This document shows positions 1-64,000 of a stretch of 64,000 nucleotides of DNA, piece by piece. The position numbers and the translations under genes were made by a program. Source of the stretch: Octopus vulgaris (Eukaryota); assembly GCA_951406725.2 (NCBI GenBank), contig OX597841.1:20522001-20586000 (forward strand), read 5' to 3'. Position 1 is the stretch's first letter, and every line of letters starts with the position of its first letter. The notes beneath the pieces are model-generated. The model saw nothing but the letters and a program-made list of their open reading frames with translations. It did no database searches and was not told where the DNA came from.

Positions 1-147
1 TTGAGTATAACCAGCCAAAATTGCAACGATAATCTGGAACTTGACTGAGGAAAGAAAACTTCGAATCACCCGTCTATGTTTTTTCTTGTCCCTTTTTTGC
101 ATCATCTCTCTGGATGTTTTGTGTTCTTGTCACATTTTTTATATTCC

Positions 148-218
<71 letters not shown>

Positions 219-219
<1 letters not shown>

Positions 220-1058
220 CTAGCTGATGTACCCAGTAATTCCCAGGAAAGTGGAGCTTATCCCTTGGTTCCATTCTCATAATTGTTTCGCTAATCAAAT
301 AACAACAATACAAAATATGTAGCCCTTAAAACGGTTTTGTGCATTTACAGAGAATATCGAACTGTCTTACTCAGGATCTTGTTTTTAGGAATTCTCAATA
401 AGTTATGAATACCCAAATTGTGAAGTCAGTTATGCAAAAACTTGGAATTAGTTACCTGATAGTAAGAATTCAAATAAAAAGGGCTTTAATTCATTCCCAG
501 ATTATATAGAATTTAGGAGGAACACTAATAAGGTATGTATGCTAAACTCATGAAGCATGTTATACAATAGGCTAATCAGATATGAGATAATAACAATTCA
601 AAGTGAACAACTCTGAAAAGGGCTTTTGTGCATTCCCAGAGAATATTACCCTCAGCAGTACTAGGGTCAATATATTCGCGAACAAGTCACTAACTGAAAT
701 AAGTGGATCTGTTGTTTAGGAAAATATTATTTACTTGTTTAAAGGTTGTACGAGATAAATTGCGAAAATAATTCTAACAGATCAAATACTAAGAAGTAAG
801 TAAAACTCAATTTGATTTATACCAAATGATTTAGGAAAATGAATGGGCTATTTCCCTTGGAAATATATTCCCTTAGATATATATTAGAATCCCTTCCAGG
901 GGCTCTATTATCGCTTTTATTTCAACAATCTGAGCATGCCATGCGGTTTCCAGACATGAGTTCTACTCATGTGTCAAGATTCATTGATCAATAAAACGAT
1001 GTGGAAGGAGTTAGCTATCAACACACCCACAGACAGAATTTCCCACATATGTAGTATA
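219..1058. mobile_element. Probable non-autonomous Helitron/Helentron-like element
   Basis: Starts ACTAG...CCC like the elements at 21778 and 45239 and ends in an ACAGAC...TAGTATA-type terminus; lies in TA repeats; no ORF. Confidence 0.35.
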
Positions 1059-1071
1059 CATACATATATAT

Positions 1072-1234
1072 TCTTTGACTGCTATTTCTAAATTCGGTCT
1101 GTGGTAAGGCAATTCGTTGCTAAACCCTTTATTGCTTAGTATTACTTAAATTTTCTTCGAATGAGGCTTTTACATGCCGAAGACTACTTGGTGTAATTGA
1201 TAATTATTCCAAATTAATTAATTTCACCCTTCAT

Positions 1235-1235
<1 letters not shown>
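1072..1235 (+). repeat. Fragment of the ~600-nt HHR element family
   Basis: Diverged match to 10255-10420 (gactgctatttctaaattcggt...aatttcaccct). Confidence 0.75.
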
Positions 1236-2439
<1,204 letters not shown>

Positions 2440-2440
2440 C

Positions 2441-2742
2441 ATCATCATCATCATCATCATCATCATCGTTTAACGTCCGTTTTCCGCGCTAGCACGGGTT
2501 GGACGGTTCGACCGGGGTCTGGGGAGCCAGGGGCTGCCCCAGGCTCCAGTCTGGTCTGGCAGTGTTTCTACAGCTGGATGCCCTTCCTAACGCCAACCAC
2601 TCCGCGAGTGTAGTGGGTGCTTTTTACGTGCCACCTGCACAGGAGCCAGAGGGGTCTGGCATCGGCCACGATCGGTTGGTGCTTTTTTTTTTTTTTTGTG
2701 CTACCGGCACAGAAGCCAGTCAAGGCGGTGCTGGCATCGGCC
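2441..2742 (-). mobile_element. 5'-truncated RTE LINE 3' tail with (GAT)n end
   Basis: Same tail (ggcgttaggaagggcatccag...ggacgttaaacgatgatg) follows an RTE ORF C-terminus at 52588-53368. Confidence 0.75.
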
Positions 2743-2756
2743 AATATATATATATA

Positions 2757-3128
2757 GGTGCAGGAGTGGCTGTGATTCCAGGTGAAGTCCCACTGTGTGG
2801 CACTTATAGCCTCAGGCCAACCAACGCCTTTTGAGTTGATTTGGCAGACAGAAACTGAAAGCCCATCGTATACATATGTGTGTGTGTGTATGAATTTGTG
2901 TGTTTGTGTTTATTCCCACATCATTGCTTGACAACTGATGCTGGTGTGTTTTAGTCCCCGTAACTTAGCAGTTCAGCAAAATAGAGCCATAGAATAAGTC
3001 CAGGGGTCTTATTCTATTCTATTCTTACAAAGAATAAGTCCAGGGGTCAATTTGTTTGACTAAAGGTGGTGCTCCAACATGGCCGCAGTCAAATGACTGG
3101 AACAAGTAAAAGAAAATAAAAGAATAAA
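2757..3128 (+). mobile_element. tRNA-derived SINE, family A (diverged)
   Basis: Matches the fuller copies at 27948, 31246, 39424 and 39846; ends aaatgactggaacaagtaaaag. Confidence 0.8.
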
Positions 3129-3230
3129 TATATATATATTGGTAAAAACGGTAAGAAAACAAAAGAGACCTCAATATTATGTAAATAGAGGAAATTTATC
3201 TGTAAATTAATATGTTACCATTATTCAATA

Positions 3231-3300
3231 GCCAAGATAAAACTAGGAGTTTCGGATGCCGAAGCGGAAATCCACAACACCATCTCTTCTGTTATCTGGC
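3231..3300 (-). ncRNA. Type I hammerhead motif, degenerate (CAGAAGA core)
   Basis: gccagataa CAGAAGA gatg...catc c GAAAC tccta GTT ttatcttggc. Confidence 0.6.
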
Positions 3301-4044
3301 CATCTGAAAAATGCTATGAAAAAATACCGTTATATAAAGGGAAATTACTGTGTTATAATTCCGTTACTTATATAAATTAAGGTTAAAAGTTCATAGTAAA
3401 CACGTAAGCATGGCTACTCATACACTCACATGTGCGCTCGTGCACCCACGTGAGTACGTATACGTCACTATGAAAACTTACACATCTTCACTCGCATTTT
3501 TCACCAATTGCATACGCATATATATATATACAAACTCATACACACACACGCATACCGTAATGGTTCATACATACGTCTATATACGCACAAGCACAAGAAA
3601 AAACACGGTTAAAAGTAACAATACAGAAAAACATAAAGAAGTATACAAAGCGTAAAACCACGTTCATATACGGACATGCCCTTATGCACGCATACGCACA
3701 CACGCCCATATATGTACATACCCGCACATGTTTATATACGCATACACAAAAAAATTATTAAACATATGCCCCCCAAAAAACGGAAAAAATTGTAAAAATA
3801 TTCAGTAAAAACGTATATATATATATGTATTCTTATGCCCGCACACATCTATATACATACACACCTGCCCACTCATACATATTCACACACGTGCAGAATG
3901 GAAGAGGGCAGAAAAAATTATTTTGTGTAAAAATATAAAAATATGTGAAAAAATAAAAGGTATAATGAGATAAAAAAAACTTTTTGGGACATAAAATAGA
4001 AAGCAAATTCTATCTGTATTCTTGGGGGACCAAAAACATAAAAA

Positions 4045-4632
4045 TGTTGTCACGTGTGGGCATGATCCGAAAAGTTCTATCCTTCAGTTTAGACATGTAG
4101 TAGGGTCTAAGCTGCTTTTCCAGATAAGCCATCTCTCCATGTCGCATAGACCGCACTTTCCGCTGCTGTTGGTGTAGGGCTTACATTTGGCCAAAATCTT
4201 CCAATGGATGTTGTAATTGACACCTTTATCTTTTAATGACCAAATATGATTGGATAATTTTGTCGCTTTTCTTTTGTTCCAGTGCCTAAAACTCAAGGTG
4301 TGGTTATTGAACCTGGCCTTGAAATTACCCTCTGTAAGGCCTACATATTTCTTCGTCGAAACGGTGTCTTTAGTGGTTATAGAGTCCACGGTAGCTTCAT
4401 AGATGATGGTCTCGGACATGCAAGCTCCATTTAGCGGGCACAATTTTTTATTCCTGCATGAACAGCTGTTTTCTTGTTGTGGTTTTTGTGTGTTATGTGT
4501 GATTATATTTTTAAAATTGGTAGTTGAACTAAAACTAATTTTTAAATTGAGTTTATTGAAGAGTTTCCTATGAATATGGTTAACTGGAAAATGTCTATCT
4601 ATCAATGTTAAGAAATATTTACCTATATTGAA
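4045..4632 (-). pseudogene. PLE GIY-YIG endonuclease (C-terminal fragment)
   Basis: CSCRNKKLCPLNGAC, IIYEATV...YVGLTEGNFKARFNNH, LSNHIW, CGLCDME; continues past the TGA at 4084 as CLN*RIELFGSCPH. Confidence 0.88.
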
Positions 4633-4840
4633 GGTACGCGTGTGTGTGTATGAGTTTGAATATATATGCATATACATTTGGCGAAAAATGCGAGTGAAGA
4701 TGTGTACGTTTTCATAGTGACGTATAGCCATGCTTACATGTTTACTATGAACTTTTAACCTCAATTTATATAAGTAGCGGAATTATAACACAGTAATTTC
4801 CCTTTGAATAACGGTCTTTTTTCATAGCGTTTTTCAGATG

Positions 4841-4910
4841 GCCAGATAACCGAAGAGATGGTGTTGTGGATTTCCACTTCGGCATCCGAAATTCAGAGTT
4901 TTATCTTGGC
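4841..4910 (+). ncRNA. Type I hammerhead motif (CCGAAGA core)
   Basis: gccagataa CCGAAGA gatg...catc c GAAAT tcaga GTT ttatcttggc; stem I and stem II pair. Confidence 0.65.
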
Positions 4911-5394
4911 TGTTGAATAATGGTAACATATTAATTTACAGATATATATATATAAATGCAAAAAAACAGAACAAGAACGACAATGAAAACATACGGACAG
5001 ATGGATGATACAGAGATGGACAGGAAAACCAGGAAGAAACATTCGTAACTTTCTATTCATCAGTCAAGCTTCCAATTATCACTGCAGTTTTGGCCTGTTA
5101 TGCTTGAGACTGTTCAAAATTGGTAGGCTCCAAAAATCTAAGCTAAGGGCATTCAATTTTTGTAAGTGGGTGAATATGTGCGACAACACAGACAAAAAGC
5201 AAGAAAATGGAGAAAATGTCACATGATTATGAATACAAAGTACAAGAATAACAACAGGTGTCTTTCGACTAAAAGGACAAGTTAAGACATGTGAAGTGGA
5301 AGCTTTATGGCAACAAACATGGATGAAAATCAGTAGACAGGGAAAGAAGCTGTTGTGCAACTGTTGAATGATAATAATAATAGTAATAATGATA

Positions 5395-5585
5395 ACATAA
5401 ATACTACTTACATAGGATCGACTTCCAATAAAAGTAAATCACGGGCGGCCCAACATATGAATTCTTTTAAGAACAGAAATTTAAGGAATTCTACAGACCT
5501 TAGTGAATACATTTGGGAACTTAAATCTAAAAGATTTAAAATGGGAAATAGTTTGTGAGGCTAAATCGTATAGAATAGGGAGTAT
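5395..5585 (+). pseudogene. PLE GIY-YIG endonuclease fragment
   Basis: TYIGSTSNKSKSRAAQHMNSFKNRNLRNSTDLSEYIWELK, then frameshifted WEIV; followed by an AT-rich 3' region with an HHR. Confidence 0.75.
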
Positions 5586-5995
5586 ATAGTAAATATAATA
5601 CGTATTTATCTCTGGGTAATGGACACCATATTTATCACGTGACTTTTCAGTATAAATGCTAAAGTACACTTATTTCGGTTTAATCAACAGTAATTCGCCG
5701 GCAGATAAATCATGATTTTTTATTTTATTCTAAACAATATCGACATACATCTGTTATTTACTTTATACATTAACACGTATTTACATTTATTTACCTTCTC
5801 ATGAATTAATCATGTTCGCAATAATACTTTATTTGAATTTTTTAGTTCATAACTTTTAATAATATTAAGTATTTAACTTAGTGATTACATTGCAGGTTTT
5901 GTCTTTTTATATATATTTTTTTATTCTTTATTTTTTTATTCCTTATCATATTATGAGGTAAGTTAAACTTTAAGTTTTTAGGCTTTTTTAGGAAT

Positions 5996-6112
5996 TTGAC
6001 CTGAGGACTGCTTTTGGGAATAAAATCATTTTTCCGTTCTAATGAACTTTGATATGGTTTTCTTATATGATTTTATATAGTCCTAATTCAACCATGAAAC
6101 GCGTGTAGTCGA
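5996..6112 (+). ncRNA. Type I hammerhead motif with long stem II region
   Basis: ttgac CTGAGGA ctg...cat GAAAC gcgt GTA gtcga; downstream of the GIY-YIG remnant on the same strand. Confidence 0.7.
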
Positions 6113-6412
6113 TGTATAAATACTTACTTTTATACATTATTTTATTAATTTTTATTGTTCAATTTATACTTTATTGGATTTTAGATGAATACTTTTATGA
6201 TGAATATTTGTGTGTATGGTATTCGCTGTGATTTTAAAGTATTTGCTCTTATATATTATATGATTGTAATAATCTTACTGTTCAATATTCTATATTATTG
6301 AAATTTTAGATTAGTATTTTGTATGGTATATGTCTCACGGGATGGCTTTGGATGGGTTCTTCATTGACTGAGTTGTGGAATGGTGGTTCGTCTCTAAATT
6401 AGTTATATATAT

Positions 6413-7011
6413 ATATTACATTTCTAAATATCTCAGAGAGATATAAGCAGTAGTGGTACAATAGAGTAGTTGTATACTGTCAACTTAATGTGGCAGTCCC
6501 ATGAAGGGAATCACACCACCGCTATTTAGCCCTAGGAAGCAGCAACGCTTCCTGTCAGCCTCGACACATTTCCTGTGTCCTTATGTTTACAAAGGGGAGA
6601 CAAGCACCTCCACCCAGCTAAGCCTGCCACCAGAGACATGTTTCAGAGTCTTTGCTCCTCCTCAGTCTGGAGTAGCATGACCTGCTAGTTGGGGATGCCT
6701 GTCTAGCCTTTGTAAACATATAAGAATTCTAGTGAAATAAATCCACTGATTACAAAAATAGAAATATTACATTTCTAAATATCTTAGAGATATATACGCA
6801 GTAGGAGTGCGATAGAGTAGTTGTATACTGTCAACTTAATGTGACAGTCCTATGAAGGGTGGAGGTGCTTGTCTCCCCCTTGTAAACATAAGGACACAGG
6901 AAATGTGTCAAGGCTGACAGGAAGCGTTTATGCTTCCTAGGGATAAATAGCAGTGGTGTGATTCCCTTTATGGGACTGTCACGTTAAGTTGACGGTATAC
7001 CAGTATACAAC

Positions 7012-7015
<4 letters not shown>
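6413..7015 (-). mobile_element. Retrozyme-like element, ~351-nt monomer plus inverted partial copy
   Basis: Direct repeat 6416 vs 6767 (period 351); inverted arm 6858-7015; one HHR; no ORF; (TA)n flanks. Confidence 0.8.
6630..6670 (-). ncRNA. Minimal type I hammerhead ribozyme
   Basis: ccaga CTGAGGA ggagcaaagactct GAAAC at GTC tctgg; canonical core, palindromic stem III ACATGT. Confidence 0.88.
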
Positions 7016-7051
<36 letters not shown>

Positions 7052-7417
7052 GAAGGTTTGAAATGCTATTTTAAAAAATGTCTATTCACTTGGCCAGTTT
7101 CACTTTTTTAGAAGAAGATTGTCAAAAGTAAAATGTAAAAGCTGTGTTGTGTTAAGTATTGGCTGTCGCAAAATATTACAATACATATGTACATTCTTTG
7201 ATAATAATAAGAAAATGTTAAAAACAGTTTCCAGGAAAAATCTTGAGAAACTATTAAAAAGTTCGTTAAAAATATTAGGATTTCATTAAAAATCATGTTT
7301 GTTTGGAAGTATCTATATATATATATATATATACAAAGAAAATTATAAGTTCAAAAAGGTCATATTTTGGTGGTATATAATACACGGAAGGAGATGTATT
7401 TAGGATATATCTATATC

Positions 7418-7453
<36 letters not shown>

Positions 7454-7460
7454 TATGTGT

Positions 7461-7516
<56 letters not shown>

Positions 7517-7735
7517 ATTCTTTTACTCTTACTTGTTTCAGTCATTTGACTGTGGCCATGCTGAAGCACTACCTTTAGTAGAGCAACTCGTGTCCGGGAC
7601 TTATTCTTTGTGAGCCTAGTACTTATTTTATCGGTTTCTTTTTTCTGAACCGCTAAATTACGGGGACGTAAACACATCAGCATCGGTTGTCAAGCGATAT
7701 TGGGGGGACAAATACAGACACACAAACACACACAC
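7517..7735 (-). mobile_element. SINE family A, 3' fragment
   Basis: Reverse complement of the 3' half of the 39846-40250 SINE. Confidence 0.8.
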
Positions 7736-7789
7736 ATATATATCTATATATATAAAACTCAACTTGTGTGTCTGTGTGTGTATCTGTGT

Positions 7790-7821
<32 letters not shown>

Positions 7822-7863
7822 GTATACATATTTATATATATATATATGTATATATTTATCTAT

Positions 7864-9039
7864 CTATCCGGTCAGTCGAAGTCGACTCCCGCTTACTCCA
7901 TGGATCAGTGTCCTCCAATCAGTTATATCCTGGGCCGCTTCTTTCAGACTGGCCAAGTCCATTCCGTCATCACTCTTGATGGTGTCAACCCAGCGGGTCC
8001 TTGGTCGGCCTCTTCCTCTCTTGCCACTGACCATTCCGAGCATGATGTCCTTCTCCAGGGATTTTCTCCTGATAATATGACCAAAATATGCCAATCTATG
8101 CTTAGTGATCCTAGCTTCTAGCGACATTTTTGGCCTGATCTGCTTAAGAACTTCTCCATTGGTGAGCCTCGCTGTCCATGGAATCCGTAAAAGTCTTCTC
8201 CAACACCAAAGCTCAAATGCATTAATTCTCTTCTGGTCAGCTTTCTTTAGTGTCCAGGTCTCGCATCCATATGTTGCTATTGGGAAGACAATTGCATTCA
8301 CCAAACTGCATTTGGTAGCGAGTCTGATGTCTCTATTCTTCCAGACCCTGCTCATGCTGACCATTGCCTCTCTGCCTAGTACTATCTGCCGTCTTATTTC
8401 TGGAGTGCAGTTACCATCTCGATTTATTTTGGAGCCAAGGAAGATGAAACCATCAACCACTTCGATCTCTTCATTATCGATCTTGATGCTGATGTTTGTT
8501 GTGGCTGCTGTTGACATGATCTTCGTTTTCTTAACATTGAGATACAGCCCGAATTTCTCACTCTCTTTCTTGACCAGCAGGACAAGATCCTCCAGATCCT
8601 TACCACTCTCCGCCAGCAGGATTGTATCATCTGCATAGCGAAGGTTATTAATATTTCTTCCTCCAATCCTCACTCCAATGCTGCTATCCTCCAGGCCTGC
8701 ATTCCTCATCACCTTTTCAGCGTACATGTTAAAAGCTGCTGGTGACAGGATGCAACCTTGCTGAGTGCCTTTTCCAATCTCAAACCAATCAGTGTCGCCA
8801 TATGGTGTCCGTACTGTAGCCTCTTGGTTTTGATAGAGTGATCTAATAAGGTGTAAAGGTGTTCCCATATCCTCCAGACATTTCCATAACTTGTCATGGT
8901 CAATGCTGTCAAAGGCTTTGGAGTAATCGATGAAACACATGTACAGCTTCTTTTGGTATTCTCTTGCCTTTTCCATAATCCACCGTAGGTTGGCGATGTG
9001 ATCGCAGGTGCCTCTTCCCTTTCTGAAACCAGCTTGCAC
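7864..9039 (-). pseudogene. RTE-clade LINE reverse transcriptase (5'-truncated; homology extends to ~9300)
   Basis: QAGFRKGRGT, FIDYSKAFD, QGCILSP, LRYADD, LNVKKTK, YGCETW, FELWCWRR, RGRPRTRW; (GATA)n tail. Confidence 0.95.
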
Positions 9040-9331
9040 CTCTGGCAGTTCTCTCTCAATAGTTGTGTTCAGGCGCTTCTGGATGATTTTAAGGAGAATT
9101 TCGCTTACATGGGGGATCAGGGTGATAGTACGGTAGTTTGTGCAGTCCTTGGTGTCTCTTTTCTTTGGTATTGGGATGAAAACTGACCTCTTCCATTCCC
9201 TTGGCCACTTACAGGTTCTCCATATTCGTTGGCAAAGCGATGTTAGTGTTTTTGTTGGTATTGGCTTGAGTAATTCTAGTGGAATACCATCAGTACCTGA
9301 AGCTTTTCGGTTATATATGTATATACGTATA

Positions 9332-9378
<47 letters not shown>

Positions 9379-9782
9379 TTATATATATGTATATGTATAT
9401 ACATATATATTTATATATATATATATATATGTATATATGTTTATATATATGTATATGTATATACATATATATTTATATTTATACTTATATATATCAATAA
9501 TAAAGGGTGAAATTAATTAATTTAGAAATAATCATTAATTTCACCAAGTAGAGTTTGGCATGTAAAAGACCCATTCAAGGAAGGTTTAAGTAATACTAAT
9601 TAATTAATTAAGGATTCAGCAACGATTTGCCTCACCACACACCGAATTTAGAAATAGCAGTCAAAAAGTTTTGGCTATTATTTCTACTTAAAAGGGAGAT
9701 CCCAGTAAAACCAAAACACTTAAAAAGCAAACGACGCAGACAAAAGAGAAAGAAATGACGAAAATCATTCTATATTAAGTCA

Positions 9783-9872
9783 CCTACGGACGTACGTTTT
9801 GGAATTAAGTCATAACAGAGCATAAAATTAAATAATTATGTCTTACCTGACTATTTTCCTCCTCAGCGTAGG
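9783..9872 (-). ncRNA. Type I hammerhead motif with G12A lesion
   Basis: cctacg CTGAGGA ggaa...ttcc AAAAC gtac GTC cgtagg. Confidence 0.75.
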
Positions 9873-10628
9873 ACTCATCAATTATAAATAATTGCGTCTC
9901 AATTATTAATAACTGTGTATTAAATTTGAAGGCACTAGAAGACATCACCTCAACTCATGGTATCAGAGCGAGCGTAAGCCATTACCAGTACCACCAAATT
10001 CAAAGGGTGAATGAAAGTATGTCACCATCCCCCTTCCGCCAGCGTGCTGCCAAAATAAGATGCTACAGTTTTTTTACTGGGATGAAATACAATTATCAAT
10101 AATAAAGGGTGAAATTAATTAATTTAGTTTTGGCTATTCTTTCTACTTAAAAGGGAGATCCCAGTAAAACCAAAGCACTTAAAAAGCAGTAGAAAGAATT
10201 TTAAGTAGAATTTTAAGAATTTTAACTTTTAAGTATAAAGAATAGCCAAAACTTTTTGACTGCTATTTCTAAATTCGGTGTGTGGTGAGGCAAATCGTTG
10301 CTAAACCCTTAATTACTTAGTATTAATTAAACCTTCCTTGAATGGGGCTTTTACATGCCAAACTCTACTTGGTGAAATTAATGATTATTTCTAAATTAAT
10401 TAATTTCACCCTTTATTATTGATAATTGTATTTCATCCCAGTAAAAAAACTGTAGCATCTTATTTTGGCAGTATGCTGGCGGAAGGGGGATGGTGACATA
10501 CTTTCATTCACCCTTTGAATTTGGTGGTCTCGCTCTGATACCATGAGTTGAGGTGATGTCTTCTAGTGCCTTCAAATTTAATAAACAATTATTAATAATT
10601 GAGATGCAATTATTTATAATTGATGAGT

Positions 10629-10719
10629 CCTACACTGAGGAGGAAAATAGTCAGGTAAGACATAATTATTTAATTTTTATGCTCTGTTATGACTTAATTC
10701 CGAAACGTACGTCCGTAGG
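10629..10719 (+). ncRNA. Type I hammerhead ribozyme
   Basis: cctaca CTGAGGA ggaa...ttcc GAAAC gtac GTC cgtagg; stem III ACGTACGT; one mismatch in stem I next to the core. Confidence 0.85.
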
Positions 10720-10906
10720 TGACTTAATATAGAATGATTTTCGTCATTTCTTTCTCTTTTGCCTGCGTCGTTTGCTTTTTAAGTGTTTTGGTTTTACTGG
10801 GATCTCCCTTTTAAGTAGAAAGAATAGCCAAAACTTTTTGACTACTATTTCTAAATTCGGTGTGTGGTGAGGCAAATCGTTGCTAAACCCTTAATTACTT
10901 AGTATA

Positions 10907-10949
<43 letters not shown>

Positions 10950-10955
<6 letters not shown>

Positions 10956-12170
10956 AGATAGGGGTTGTAAATTCAACCCTCGATTGGATAACTTATATCC
11001 AATATACTGCTAGAGAAGTACCCAACAAAGCTAATACATAAATGTTAAAAATTGCGATGCAATTAATTCATTTACTGTATTAGGTGGGCAAAGGTAAAAT
11101 TATTTTTACCGTAAATTAATAATACAAAATGAGAAAATGGAGAAATATATCTAAATCATTCATCAACTATCAGATAATACCAAATCATATACTTTATTAA
11201 AACACTACACAATAGCAATGGGATTATACATTAATACAGTACAATAATTACAATCAATATGGTGAGATATAACTAAATAAATATAACAAGATATAAAATA
11301 CATTTACATTGTAGCTGACAGCTGTTTCGGCCATGAAGATAGGTATGTCTCATTTAACCTATTAGCCATATAATGCAGGTATAAATGAGACATTAACAAG
11401 AATATCTTACGGCCTCTTCGGAGATTCTAATGCAAACCCTAAAATAATTTACATATAAATATAAATATGAGTGCATACATACTCATATTCTTACATATAT
11501 ATACATATACACAATAATACAATATAAACAATATAGATCAATATACATCAACAAACACAATAATGTTCCATATTGAACTCCACAGCTCCTCAACCAACAT
11601 CAAGAAACCACAACAGACACACTCACACTCAATGCAGGCATATATATAAAACAGTTCAATATATTAAAATGTGTCACTTCACAAAAAGCCAATAAAGTTA
11701 ATACCACCACCATAGTACCATCCAAGGCAAGTGGATATCTGCATATATATGCAATCAGTTAAATTCCTCTGTTTGCATGGTATTAATTTTCACAGATGCA
11801 TTCGATTGGCCTATAGTTTTAAATTTGAATTACAATAGATATTTTACGGTTAGTTAGCTAGGAAACATACACACGCGCACGTACATCCACAAAACGTGCG
11901 CACATACAGACATAGTCATATGTTTACACACCCACACACACCCACACACACACACACATACACAACCAAATCATAAATAAATAACATAAGAGGTACTATC
12001 CATCTATACACTAAGTGTTTACAAACAGATCCACTCACATATGTCCATAAATCCGTAAGTGCAATCATACATATAATTATACCTAGATGCAGAGTGTAAT
12101 TTGTCATAAGGTACATAATTCATGTGACACCGTATTTTTCGTAAACAAAACATTTCAGAACTATATAAAA
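10950..12170 (-). mobile_element. PLE-type 3' region with HHR (family also at 23330 and 37348)
   Basis: Shared terminus aaatgagataggggttg(t/a)aaattcaaccc abutting (TA)n; right boundary approximate. Confidence 0.65.
11312..11425 (-). ncRNA. Type I hammerhead motif (CCGAAGA core)
   Basis: ct CCGAAGA ggcc...ggcc GAAAC agct GTC ag; homologous to the canonical copy at 38688. Confidence 0.7.
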
Positions 12171-12174
12171 ATAT

Positions 12175-12622
12175 TAATAATTCTAAGTGTCTCTAAAGGA
12201 GACTTCAGCAGCAGTACTGGATATTAATAGTTATCGCCAGGCTAATATGGCAGTCCAGAAATATAGGATGAATGCTGCCATTGATTAGCTCCAAGAGACC
12301 ATCACCTTTAGCTAGCTATGTTACACATGAACCTGTGTCCATTATATGTATTCCACTGAATTTAGGTAAATAATCCTTCGAACAGACGGTCAGTAGTGAC
12401 GCCTGCTAGGTTTGGCTGCTCTGCATTGATAAATACCCTGAAACTAGTCTTCAGATTCCTGACCAGCAAGGGGAAGTGGCTGACCTCCCCTGTTTGAGGG
12501 TTATAATGCACACAGGTTAGTGTATCACATAGCTAGCTAGATGCGCTGGCCTCTTGGATCTAATCAACGGCACCATTCGTCCTATATTTCTGGACTGCCA
12601 TATTAGATTGGCGATAACTATA
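12175..12622. mobile_element. Diverged member of the retrozyme-like family, fold-back
   Basis: 12228-12346 inverted to 12502-12620; same hairpin series; only the 3' half of the HHR remains (GAAAC ta GTC ttcaga at 12440-12455). A further fragment lies at ~22845-22925. Confidence 0.65.
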
Positions 12623-12629
12623 TAGATGT

Positions 12630-13565
12630 ATATAAAATATAAATTACAGATAAAACCACTATTATGCAATTCAAACAATGATAAACATAAACCAAAATAT
12701 AAATAACAAATAAAATATATTTTTATAAATCATATAACTAGATCACAAAAAGTATAAAAATGAATAATCAATATACAATAAGTAAAAAACTACGTACATT
12801 TCATGGCTATAATTAAATTCAAATTACAATTAAATTTAAATTTAATTGAAATGAATTCAATTTAAAATTATAGTCAATCTTCAGGTTAACAATAATAGTT
12901 AAATAAATAAGCAAATAAAAAAAATAAATAAAATAATAGTATTTCTTAAAGAAGAAACTCCATTAACTAAATTTGAAACTTAAAACATTAAGATCAGTTT
13001 CCTACAATATTATGTTAAATAGTTAAGGTAAAAAAAATAGAGTAAATAGATAGAAATATGTATTTATCTGTGTATATATAATTTGGTTTAAAAAAACATT
13101 AATAAACTATGGAATATCTTTAACCTAGTTATACTCTAATATTTAATTACCAAACTATTTAACAAAACAATCACTATTAATATTTTTAGATTTAAGTTTG
13201 CATATAATAATTATAAAATAATAAATGCATAAAAATAAGTATCTAAATTATAATCAACAAATATAGTAATTAAAAATCTATATTTTTTTCTATCAATAAA
13301 CATATAAACATATAACCAAAAATAAATTAGTCCATTATTAATTACATAAATATTATTGATATCTTTAGAAAATATTTATGAAATACAAATTAAGAATTGA
13401 AAAATTCCAAATTAAAAACGTATACCCTATCTTTATAAAATACTTATTATTACTATTATTAAAAACATTTTTACGATCTAGATCGCAGAGTGACTAACTA
13501 ATATCTTAAAATATACGTTCAGATATAATAATTATAAACTAATAATAATTAAATATATATTAAAT
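12630..13565 (-). mobile_element. Very AT-rich HHR-bearing repeat (inverted copy at 25140-26070)
   Basis: Near-identical reverse complement of 25140-26070. Confidence 0.8.
12786..12889 (-). ncRNA. Type I hammerhead motif with long AT-rich stem II
   Basis: aac CTGAAGA ttgactataatt...aattatagccat GAAAT gtac GTA gtt. Confidence 0.7.
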
Positions 13566-13849
13566 ATATATATCTCAAAATAACATTCACTAGAAATTTG
13601 TTGTTGTCCAGAGAGTATTTTATAGACTATCTTCTTTAGCTTTATATTCCTCCAGGTAATATCATATACAGTTATGATTGCCATGCCACTACCTGAAAAT
13701 TAATGGTACTTGTGAAAATAAGATGTAAAAATCTAGCTATGGTAGAACATATTTCACTAATGTAATTATCTACACATATTTTTATAAATTATAGACTGTG
13801 TGTGTATCCATGTATATGAGCATGTAAATATATGTGTGAATAGTGTATA

Positions 13850-14702
13850 TATATACATTTATTCACACACACACACACAGATATATATATATATATAAAT
13901 ATGACTAGTGACCGAGACTTTTGGAAATATGCTGTGCGTGAGAAGACCCGGCAAGCCAAATGAGACCATAACCAGTGGCCTATGCCAAGGGTGTAACCAG
14001 CCCACTTATGCGTACCTTTTCCTTCTGTGGACACTAAACTCTGCTTGTGAAGACCTGTTGATGCAAGTGAAATCAAAATCAAAGTGAAATTCGATGACGG
14101 GCACCCGTGCTACTGGGGTGCAAAGAGCACCATAGGAGTGTGATCATTGACAGAGCAGCTTACCGGCTTCCGTACCAGTAGTACATAAAAGGCACCATTT
14201 GAGTGTGATCATTACCAGCGTCACCTTACTGGTACTTGTGCCCTGTGCTAGTAGGGTACTAAAAGCAGAGATCACGCTTGGTTGGTGCTCTTAATACCCT
14301 ACTAGCACAGGGCACAAGTACCAGTAAGGTGACGCTGGTAATGATCACACTCAAATGGTGCCTTTTATGTACTACTGGTACGGAAGCCGGTAAGCTGCTC
14401 TGTCAATGATCACACTCCTATGGTGCTCTTTGCACCCCAGTAGCACGGGTGCCCGTCATCGAATTTGATTTTAATTTTGATTTCACTTGCCTCAACAGGT
14501 CTTCGCAAGCAGAGTTTAGTGTCCACAGAAGGAAAAGGTACGCATAAGCGGGTTGGTTACGCTCCTGGCATAGGCCACAGGTTATGGTCTCATTTGGCTT
14601 GCCGGGTCTTCTCACGCACAGCATATTTCCAAAGGTCTCGGTCACTAGTCATATTTATATATATATATATCTGTGTGTGTGTGTGTGAATAAATGTATAT
14701 AT
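13850..14702. repeat. ~400-bp-arm fold-back of an RTE 3' fragment
   Basis: 13850-14260 is the reverse complement of 14295-14702, including the adjacent (CA)/(TA) microsatellite; short spacer. Confidence 0.9.
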
Positions 14703-15025
14703 GGCTTCCGTGCTGGTGGCATGTAAAAAGCACCATTCGAGTGTGATTGCTACCAGCATCGCCTTACTGGCACCTGTGCTGGGGGCATGTGTAAAATATT
14801 CAAGCGAGGTCGTTGCCAGTACCGCTTGACTGGCCCCCATGCCGGAGGCACATAAAAGCACCCACTACACTCTTGGAGTGGTTGGCGTTAGGAAGGGCAT
14901 CCAGCTGTAGAAACTTTGCCAGATCAAGACTGGAGCCTGGTGCAGCCATCTGGTTTGCTAGCTCTCAGTCAAACCATTCAACCCATGCTAGCATGGAAAG
15001 CGGACGTTAAACAATGATGATGATG
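14703..15025 (+). mobile_element. RTE LINE 3' tail
   Basis: Shared tail ending (GAT)n. Confidence 0.75.
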
Positions 15026-15203
15026 ATATATACATATATACACACACACATATATATATACATATATACACATATATACACACATATATACATATATACA
15101 CACACACACATACATACACACACACACACATACATATATACACACACACACACATACATATATACACACACACATACATATATACACACACACACACATA
15201 TAT

Positions 15204-15234
<31 letters not shown>

Positions 15235-15239
15235 CATAC

Positions 15240-15281
<42 letters not shown>

Positions 15282-15478
15282 ATATATACATACATATATA
15301 CATATATACATATATGCATATATATATATATACATATATACATATAAGTTCAGCAAAATTTAGATTCAGATGAATATGGTACTTAAGTCAGAGGCACCAG
15401 AATTTTGTATGGTATTATCCATATAAATCCATGGGGTGATTATAATCAAAATAAGCAACAAGTATATCTTAGGTAATG

Positions 15479-15562
15479 TGGTACAATCGTTTCATACTAC
15501 TTCATTTCATTAAATATTGTAAGTATTACATCAGTTTTAAAATGTTGAGCAATCTTCAGCCA
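15479..15562 (-). ncRNA. Type I hammerhead motif
   Basis: tgg CTGAAGA ttgct...agtat GAAAC gatt GTA cca. Confidence 0.65.
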
Positions 15563-15611
15563 TTTATAGAAATCTTCCATCAAACAGACAATACATATTC
15601 TTATCTCCATT

Positions 15612-15848
15612 CCCGTGCCGGTGACATGTAAAATGCACCATCCGATCGTGGCCGTTTGCCAGCCTCGTCTGGCACGTAAAAAGCACCCACTACACCCGTG
15701 GAGTGGTTGGTGTTAGGAAGGGCATCCATCCGTAGAAACATTGCTGGATCAGACTGGGCCTGGTGCAGCCTTCTGGCTTCCCAGACCCAGTTAAACCGTC
15801 CGACCCATGCCAGCATGGAAAGTGGATGCTAAACGATGATGATGATGA
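15612..15848 (+). mobile_element. RTE LINE 3' tail
   Basis: Shared tail ending (GAT)n. Confidence 0.75.
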
Positions 15849-17631
15849 TTTCGTTTGCCAACATTATAAAGAGGGTAGATATACAGACAGAGAGGTTGAT
15901 TCCATTCTTAAGAACATGATAGTATTAAAATTTACTCTCTGACTATTTTGGACATATATACATATATATACACACACACATATATATGTATGTATGTATG
16001 TATATGTATACACAAACACACACACACACAACTATATGCCAATGTTGACTCTATCCACCCTCATTATACCCATGTATGTATGTTTGCCTGCCTATCTTCC
16101 TCCTCACAAATAATCCACCACCACCAATCACACTACCAGTACTGACATAACACACACACACACACACCTGTGTTTATCAGCTTTAGATGCTGCTATAATA
16201 TTCTGTAATCAATGCTGTCACCGGATTATCTTTGCTGTGTTGAGAGAGGGAGGATTAGCAGCCATAACAGTAGCATCAAGAGGCAAAGAGTGAGGATTCA
16301 AGGTTGCTGTTTGATCTGCAAGAAATAGCAGCAAAATCTCCCACAAAAAATGCCGTTGTTTTATGTCTCAGTGTGTTTGTGAATGTGTGTGTGTTTGTGA
16401 ATGTGTGTGTGTTTGTGAATGCATGTGTTTAAATGCGTACATATGTAAGATACATATAAGATATATGTGTGTGTGTGTGTGTGTTAAATAAAATGAGAGA
16501 ACAAAGCGAAGGCTGTGTGGAATTTTCAGTGCATTTATCAAGAAAAAGTTAGTCTTACAGCTGTTTCGTCAAAACCTACAAAAAATGCCCTTATTGTTTT
16601 ATGTCTCAGGTTTGATTTGAGATTTGGGTTTGATTTCTAGCCTGTCTCTCATATAGAATGAAGCAAGTATAACCAAAATCATACCCTACTGTCTATTATA
16701 TGAGAACAGTCTTGAAAGTAAGGCAAAGGTGGGCATAACCCTTCCTATTTAGTTTGGTTGCTCTTTGAAATTTTGAAATTAAGCGAAAATTTCCAAATTT
16801 GGTGTATTGACATAATTTTTCATGCTGGATATCAAGGTCTGATTCACTTATTCCAGAAATTTTTTTTAAAAATATTACAGAAGATCAAAGTTTGGTCATT
16901 TTTATCCAGTTAGAAAACAGGATTTGGAAGCTGTCATTTTGTGCATGACAGCAATGATAGTACGTTTTAAGCATTTAATAAGTGAAAGTGACCAAAAGAC
17001 ACATTTTGTAGTTTTAAGCATTCAAGAGGTGGATATCAAAAATATCCAAAAACAGCAATAGATGGGTGCAAGCAAGATACACAACATAAAATATCAGTTT
17101 GTAAACAACTATGGTTTTTTTGTAAACAAGAATTCCAACACTTGGCTTGTTACTACAAAACAGGCACTTATATGTCTATGGTTTTTCATTGGCTAAAATT
17201 ACCCAAAATTTGCAAACTTTAAAACCTATTAACTGGTTATTTATTGAATATGGCAAAAATGAATTTCATGTCAATAATTAGCATACAAAACTACATCAAT
17301 ACACCAAACTTGAGATGAGTTGGAAAAAACTGAAAAGGCCCACTTTTCTTCCTGCTCTACTTCATTGCAGGCAAATAATGGGTTACATATACAGGCATGT
17401 GTTATAACTAAGCTCTTAATGAAGGAGGGATGCAGGCTGTTCAACATCCATAGAAAGCTATAGATAAATGAATGAAGTTTAAAGAAAGTGAATCAGAATT
17501 AAAGACAAAGAAGGCAGTGTTGGAGACCATCAACTGTGATCAGTGAAACAAATCACCAGGCAAGGGAGCAAAATGCTTCACACAGACAGACATGTCACAT
17601 TGTATGGCTGTACGGGGAGAAGATAACTGTC

Positions 17632-17990
17632 GAGCTACATGGTTCTGGTTTCAGTTACACCTTGGGCAAGTGTCTTATCTGTAGCCCTGGGCCAACCAAA
17701 GTTTTGTGAGTGGATTTGGTAGACGGAAACTGAAAGAAGCCCGTTGTATGAGTGTGTGTGTGCTTGTGGGTCTTTGTGCCTGTGTTTGTCCCCTACCACT
17801 GCTTCACAACATATATTGCCAGTGTTCGTGAATTTATGTCACAGTAACTTAGTGGTTTGGCAAAAGAGATCAATAGAATAAGTACCAGGCTTGAAAAAAA
17901 ATACTGGTGTCAATTCAATGCACAAAAATGTTTTCAAGGCAGTGAGTGCCCCAACATGGCTGCAGTTTAATGACTGAAACAAGTAAAAAA
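17632..17990 (+). mobile_element. SINE family A, diverged
   Basis: ccttgggcaagtgtctt...gtggatttggtagacggaaactgaaagaagcc...tgactgaaacaagtaaa. Confidence 0.75.
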
Positions 17991-18035
17991 TATAAGGTAG
18001 ACACACATACACATACACACCTTCACAGACAACTG

Positions 18036-19309
18036 TTGGGTCATCCCATATATAATGCAGTTTTTTCAATTGCATGAACTAAAAGTCAGAGGAGGATGGG
18101 ATAAACTACCTGCATCAACTTGCTATAAAAGCAGGGAGTAATTTTCCATTGGCCCTTATTCTTAGTGCAAGTTTTGACGAGTGCAATTCGATTTTAAGTT
18201 TTTTCCAAGCTAAAATGGAAGTGACAAAAGAGCATGTTCAGCTTATTTAGCTTTATGAGTTTAATAAAGGCAAAAACGCAACAGAGAGTGTGAGAAATAT
18301 TAATGCAGTGTATGGGGATCGGACAATAAATGGAAGCCAGTGTGAACAGTGGTTCCAGAAATTCCGAGTTGGAAACTACAGCCTGGAAGACGAGCCTCAT
18401 CCTGAAAGGTCTGTACAGCTCGACAAGGATGTCCTGCAAACCCTGGTGGAACAAAATCCCACTGAAACTGTTGAGGAACTAGCAGAGAAGCTTGGATTTG
18501 GTCATTCAACCATTCCTCGACATCTGCTTGCCACTGGAAAAATCAGTAAATTGGGTTGATGGGTTCCTCACAGACTGTCCAAGTCTAATCACATGCAGAG
18601 AGTGAATGTGTGCACTTCTTCACTACCACATCTCATGAATGAACCTTTTACAGACTGAATAGTGACTGGTGATGAGAAATGGGTTTTCTATAAAAATGTC
18701 AAGCACAGAAGACAGTGGGTAGAGAAAGGAGAAACACCGGCACCCTAGGTTAAAGAAGAACTTCGCCCAAGTATGGCATTGTTATCTGTTTGGTGGGATA
18801 TGAAAGGTTTAGTCCACTTCGAACTTTTAAACCCAAACCAAAGGATAACAAAGGAGATCTACTGCGAGCAGCTGAAGTCAGCACTGGAAGAAAAACGACC
18901 ATCTTTGGTTTCAAGATGAAAGGTGTTCTTCCATCAGGATCATGCTCTGCCACATACACAGAGGATGACATCCCAAAGGCTGGAGCAGTTTGAATGGGAA
19001 ACAATGCCCCAACCACCATATTCACCAGATATTGTGCTATCTGATTATCCTTTATTTGGAAGTCTTCAAAATATTTTGGATAGAAAAAATATGAATTCTA
19101 TAGTTGAGATCAGAACAGTACTGGAGGAGTATTTTTCATCATGGACAAGAGAATTTTGGAAGAGGAGCCTTGCATGTCTACCAGATAGATGGAGGAGCAT
19201 TGTAGAAAATGAAGGAGAATATGTTTTAGATCAAAAAAGAACTCTGTTTATCATAATTTTAAAAAATAAAAGCAGTATAAAAAACTGCATTATTTATGGG
19301 ATAACCCAA
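18036..19309 (+). mobile_element. Full-length decayed mariner transposon
   Basis: TIRs ttgggtcatcccatatataatgcagttttt / aaaaactgcattatttatgggataacccaa followed by TA; transposase remnants WFQKFR, VTGDEKW, HQDHA, PPYSPD; stops and frameshifts. Confidence 0.93.
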
Positions 19310-19419
19310 TAAATATATATATATGAATATATATGAATATATATGAATATATATGTATATATAAATATATATATATATATATAAATATATATATATATAA
19401 ACATATATATATATATATA

Positions 19420-21041
19420 AAGTTGCGGCCAAATTGTTCAGAACGGCATTGTTTTCGTCAGAAAAGTAGGTATAAGTTTTTATCAAAGTTGTTTTATTGT
19501 CTATAATTTTCACAGACAATAAATACGATATTATTTGTTATTGTCTGAGATTTTGGTGTGATTTGAGAGGATAATACAAAAGTTATGGATGATTTAGGGA
19601 TTTACTGACAAACCCATGGTGGCCCAAATGATCAGAACGGTTGCTTATACTCAGTGTTTTAGTATATTTAACCGGTGAACTCTGATGTTTTGAATTTGTT
19701 TACCTGACGGTTCATTTACTAAACATTAGTAAGAGTATCTGCAGTGTACTTTGTTAATATAATGCCACTTACTCCGTTACCAATTTGTCAGCAGATTATT
19801 AAGCTTCGAAAGAAGAATAATTTAAGTATTGGGTCTATTGTTAACAAGTGAAAAAGTGTTGTTCACGGTATTCTTAAGGTCTACGATGATTGTGGTTCGT
19901 ATGAAGCAACAAAGTCTACAGGTAGGCCAAGAAAAACGACCAAGAGAGAAGATCGTGCTATGGTAAAGTTGGTTAAAAAGGACAGATTTAAAACTGCTGC
20001 TGCTGTTTCTCGGAAAATGAGCATTGTATTGAAGAAAACTTTATCTCGAAAAACTGTGTCTCGTCGTTTAGTTGAACATGACCTACAAGCAAGAGCACCT
20101 GCAGTGAAGCCATTGATCAGCTCCAAGAATAAAAAGTGTCATCTTACCTTTGCAACCGAACATGTGTTGTGGTCTCAAGAAAAATGGCAAATGGTGCATT
20201 TCCGTGATGAATCTAAGTTTATGTTATTTGGCTCAGATGGGAAAAGATACATTTGTCAAAAAGTAGGTGAAAAATTGTCGCCTAAATGCCTTAAGACTAG
20301 TGTTAAATTCGGTGGAGGAAGTGTCATGGTTTGGTAGATGATATCTGGAGATGGTGTGGGCCCTTTGGTGCGATTACATGGAAAGGTAAATGCAGGAGTT
20401 TATAAACAACTTGTAAAAGATCATGTTTTGCCTGTGCTGAGAAATTCAACTAAGCGATCACCTATATTCATGCAGGACAATGCCCTATGTCACAAGGCTA
20501 AGGTGGTCATGAACTTTCTCAAGGCTGAAAAGGTTATTGTTATGGATTGGCCTGCTCAAAGCCCAGATCTTAATCCTATTGAAAATGTGTGGAATATTCT
20601 AGGAGAACGTTCGAAAGCCAGAAATCCTAAAACAACCGAGCACTTATGGAATGCTCTTCAGGAAGAATGGAATAAGATCACCCAGCAAGAAATTGAAAAT
20701 TTAATTTCTTCATGCAGTCGAAGATGTCAAAGTGTGATTGAAGCTAAAGGGCTTCACACTAAATATTAAATAATTCCAGTATTCTCTGTCATTTTTGATT
20801 ATTTTGTTATGTTTTTCAACTGTTCTGATCATTTTGGCCGCCATGGGTTTTGCAGTAAATCACTAAATCATCCATAACTTTTGTATTATCCTCTCAAATT
20901 ACACAAAAATCTCAGACAATAATAATTAATATTGTATTTTATTGTCTGTTAAAATTATGGAATATAAAACAACTTTGATAAAAACTTATACCTACTTTTC
21001 TGATGAAATCAATGCCGTTCTGCACATTTTGGCCGCAACTG
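19420..21041 (+). mobile_element. Tc1 transposon with long IR/DR termini
   Basis: About 220-bp TIRs (agttgcggccaaa... / ...ttttggccgcaactg TA) with inner direct repeats at 19427 and 19621. Confidence 0.95.
19762..20769 (+). pseudogene. Tc1 DD34E transposase (premature stop at 20335; frameshift near the 5' end)
   Basis: GRPRKTT, FRDESKF, GGGSVMVW, FMQDN, WPAQSPDLNPIENVW, GLHTKY. Confidence 0.93.
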
Positions 21042-21118
21042 TATTATTATTTTTCTTGCTTGTTTCAGCTTAGAGCTGCGGTCATGCTGATGCACCGCCA
21101 TTTTGTGCTACACTGTTA

Positions 21119-21729
21119 TTACGAAGAACCTCCTCTAATATGTGGCACTTGGTGAAGAATGGAGTTTGACATAGCTACTCTCATTTGCACCTCTTGCCGT
21201 GAGGTAAGTTCATCTGGGACTCTCGACAGGAAGATGTCCAGCTTTGATTTAAAAACTGCTACATCTACTTTGTGCAAGTTCTTCAGACTCTTTGGGAGAA
21301 TATTAAAAAGCTGTGGGCACTTGAAATTCAGGCTGTTGCAGAAGCTGGTCCTGAAGCATGATGGCATTGCTGGGATCTTTGGCACTATGCAGTGTCATCC
21401 CGTTCTAGCAATGGTGTAGCTTACACTGCCAAAATTTGGCACAGTTCCTTCAAGGATCTTCCAGACATATATTACTGCATACCTCTCCCGTCTTCTCTCC
21501 AGGGAGTAGAGTCTTAGCTGTTTCAACCTTTCCCAGTAGCTGAGCTGTTGCAAAGAGATGATCTTCTTTGTGAATCTTCTCTGGATTGCTTCAAGGTTCG
21601 CTGTTAATTTTACACTGGTGGGTGACCATAGCTGTGAGCAGTAATCCAGGCGGCTGAGGATGAATGTCCACCAGAGGACCATCATGGTTTCCTTATCTCT
21701 GGTTCTGAATGTTCTTAGGATCCATCCAT

Positions 21730-21733
<4 letters not shown>
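21119..21733 (-). pseudogene. CR1/L2-group LINE RT C-terminal fragment
   Basis: ILRTF...RLDYCSQLWSP...LEAIQRRFTK...LSYWERLKQLRLYSLERRRER; LFNILP...FKSKLD. Confidence 0.88.
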
Positions 21734-21777
<44 letters not shown>

Positions 21778-21779
<2 letters not shown>

Positions 21780-22552
21780 TAGCAGTATCACCCGGCGTTG
21801 CTCGCGTTTGTAAGGGAAATAACTATATAAGCATTTTTAGAGAGTTATAGCAAAAAAATGCATTAAAAATGGAATAAAAAATGATGGTAATTTTTTTTTA
21901 AATCGTTGACTCATCGTAGACATTTTTAGAGAGTTACTTCCCTTATATAATAGCGAAAAAATGCATTAAAATGGAAAAAATGATGGTAAATTTTTTTTTA
22001 AATCGTAGACTCATCATAGACGTGCGCTAATACCCATAAGGGCTCGATATGAATCATGACTATAAGATACCCGGTTTTGGTTAAACCTTCCCTGTGTGGC
22101 GTGTTTCCCGATTTTGTAGAATTTGCTTTCGGGCTTTCTTAGCCATTTCTGTTTTGGTGTCTTCAAGCCATGAAGTCGTTGTTTTAAAAGAACGCTGGTC
22201 TCCTTGACAACGCTTTACGACATTGATTTCCTTACACTCCCTTCCCCACAGCTTCACGAGGGAGGGAAGAAGGGGGAGAAGCAACACAGGTGCAGGTGTG
22301 AGCATGGACGCCATCTCCGCTGCCATCGACACACGAAAAAATATGCGTTAAAATGGAAAAAAAATATGGTAAATTATTTTTAAAATCGTAGACTCATCGT
22401 AGACGCGTGCTAATACCCAGACGAGCTCGATATGAATCACGACTATAAGATACCCGAATTTGGTTAAACTGCCCCGCAAAATGTGGGAGTAGTTAGGAAT
22501 CTAAATCGTAGGAGACAGATACTCACACAACTTCACTTTTATATATATAGAT
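21778..22552. mobile_element. Non-autonomous Helitron/Helentron-like element
   Basis: ACTAG...cccggcgttgctcg start, internal repeats (aatcgtagactcatcgtagac), end ttttatatatataga; in (TA)n. Confidence 0.55.
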
Positions 22553-22832
<280 letters not shown>

Positions 22833-22939
22833 AATAGAAATATTAAAATTACTAAGTCTCTCTAAAAGAGATCACGGCAGCGTTCCTGGAAAATAATAGT
22901 TATGGCCATACTAATATGGCATTCTTATAAATATATATT

Positions 22940-23172
22940 TCTTTACTGCCCACAAGGGGCTAAACATAGAAGGGACGAACAAGGACAGACAAAGGGATTA
23001 AGTCGATTACATCGACCCCAGTGCGTAACTGGTACTTAATTTATCGACCCCGAAAGGATGAAAGGCAAAGTCGACCTCGGCGGATTTTGAACCCAGAACA
23101 CTTAACGGCAGACGAAATACGGCTAAGCATTTCGCCCGGCGTGCTAACGTTTTTGCCAGCTCGCCGCCCTTC
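22940..23172 (-). mobile_element. tRNA-derived SINE, family B
   Basis: Head ggcggcgagctggc...ggttcaaaatcc (A/B-box-like), central gcctttcatcctttcggggtcgataaattaagtacc. Confidence 0.75.
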
Positions 23173-23329
23173 TTATAAGTATATATATATATAAATATAT
23201 ATAAATATATATATATATATAAATATATATAAATATTTATATAAATATATATTAATATATATAAATATATATAAATATATATATAAATATATATTAATAT
23301 ATATAAATATATATATATAAATATAGGTT

Positions 23330-23808
<479 letters not shown>

Positions 23809-23889
23809 TTATATTTATAGATGAATTCCTCTATTTGCATAATATCGAGGTCTCATTCATTCTTTTATATACATATATATATATATATG

Positions 23890-24730
23890 TGAGGTGGTAT
23901 GGCAGCACACAGTTGCATGTGCAGTGAGAGCTAGCAGTGACTTGCATGAGGCCATGTGCTGAGTGATGTCGCTGTGTTTACTTCACAAATTGTGCAGCAC
24001 AATGCTGTAGTCTGCGATTTTGTTATGGACTGGAAGTTGGAACAAAGAGCTAATATGAAATTCTGCATTAAACTTAGGAAGTCTGCTAAAGAGACATGAA
24101 GCATGCTATGCCAAGCTTACGGCGATGGGGCAATGGGTTGTATGCAATGTTTCAAGTGGCATGGTTGCTTCAAAAGTGGGAGAGCATCCATGGAAGATGA
24201 CAAGTGATCTGGATGACCTGCCTCAAGAGTCATCTCTGGAAATATGGTGTTGTGCATCGAGAATTTGTCCTCCATGGCCACCCCATCAAACGAGAGTTCT
24301 ACTGAGATGTCTTGAAGTGTTCGAGGGAGGACATTCGGAAAAAGCAGCTGAACCTGTGGAGCACGAAGAGTTGATTTCTTCACCGAACTCTCCTCACTCG
24401 TGAGTTTCTCACCAAAACTAATATGGTATCACTTCCACACCTGTCCTATTCACCAGATTTAGCACCTGCAGACTTCCATCTCTTCCCCAAGATCAAAAGG
24501 CAGCTCAAAGGTTGCTGTTTTAATATGGTTGTTGAGATCCAAAGTGAATCGTAGAATATCCTTGATTTGCTTATGGAAAATGACTTCCAGACTGGATTCC
24601 AAAAGTGGCAGGAATGCTAGGACCAGTGTATTGCTGCGCATAAGTTGAGTATCTTGAAGGAGATGATGCTAAAATTTAGGTAAGTTATTTTTTATTAATC
24701 ATACCTAGTCAGGGAACCTTTTGATAACAC

Positions 24731-24734
<4 letters not shown>
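23890..24734 (+). mobile_element. Internally deleted mariner element
   Basis: Ends tgaggtggtat / ataacacctca TA; remnants EQRANMKFCIKL and HLSYSPDLAPADF. Confidence 0.75.
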
Positions 24735-24783
<49 letters not shown>

Positions 24784-25139
24784 CAAATATATATTTGTAA
24801 TGCAATATATGGATTCCTAGAATCCTATGGCAATCACAGTAAGCTCCTCCAGTGGACCCGGCTACCATACCTCATAGCAATCCAATACAGAGGAGTATAA
24901 TGCAGTGTTCTGTGTATCTGAAATCCAGGAAATCCAATCTATAAAGTTATTTCATGAGGAATATATAGACCATATAAAGTTAGGAGGTATGAGAGGTGAA
25001 TATATATTAGTTGATTATACGCTTTCTGAGAGATAAGTAAACTTTTTTATTTAAGAAATATTATTGTACTCAATATAACTATTGATTGATAAATATGAAT
25101 TTATATATTTTTTTTTATTTGTTAATGATAATTTAGATA

Positions 25140-26070
25140 TGTACATTTATTTAATTATTATTAGTTTATAATTATTATATCTGAACGTAAATTTTAAGAT
25201 ATTAGTTAGTCACTCTGCGATCTAGATCGTAAAAATGTTTTTAATAATAGTAATAATAAGTATTTTATATAGATAGGGTATACGTTTTTAATTTGGAATT
25301 TTTCAATTCTTAATTTGTATTTCATAAATATTTTCTAAAGATATCAATAATATTTATGTAATTAATAATGGACTAATTTATTTTTGGTTATATGTTTATA
25401 TGTTTATTGATAGAAAAAAATATAGATTTTTAATTACTATATTTGTTGATTATAATTTAGATACTTATTTTTATGCATTTATTATTTTATAATTATTATA
25501 TGCAAACTTAAATCTAAAAATATTAATAGTGATTGTTTTGTTAAATAATTTGGTAATAAAATATAAGAGTATAACTAGGTTAAAGATATTCCATAGTTTA
25601 TTAATGTTTTTTTAAGCCAAATTATATATACACAGATAAATACATATTTCTATCTATTTACTCTATTTTTTTTACCTTAACTATTTAACATAATATTGTA
25701 GGAAACTGATCTTAATGTTTTAAGTTTCAAATTTAGTTAATGGAGTTTCTTCTTTAAGAAATACTATTATTTTATTTATTTTTTTAATAATTATTGTTTA
25801 ACTCTTTTTGCTTATTTATTTAACTATTATTTTTAACCTGAAGATTGACTATAATTTTAAATTGAATTCATTTCAATTAAATTTAATTGTAATTCGAATT
25901 TAATTATAGCCATAAAACGTACATAGTTTTTTTACTTATTGTATATTGATTATTCATTTTTATACTTTTGTTTTATAAAAATATATTTTATTTGTTATTT
26001 ATATTTTGGTTTATGTTTATCATTGTTTGAATTGCATAATAGTGGTTTTATCTGTAATTTATATTTTATA
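25140..26070 (+). mobile_element. Very AT-rich HHR-bearing repeat (inverted copy of 12630-13565)
   Basis: Direct comparison; HHR at 25835-25928 reads aac CTGAAGA...cat AAAAC gtac ATA gtt (degenerate). Confidence 0.8.
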
Positions 26071-26158
26071 TATTTATATTGTGAAATTTGATTTAAAACT
26101 AAATTGAATTTTTCCCTGTAAGTTTGGAGTAATACTCCCTAATATTATTATATATTTG

Positions 26159-26227
<69 letters not shown>

Positions 26228-26552
26228 TTAACCACTTGGTATCTATAGAATTACAGTCATTTTGCAGCCTTGAACATGTAATAATAACATGGGTGTATAA
26301 TAAATTATTTTATATACCTGCACCAATATACATGCTATACATTGTATGGTATAATTTTACATTTACAAATCAATGCAGATATAGAAGGCTGGCTCTTCAG
26401 ATCACTAGAACATCATGGTTACACCAATGCTTCAACTTTTTGTATACATAAAGGATAAAATTATCCTTTATATACACAATGTGTGGAATAACTGATAAAA
26501 TTAGATTGATATTGTCATTAAAGTATAAATGTAAATGATAAAGAAGTTGGTG

Positions 26553-26840
26553 TGAGGTGGTATCAAAAAGTTCCAGCACTAGTTATGTTTAATAACAAAA
26601 AGAAACTTATTTACTTAAGTTTAATATAATCTTCTTTGAAATAGTCACCTTGTACAGCAACACACTGGTCCCAGCACTCCTGCCACTTTTGGAACTTGGC
26701 CTGGAAGTCATTTTGTATAAGAGTCGAGGACCTTCTGTGATTCACTGTGGATCTCAACAATGGTATTAAAATGATGACTTTTGAGTTGCCTTTTCTTCTT
26801 GGGGAAGTGATGGAAGTCTGCAGGTGCTAGACGTGGTGAA
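26553..26840 (-). mobile_element. Mariner 3' fragment (same family as 23890)
   Basis: TIR tgaggtggtatcaaaaag; HSPRLAPADFHHFPK. Confidence 0.7.
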
Positions 26841-27186
26841 TGTTTATGTGTGTGTAGGTTTGTGCCTTTGTTTATGTCCCCCCACTCCACTATCGCTTCA
26901 CAACCAATGTTGATGTGTTTACATTCCCATAACTTAGCTGTTTTGAAAAAGAAACTGGTAGAATAAGTCTTAGGGTCAATTACTTTGACTAAAACCCTTT
27001 AAGATGGTTCTCCGGCATGGCCACAGTCTAATTGACTGAAACAAGTAAAAAATAAAAGAATACACTGAAATTATTCTTATAACAATGAAGGCTGTGAAAC
27101 AGCCATAATCCTACAGATATCAAGTGGTTAAATATATATATTCACTTCGCATATTTCCTGACATTTTATGCTCCTTCTTTCTCTCT

Positions 27187-27230
<44 letters not shown>

Positions 27231-27234
<4 letters not shown>

Positions 27235-27620
27235 TCATCATCATCATCGTTTAACGTCCGCTTTCCATGGTAGCATGGGTTGGATGGTTCAACTGGGGTC
27301 TGGCAAGCCCGAAGGCTGCACCAGGCCAGTCAGATCTGGCAGTGTTTCTACAGCTGGATGCCCTTCCTAACGCCAACCACTCCGAGAGTGTAGTAGGTGA
27401 TTTTATGTGCCACTGACACAGGTGCCAGACAAGGCTGGCAGACGGCCACGCTCGGATATGGTGTTTTCGGTGTTTTTCTTATGTGCCACCGACACAGGTG
27501 CCAGACGAGGCTGGCGAACGGCTACGATCGGATGGTGTTTGTTACATGCCCAAGGCACGGAGGTCAGTCAATGCGGTACTGGCTACGGTCCTGTTCGGAT
27601 GGTTTTCTTACGTGCCACAA
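27231..27620 (-). mobile_element. RTE LINE 3' tail
   Basis: Shared tail, (CAT)n on the + strand. Confidence 0.75.
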
Positions 27621-27624
27621 GGAT

Positions 27625-27664
<40 letters not shown>

Positions 27665-27947
27665 CATAAACATTACATATACACACACATATATTTATAT
27701 TAACAGAAAGAACAAAAAGCAGACATGGATAAAGTCACTTCATCAGTCAAGCTTTAACCCTGAGTCCTAATGATTTTGATGCTGAAAAATCTTGGATTTT
27801 GTTGTCCTTTCCATTACTTGTTATATACAACTGTGACTATTATTTTGATGTGTATGTGTATACATTTTTGTGTATGTGTGTGTGCGTGTGTGTTTGTACA
27901 TGCATGTATGTATGTACATATGAACTAATGAGGGAAATTGCAACATA

Positions 27948-28315
27948 GGCGCAGGAGTGGCTGTGTGGTAAGTAGCTTGCTAACCAACCACACGGTTGCG
28001 GGTTCAGTCCCACTGCGTGGCATCTTGGGCAAGTGTCTTCTGCTATAGCCCCGGGCCGACCAATGCCTTGTGAGTGGATTTGGTAGACTGAAACTGAAAG
28101 AAGCCTGTCGTATATATGTATATATATATGTGTGTGTGTTTGTGTGTCTGTGTTTGTTCCCCTAGCATTGCTTGACAACCGATGCTGGTGTGTTTACGTC
28201 CCCGTCACTTAGCGGTTCGGCAAAAAGAGACTGATAGAATAAGTACTAAAAGGTGGTGCTCCAGCATGGCTGCAGTCAAATGACTGAAACAAGTAAAAGA
28301 GTAAAAGAGTAAAAA
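27948..28315 (+). mobile_element. SINE family A
   Basis: ggcgcaggagtggctgtgtggtaag...gggttcagtccc tRNA-like head; (gtaaaaga)n tail. Confidence 0.85.
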
Positions 28316-28477
28316 GTATAGTAGTTAGGTCTGACAGAAATAATAGCAAAATTCCCTTCAAATCACACCCTTACTATCCTACCCTTTAAAAGGTTACATT
28401 AGATAATGAAATTGAAAATATCACAAAGATGACATGGTCAGAAATGGAATGCTAGTGATTATACTTTGAATTAGATG

Positions 28478-29400
28478 AGATGCAGTTTGGTTTTATATGT
28501 GGGAAGAATACCACAAATACCGTCTTGCTAGTGAGATAGCTGCAGGAAAATGATTTGGCCAAAAGTAAGCCACTTTCATTGACCTGGAGAAAGCTTTTGA
28601 CAGTGTCCCGTGCTCTGTTATATAGTAGTCTCTAAGGATGCTAGGAATAGAGGGGTGCCATGTACAGAAATGCTGTCAGTGAGGTGAGAGTTGGCCATGA
28701 ATACAGTGATGAATTTAGCATACAGGTAGGGGTTCAGCAGGGATCAGTTCTTAATCCATTCCTATTCATTATAGTCCTCTAGGCCATAACAGTGGAATTC
28801 AAAACTGGATGCCCAGGGAACTTCTATACACTGGTGACCTCATTCTTATTGCAGAATCTGTAGCAGAATTGGAGAAGAAATTCCAGGTATGGAAGCAAAA
28901 TCTGGAATCAAAGGGCCTTAAAGTTAATCTAGCTAAGACCAAAGCTGTTGTTAGCAAGAAAGTAGATAAGAATTTATCTCTCTCAGACAAATGGCCCTGC
29001 TCAGTTTGTAAGAAAGGAGTGGGAAGTAATTCCATTCGTTGCACCCAATATAAGCCATGGATGTGTAAGAGATACAGGTAGATTAACAGATAAGTTCACC
29101 TTTGTGTGCAGCAGATGTGCAGGAACAATAAACACTAAGAGCACGAGATTCAGACTCTCTCAAATGTCCAGCTGGCTCTCTTAAGGTAGTAGAGTGTTTC
29201 TGTTGCCTAGGTGACGAAATTAGCAACAGGGGTGGATGCTCTGAAAGAATTGTTTCTAAAATACAAATAGCATGGAGGAAGTTCAGAGAACTACTACCTC
29301 TGTTGACAAAAAAAGGATTCTCTCTCAGAGTGAAAGGTAAATTGCAAATGCATATGAACAGCTATACTCCATGATAGTGAGACATGAGATCCGGATGCAG
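28478..29400 (+). pseudogene. Decayed RTE-type RT with Cys-rich segment
   Basis: QFGF, IDLEKAFDSVP, GVQQGSVLNPFLF, LLYTGDL, GLKVNLAKTK, WPCSVCKKGVGSNSIRC. Confidence 0.85.
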
Positions 29401-29408
29401 AGGGAAGT

Positions 29409-29650
29409 TTGCAAGATGGTAAGATTTGCAGAACATATCGAGAAGCATGTTTGAAGTTAGGTTTGCTTGCAAATTATCAGCAACGGGAAGCAACACTGGA
29501 AGAAGCTTCAATATCAAAAACACCAAAGAGTTTAAGAGGTCTTTCTGCTATCATTCTCAAAAATTGTGAAGTAAATAATCCTTTTGAACTGTAGAATAAG
29601 TTCAGAAATGATCTTGCTGAAGATTTCAAGCACCAACTTCAGTTGAGTAA
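29409..29650 (+). pseudogene. Helitron RepHel fragment
   Basis: DGKICRTYREACLKLGLL...TLEEAS...LRGLSAIILKNCEVNNPFEL*NKFRNDLAEDF, typical of the region between Rep and helicase. Confidence 0.8.
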
Positions 29651-30199
29651 TCCTGAGCAAGATATTGGTTTCAGTGATGCTATAAAGAGGTGAACCTATA
29701 GAAAATTTAGGTTTCCCACTAACTAATAGATGACTCCCTTGACCTTGCATTAGCCTCTCACTAGACAGTCATTGTACACCCTGCAAGAGCAACCAGCTTC
29801 TTCCTACATTTTATGGGTGTTAGCTAATATACTTTTCATATTGGATGCACAACTAAAGGAAACCATTAGGTTGTGCCTATTGATCAAACATCTGTATCTG
29901 TGTGTTTGTCTACTAATCTGAGGAGTATTCTTCTCACACAAGTTTGATGTTGAATGCGAAGGGTGGGGCAAACCAAATGATGTTTCAGTGGTGCTTCCTT
30001 TTGTGGGTGCTAGGGTCTGGCATGTAGGGGACATGGTTCTTAAACCCACTGGACACCAGTGCCTCCTTGTAGTAGAGATCTTGTTGAGATCTTGTTGTTG
30101 ACAACCTTCACAAGGTTCTTGAGCATAATAGGAGGGTGGAAGGAGTAGGCTGTGTTGATATAGGACTGCCTCTCATTTGGCTTGCATACCAGAGTCTCT

Positions 30200-30392
30200 G
30201 ACTGGCTCCCATGTCAGTGGCATGTAAAAAGCACCCACTCTCAGAGTGGTTGGTATTAGGAAGGGCATCCAGCTGTAGAAACCTTGCCAGGTCAGACTGG
30301 AGCCTGGTGCAGCCTACTGGCTTGCTAGTCTTCAATCAAACCATCCAACCCCCATGCCAGCATGGAAAACGGACATTAAACAATGATGATGA
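30200..30392 (+). mobile_element. RTE LINE 3' tail
   Basis: Shared tail ending (GAT)n. Confidence 0.7.
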
Positions 30393-30544
30393 TATATATG
30401 TATAATAAGAAAAGGGAGGAAGAGAATTTCGATTATTCCCACTTGGTGAGTTGTGATGCAAAATATATATATATAAAAATAAAAGGAAAATACACACAGT
30501 TAACATAGTTTTAATATATTTTAAATGAAAGAGTATTGTGGTTG

Positions 30545-30737
30545 TCGACCGGTTTTGCTTTCGCTAATCATGACATTGAAATTATTGTAATTTTGTATTT
30601 TCTTAAGACAATTTTAGTCCATGCTTTTGCACGAAAGTTTGATTTATTCACAAACTTTCATACAAAAACGTACTAAAATCTTATGAAAATACAAAATTAC
30701 AATAATTTCAATGTCATGATTAGCGAAAGCAAAACCG
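30545..30737. repeat. Fold-back, probable PLE-type stub
   Basis: 30550-30602 inverted to 30686-30737; - strand carries the half-HHR gcAAAAC cg GTC. Confidence 0.7.
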
Positions 30738-30839
30738 TTCAACCCATACCAGCAGGGACAATGGATGTTAAATGGTGATAATGATGATGATGAAAAGAGT
30801 TTGTCATACTGTTTAATAGCACCGCCATGCGTGTGCTCT

Positions 30840-31130
30840 TATATGCAAGTGAGACATGGGCAACTATGACGAGGATGGAACATTGATTGGCTACAACACA
30901 AAGGGCTAATGACATCAAGGTATATCGTTACAAGAACATATTCAAAATGAAATAATTTGAGAACAGAGTGCAGTGAATAATGTGATCGCAGAGTGACAAA
31001 AATCCAAGTTCTGCTGGGCCAGACATGTTTCATGGTTCATAACAGAGAGACCTGTGAGATTGGAAGTAGTATTCAACAGATTGGAAAAGGTCAATTGGAA
31101 GGCCTCCACAATGATGGGAAGACATTTTAG
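30840..31130 (+). pseudogene. Highly decayed RTE ORF C-terminus
   Basis: KSKFCWARHV and WKRSIGRPPQ*WED read in fragments. Confidence 0.5.
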
Positions 31131-31245
31131 TCAAGCAATTTGAGTCAAGGTGGAAAAGAATGGTTCAATCAAAACAAAATTGGAAGTGCATTGTGACAAG
31201 CAGTGTAAAACAGCATCTGACGTTCTGATCGATACTGTGAGATAT

Positions 31246-31636
31246 AGACACAGGAGTGGCTGTGTAGTAAGTAGCTTGCTAACCAACCACATGGTTCCGG
31301 GTTCAGTCCCACTGCGTGGCATCTTGGGCAAGTGTCTTATGCTATAGCCTCAGGCTGACCAATGCCTTGTGAGTGGATTTGGTAGACGGAAACTGAAAGA
31401 AGCCTGTCGTATATATATATGTGTGTGTATGTGTGTGTGTCTGTGTTTGTCCCCCTAGCATTGCTTGACAACCGATGCTGGTGTGTTTACGTCCCCGTCA
31501 CTTAGCGGTTCGGCAAAAAGAGTCCGATAGAATAAGTACTGGGCTTACAAAGAATAAGTCCCGGGGTCGATTTGCTCGACTAAAGGCGGTGCTCCAACAT
31601 GGCCGCAGTCAAATGACTGAAACAAGTAAAAGAGTA
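31246..31636 (+). mobile_element. SINE family A, full length
   Basis: Same sequence as 39846-40250. Confidence 0.87.
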
Positions 31637-31667
<31 letters not shown>

Positions 31668-31768
31668 TCTATGTGCAGGGGTGGTTGTGTAGCTAAGTAG
31701 TATGTTTCCCAACCACATAGTTCCAGGTTCAGTCCCACTGCATGTCACCTTGGGCAAGTATCCTCCAC

Positions 31769-32555
31769 TATAACCCTGGGCTGATCAAAGCCTCATGAGC
31801 AGATTGGTAGATGGAAACTGAAAGGAGCATGTCATATATATCATAATGATGATCAAAACTGGAAGCTGATGATAGCAAACGGAAATATTTGGTATATTGC
31901 ACCTACCATTACTACCCATGTACATGTGTTTGTGTACATGCACACACACACAGACACACATGAAACGCGTGCATACAGAAGGGGCAAGTTTACAGAGTGA
32001 GAACATTAGATAAAATGCAGTGCAGTATTTGTTGTTTGTGGTTGTCTGCAATCTGATTTCAAAACTTGCAGAAAACCATCAGCGTATTTCATTCTGCTGA
32101 GGTCAATCTGCACAAGGGGAAGGTTGGGCTCCACAAGTTTTAGAATGCTCAAGATATGCTATATGCCAGAGCACACTTACTCCATCAGAAGTGGCAGAAC
32201 CCAAGGAAGGATGGATATGAGTGTACACACACACACTCACTCACACTCACACACACACACACACACACACATAGAAAAGAGAGAGTGCGTGTGCGGTGTG
32301 TGCTTGTATAACATGATAGTTAGGCAAACAGATTTAAAGCTAGTAACTATAAATCTTAGATAATCAGATAAGTAAACAGATAAGCAGACAGACAGACAGA
32401 CAGACAGGCAGACAGACAGACAGATAGATAGATAGATAGTTAGATAGATAGAGATAGATAGATAGATAGACAGAGATAGAGATAGATAGATAGATAGATA
32501 GACAGACAGAGATAGAGATAGATAGATAGATAGATAGATAGACAGACAGAGATAG

Positions 32556-32630
<75 letters not shown>

Positions 32631-32683
32631 CAGACAGAGATAGAGATATATAGATAGATAGATAGATAGACAGACAGAGATAG

Positions 32684-32746
<63 letters not shown>

Positions 32747-32765
32747 CAGACAGAGATAGAGATAC

Positions 32766-32834
<69 letters not shown>

Positions 32835-32998
32835 GAGGTACATAGACTGACAGATAGAGAAATAGACAGGTAGACAGACAGATACACAGGTAGGTAGGCT
32901 GGGAGATAGATAAACATCCAAACAGACAGATAAATTGTTCAGTTGATTGACTGATGTATCAATTATTCAATCTACACAAAAACAACATACCTGCCTCA
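31769..32998 (+). repeat. Left arm of a ~1-kb inverted duplication (contains a long (GATA)n)
   Basis: Reverse complement of 35751-36699, differing mainly in microsatellite length. Confidence 0.93.
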
Positions 32999-33652
32999 GA
33001 CCAGCCAACAAGTCCAACGTGTTCCAATTTATTCTGTAGACCGAGACTCTTGAACATCGAAGACACCCAAATATCTTGCATGTTTTGTAAACCGTCAGTA
33101 TTGTTTTCTTTCACGTTAGCCAGCTTGCCTCGCTGCTCACTCGCTTTTTTTCTCTCTTCCTCACTGCTCTCTCACTCTTTTTCTCTCTTCCTCACTGCTC
33201 TCTCTCACTCTTTTTCTCCCTTCATAGTTGCTCTCTTTCCTTTTCTCCAGCTAAGCCAGTCTCCCGCTGCCTTTCTAACGCTGACCTCTTCACTCTTTTC
33301 TTCTCTCTGTCAATCTCTTGTTGCTTTTTATCCCTTCTTTTTCTCTAATACTCTGGCTTCTCTCCTACTTCCTACCTTAGCCTCTCTCTCTTTCTCTGGT
33401 CTCTTCCCCCTCCTTCCTAACTTAGCCAATTTGCCTCTCTTTTCTCTCTCTCTCTCTCTATTTTTATTATCGCTTTTCCTGTTACCCTTACTTTCTTACT
33501 TTACTGCCTCTCACTGCCATTCCTTCTTTCGCTTGCCACTCTCTTTCTCCTCCCCCTCCTCTCTCATGCTGCTACTATTATTATTGCTGTTGTTGCAGCT
33601 GTTGATGTTATTACTGCTGCTGTAGTTTAACCGGAGCCAGCCCTATTCAAAC

Positions 33653-34365
33653 AGAAGTCCCTGGCCTGGCAGGTGCTTTACCTGTGTAAAGGGATAAGCT
33701 TTTTAGGTATGGTTCTGCGTCTACGGCGACTTGTCCAAGGAGGACAGTGAAACTGTTCTGCATGCAATTGTACCATGTCCGAAGATTTCGGAACTCTCAG
33801 CTTATGTCGAACATCTGCTGCCACATCTAAGAAGAGTACAACTGTCGACCGAAGCTATAATTAAGATCGTTCCGCCGCCCTTCCTGAACAGGGAAGAGCA
33901 GGCTTGTTTTCTCTCGTCGATAGTAGCTATCGCCAAAGAGATAGTGTGGAAGACTAGAGTGAAAGGGATCGCAACAGGCATTTTTATCTCAAGCCTTGGG
34001 TTGGTTAACTTTTTCCTTTTCCATATGAAAAGAAAAAAAGGCTGGAGAAGAAATGCCTGTCGCACGGTGTGTTTCGGAAAAGAAGGAAGTCTGTGGCAAG
34101 TGTGTTGAGAGTGAAAGAACCTGTTTAAGCAAGAACAGAAATGGAAAAAAAGTAAATTCTTCAGTGCGAGAACGTGGTTTGTGGGGTCACCCACGTCCTC
34201 CGCTTCATTTTTGAAAAATTCGATTCGTTTCTTTGTCAATATTCGATTTTGTAATTTTTAAACGTTCATACTGTCAACTCCATTCGATCCCCGACCCCTT
34301 CTCTGTCAGCCTGTCCTTGTTTTCGTCCTCTCTCCATTTAAACCTATATGGTTAATAAAGAAAAG
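33653..34365 (+). mobile_element. 5'-truncated L1/Tx1-type LINE with 29-bp TSD
   Basis: ETVLHAIVPCP (zf-RVT-like) remnant; aataaa plus A-rich tail; TSD agtttaaccggag(c/t)cagccc(t/c)attcaaac at 33624-33652 and 34366-34394. Confidence 0.8.
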
Positions 34366-35348
34366 AGTTTAACCGGAGTCAGCCCCATTCAAACGGACCC
34401 GTGGTCAAAGACGTCGTTTCAACCGTGACTATCCCTTCACTTTCTTTTTTACAGATTATTTTTCCGACTTGCCCTTTCGATATGGCTTCAATTGTGTAAT
34501 ATTTAACAGCGATTTCTACCAAGTTTAAAAACCACCCCGAGACTCCATTACTGGTTTGTTGTGGTCATTGTAGCAGCAGTAGCAGCAGTAGTAGCAGTAG
34601 CAGCAGTTGTGGTTGTAGTATTTGAACCCTCCGTAGACATATCAAAAGCATTCCATCAGTGACTGCCTTGTCGGCATTTTCTAACGTCTTATTTCAAACA
34701 ATACAGTTTGGTTTATGGGGGATTTGTCTGCTATTTCTCACAGATCCAGATAGGATGAAGGGATGACCCTCATTGGTCCATACATATATAAGACAGTACG
34801 GGAGATTTGAGTACTATTTCTACTCGCTCTAGCTATCACAGAGGGGTTCCTCTCGATTTATATATATAATACACATCCATTCATACTGTATGCGTGCGTG
34901 TCATGCAACATTATAAATATGGGGTGGAAGGTGGAGGTTACTGAATTTATGTATTTAGGCATATTTCCATCCATCCATTATTTAATGATCAGTTTCCCAT
35001 GTTTGCATCGACCAAATGGTATGTGTTGAGGCAGATTTTCTACGACCGAATGGCCTTCGTGTCACCAACCCTCACCTGTTTCCAAGCAAAGTAACATTAC
35101 CCGTGGCCAGAGATTTTTCAAGGAAGACTGGAAACAAACAACAAGTTTGTTTACAACCATCGCATGATATTATTGCAGAGGAATGAACCTACTTGAAGCA
35201 GTTGGTTTAAATATATAAACACACAATACACCCATATGTATATCTATATCTATATATATGTATATAAATACATATATATACATATATATATATTTGTTGT
35301 GCAAGATTTTTTATTGGCTAAACTGGCAATTTAACCATTCCGAAATAT

Positions 35349-35412
<64 letters not shown>

Positions 35413-35740
35413 GTAAAGACCCCCTTCGGTCATGAATGACCATGGGATTGCACCTAGAAAGTTACCCTCCTAGACACAAGTCCGGGCAAGGTTGTTTATG
35501 GAAGACCAGCAGTCGCCCATGCATACCAGCCTCCCCTCTCCACGCCACCAGTGTTATCCAAGGGAAAGACAAAGGTCGATACAGCTTGGCACCTGTGACG
35601 TCGCAACTCATTTCTACAGCTGAGTGAACTGGAGCAACGTGAAATAAAGTGCTTTGCTCAAGAACACAACACGCAGCCCGGTCCGGGATTCGAGCTCACA
35701 ACCTCACGATCGTAAGTTCGACGCTCTAACCACTGAGCCA
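35413..35740 (-). mobile_element. tRNA-derived SINE, family C
   Basis: tggctcagtggttagagcg...ctcgaatccc A/B boxes; second copy at 51920-52230. Confidence 0.85.
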
Positions 35741-35750
35741 TATATAGGTA

Positions 35751-35929
35751 TGAGGCAGGTATGTTGTTTTTATGTAGATTGAATAATTGATACATCAGTC
35801 AATCAACTGAACAATTTATCTGTCTGTTTGGATGTTTATCTATCTCCCAGCCTACCTACCTGTGTATCTGTCTGTCTACCTGTCTATTTCTCTATCTGTC
35901 AGTCTATGTACCTCTCTGTCTGTCTGTTG

Positions 35930-35988
<59 letters not shown>

Positions 35989-36699
35989 CTATCTCTGTCT
36001 GTCTATCTATCTATCTATCTATCTATCTAACTATCTATCTATCTATCTGTCTGTCTGTCTGCCTGTCTGTCTGTCTGTCTGTCTGCTTATCTGTTTACTT
36101 ATCTGATTATCTAAGATTTATAGTTACTAGCTTTAAATCTGTTTGCCTAACTATCATGTTATACAAGCACACACCGCACACGCACTCTCTCTTTTCTATG
36201 TGTGTGTGTGTGTGTGAGTGTTTGAGTGAGTGTGTGTGTTTGTACACTCATATCCATCCTTCCTTGGGTTCTGCCACTTCTGATGGAGTAAGTGTGCTCT
36301 GGCATATAGCATATCTTGAGCATTCTAAAACTTGTGGAGCCCAACCTTCCCCTTGTGCAGATTGACCTCAGCAGAATGAAATACGCTGATGGTTTTCTGC
36401 AAGTTTTGAAATCAGATTGCAGACAACCACAAACAACAAATACTGCACTGCATTTTATCTAATGTTCTCACTCTGTAAACTTGCCCCTTCTGTATGCACG
36501 CGTTTCATGTGTGTCTGTGTGTGTGTGCATGTACACAAACACATGTACATGGGTAGTAATGGTAGGTGCAATATACCAAATATTTCCGTTTGCTATCATC
36601 AGCTTCCAGTTTTGATCATCATTATGATATATATGACATGCTCCTTTCAGTTTCCATCTACCAATCTGCTCATGAGGCTTTGATCAGCCCAGGGTTATA
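35751..36699 (-). repeat. Right arm of the inverted duplication
   Basis: Reverse complement of 31769-32998. Confidence 0.93.
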
Positions 36700-36715
36700 T
36701 ATATATATATATATA

Positions 36716-37132
<417 letters not shown>

Positions 37133-37182
37133 AGATAGGGGTTGAAAATTCAACCCACCATGATATATATATATATATACAT

Positions 37183-37353
<171 letters not shown>

Positions 37354-37700
37354 AGATAGGGGTTGAAAATTCAACCCACCATGGGATAATATATATCCAA
37401 TATACTGCTAGATAGGTACCCAACAAGACTAATACATAGATGTTAAAAATTGCCAAACAATCAGTTCATCTATTGTATTATATGGGTAAAGGTAATAATA
37501 TTACCGTAAATTAATACTACAAAATTAAGAGAATGGAGAAACATACTTAAATCAATAAAACATCAACTATCAGATGATACCCAATCAATACTTTAATACA
37601 CCATTACATATCAGTAAAGGCATTATACAAAATATACAGTAAGAGTAAATAGACAAAGAGATATAAGTATAAAATTTCAAATATAATATGTAATTAAATC

Positions 37701-37816
37701 AAATCTGACAGCTGTTTCGGCAGTGAGGGCAGTCATACCTCATTTAACCTATAAGCCATAAAGGCAGGTATAAATGAGGCATTAACAAGGATGCCCCACG
37801 GCCTCTTCAGAGAATT
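37701..37816 (-). ncRNA. Type I hammerhead ribozyme
   Basis: Inverse copy of 38688-38803. Confidence 0.82.
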
Positions 37817-38309
37817 AAATTTGTTATAATTGTGAAAAAGATTATTTAACCATATACATATAAATATAAAAATATAAAAATGTAAAATATAAAAACTTAT
37901 ACATAAACTTCATAGTGCTACACTTATATAATATAATACTCATTGGTACAATAATGGAAGGTAAACAGAACAAAATAAAACAAAATATATATCAGTGTAT
38001 ATATTAATATTAATAAGCACCGATATTATACATATTTGGCTAATAGTTTTTTAAAAAAAAACTAATACATAGGGAGATGAAAAATAATAATTAAAACCAT
38101 AAAATTATAAAGCTATAAAAGTTAATAAAAATTACTATTAATATTAAAGAAATTATACGGTTATACCGTATAATTTCTTTTGTGATTTAAATTTCAAACC
38201 AATAGCCAATCGAATTAATCTAAATTATCATTACCTAGTGGTCAGTATTTCTAAACTCATAGTTATTTCGATCTTGAAAGGATGGACTTAGTGCAAACAT
38301 AACTGTATC

Positions 38310-38355
<46 letters not shown>

Positions 38356-38687
38356 ATTAATTTTTATTAACTTTTATAGCTTTATAATTTTATGAACTGA
38401 ACCATGGTTTTAATTATTATTTTTCATCTCCCTATGTGTTAGTTTTTTTTTTAAAAACTATTAGCCAAATATGTATAATATCGGTGCTTATTAATATTAA
38501 TATATACACTGATATATATTTTGTTTTATTTTGTTCTGTTTACCTTCCATTATTGTACCAATGAGTATTATATTATATAAGTGTAGCACTATGAAGTTTA
38601 TGTATAAGTTTTTATATTTTACATTTTTATATTTTTATATTTATATGTATATGGTTAAATAATCTTTTTCACAATTATAACAAATTT

Positions 38688-38803
38688 AATTCTCTGAAGA
38701 GGCCGTGGGGCATCCTTGTTAATGCCTCATTTATACCTGCCTTTATGGCTTATAGGTTAAATGAGGTATGACTGCCCTCACTGCCGAAACAGCTGTCAGA
38801 TTT
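38688..38803 (+). ncRNA. Type I hammerhead ribozyme
   Basis: aattct CTGAAGA ggc...gcc GAAAC agct GTC agattt; stem III ACAGCTGT; internal hairpin in stem II. Confidence 0.84.
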
Positions 38804-38986
38804 GATTTAATTACATATTATATTTGAAATTTTATACTTATATCTCTTTGTCTATTTACTCTTACTGTATATTTTGTATAATGCCTTTACTGATATGTAA
38901 TGGTGTATTAAAGTATTGATTGGGTATCATCTGATAGTTGATGTTTTATTGATTTAAGTATGTTTCTCCATTCTCTAATTTTGTAG

Positions 38987-39092
<106 letters not shown>

Positions 39093-39099
39093 CACCGTC

Positions 39100-39405
39100 A
39101 CCGTCAACGTGACCGACCAGGCACACAGATGTTGCTACACATCGCTGGTCACAATGCGCTTCACACTGTTTTAGCCTTCAAATTACGCCACCCCGCTGGC
39201 TAAGCAAGCAGGCAAACAGAAGAAAGAGCGAGAGAAAGTTGTGGCGAAAGAGTACAGCAGGAATCGCCACCACCCCCTGCCGGAGCCACGTGGAGCTTTA
39301 GGTGTTTTCGCTAAATAAACACTCACAACACCCAGTCTGGGAGTCAAAACCGCGATCCTACAACCGCGAGTTCGCTGCCCTAACCACTGGGCCATTGCGC
39401 CTCCA
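39100..39405 (-). mobile_element. tRNA-derived SINE, family D
   Basis: ggaggcgcaatggcccagtggttagggcag...gactccc head. Confidence 0.75.
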
Positions 39406-39423
39406 TATATATATATACATATA

Positions 39424-40248
39424 GGCGAAGGAGTGGCTGTGTGGTAAGTAGCTTGTTTACCAACCACATGGTTCTGGGATCAGTCCCACTGCGTGGCACC
39501 TTGGGCAAGTGTCTTCTACTATAGCCTCAGGCCGACCAAAGCCTTGTGAGTGGATTTGGTAGATAGAAACTGAAAGAAGCCCGTCGTATATATGTATATA
39601 TATGTATGTTTGTGTGTCTGTATTTGTCCCCCTAGCATTGCTTGACAACCGATTCTGGTGTGTTTATGTCCCCGTCACTTAGCGGTTCAGCAAAAAAGAC
39701 CGATAGAATAAGTACTGGGCTTACAAAGAATAAGTCCCGGGGTCGAGTTGCTCGATTAAAAGGCAGTACTCCAGCATGGCCGCAGTCAAAATGACTGAAA
39801 CAAGTAAAAAGTGAGAAGAGAAAGATATATATATATATATATATAGGCGCAGGAGTGGCTGTGTGGTAAGTAGCTTGCTTACCAACCACATGGTTCCGGG
39901 TTCAGTCCCACTGCGTGGCATCTTGGGCAAGTGTCTACAACTATAGCCTCGGGCCGACCAATGCCTTGTGAGTGGATTTGGTAGACGGAAACTGAAAGAA
40001 GCCCGTCGTATATATGTATGTATATATATATGTTTGTGTGTCTATGTTTGTCCCCCTAGCATTGCTTGACAACCGATGCTGGTGTGTTTACGTCCCCGTC
40101 TCTTAGCGGTTCGGCAAAAGAGACCGATAGAATAAGTACTGGGCTTACAAAGAATAAGTCCTGGGGTCGATTTGCTCGACTAAAGGCGGTGCTCCAGCAT
40201 GGCCGCAGTCAAATGACTGAAACAAGTAAAAGAGTAAAAGAGTAAAGA

Positions 40249-40250
<2 letters not shown>
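39424..40250 (+). mobile_element. Two adjacent full-length family A SINEs (39424-39820, 39846-40250)
   Basis: Two near-identical copies separated by (TA)n. Confidence 0.9.
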
Positions 40251-40287
<37 letters not shown>

Positions 40288-40298
40288 TATACATACAT

Positions 40299-40336
<38 letters not shown>

Positions 40337-40363
40337 TTTATTTAAAGCAGCAGAAAATTCAAC

Positions 40364-40410
40364 AAAACCTGTTACTCTGAGTTTCACATTCCTGTTCGTC
40401 GGACAGTTTT
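40364..40410 (-). ncRNA. Minimal type I hammerhead motif (CCGACGA core)
   Basis: aaaactgt CCGACGA acaggaatgt GAAAC tcaga GTA acaggtttt; truncated copy at 43941-43990. Confidence 0.72.
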
Positions 40411-40416
40411 TACTCC

Positions 40417-40466
<50 letters not shown>

Positions 40467-40643
40467 CGTTTAAATATTTGTTGTGCAAGATTTTTTATGT
40501 GAAGTCGTGTGTTGAAACAGATATTGTTATATTTCGGAATGGTCATATTGCCAGTTTAGCCAATAAAAACACACGCACTATATATTTGGTGTTACTTTGC
40601 TTCAGTGTTATTTATTTTTTACATTAATCTTAATCTTATTTCA

Positions 40644-40686
40644 GCCAGAGTTCTTTCGTCACACTCCTGTGACCGCATCAGTGGTC
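40644..40686 (-). ncRNA. Variant hammerhead motif in PLE 3' region
   Basis: cca CTGATGC g gtcac aggagt gtgac GAAAG aa CTC tgg. Confidence 0.55.
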
Positions 40687-41170
40687 CTTTGTTTTCTTCT
40701 CACTTACTTGTGTCTCTCCTTACTAACCGTCAGCCATTTTGTATTTCTATTGTATGTCTTCATTTGCGCATGCTTATATCTCTATGTGCGTCTATGTTTA
40801 TTTAGTGTGTGTGTGTGGGGGATGCCTGTAATATTTGTATCTTCTGGTTATATACATTCTTGTAATTTGTATTTTGTTTTTGTTGTTTTTGTTTATTCTT
40901 ATTTTGTTCATGTGTTTACATCCACCCATTATTATCATTACATATGCTTGTATGTATGTATAACAACAATACTAGTAATAATAATAATAAATCGAATCGA
41001 AAAAAAAAAAAAATATATATACATATATAGCGGTTCGGCAAAAGAGACCGATAGAATAAGTACTGGGCTTACAAAGAATAAATCCCGGGGTCGATTTACT
41101 CGACTAAAGGCGGTGCTCCAGCATGGCCGTAGTCAAATGACTGAAACAAGTAAAAGAGTAAAAGAGTAAA

Positions 41171-41202
<32 letters not shown>

Positions 41203-41204
41203 GC

Positions 41205-41285
<81 letters not shown>

Positions 41286-41347
41286 GTTATTTATTTCTAT
41301 TAGTTTATTTATCTGTGTAGTTATTATGTTTTCAGGATCCTCTATCG

Positions 41348-43235
41348 TCATATGTTGTGGTGTGTGTTAGTGCTCCATTCTAGCTTTCTATTCAGGCTAG
41401 GTTTATTTTCTATTATGTGTGTAGCTTCTGTAAGTTGTCTAATTGTTGCATCTGTTCTATGTGTGGACAATATTTTAATTTCTATGTTATTGATTGACCC
41501 CCTGTGTTCCTGTTCGGCATGTTGGTACAGAATCGATGAGCTTTTACCTCCCTTGAGTTGTCTCCAATGCTCATTTACCCGCTCTCCTATGCTTCTTGCC
41601 GTTTCCCCTACGTATGTCGTCTTGTTACTGCATCGTCCCTCTATACATCTTATACTATAGACTACATTTCTGGCTTTACAGTTTGTTTGTGGGCTAAATC
41701 TACATACAGTACAGTACTTATCCGTACAGGGGGTTCTACTAAAAGGATAGGTTCTACCAATTATAGATTTGATAGGGTTACCTGGCTTTTCAACAACCTT
41801 AATTTTTGGCTTAAGTTTGTCTAGGGTCCTTCTAAAGCGGTATGCCAGTTCACCTCCAGGGGTGGTGTCAACGAACATGACACTCTGGTATTTATGGCTA
41901 TCATACCAAGAGTTGGCCTTCCCTATTTTCTTTTTTGTCCTTTCTATAGTGTTCCATGACTTGTTCCTATAGAGTGGGCAAATCCCATTCCTATCATTAC
42001 ATAATATATTATCAAATTTCTTCATGGCTCCTTTGTATACTCTGATCCTTTCTTTATGGCTGTAACCTGAGAACTGCATGCGGTGAATGAAATACTGTAT
42101 GTGTCTCTTTAACTCTGTGGGCTCGCACATGCGTGACACATTTCTCATTATTCTGATGAGGTCTGCCATCAAAATATTGAATTTGGCATTGTCCGCAATG
42201 GCTGAGTTCCGGTGGATCAAGTATGCTGAGGCCATAAGTTTGGCATAGTATGAATGAAGGATTTAGGTTTTATTTTTCACAATTTCTAGCCAGAGTTCAG
42301 TGTCTAGTACTGGTAGTCTATGGTTGGGGTGTTTAGTGGGGTAGTCTATTGTGACCTTAATATTCTGGTGGATGGAGTTAGCTATTTGCTGGATGCTCTC
42401 CATAGTATTAGTTTCTATTACTATATCAACATTACTCTCTTGTGGGGGTGCCTTTACCACTATGTTGATATCATCAACATAGCGAGTGTACATGTTTACG
42501 AGTATGGAGTTCTGTGTTAGGCGTTCTTTAAGCCTTCTGTCCCACCATAACATGAAAAGGTTGGCCACATCACCAGCGATACTAACGCCGATGGCTGCCC
42601 CCTCGTCCTGGGCATATATTTTATTATTAAACTTAAACGTGTGGCCTTTTAGGGTAACTCTTATACTAGCTCCTAGTGCATGTGCGATCATTTTCTTTAT
42701 CTGATGGACATTTGTGGGGCTCCGTATGGCTCTGGTCCATCCGCGCCATCTTTCTATATGTATCTTCCTAGCCATAGAAGTAATTGTGGGCGGTCTACCT
42801 CTTAAACATCTACTGGGGCAGAAACTACTAAGATTATGTTTATCTAAGTATTCATTATTACATGTCAGTCTAAGTAGGAGGCCCAGTTCTTCTGTGTTGA
42901 CATTACGGAACTCCACCTGGCTCTCATTGATCATCTCCACGCACTTCTCCACCGCAAAATCTACGTCGATCGATGGGTATAGGGATACCACATCCATGCT
43001 ACCCACCATACATCCTGTCAGGTCACAAGTGTTGTTACAGTCATCGATCCTGCTGAGATCTTCTGTGCTGTCACAAACATCAGGTGACATCCGGATTATA
43101 GGGCATATGATCATTGAGAGGAAGTAGGAGATTCTGTAATTGCTAGCGATATTCGCTCCACAGACTGGTCTTGTTGGTGGTCCTGCTATAGGGTCAGTAA
43201 TTACTTTATGGTCCTTGCGAAGTCGATACAGTGCC
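41348..43235 (-). pseudogene. PLE RT / GIY-YIG ORF with one in-frame TAA at 42263
   Basis: RKDHK, TRPVCGA, SMDVVSLYPSI, GAAIG, YTRYVDD, LPVLD, then *ILHSYYAKLMAS in the same frame, FVDTTPGGELA, CTDKYCTVC, VVYSIRC, YVGETARS, PSLNRK. Confidence 0.93.
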
Positions 43236-43742
43236 AGGATATCATTGTAAAGCCAGAAATGTAGTCTATAGTATAAGATGTATAGAGGGACGATGCAGTA
43301 ACAAGACAACGACATACATAGGGGAAACGGCAAGATGCATAGGAGAGCGGGTAAATGAGCATTGGAGACAACTCAAGGAAGGTAAAAGCTCATCGATTCT
43401 GTACCAACACGCCAAACAGGAACACGGGGTATCAATCAATAATATAGAAATTAAAATATTATCCACACATAGATCAGATGCAACAATTAGACAAGCATAA
43501 TAATAAGTGGATGTAAACACATGAACAAAATAAGAATAAACAAAAACAACAAAAACAAAATACAAATTACATGAATGTATATAAACAGAAGATACAAATA
43601 TTACAAGCATCCCCCCCACACACACTAAATAAACATAGACGCACATAGAGATATAAGCATGCGCAAATGAAGACATACAATAGAAATACAAAATGGCTGA
43701 TGGTTAGTAAGGAGAGACACAAGTAAGTGAGAAGAAAACAAA

Positions 43743-43787
43743 GGACCACTGATGCGGTCACAGGAGTGTGACGAAAGAACTCTGGCC
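43743..43787 (+). ncRNA. Variant hammerhead motif, second copy
   Basis: ggacca CTGATGC g gtcac aggagt gtgac GAAAG aa CTC tggcc. Confidence 0.55.
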
Positions 43788-43901
43788 GAAATAAGATTAA
43801 GATTAATGTAAAAAATAAATGACACTGAAGCAAAGTAACACCAAATATATAGTGCGTGTGTTTTTATTGGCTAAACTGGCAAAATGACCATTCCGAAATA
43901 T

Positions 43902-43941
<40 letters not shown>

Positions 43942-43989
43942 TTTATTTAAAGCAGCAGAAAATTTAACAAAACCTGTTACTCTGAGTTT

Positions 43990-44222
43990 TGAGTGTGGTC
44001 GTTGCCAGAATCGCCTGACTGGTCAGTTGCGTAAAAAGCACCCACTACACTCTCGGAGTGGTTGGCATTAGGAATGGCATCCAGCTGTAAAAACTTTGCC
44101 AGATCAGATTGAGCCTGGTGCAGCCATCTGGTTCGCCAGTCCTCAGTCAAACCGTCCAACCCATGCCAGCATGGAAAGCGGACGTTAAACGATGATGATG
44201 ACGATGACGACGATGACGACGA
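43990..44222 (+). mobile_element. RTE LINE 3' tail
   Basis: Shared tail ending (GAT/GAC)n. Confidence 0.75.
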
Positions 44223-44289
44223 TATATTCTTTTATTTGTTTCAACCATGCAGCTGAAACACCCCATGTGATTTTGTACTTTTACACATC

Positions 44290-45060
44290 ATTCTTCTTTG
44301 GCTGGTTTCTCCAGGATGGTGGGAGTTCATATCACCACTCCTGCAAATGCTTTTTCCTTGGTTGTTGGCCCATTTGACACTGCTACCCTCCTCTATACAT
44401 CATGCTGGTTCATCCAGTGTTGTAGTGAGGAGAATGTCCAGTTTCTTTTTGAAGACCACCACATCCACATTGTGCAGATTTGTTCATTTTCTTGGCAGGA
44501 CATTGAAGAACTGTAGGCTTTTGAACCCTAGTCTATTGCAGTACCTGGTCCTGACTTTTGATGGAATGGACAGTACTCTTGGCACAATACAATGGCATCC
44601 AGTTCAGGCATTTATATAGCACTCAATACTGAAATTAGGTGCTAGCCCTTCCAAAATTTCCTATATGTAGATTATTACATATCTGTCACATCTTTATTCC
44701 AAGGAGTAAAATTGTAATTCATCTGCTGCACTGTTTTAGTGTCGTGAGTTGGAGTACTTCAAGCTCTGCTGTTAGTTTGGCACTGTGTGATGACCACAGC
44801 TGAAAGCAGTAGTACAGGGGCTTCAGAACAAAGGACCTTAGTATCCATCATGTCACTTGACTGCACTTTGTTACCATCTCAGTAATGTTTATATGAAATG
44901 GTACATCATCACACACACTCATCCCGCCAAGTCTTTCACCACCTGTGACTCTCGGATTGCGGTGGTTTCGGGTCCTGCATTTGCTGGCTGTAGTGCATTA
45001 GTGAGCTGATAGCACACTGCTTGAAATTTCCCAGTATTAAACTGCATGTGAAATGAACAC
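44290..45060 (-). pseudogene. Decayed CR1-group RT C-terminus
   Basis: Similar to 21119-21733 (ccacagctg...cagta, LFNVLP, ILEG); boundaries approximate. Confidence 0.55.
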
Positions 45061-45238
45061 TTGTATATTGCATTTAACAACTATTTAACATTTGGGAGAT
45101 TGAAGTCACTCTGGAGAAGTATTTGATGTGTTGGTTCCTATGTGTCTGAGGCCATCCTCAAATTTACCATCAAGTTTCAAGGCATTTGGTGGATGACATT
45201 TTGAGTATATAACTACATCAATTTGCTTTATATGTATT

Positions 45239-48200
45239 ACTAGCTTAAGCTGACCCGCTCTACACGCGGGTAAGAGTGTGGTTGCTACTTTCTGTTTCTT
45301 CCTTTCTGTTTTTTATCACCACATTCTCCCTCTTTGTTTCTCTCTCTTTTCTCTCTCACTTTCCCACTCTCTTACTCTTCCTTTCTCTCGGACCCTCTTA
45401 TTCTCTATCTTTCTCTATCTATCTCTCTCCCATTTATAAACAACAAAAGATCTTGAGTAAGTTGAGAGAGATAATATTATCAAAGATCAATCATAAATAT
45501 CAGGCAGTGGCAATGGAAAGGTCTGCTTCAAGGTGGACAGCAAAAACACTAACATTTAAAAGGACAGACGAACTTGCGAGCTGAATAAAAATAAAAAAAA
45601 ATATTGGAAACCAAAGTTTTAAGGGATAGAATCTGAGGATTGTAGACTCACCATGGCTGGCATTTCTTAACGACGGACAGCAACATAGTGGCAATTTAAC
45701 AGCTGACGTAAAATTTTGAACTTGATGTAAAAGAAAATTCCTAAACATCAAGTTTTGAAGTGATTCTTTCTCACGACAGGCATTCAAAACTTCTTCATGA
45801 TGGACAGCAGCACATTGCCAATTTAAAGGCTGGTGCAAATTTTTTAGCTTGATGTAATAGAATTCCTAAACCCCATGCTCCTGTAAATCTTAATCCCCTT
45901 CCAGCCCCATTTAGACCCCTTTTCACATTTTGGTTAATATAACCCAATTTCATTCGGGTCTACTCGGGCCATATTTTATAAGATGAGGAATTTCGTCCTA
46001 GAGGTCACACCTTTCATTTGAGGAAAAAAATAGTTGCCATGCAAACTCGCCAGCACTTTTAACATAGTTGTGCATATTTTCAGCTCAACTGACCACATAA
46101 TGCACACATCATATATATATATATATACGCATTAAATAAATATATGTACATATATACGCATTATATATATATATGTGTGTGTACATATATAACCCAATAA
46201 ATATCTGATTCCTAATATTTGTTCTCATGATTGTGTGGTGGTTGTCGTGACGATAATAATTCTCTCTATGAATGCAGACAGATGTACAGAGAGAGAGTGA
46301 GAGAGACAGAGAGAGAGTGAGGTGGGAGAAAGAGTGACAGAGCTGGCGAAGGTGGTGGGAGAAAGAGAGTGGAAGCTGTCAAACGTCGTTATAGATCGAA
46401 ATTGGAGGGAAGGGAGGAAAGAGAGAGAGAGACGGGGGAAGACAGGCAGATATGCGAAAGTGAGAAATGACAATTCATAATATTTGTTCTCATGATTGTG
46501 TGGTGGTTGTGGTGATAATAATTCTCTCTATGAATGCAGACAGAGGTACAGAGGAAGAGAGAGGGGAATGTGGGAGAAAGACTGACAGAGCTGGCGAAAA
46601 CGGTGGGGAAAAGATAGTAGAAGCTGTCAAACGTCGTTATAGAGAGAAAGTGAAGGGAAGGGAAGAAAGAGAGAGAGAGAGAGACGGAGGAAGACAGTCA
46701 GATAAGAGAAAGAGAGAAACGACACACACTTGTCAAAGTGTGAGGGTTTTTTGCCCAAGTAACCACAGCTTTTGAGATAGGGATTTCTAATCTAACCCAC
46801 TCACATCATCGCCTCTTTTTACATGTCCCTGTAAATTTTGGAGCGAATCCGACGGGATCTAGTGCCCTTTAACCCGTTTCAATGCCAAAACCAGACAAAC
46901 AAACAAACTTTTCGCATTTCAAATTTATAATATAGACTAGCTGAAGGTGACCCGCTCTACGCGCGGGTAAGAGTGTGGTTGTTACTTTCTGTTGCTTCCT
47001 TTCAGCACGTAAAAAGCACCATCCGAACGTGGCGGATTGCAGCGCCGCCTTGACTGGCTTCTGTGCTGGTGGCACGTAAAAAGCACCAACCGATCGTGGG
47101 CGTTGCCAGCCCCCCTGGCACCTGTGCGGGCGGCACGAAAAAAGCACCCACTACGCTCCCAGAGTGGTTGGCGTTAGGAAGGGCATCCACCTGTAGAAAC
47201 ACTGCCAGATGAAAACTGGAGCCTGGTGCAGCCTCCTGGCTTCCCAGACCCCGGTCAAACTGTCCAACCCGTGCTAGCACGGAAAACGGACGTTAAACGA
47301 TGATGATGATGATGATGATGATTCTCCCTCTTTGTTTCTCTCTCCTTTCTCTCTCACTTTCCCCATTCTCTTACTCTTCCTTTCTCTCGGACTCTCCCTC
47401 GCTTTCTCTTACTCTCTATCTTTATCTCTCTCCCTCCCATTTATAAACAACAAAAGATCTTGAGTAAGTTGAGAAATAAAATATTTAGAAAGATCAATCA
47501 TAAATATCAGGCAGTAACAACGGAAAGGTCTGCTTCAAGGCAGACAGCAAAACACTAACATTTAAAAGGGACAGACGAACTTGCGAGCTGAATAAAAATA
47601 ATAAAATATTGGAAACCAAAGTTTGAAGGGATAGAATCTGAGGGTAGTAGAGTCAGCATGGCTGGCATTTCTTAACGACGGACAGCAACGTTTTGACAGT
47701 TTAACGGCTGGTGTAAAATTTTGAACTTGATGTAAAAGAAAATCCCTAAACACCAAGTTTTGAAGTGATTCTTTTTCACAACAGTAGACTCACCATGGCA
47801 AGCATTCAAAACTTCTTCATCATGGATGGCAACACATTGACGATTAAAAGGCTGGCGCAAATTTTTTAGCTTGATGTAACAGAGAATTCCTAAACACCCG
47901 CTCCTTTAAATTTTAATCCCCTTCCAGCCCCATTTAGACCCCTTTTCACATTTTGGTTAATATAACGCGATTTCATTCGGGTGTACTGGGGCCACATTTT
48001 ATAAGATGAGGAATTTTGTCCTAGAGGTCACGCCTTTCATTTGAGGAAAAAAAATAGTTGTCATGCAAACTTGCCAGCACTTTTAACATAGGTCTGCATC
48101 TATGTATGTGTGTGTGTGTGTGTGTGTGCGTGTGTGTGTATGTATGTGTGTGTGTATGTATGTGTGTATGTGTGTATGTATGTGTGTGTGTATGTATGTA

Positions 48201-50487
48201 TTTCCATTGAGTCAACCTCATTATAGCAGACCGTTACATAGACAGGCAAAGGTACATACATACATACACACACACACATACATACACACACACATACACA
48301 CACACACATACATAGATACATACACACACACACACATACATGCATACATGCATGCACACGCACGCACTACAAAAACCGAGTAAAAAATTTCAGTTATCTC
48401 TTTCTTTCACACAGACAGATACATAAAAGAAGGCCGTTTGTATGAAATAGAGTGAGTATTGTGTGGTGGTGGCGGTGATAATTATCATTAGGAAAAAGAG
48501 TGAGTGAGTGAGGAAGACATATACATAAGTTGTGGCGATGATAATTCTCCCTTTGAATGCAGACAGATACATCAAAGAAAACCGTCTGACGAACTTATAA
48601 AGGGAAAGTGAAAGGGAGTTGAGGGAAATACATTAAATAACAGGAGTGGACTTCTCAAAGTTATGAATGAAGGGGAGTAAGAGAGGGAAAGGAGGAAATA
48701 GCGTGAGTGAGGAAGATGGCCCCTAGCAACCACACCTTTTAAGCTAGGGATTTCTAAGGTAGCCCACGGGCATCGTCACCTCATTCTACATGTCCCTGTA
48801 AATTTTGGGGCGAATCGGACGGGACGTAGTGGCATTGAAAGCGATCCAAGCGGTAAAAACGCATTTCAGTTTTATATAGAGAGACTAGCTTAAGGTGACC
48901 CGCTCTACACGCGGGTGCTGTTTTGGTTGTTGGACCAATGTATTAATGTAGCATTGTTTTATTGTTTTAAAACGAAAGAGGCAATGCGTTTATTTCTATA
49001 AAAAAAAGACAAACGTCCGCCAATGGAAAGACAGTTCATATTCGATTAGAGCCCTCTGGGTAAAATCATAAAATTGAAAAATGGAATTTCGGAGGCGAAT
49101 ATTGTCGAGGACTCTAAACAAATAAAGTTTTTTAACCTGCAGGAAGATAGTTTAAACCAAAAAAGGCAGACTGTAAACTTACATCTGCAAAAGTGTATGA
49201 AATTAGAATTCACACCCAGCTCAGTTTTGTAGAAAGAGTATCACGACGTGAACGCATGAGTTGGGAGTTTGACTGAGAGAGGTTATATGGTGACACATGC
49301 CAGTTCTTTCGACACCACCTAAACAATGAAACAGTGTATAAAATGTAATTAATAACTCATTCACTTTATGAATGTCTTATGTTGGCGAAGAAACAATAAC
49401 TTGACAAAACCGTTCAAAGGAATCGGAAAATGGGGAATAAAGAGACGAATGAGTTGGATCAAATGTTTGCAGACATCTAACCCAATCTTCTTTATGAACC
49501 ATGTTCTTTTTATAAGAATGAAGAGATAATCAAGACATGCAGAAGAAACGACAATCGTACAGTGAGAGGGGTGGTGGAAGAAAGAGTAACAGACGCTATC
49601 AAACGACGTTATAGAGCGAACGTGAAAGGAAGGGAGAAAAGAGAGAGAGACAGAGGAAGAAAAGGTCATATATGAAAGAGAGAAGACTTGTCAAAGTGTG
49701 CGTTTTTTGCCCTAATAACCACAGCTTTTAAGATAGGGATTTCTAACCTAGCCCACTCGCATCCTCACCTCATTTTACGTGTCCCTGTAAATTTTAGAAG
49801 AAAGAGTAACAGAGAGACGGCGAAGCTGTCAAACGTAAGTGAAGGGAAGGGGGAAAGGAGAGAGATCGAGGAAGAAAAGGTGATATATGAAAGAGAGGAC
49901 TGAAAAATGAAATATTTTGAAACCTAAAGATGATTTGTTTTAAGAGAAAGATTCACATGGTTGTGTTTTGATGGTGGTGGTGGAAGCGATGATAATTCTC
50001 TTTATGAATGCAGACAGACGTAGAGAGAGAGAGAAAGAGCGCTTGCGAAGGCGGCAGAGGAAAGATAGTAGACGCTATCAAACGACGTTATAGAGTGAAC
50101 GTGAAAGGAAGGAAGGAAAGAAAGAGAGAGATGGAGGAAGACAGGCAGATAATAGAATGCGAAGGCGGCGGGGGAAAGATAATAGACGCTGTGAAACGAC
50201 GTTATAGAGAGAAGGTTAAAGGAAGGGAGGAAAGAAAGAGAGAGATGGAGAAAGACAGACACATAAAAAAATGAGAGTTAGACTTGTCAAAGTGTGCGTT
50301 TTTGGCCCTAGCAACGACACCTTTTAAGATGGGGATTTCTAACCTAGCCCACTTGCATCCTCACCTCATTTTACATGTCCCTGTAAATTTCGGAGTCAAT
50401 CCGACGGGATGTAGTGGCCTTTAACCCGTTCTCAATGCCAAAACCAGACAAACAAACTTTTTGCATTTCAGAATTATAACATAGAGA
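45239..50487. mobile_element. Head-to-tail array of three Helitron/Helentron-like non-autonomous elements
   Basis: Start actagct(t/g)aag(c/g)tgacccgctctac at 45239, 46936 and 48884; ends gcatttca...tataga-type at ~46935, ~48880 and ~50487; RTE tail inserted at 47005-47321. Confidence 0.65.
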
Positions 50488-50519
50488 TATTAAAGTGCCA
50501 CAAACTGAATTTGAGTGTG

Positions 50520-51790
50520 AGAAAAGTACAAGGTTCAAGGTTGCTTTCTCTTCTGTCTGTATGAAATACAATATACCCTGGAATGTATCTTTTCACATCT
50601 GTTATATTAGATGTTAGATGCATTTCTATAAGTGCCATGCATATTGCTTGATTGCATGCAATAAGCTCTTTCAGATAAAAAGTTTTACCTAAGTTACTAA
50701 GTTGTAATAGACCTCCAATATTTAGTAGAAATATGGGTGCTATACTCAAGTAGTTGTTACTGGTGTTTGTGGTGGTCATCCTGGGTCCATCACCTGTGAT
50801 GGTCTTCTGTATTGAAATGCATGGCTTTGATTTTGCATTTTTTGCAGCCATGTCAGTTGCTATATTATCTTCTGGCCAAGCTCAAAAAAGCTTCCTGCTC
50901 AATAGCTGTAGTTTGCACAGCCTCTGCATATTGCCTTTTGAGGGGTGAAGAGGGCATGTATTAATTCCTTTTCTTATTCTTATGGGATCTGTTGCTCTCT
51001 GTTGGTGCACTATAAGACTGCAGGTCCATGTTTGATGATTTCTCTCTTCTGTGTTCTAGCTGGTTTTGTTAGGGGCAGTTACCCTGCTTGTTATTCTAAT
51101 AAGACTTAGGATGAGAAAAGTTACAATTTCTTCCTTTTTCTCCATGCCAACAGGTGCCATTTACATCAAATTTACAGACAATCTGAGTTCTGTCAGTTTT
51201 TGTCCTTGTATTTGTTCATTTCACTTTTTGATATTCCAAGTCTTTGTTTTTGTTTTCAGTTTCAGGCTTGGGGACAACATGGCTCTTTCTCATTTCCCCA
51301 ACCTATTTCCCCAACTCTGTTATTCACTACAATTTTGTTTTAACTGTTATCATTACAGCCACTGCTGCTTTCAGTACCACTTTAAGACGGATGGCATTTG
51401 TAGTTGCTTTCTTGATGTCATCAGTTTGACCTTCATAGGTTTCTAAATATGTGATGTTTTCATTGACTACTTTCTTTCTTTCATAATACTGTCTAGGAGA
51501 CTGAGGTGTGGCTGGACAAGAGCATAGGAGCATATGAACTCCTATTTTTTCCATACAATTTGGAAACTGAAACTTTTTAGGGCCACTGCTATGAAATCAT
51601 TTGGAAGTGATCCTTCAACCATGCGCCACACTTGATGAAAGAGACAAAGTTCTTTGATTTGCCAATTTCTACACATCTCTTGCTTCCCAACTGGCTCAGT
51701 ATAAATTTGCAGCTGTTGGTATCCATTTGTTGATATTTTGTAATGTGAAAAGGTGTAAAATATTATTGAAAGGTTTAATAAGTCCACCAT
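50520..51790 (-). pseudogene. LINE 5' part: ORF1 remnant and N-terminus of AP endonuclease
   Basis: LLNIGGL...KTFYLKEL...MALIEMHL...IPGYIVFHTDR (APE motifs); upstream Cys-rich remnants. Confidence 0.6.
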
Positions 51791-51919
51791 TTGCAAAGAA
51801 AAAAGAGAAGAAACTATTTCTAAGGAGAGGTAGGAAAGAAAGAGTGAGAGTTTAAAGAGCAAGGCACACACAGACAAACATAAGCGCATGTGCACACACA
51901 CACACACACAGAGGAGAGG

Positions 51920-52230
51920 ACCACCCTCACCCCCCCTTTGGTCATGAATGACCATGGATTTGCCCCTAGAAAGTTCCCTTCCAAAGTACAAGTCCAAGCA
52001 ATGTTGTTTATAGAAGACCAGGCGCTGGCCATACACACAAGCCTCCCCTCTACTGATATTGTCCAAGGGAAAGGCAAAGGAAGATACAACTTGGCACCAG
52101 AGACAACTGGAGTAACAGGAAATAATGTCTTGCTCAAAACACAATACACAGCCCGGTCTGGGATTCGAACTTACTACCTCATGGTGTGTGTAAAGGCACA
52201 TGACTCTAACCACTGAACCATGTGCCTTCA
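51920..52230 (-). mobile_element. SINE family C, diverged
   Basis: Matches 35413-35740. Confidence 0.78.
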
Positions 52231-52322
52231 CACACACACTCACAACACACGTATATATACATTATAAAGAAAGTCAGGAGGTATGAGATGAATATAGCGA
52301 TTTCATTAGTTAATATCTATAA

Positions 52323-52482
52323 GATTACAATTGTTTTGCAGCCAATATTATTGAAAAATGTTTATTTTAGTTAATAATAAATTATTTTACATGTCTGTAT
52401 TAGTGTATATGTTATAAATTATAAAGTACTATTGTACAATTTACAAAGGTAATACAGGTAAAGAAGGCTAGCTCGTCAGATC
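52323..52482 (-). ncRNA. Type I hammerhead motif with G12A lesion and long stem II
   Basis: gat CTGACGA gctagcc...ggctgc AAAAC aatt GTA atc; stem III ACAATTGT. Confidence 0.62.
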
Positions 52483-52587
52483 ATAGAATACTATGGTTTC
52501 ATCCAGTGACTGACTGGGTCTAAAAATATTGGTTGCCAGGAGACTAAGGGATCCCACCTTAGTTCAATGCTATCATTTAATTTTTAT

Positions 52588-53368
52588 AATGAGAATGGAT
52601 GAAGATAGTTGTGTGAAAAAGTGCCACACCCTAGCGGTTGAGGGAACCTGCGGAAGAGGCAGACCCAGGAAAACCTGGGACGAGGTGGTGAAGCATGACC
52701 TTCGAACTTTAGGTCTCACTGAGGAAATGACTAGAGACCGGGACCTCTGGAAGTGTGCTGTGCGCGAGAAGACCCGGCAGGACAAGTGAGTCCATAACCC
52801 ATGGCCTTCTACATGGGATGGAGCCAGCCTATGTATGCATACCTTCCCTTCTTGGGACACAAAACTCTACTTGTGAAGACCTGTTGAGGCAAGTGAGGAT
52901 CAGAATCGAAATCGATCAATGGAAATTGCAGATGTGTTACCAGTGCCGGTGGCATGTCGAAACTCTACTTGTGAAGACCCGTTGAGGCAAGTGAGGATCA
53001 GAATCGAAATCGATCAATGGAAATTGCAGATGTGTTACCAGTGCCGGTGGCATGTAAGAGAACCTTCCGTTTCGCGACCGTTGCCAGCGCCACCCCGACT
53101 GGCCTCGTGCCGGTGGCACGTAAAAAGCACCATCCGTTCGTGGCCGTTTGCCAGCTCTGTCTAGCACCTGTGCGGGTGGCACGTAAAAAGCACCCACTAC
53201 ACTCACGGAGTGGTTGGCGTTAGGAAGGGCATCCAGCCGTAGAAACACTGCCAGATTTGACTGGGCCTGATGAAGCCTTCTGACTTCACAGACCCCAGTA
53301 GAACCGTCCAACCCATGCTAGCATGGAAAACAGATGCTAAACGATGATGATGAGGATGATGATGATGA
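52588..53368 (+). mobile_element. RTE LINE 3' end (ORF C-terminus, 3' UTR, (GAT)n)
   Basis: VEGTCGRGRPRKTWDEVVKHDL...DRDLW; ~98-bp tandem duplication within the UTR at 52862-53055. Confidence 0.88.
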
Positions 53369-54099
53369 ATGAATAAATAAAATTTTCAAAAAATACATAA
53401 ATGGAAACAAAAAGGTGCAATTCAAATGTTTGTGAAAAAAATGTACATTTTTCAATAATTACAATGTATATGTACTGTATACATTTTTGGCAGTATACAG
53501 ATTGTAAATTCAGAATGCATTTTTAAACAAATGTTTTGGTGAGTATTTAATATATTGTTATTTTGAAAATTTTTAACCAAACTGAAAATAATGACCAATA
53601 AATCTATAAATCAATTTCATTATTATTAATGAAGACTTTATTGTTAAAAAGATAGTTGTGTTTTCTTATGAGAATCACAGCATTGCAGCCAATACCACGT
53701 CTTCTTACATATACAACATTTTACGAAAGTGATTTCTTTCAACCAACTTGTTCATATATTGTTTTTAATTAAACGTACATATGGCAAATATTCTATCACC
53801 ACCGCTTCAATTGCTCCAGCCTATCTAAAAATAAAGGATAAATTTACATGATTTTGATTTCTTCTACTGCTAATATTTTACTTCCTTCTATTATTCTTTT
53901 TTTCCTACTCTTGCCCTTACTTTTTTTTATAAAACCCTTATGACATTTTCAAAATAGCAGTATAACATATACCAATTTTTTAAAGTTTTAAATAATTAGT
54001 GGATATTTTAAAATAGTTTACTTGTATTGTACACTTTACACATTAACAGATAGTTCAAATGTACAAAGCTTGAATTACATACAGTCCACTATACTAAGC

Positions 54100-54790
54100 G
54101 CAATCGTTTGAGTTCATTAAATGATTATGCAAGTCTGTCAATAATTGCTTCAGTATCCAGTTCATCTAACAATTCATTTTCAATGGATAGCAACATGTAT
54201 GCTTCCAAGTTCTCATCAGACAACGAATTCTTATCCTTTGAAAACGTTCTCTCACATTGGACTTGTTCACTGATAGTGTGCAGATGACTTTATAAAGTTC
54301 ATAAAAGTTACCATATGCCTTGTCGTAAAGTCCGTTGGATGCCAGAATTTTTAGTAGACATGATGGACAAGTGCTGCAAATTTTATAGTTGTTGCACCTG
54401 TCAAGAAATAGCTTTAATACATCAAAGTTTGAAGCAAAAGAAAATTTCAATTTTACTTAATCTTTGCTGATTTGTGGAAACAACTTAATAATACCTTGCA
54501 AGGCCCTTTCTCTGCAATAGTTTTTAACCTAGCTGGGTCCAAACATGATAAATCTTTATACAACTGTTTGTACTGTACAAATTTTGATTCTACTGACTTG
54601 ACAATGCAATCCATTATTAGGTTAAACACATTTACTTGAAAATCAGCTAAAGAATCAGAGGAACTTTCTTCATCATTAACAAACTCATCTGCCATTCTTT
54701 TCTTCTTCCTTTGTCTTAACTGGTAATGCTTTTTCCAAAGTATCAATTTCCAATGTCTGATTTTCATCTCTCATTTTTAAGTATTCTAGT
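54100..54790 (-). pseudogene. hAT transposase C-terminal remnant
   Basis: RKKKRMADE, FQVNVFNLIMD, LSCLDP, YGNFYELYKVICTLSV...ERF (dimerisation-domain-like). Confidence 0.7.
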
Positions 54791-55979
54791 GTGTAAATAT
54801 TTTAACAAAATGATGGTGCCTTTTTTTAATTATAATGTTACTTTGCAAATTAATATCAAATAATTTTTAATATTCAAATGTCACCCTCAGCTGCAATATT
54901 TTAAGTAAAAATTTTCTTGTTCTGTACTTTACCAGATTTAATAAGTTGTCCTGAACTTTTCCAAGTGTAAAAACTTGTCCTGTAATTTTCCAGGTTTATA
55001 ATCTTAAGAATATTATTTCTATTACTCACATTTTTCCATGTAATCCATGTATTTTCCAGGTTATGCTACTATGCTAAATAATAATATGTCAATTAGTGGT
55101 GTCATTGATAATTTTTTTAAAGTCCCCTAAAACTATATTCATAAAAAAGTACTGAGCTATATCATCATCCTCAAATTTGAGAAGCAAACATAACTTTTTC
55201 TCTTAAAACTTGATTGCATGAGATTGAATTCCGCGAATTGAACTCTATCATTTAAGCTTAATTAAAATATAGTTTGTTTTTAATATAAAAAAGTTAATTA
55301 TACTTAAATCCAATTTTTTGCCTTATATATTTTTTCATTTTTGATACAAATTTTTGTTGCAGGGGACCAAAACTATGAAATTCTTCATGCTTTCTTCTGT
55401 CATTGAAGTTAAGATAAATATATTTTGCTTTTGAAATTAAAAAAGTTATTAGACTTGACTGGTGATGTTACTTACTCTCCTATAATGTTGTTACAAATTT
55501 TGATGTAAACTTTTTTCTACAGGATCAAATCTCAATTTTTTTTATGCCAAAATGTAGCTAGGGACCAGTCCTCTTCCAAAATGTTAACAGTTTTCAATTA
55601 AGTTAAGAACTGAATTAGCAACAAGCTCTGAAAGCTGCTGCTGTGTGTGAGTAAATTGCGGCCTTAAGAATATTATTCAACTACTACCATAGGTGAATGA
55701 TGTATATGTATTTATTACACACATGTGAGTGAGAACACTTTGAGATATTTTTGGTATCTAACATATGTCAGATACTGTGAGCACTGCTTCTGATTGGTCA
55801 ATCCATGGTGATGACCCGAGGTCACAGTGACAGCGCTGCCTCTGATTGGTCAATCCATGGTGATGACCTGAGGTCACGGTGGCGGCACTACTTTTGTCAT
55901 TCATAAGTTACAACTAAACGTGAAGAATTTAGTTATTGGGTTAATAAAATATGGTCGTTTATTTGTGTGTAATAAATAA

Positions 55980-56123
55980 AATACCAAACTCATTCCCTAT
56001 GGATACCGTATTTATTACAACTCGTGGCTTGTAAACATATCTAACGAGCGAAAGCGAGTTAGATACGTTTACAAGCCACGAGTTGTAATAAATACGGTAT
56101 CTATAGGGAATGAGTTTGGTATT
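55980..56123. mobile_element. Near-perfect hairpin, MITE-like
   Basis: About 65-bp arms around gagcgaaagcga. Confidence 0.75.
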
Positions 56124-56154
56124 CTCTATATATATATGTGCGTGTGTGTGTATT

Positions 56155-56195
<41 letters not shown>

Positions 56196-56197
56196 CA

Positions 56198-56720
56198 GGT
56201 ATATTTGCCATCTCAAAATGGCTAACCACTAAGGGTGGGTGTTACTGTAGCTTGTAGCCCCAGGAGAGCATCTCCTCCAGCTGGCTATAGGCACACTTTC
56301 TGTGCCCTATCTGTATTTTCGAAGGGAGGTCATCCTTCCCTTGTCAACCTAAGTGATACGCACGGACTGCAGTTTCTGGGTATTGACCCGTCATCAGCGT
56401 ATGACAATCACTGGTTTTCAATGCAAATATTTATATCCTTTTTCCAGTAACTTTTCGTCGCTGATCCTGAAAAAGTGTAGACAAGCAATAATAAATCTAT
56501 GAACGTATCACTTAGGTTGACGAGGGAAGGGTGACCTCCCTTTGCAAATACCGTTAGGGCACAGAAAGTGTGCCTAAAGCCAGCTGGAGACGATGCTCTC
56601 CTGGGGCTACAAGCTACAGTAACACCCACCCTTAGTGGTTAGCCATTTTGAGATGGCAAATATACCTCACATTGTCGTGCAGTTACTGTTTATACCTCGT
56701 TCAGAGATTTATTATTGCTT
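56198..56720 (-). mobile_element. Retrozyme-like element, reconstructed monomer ~336 nt, with inverted arm
   Basis: 56198-56360 inverted to 56503-56667; 56483-56504 inverted to 56698-56719 closes the permuted unit; one HHR. Confidence 0.8.
56359..56403 (-). ncRNA. Minimal type I hammerhead ribozyme
   Basis: catacg CTGATGA cgggtcaataccca GAAAC tgca GTC cgtgcg; stem III ACTGCAGT. Confidence 0.87.
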
Positions 56721-56774
56721 ATATATGTATATATATATATGTATATAATTAGGAAGTTAATTGTTATGGTTGGT

Positions 56775-57233
56775 CATAGAGTGACCATTGGGTTTGCACC
56801 TATAGGCATTTAGCAGTATAGGGGACTTGTCAGGCTCAAATGGCCAAAGGCACATAACCTCTCTACAACTGGAGTTATGTGCCTTCAGTCATTTAAGTCT
56901 GACGAGACACCTGTACTGCTAAGTGCTTTATAGATATGAAACCAGCAGTCAGACACCTGTACTGCTAAGTGCTTTATAGATATGAAACCAGCAGTCAGAC
57001 ACCTGTACTGCTAAGTGCTTTATAGATATGAAACCAGCAGTCAGACACCTGTACTGCTAAGTGCTTTATAGATATGAAACCAGCAGTCGGACACCTGTAC
57101 TGCTAAGTGCTTTATAGATATGAAACCAGCAGTCAGACACCTGTACTGCTAAGTGCTTTATAGATATGAAACCAGCAGTCGGACACCTGTACTGCTAAGT
57201 GCCTATAGGTGCAAACCCAATGGTCACTCTATG
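56775..57233. mobile_element. Fold-back MITE with a 46-bp tandem expansion
   Basis: TIR catagagtgaccattgggtttgcacctataggc; units start at 56906, 56952, 56998, 57044, 57090, 57136 and 57182. Confidence 0.85.
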
Positions 57234-58742
57234 CTTCTTTAGAATGTGTTTCTTTTTGGATATATGAACTACTGACTCTGTGTGTGTGTGTGTGTGTGTG
57301 TATTCAACCATGAAAATCCTGTGGACATTATGGATAAGGCAACATCCAGTTGTCCATGTGTGAACACTGGTCTCGGTTGTGTTCATAAAGTAATCTTCTC
57401 AAATGTTTGCCCTGAATGAAGAAAGAGTGACTCTGCAAATAAACTTTTATTCCAAGTTTATAATAATATTTTATTACCTTTTTGCACTTATATTAAGAAA
57501 TGTAAAGGGGAATCTATTAAATTTCATTCACTTTTAAAAAAGGTAAAATCGGACAGAACTTATGGGATGACCTGATATATGGTGATAAGGATACAGGAAG
57601 AGAAGAAAAGGGAGAAGAGACAACAGCAGAAAGGCAGAGAGAGAGAGAGAGCATGAAGAAGAAATACAACCCATTTGGTCAATAATTTAGAATAAGAAGG
57701 AAGAAGAGAAAACGATTAATAAAGGGGAGATGAATCAAGTGTAAAGATAAAAGGGAAAAAAATGTGAAAGAGAAACCGGGTGAGAAACTCTGTACACAGT
57801 CAGAGACATAGGGAAGGAGAAGGCCAATGCGTGAGAAGCCATGAAACCTTTTCACACTCGCACATAGACGCACGCAGTAACTCTTTTTTTATTTCACCCT
57901 TTTTCTCCCTATCACATATATATTCTGCCAAGTACGAACACATGCGCACGTACATCCCTATACACACTCAAAGACCGTAAACACGCGTCTGCTCATACGC
58001 AACAAAAGAGATAAACACACAATACAAGGTTCACAAAGGCAACATGTGCAAAAGATTGGAATCTCTTCGTAGTTGTTTGATCAGAATAGCAATTATCTTA
58101 TTCTATGATCTTGAAAGCGACATTCGATAACGATTTAATATCGTTGCGGCTTGAAGGTTGTTGGTCGATCTGTGGTAGTGACTGGTTGAACTGATGAATG
58201 AAAACAGGTTTCTTGGACTGTGTTTAGAACTAACTGAACAACACCTGCGAACATTTAACAGAAGATTTTATTATCGTACTTAAAGACAAACTGTTACAAA
58301 TAACAGCAATAATTACATACTGAGAGAGATACTGCTTGGAGTCTACAGCAAGCTGCTATTGCATACGGCAACATGTACTTTGCCCAACATAATGTATAAT
58401 ATTCGTGGTGACAGAGGTTCCAGTCATCGGCGAAGGTAAAGAATACGCACACCCGGTGTTTAGGGTTACGGTTAGGGTTTTTGTTACGCAAAAAAGCAGG
58501 TGGTGTGCTTATTTTTTACCTCTGCCCCATCTATCTTAGCTACTTCTTGGGTCGATTTGTTGGTAAAAATGTGTGCTAAACAGTTTTTCTAAGGAACTGG
58601 AAGTCAAATCCTATTTCTGTTCACTCCCAACCGGTAAAAAGAACTTTCACCTAATTAAATTACTTAAATTATTTTGTCAGCATATTCTTCATTTCCTTTT
58701 TTATATATCACAACTCATGTTCCACATCTCCTTTTTTAAATA

Positions 58743-58774
<32 letters not shown>

Positions 58775-58808
58775 CTATTTTATTAAAGCTCCACGAACTG
58801 TCAGTCAG

Positions 58809-58857
58809 AGAGTTGTGATAATGCGCAATTGCCTGATGAACGATCGCATGAAACTCT
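58809..58857 (+). ncRNA. Hammerhead-like motif (type III fold possible)
   Basis: aga GTT gtgat...attgc CTGATGA acgatcgcat GAAAC tct; weak stem II. Confidence 0.45.
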
Positions 58858-59136
58858 AACTAAAAGTTTGTGAAGTTTTTCTGAGCTTTAATAAAGTATT
58901 ATTTTACTCTGCATTTGGTATTCAGGTAGCATCTTTGCCACTTTGTTTTGCATGCACACACTCACACACACACACACACCTATATGAGACAAGCCACTTG
59001 AAGTTTTTCTCTCTCATATCCACTCACTTGCCCAAAGCATCAAGCAGAGAGATTGGATTCAAGACCACATGATTCAGAAGCAAGTTTCTCACGACACTGC
59101 AATGCTAGTGTCTGGGTGCATGTGTATCTATATTGT

Positions 59137-59301
59137 TGTGGCGAAAGTCATTGACACCCCTGGCGAATTGGAAGAATGGACTAGCCAAACTCTTATAAAG
59201 AGTAACGTATTGGTTGAGACAGGGGTCGGTAGGAGTCGTTGAGAGGGCGTTCAAGAGTCCCACGAAGTACGATGTATGAACACGTTGATTTTACCGCTAC
59301 A
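59137..59301. mobile_element. Probable solo LTR
   Basis: TG...CA ends (tgtggcg / cgctaca) with 4-bp flanking duplication ttgt. Confidence 0.55.
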
Positions 59302-59329
59302 TTGTTAAATTATATATCCAGGATATAAA

Positions 59330-60700
59330 AGTGGTGATGAGATATTCGAAGCTTTTTATTATCAAGAATTTTCAGAAGTTCCCCGTTCAATACTTATATA
59401 AAATGTTTAAATTTAGTTAAAAAATATGATGAAGATTTCATCACCTATGCTACGATTGTTAACAGAGAGTGTGAAAATTTCAAATTAAATGAATTAGGGT
59501 GGGGGCAATAAAAAAATATGCCTTTGCCAACAAACATTACAATGTAGCAAGCATTTTGGGAGCTTGCAAATTACTACCAGGTATGCATACCGAATATGCA
59601 CGATTTAAGAGAACCCCTGAATAACTTGTTAAAAAAAGACGTTAAGTAGAACTGGTCAGTCAAATGCCAAAAAGTATTTGAAGAGATTAAAAATGTCTTA
59701 ACTTCGAAATTGACGTTATCATATTTTGGCCTGACTTTAGAAATAGTAGTGGCAACAGATGCTAGTGAAAGTGGTATTGGAGCTGTGGTTTTACACAAAT
59801 GGTAGCCTGAAAGCAGCAGCTCCTGTTTCGTGTTCATTATTGCCGGCTGAGAAAAGTTACAGTCAAATAGAAAAAGAGGCATTAAATTTATATATGGAAG
59901 AGGGTTCTGTCTGCAGACAGACCACCACCCATTATTGTCGTCGATCTATGGATAAAAAAAGGGTATCCTCACACATACAACCAACAGATTGTAGTGCTGG
60001 GGAACAATCCTACTGAATTACAATATCAAAATGGAATATTTGCCATCGAAAATATTGGGACATGCAGATGATTTGACAAGTTTAATACCAAAATACAGTG
60101 AACCCCTAGAAGACGCAGCGATAGTGGCGTTAAAAGCCTAAAATGAAATAAAAATATTGTGCATAAATTGCCTGTGACACTGGAGAAAATAAAAATTAAG
60201 GCAGAGACGGATGAGTTTATCATAAAAATGAAAAATATAGCGAGATCAGAAGCAAATAAAAAATACGTGTAGCTCGACGTAACAAAGTCTCAAATTTGTG
60301 TTCGATATGTGATAATGTGCTTATGTATGCACAGAGGGTCATAATGTCTACCTCACTACAAGGTCGGATGTTAAAGGAATTCCACACTGGACATCCAGGA
60401 ATTTCTAGAATGAAGTCACTTATGAGGAGTTATGTTTACTGGCCAAAAATGGATTTGGATATTGAGAAGTTGGTAAATCCTGCAGAGATTGAGCTCTTAC
60501 AGAGAAATCAGCACCAATAAAATTTCAACCTTGGCCCAAGACCAATATTCCAAGGTCCAGACTACACATAGACTTCACAGGACCGTTAAACCGATCGTGT
60601 TATCTAATAGTGGCAAATAACTTTACTAAATCGCCAAAAATGTGTAAATGTAGAAAACCAACATCCACAGTAAAAGTGAAATTTCTACACAAACTTTTTC
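59330..60700 (+). pseudogene. Decayed Gypsy pol (RT tail, RNase H, integrase)
   Basis: PLNNLLKKD, VATDASESGIGAV, YSQIEKEAL, TDH, HTGHPGISRMKSLMRSYVYWP, RLHIDFTGP. Confidence 0.9.
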
Positions 60701-61726
60701 TAGGTATGGTGTTAAGGTTAGTATTTGGTGTTAGGGTTACGGCTAAGCTTAGTATTTGGCAGGTATGGTGTTATTGTAAATATTTACCAAATTCTTATCC
60801 AGTCATAATTTTGTTCATCAGTAACCAACCTTTGTGTGAATGGGACAGGACTAGCCAGAAACTTTGTTTTACAAAAGTACTTCTTACATAACTTGCTGTC
60901 AATTCATTGGATTAATCCCAACAAAATACTTCTTCCGAAGTAATAAAAACGTTTTAGAAAAATTTGAGGGGAAATGTTTTCCGAAGCTGCGGGGAAAGTG
61001 TTTCGGAAAATTCACACGATCCGATTTTTTCCCTCGTAACTTTCAGGAAAAAGGATATCTTTTAATGAATTTTTGCAGAAACATCTTTGAAATATTTGAA
61101 AATGGGGGTGGATAGTGAAATTTCCGAGGGTTTCACCCCACCCCACCCCTGAACCCAAAAAAGGGTTTTGTAGCATATTAGGAGGTCACCGGAATTCAGT
61201 CAATGAAAAAAATTTCCAATGATTCCTGGATATGGGGGGGGTCCGAATCCCCCCACCACACACACAACAAAAATAAAGGGGTCAGAGTACTTGATTCCAT
61301 GCAAAAAATCTGAGTTTTCTATTTTTTCTTAGTGAAAATCGTGCAGAGGGTGAAATTTCTGAGGCTTCCACCTCACCCCACCCCATTTTCCGGACTCTAA
61401 AAAGGGTTTTGTAGCATACTAGGAAGTCACTGAAATTCACTCAATGAAAAAAAAAATTTCCAATGATTCTGGGTGTGGGGGGGCTCTTTTTCTGAACAAA
61501 AATAAGGAGTTTGTAGTATATTAGGAGGTCAGGGTACTTGATTCCACGCAAAAAATCTGAGATTTTTTTTTTCTTAGTGAAAATCGTGCAGGTGAAAGGA
61601 TCAAAATTTACCCTTTCATCTTGGTAATTATTTGATGGCAACGATTCGAGAGGAAGGTATAACTTGGCTGCCTCTATAAAGAACTTGTGCAACAGACTTT
61701 CTTCAGGTTGAGAAATTATAAATCAA

Positions 61727-62275
61727 AATTAGAAATATTGAATTTCTAAATGTCTCAGAGCGATATAGTGGTCGTATACTGTCAACTCAATGTGACAGTC
61801 CCGTAAAGGAATTATACTACCGCCATTTAGCCCTGGGAAACATCGACGTTTCCTGTTGGCTTTGACACATTTTCTGTGTCCTTATATTTGCAAAGGGGAG
61901 ACAATCACCCTCGCCAGCTGGGACTAAGCACCTGAAGACATATGTTTCTGAGTCTATTGCTCGTCGTCAGTTCAGGGTTGTCAGTCTCGCTCGCTGAGAT
62001 GACTGCAACCTCTTCGCAAATATATCATATTTTCAGTAAAATGTATTTACTGATCACCGAAATTAGAAATATTGAATTTCTAAATGTCTCAGAAACATAT
62101 GTCTTCAGGTGCTTAGTCCCAGCTGGCGAGGGTGATTGTCTCCCCTTTGCAAATATAAGGACACAGAAAATGTGTCAAAGCCAACAGGAGACATCGATGT
62201 TTCCCAGGGCTAAATGGCAGTGGTGTGATTCCCTTACGGGACTGTCACATTGAGTTGACAGTATACGACCACTAT
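61727..62275 (-). mobile_element. Retrozyme-like element, 334-nt monomer plus inverted arm, 14-bp TSD
   Basis: Direct repeat 61729/62063; inverted arm 62089-62275; TSD aaattataaatcaa at 61713-61726 and 62276-62289. Confidence 0.87.
61931..61976 (-). ncRNA. Minimal type I hammerhead ribozyme
   Basis: cctgaa CTGACGA cgagcaatagactca GAAAC atat GTC ttcagg; 6-bp stem I; stem III ACATATGT. Confidence 0.9.
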
Positions 62276-64000
62276 AAATTATAAATCAATATCTTGCAAG
62301 ATATTGTTGCAGATATTTTGATTGAATTCCTGGCTTTTGGATTGATTCTTTTATGTCTCTCCAAAGTCTTTCAATGTTTCTATGTGTGCTATCTTCAAAA
62401 TTGTTAGAGCAAGGTATTTCCCCATTATTGTTTCCATGTGGGCATATCACTATGTTTGGTAATACTCCATATGAATGAAGGAACTCAACTGACTTTTGAT
62501 CATTACAGTGAAAAGTCCTGATGCATTCATAGTAATCAAAATTACAATTTTCAAAAGTATTGAAATTCTCCATTCTCAAGCATTAGTTTCCAAATGTGAT
62601 GATACCCAAAATGAAATGAAAGATACATTTCAAGTAAACCTCTCCATCGCCTTTTTCAACGACATAGATTATAATGATAAATAAAAAAACAAACCGATAG
62701 TGTAAATTTTCCAACAATCTTCTCCCCACCCTTTCATAAAACATTTTCCCCCCACCCTTTCATAAAACATTTTCCCCACAAATTTCTTTATAATTGTAAT
62801 CTATGCTGTTTAAGGTGTTTCTCTAAAATTTCATTGCAGTGTCGCCAATTTAGCCTATTTTATGCTAGATCCAGCATTTTTCTCAGCATTTAGCAGAACA
62901 TTTTTGAATCTAGCATTTAGCAGGAAAAATAGCAGCTTTTACATTTTATTTAGCAATTTTTTTCTGATCAGGACATTTCCACAATAGTTACCCTTTTTTT
63001 CTTCTTTTTCCTCCTTTGCTACTTTTGTTAACGTATCTTACACCCAAATTTGAGCACTATTGGCTATTGTTGAATTTTTCTTTCACTTCCATGAAACTTC
63101 AAATGAATGTTTATCAAAAGGAAGTTTGTGAAGTTATGAACTTTTCCAGCCTCCCCTCCCACTGCTTCGATTCAGAGTGGTTCTGGTGGGGTGGGGGGAA
63201 GATAAATCATGTCAGTAACTGAACTCCCTACACAATAATGTAAATATGTTGCAAAGAATGAAAGCATGGAAATTTGTCCTAACACCACTTTATTCTGTAG
63301 TGATGAGTTTTTATCAGGACGGGTTGACTGATTTACTTTCAGTTTGACCGTTTTAAAACAGGCCTGTGTTTTTTCATGCTTGTTTTGGATCATATATCTT
63401 GTGTAGAAGTATGGGGGTGGCGGGGCCTTGCCCTTTATATTTCTACTTACTTTTTTTTCAAGTATTGTAGTTATATTTGTGGTTTTACCAATAGATATTA
63501 AATGTAAGATTGGAAGCAGAATATGATATTCCCAGGTTTATATCAGAACACAGTTTTAAGATTTCTGCAGATTTTACTTTTCCATTTCTAAGTTGGCCAC
63601 CCTGCATCCTGAATCAGTATTCTTCACCTCAAGAATTTGTTAGCAGCAAACATAAGAATTGTTGATGACGAATGAAAGAATTGTTAGCAGCAAACTGATA
63701 AGTTGTGTTTTCAGTTTTATATTTTTATTAATCATTCAATTTATTTTCTTGCTTCCCACTACATTATAATGAGAAAAGGAAAATGTTGTACTAGCAAAAA
63801 TTCCGAAAGGAATGGCTTAAGATGCCAGTGTTTACTAAGTGATTGTGTGAAGTACCGAGTGACCAATCTAAAGCACATTGCAGATATTGTAGATGTAATA
63901 TGTTGGCAAAATATTCTCTTTTAGTAAACCACTGTGAAGCATAGAAACAACTCCACAGCAAATGATTCCTCTTACCAATTTTATTAAAACCAAAAATGAT

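Follow-up and report, generated by a model that had tools for sequence, protein, structure and literature searches.

We found that four hairpins (H1-H4) recurring in a window of 64 kb (the whole stretch of Octopus vulgaris DNA that was analyzed) form the 3′ half of a predicted, covarying fold that spans an entire retrozyme. With modest confidence, we model this half as a probable docking and internal-priming platform, with two sites, for a borrowed reverse transcriptase (RT)-endonuclease of a Penelope-like element (PLE). The fold is regarded as a likely handle for the borrowed PLE enzyme because most genomic copies terminate at one of two fixed positions, within the fold or shortly past it. 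The repeat itself is likely a type I hammerhead retrozyme, a class of elements that is already known, and probably a non-autonomous PLE. In the initial annotation, the hairpins were described as a covarying module; their covariation is real and above chance controls, but they do not make up a stand-alone module, as the whole unit of ~355 nt folds alike.

The six family consensuses (A/D, B, C, F, G, and H) have monomer lengths of 353-361 nt, which is too short for an RT; the unit is non-coding. Their mutual identity is mostly 54-64%, and the density of retrozymes is ~7 loci per Mb. Because the arms at 6.9 kb and 62.2 kb belong to one family (83-84% identity; A-type is the same as family D), the four arms noted initially represent three lineages; families G and H also seem to be mutual relatives, so that independent lineages number fewer than six. 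Partial tandems, i.e., fragments exceeding one unit, account for 13/46 fragments in family D, 20/45 in family C, and 5/43 in family B. Contigs of four presumed-RNA runs span the family C unit and give no strand, ends, or circles; their deeper coverage of the 3′ half is consistent with 5′-truncated genomic copies and is not taken as a sign of expression. As far as the available text of two sources goes (PMC7229834; bioRxiv 10.64898/2026.07.22.740005), metazoan non-LTR retrozymes share with the octopus elements a non-coding unit of ~350 nt (350-390 bp in mussel; Cervera and de la Pena 2020, PMC7229834), a single type I hammerhead, partial tandems, thousands of dispersed copies, and a suggested mobilization by PLEs. 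The folds given in that text are based on single sequences, or the comparison is made by sequence trees, whereas the octopus fold covaries beyond the hammerhead; a mapping of fixed 3′ ends onto the fold, as obtained here, is absent from the same portions of both sources.

In the window, each of the four plus-strand arms noted initially is one half of an inverted insertion. For example, the family C insertion consists of a left arm on the minus strand (56197..56505), which carries both hammerhead and fold and has its 3′ end at site 1 (56197), and of a right arm on the plus strand (56504..56725), which is 5′-truncated directly 3′ of the hammerhead and ends at site 2 (56725). The type I hammerhead core of the left arm (CTGATGA / stem II / GAAAC-TGCA-GTC) lies at 56365..56397 on the minus strand, with a predicted cut after 56365. 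The right arm contains, on the plus strand, the H1 hairpin (56557..56575), H2 (56578..56608; an outer AGCC/GGCT helix, a 4x3 internal loop, an inner helix, and a GATG tip), and a junction (56616..56689) closed by helix P3, in which 56616-56623 pairs with 56682-56689. Within this junction are H3 (56626-56638), H4 (56641-56658, with the 8-nt loop Y-R-T-T), and the site-1 segment (about 56668-56675). The family D insertion (61726..62276) is flanked as a whole by a target duplication of ~13 bp. Its left arm (61726..62065, minus strand) has a hammerhead (core 61970-61964, predicted cut after 61937), a deletion of the 3′ strand of P3, and a 3′ end at site 2; its right arm (62090..62276, plus strand) ends at site 1 and includes H1 (62160-62176), H2 (62179-62211), H3 (62230-62241), and H4 (62243-62260) on the same strand. 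The A-type copy of family D has a left arm on the minus strand (6420..6850; hammerhead CTGAGGA at 6665; 3′ end at site 2) and a right arm with H1-H4 on the plus strand (6858..7012), ending at site 1 and running into (AT)n. An additional short internal fragment is contained in this left arm. In family B, the left arm (12165..12346, minus strand) ends at site 2 and the right arm (12347..12621, plus strand), with decayed H1 and H2 and an intact H4, ends at site 1; its hammerhead is broken, with a TTGATAA core at 12426-12432 and stem II partly deleted. A short B-type 3′ fragment on the minus strand (22833..22935), extending from H4 to site 2, was missing from the initial annotation.

The hairpins are present as originally listed in three of these arms (6893-6993, 56558-56658, and 62160-62260), except that at 6893-6993 the listed H2 helix occurs without a clean AGCC/GGCT. 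In the arm at 12505-12620, H4 stands as described (GCCA at 12597, loop TATTAGAT, TGGC at 12609), but H1 and H2 are mutated and H3 is GTCC/GGAC. All four listed H4 loop sequences are exact. The AG(A/G)AA loop of H1, taken to be conserved, is lost in families B, F, G, and H, and the covarying helix P3, which brings H3 and H4 together in a single closed junction, had been overlooked.

Folded alone, each of the six family consensuses gives the same architecture, which spans the whole monomer and includes a stem I extension, a long-range helix, H5, and H6. The folding z scores of the monomers, compared to dinucleotide shuffles, are -7.5 (D), -3.6 (C), -7.5 (B), -6.3 (F), and -5.0 (G). In a hand-registered table of the six consensuses, from which H3 was left out and in which the registers of H5 and H6 are imperfect in F, G, and H, the helices H1, H2a, H2b, P3, and H4 are paired in 167/174 cells; two-sided changes were found in 18 of the 29 pairs, and none of 20000 permutations was equally high. 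In a MAFFT alignment of 13 natural copies, 14/27 pairs change on both sides, compared to 1-4 in the slid controls. None of the shuffles or slid controls reaches the observed pair counts; it should be noted that the shuffle controls ignore the relatedness among sequences, and hence these comparisons are not probabilities. RNAalifold independently predicted H2, P3, H4, and two H3 pairs, and a model built without G and H detected both of these families. H3 has no clean register across families and is 82.7% paired on the 13-copy alignment. Several unpaired elements are also kept: the 4x3 internal loop of H2 is AGCT/TGG in five of the six families, and the H4 loop has 8 nt in 309/313 fragments (matches filtered at 80% identity and not fully de-duplicated), with T at position 3 in 307/309 and at position 4 in 303/309. 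Such conserved letters would be expected of sites of protein or tertiary contact. Hairpin H6 of the tail (TCTC/GAGA) has a conserved sequence; the small hairpin in which site 1 lies is weak, with a pair probability of 0.35-0.86, and non-homologous between families. Searches of the openly accessible articles turned up no description of this fold.

All six consensuses contain one type I hammerhead motif per unit, canonical and with the loop 1/loop 2 contact motif; stem I is paired in 36/36 cells, with letters differing among families. The hairpins had been placed downstream of a hammerhead in the plus-strand arms, yet three of these four arms lack a full hammerhead, and the full one is on the minus-strand arm (at 6665, 56397, and 61970); at the fourth locus, the hammerhead is on the plus strand (12426-12449), with the 5′ side of stem II deleted. 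As described in the portions of PMC4209133 used here, canonical metazoan type I hammerheads likewise have a 6-bp stem I, a stem II of ~4 bp, a short stem III with a palindromic loop, and conserved loop 1/loop 2 letters. The octopus motifs differ from them by core variants U3-A8 (family B) and C4 (family H), by a longer stem III in family G, and by the cut triplet ATA in family F. The suggestion that the H4 loop pairs with a conserved CTTAG was not borne out: CTTAG is confined to families A/D and C, absent from B, F, G, and H, and paired within the predicted stem I extension. A search for other partners of the H4 loop in the six families gave no common site with at least 5 bp. Pairing of this loop with hammerhead loop II (AATA; 3-6 bp by eye) is not claimed, since no compensatory change accompanies it and it would compete with the usual contact between loops 1 and 2.

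The 3′ ends of fragments (n=240) are concentrated at two positions: 118 are at site 1, 92 at site 2, and 30 elsewhere, i.e., 210/240 at the two sites. The same was observed in the families that took no part in defining the 3′-end windows (F, 33/37; G, 27/32; H, 25/32). Site 1 is inside the P3 junction in every family, 10-17 nt past H4 and ~172 nt after the cut, and site 2 is ~57 nt beyond site 1. The 5′ ends are scattered, indicative of variable 5′ truncation. Among 61 inverted clusters, 45 inverted insertions have both ends at fixed sites, and 43 of these use one of each (p about 2e-11, assuming independence). A duplicated flank of at least 11 nt was found in 17/29 non-microsatellite junction pairs versus 1.9% of mismatched controls, and 104/210 fixed ends meet an AT or AC microsatellite within 12 nt. 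Fixed ends of this kind mark the starting points of copying and do not tell which helix is bound. Of the roles proposed in the initial annotation, RT recognition has positional support. Head-to-head inverted arms, a tail that is optional on one inverted arm, and a microsatellite bias are also described for PLE insertions in the available text of Arkhipova et al. 2013 (PMC3846280) and Craig et al. 2021 (PMC8557442), together with target duplications of 8-10 bp and a pLTR sufficient for mobilization in trans. Compared to those accounts, the asymmetry in octopus is counted as a near-strict rule (43/45, and 16/16 in an autonomous family) and is placed on an RNA fold.

In the mechanism that we favor, a tandem retrozyme copy would be transcribed and the hammerhead would cut out a monomer, which may be circularized, as published work has demonstrated for the retrozymes of mussel, coral, and axolotl. 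The H2/P3/H4 region would then be bound by a PLE protein, probably dimeric, which would nick both strands of AT-rich DNA ~10-15 bp apart; one cDNA would be primed at site 1 and the other at site 2, and joining of the two truncated cDNAs would yield the head-to-head inverted insertion. According to the parts of Frangieh et al. 2024 (PMC11167929) on which we draw, reverse transcription by a purified PLE protein, a predicted dimer, begins at two internal positions. One of these is in an AC-rich stem-loop downstream of the hammerhead, and the interval between them corresponds to the genomic tail. In that element, Anolis Poseidon PAc, as in the octopus retrozyme system, two internal start sites lie past a hammerhead and the first of them is in an A/C-rich loop; AT-rich targets, the cutting of both strands, and the predicted dimer are further points in common. 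However, the PAc region is the start of an ORF with a tail of 30-40 nt, whereas the octopus region is non-coding with a tail of ~57 nt, its site 1 is ~172 nt after the cut, and its structure is backed by covariation across families.

The conservation could also result from selection for life as an RNA circle (compaction, nuclease resistance, hammerhead folding, and presentation of the ends to a host ligase), with insertion ends set by unpaired A/C/U-rich stretches. We consider this explanation rather unlikely, although it would account for a fold conserved over the whole monomer, including stem I (36/36 cells), and for the ends that run into microsatellites (104/210); in addition, RtcB circularizes retrozyme monomers far better than self-ligation does, as reported in the available part of PMC7229834. 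However, general stability would presumably not need the preserved branch order, the 8-nt H4 loop, the GATG tip, or the 4x3 loop, the distance from site 1 to H4 is kept in all six families while the letters differ, and the rule of one arm per site demands an organized complex. It is less probable still that the conserved loops bind a host protein (for export, localization, or shielding from silencing or ADAR) and that the PLE recognizes another part, e.g., the tail hairpins between the sites. Young autonomous PLEs without the fold integrate likewise, H6 is conserved in sequence, and the tail of Drosophila Penelope is required for endonuclease recognition (summarized in the portion of PMC11167929 available); conversely, site 1 is within the P3 junction in every family, and no result here points to a host factor.

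It is very improbable that the conservation concerns the DNA itself, with a promoter inside the unit or a hairpin signal serving transcription of the next tandem unit. RNA polymerase II makes the newt satellite transcripts, according to the available part of a review (PMC6765202), but pairing is kept in the octopus families while letters change, G-U cells exceed A-C cells on the hammerhead strand (135 vs 80, a weak indication from a model-fitted alignment), and in families D, C, B, F, and G the folding of this strand is more stable than that of the complementary one. We give slightly less credence again to a second, undescribed ribozyme (ligase or nuclease) acting with the hammerhead. A multi-helix junction with conserved loop letters and the lack of an Rfam match would fit it; in Rfam scans, no match reached the gathering score, none over the domain was better than chance (the candidates were microsatellite look-alikes and chance matches), and the same scans missed the hammerhead too. 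Against it, the junction has few invariant unpaired letters and no supported pseudoknot, a canonical hammerhead with its contact motif is already present, and known retrozymes are ligated mainly by RtcB (PMC7229834, available part); no evidence for a second catalytic RNA was found. A tRNA or tRNA-derived SINE cloverleaf was rejected, as ARAGORN returned 0 tRNA genes in 8/8 retrozyme loci and the H4 loop has 8 nt, not the 7 nt of an anticodon loop.

With respect to the docking platform, the fold of the whole monomer is unexplained by this role alone, no fold-bearing autonomous PLE was found, H3 is without a clean register, and the site-1 hairpin is weak. The model gave no match in the 3′ ends of the 781-aa and 1312-aa PLE families themselves, the matches at those loci being nested retrozymes, and neither a genome search for GIY-YIG frames nor a second PLE family, taken from the window, yielded an autonomous partner with the fold. 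Neither the model nor BLAST matched the 3′ ends of the fetched GIY-YIG loci (mainly two young families, the others thinly sampled), and no shared coding flank was found among the matches listed for 170 retrozyme loci. Copies of B, C, and D adjoining PLE ends (L121, L124, L125, and L126), considered as a parent link, are nested insertions, and a motif from transcript loose ends, considered as an autonomous partner, proved to be a subfamily of family C. No sequence link was found between octopus retrozymes and an autonomous pLTR, in contrast to the 21 PLE matches reported for Xenopus in the available text of Li, Clavereau and Pollet 2026 (10.64898/2026.07.22.740005). By site spacing only, the young 1312-aa PLE family, or one related to it, is the best candidate for the partner: 16/16 inverted pairs of the 1312-aa family with both ends at fixed sites have one of each, with a spacing of ~56 nt, compared to ~33 nt in the 781-aa PLE. 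The 1312-aa protein has no Pfam family and is called a PLE because of a BLASTP match to the 781-aa RT/GIY-YIG protein (E 2e-10).

PLE reverse transcriptases are the closest mobile relatives of telomerase. A further-reaching possibility, which we put forward only tentatively, is that the H2/P3/H4 junction positions a dimeric, telomerase-related PLE RT on two start sites simultaneously; as a dedicated RNA element defined by covariation, it might then be the natural equivalent of the domains by which telomerase RNA binds protein, and might serve any RNA as a minimal, portable signal for PLE-mediated insertion. The counted insertion rule fits a model with two active sites, and a young intact candidate enzyme is present in the same genome. 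The analysis yields a candidate signal of ~135 nt with natural compensatory variants and two predicted start sites at near-base resolution, and its predictions are testable in the published in vitro PLE assay. These results bear on how PLE RTs select RNA, and on how retrozymes that encode no protein get copied.

By its anatomy, as far as the available text of PMC7229834 describes the class, the element is a non-LTR retrozyme. Three arms, each searched against the genome, had 2517-3577 first-look candidates apiece. An even sample of 100 stretches of 10 kb, of which 12 border the window, contained the domain at 7 loci, which extrapolates to roughly 20,000 loci genome-wide, with a wide error. Pile-up of copies yielded circularly permuted units of 354 nt (family D/A), 353 nt (C) and 361 nt (B), and divergent matches yielded three further families, F (353 nt), G (360 nt) and H (354 nt). 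Pairwise identity between consensuses is 54-64% over the first 235 nt, G-H excepted, the H consensus being G-contaminated at that point and later rebuilt. In every unit the single hammerhead has a stem I of 6 bp, an internal loop (3x1) and AATA in loop II; stem III is minimal in all families but G. These hammerheads are of the canonical metazoan type, to the extent covered by the accessible part of PMC4209133.

Each + strand arm in the window is half of a head-to-head inverted insertion. Complete type I hammerheads lie in the - strand arms at 6665, 56397 and 61970; the 12.4-kb hammerhead lies on the + strand, and its stem II has no 5' side. The initial annotation listed helices H1-H4 in four + strand arms; the motifs were found in three, the 12.5-kb arm being decayed, with H4 alone intact. 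Since the arms at 6.9 and 62.2 kb belong to a single family, the window gives three lineages.

When each of the six consensuses was folded alone, the same plan was predicted: stem I is extended, and beyond a long-range helix comes a multiloop containing H1, H2, a P3 junction, tail hairpins and H5. In this predicted fold the junction closed by P3 contains H3 and H4; folding z-scores were -3.6 to -7.5. When the six consensuses were registered by hand in a table, H3 being omitted for want of a clear register, 261 of 276 cells were paired, with two-sided change in 30/46 pairs; for H1, H2a, H2b, P3 and H4 the values are 167/174 and 18/29, and none of 20000 permutations equalled the pairing and two-sided counts. 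Among 13 natural copies (D/A, C, B, F) aligned with MAFFT, 92.5% of cells were paired and 14 of 27 pairs showed two-sided change, versus 24-51% and 1-4 pairs in slid-partner controls; further pair types were the sole measure not above shuffles of this alignment (426 of 500). RNAalifold returned the same helices, H3 with two pairs only. The model built from the 13 copies recovered held-out G and H copies, and 23/27 pairs changed on both sides in the alignment of 59 matches fitted to it, a value that leans to the model. It should be noted that the permutation, shuffle and slid controls ignore phylogeny, and several changes are common to G and H. The covarying RNA fold is real, with pairing kept through two-sided changes across six families, and it lies inside a known class of element. 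We found no description of it in a literature search of the main texts of openly accessible papers and preprints.

Loop letters are conserved in H2, as GATG at its tip and AGCT/TGG in its internal loop (5/6 families), and in the 8-nt loop of H4, as Y-R-T-T. The H1 loop varies between families, and the suggested pseudoknot of CTTAG with the H4 loop fails. Rfam and ARAGORN gave no match, but Rfam misses the hammerhead too.

The 3' ends of retrozyme fragments cluster about 172 and 229 nt past the predicted cut, and the 5' ends are scattered. Across six families, with 12 duplicate loci excluded, 118 of 240 3' ends fall 5-24 nt past H4, within the P3 junction, and 92 fall 0-32 nt past H6; the remaining 30 lie at neither place. 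The two intervals, defined on D, C and B, make up about 15% of the unit. There are 61 inverted clusters, 45 with both outer ends at fixed sites and 16 with one end elsewhere; in 43 of the 45 each site has one arm (two of these rows, at locus L016, are copies of one event). With 14 of these 43 pairs excluded as microsatellite, the flank is duplicated over at least 11 nt in 17/29 cases versus 1.9% of controls, with one mismatch tolerated and a few element bases counted in. Two-site ends and inverted arms agree with the behavior of Penelope-like elements (PLEs) in the accessible portions of two papers: two internal start sites with the interval as tail, cutting of both strands of AT-rich DNA, and a predicted dimer (PMC11167929), and inverted insertions in which one arm of the two has the tail (PMC3846280). 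Retrozymes often lie in (AT)n that adjoins a PLE end or a retrozyme of another family (loci L267, L064, L121, L125, L126, L332, L341), an adjacency that would fit a shared preference for targets.

Two young autonomous PLE families were compared. The first (781-aa RT/GIY-YIG) has fixed ends about 33 nt apart; at loci L121-L124 (G000 C16, C9, C17) it has many open frames, and it carries an upstream frame of 333-378 aa, a U3-A8 hammerhead and, in its 3' UTR, a TATA-like box as well as repeated CCAAT/CRE-like boxes. The second (1312-aa), with a broken copy at 41348-43372 (- strand) and intact relatives, for example at L357:1278-5213 (-), has a long Asn-rich insert and, in its 3' UTR, a minimal hammerhead variant with C at core position 9. 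Its two fixed 3' ends are about 56 nt apart, which agrees with the retrozyme spacing of about 57 nt (45-53 in C); 16/16 inverted pairs have one arm per site, besides one with an end elsewhere and one direct tandem. A helix predicted at its 3' end, from one sequence, would hold its site 1 in a loop, a loose analogy to the retrozyme fold. The model has no match in either family, and the partner PLE is therefore a candidate only.

Other repeats were also observed. An unrelated repeat without the fold has a hammerhead-like motif at 11315-11420 (-), with a CCGAAGA core, a very long stem II insert and GAAAC-AGCT-GTC. At least five more type I hammerhead families are fold-less (seen at L223, L130, L098, L174, L176, L184, L154, L099, L198, L094), several ending 50-110 nt past the cut, in (AT)n. 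At 4084-4782 (-) another type of PLE is represented by a C-terminal GIY-YIG-like frame with a long 3' UTR after it; similar ends are seen again near 3300 and 4790. Inverted ends around about seven 46-bp tandem units (56770-57235) directly adjoin the family C insertion. A LINE RT frame of about 480 aa (7864-9310, -) is presumably RTE-like.

As for the role of the fold, it is most likely that a PLE reverse transcriptase uses it as a platform for docking and priming, an assignment that we make with moderate confidence. The main rival, in which the fold serves the life of the RNA circle, appears rather unlikely. On expression, four runs, by a guess RNA, have contigs that cover the family C unit; such contigs are blind to strand, ends and circles. 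As a separate observation, 3-6 nt of the H4 loop (Y-R-T-T) could pair with hammerhead loop II (AATA) in all six consensuses, with no compensatory change among them. Such pairing, if real, could switch the ribozyme off during template use.
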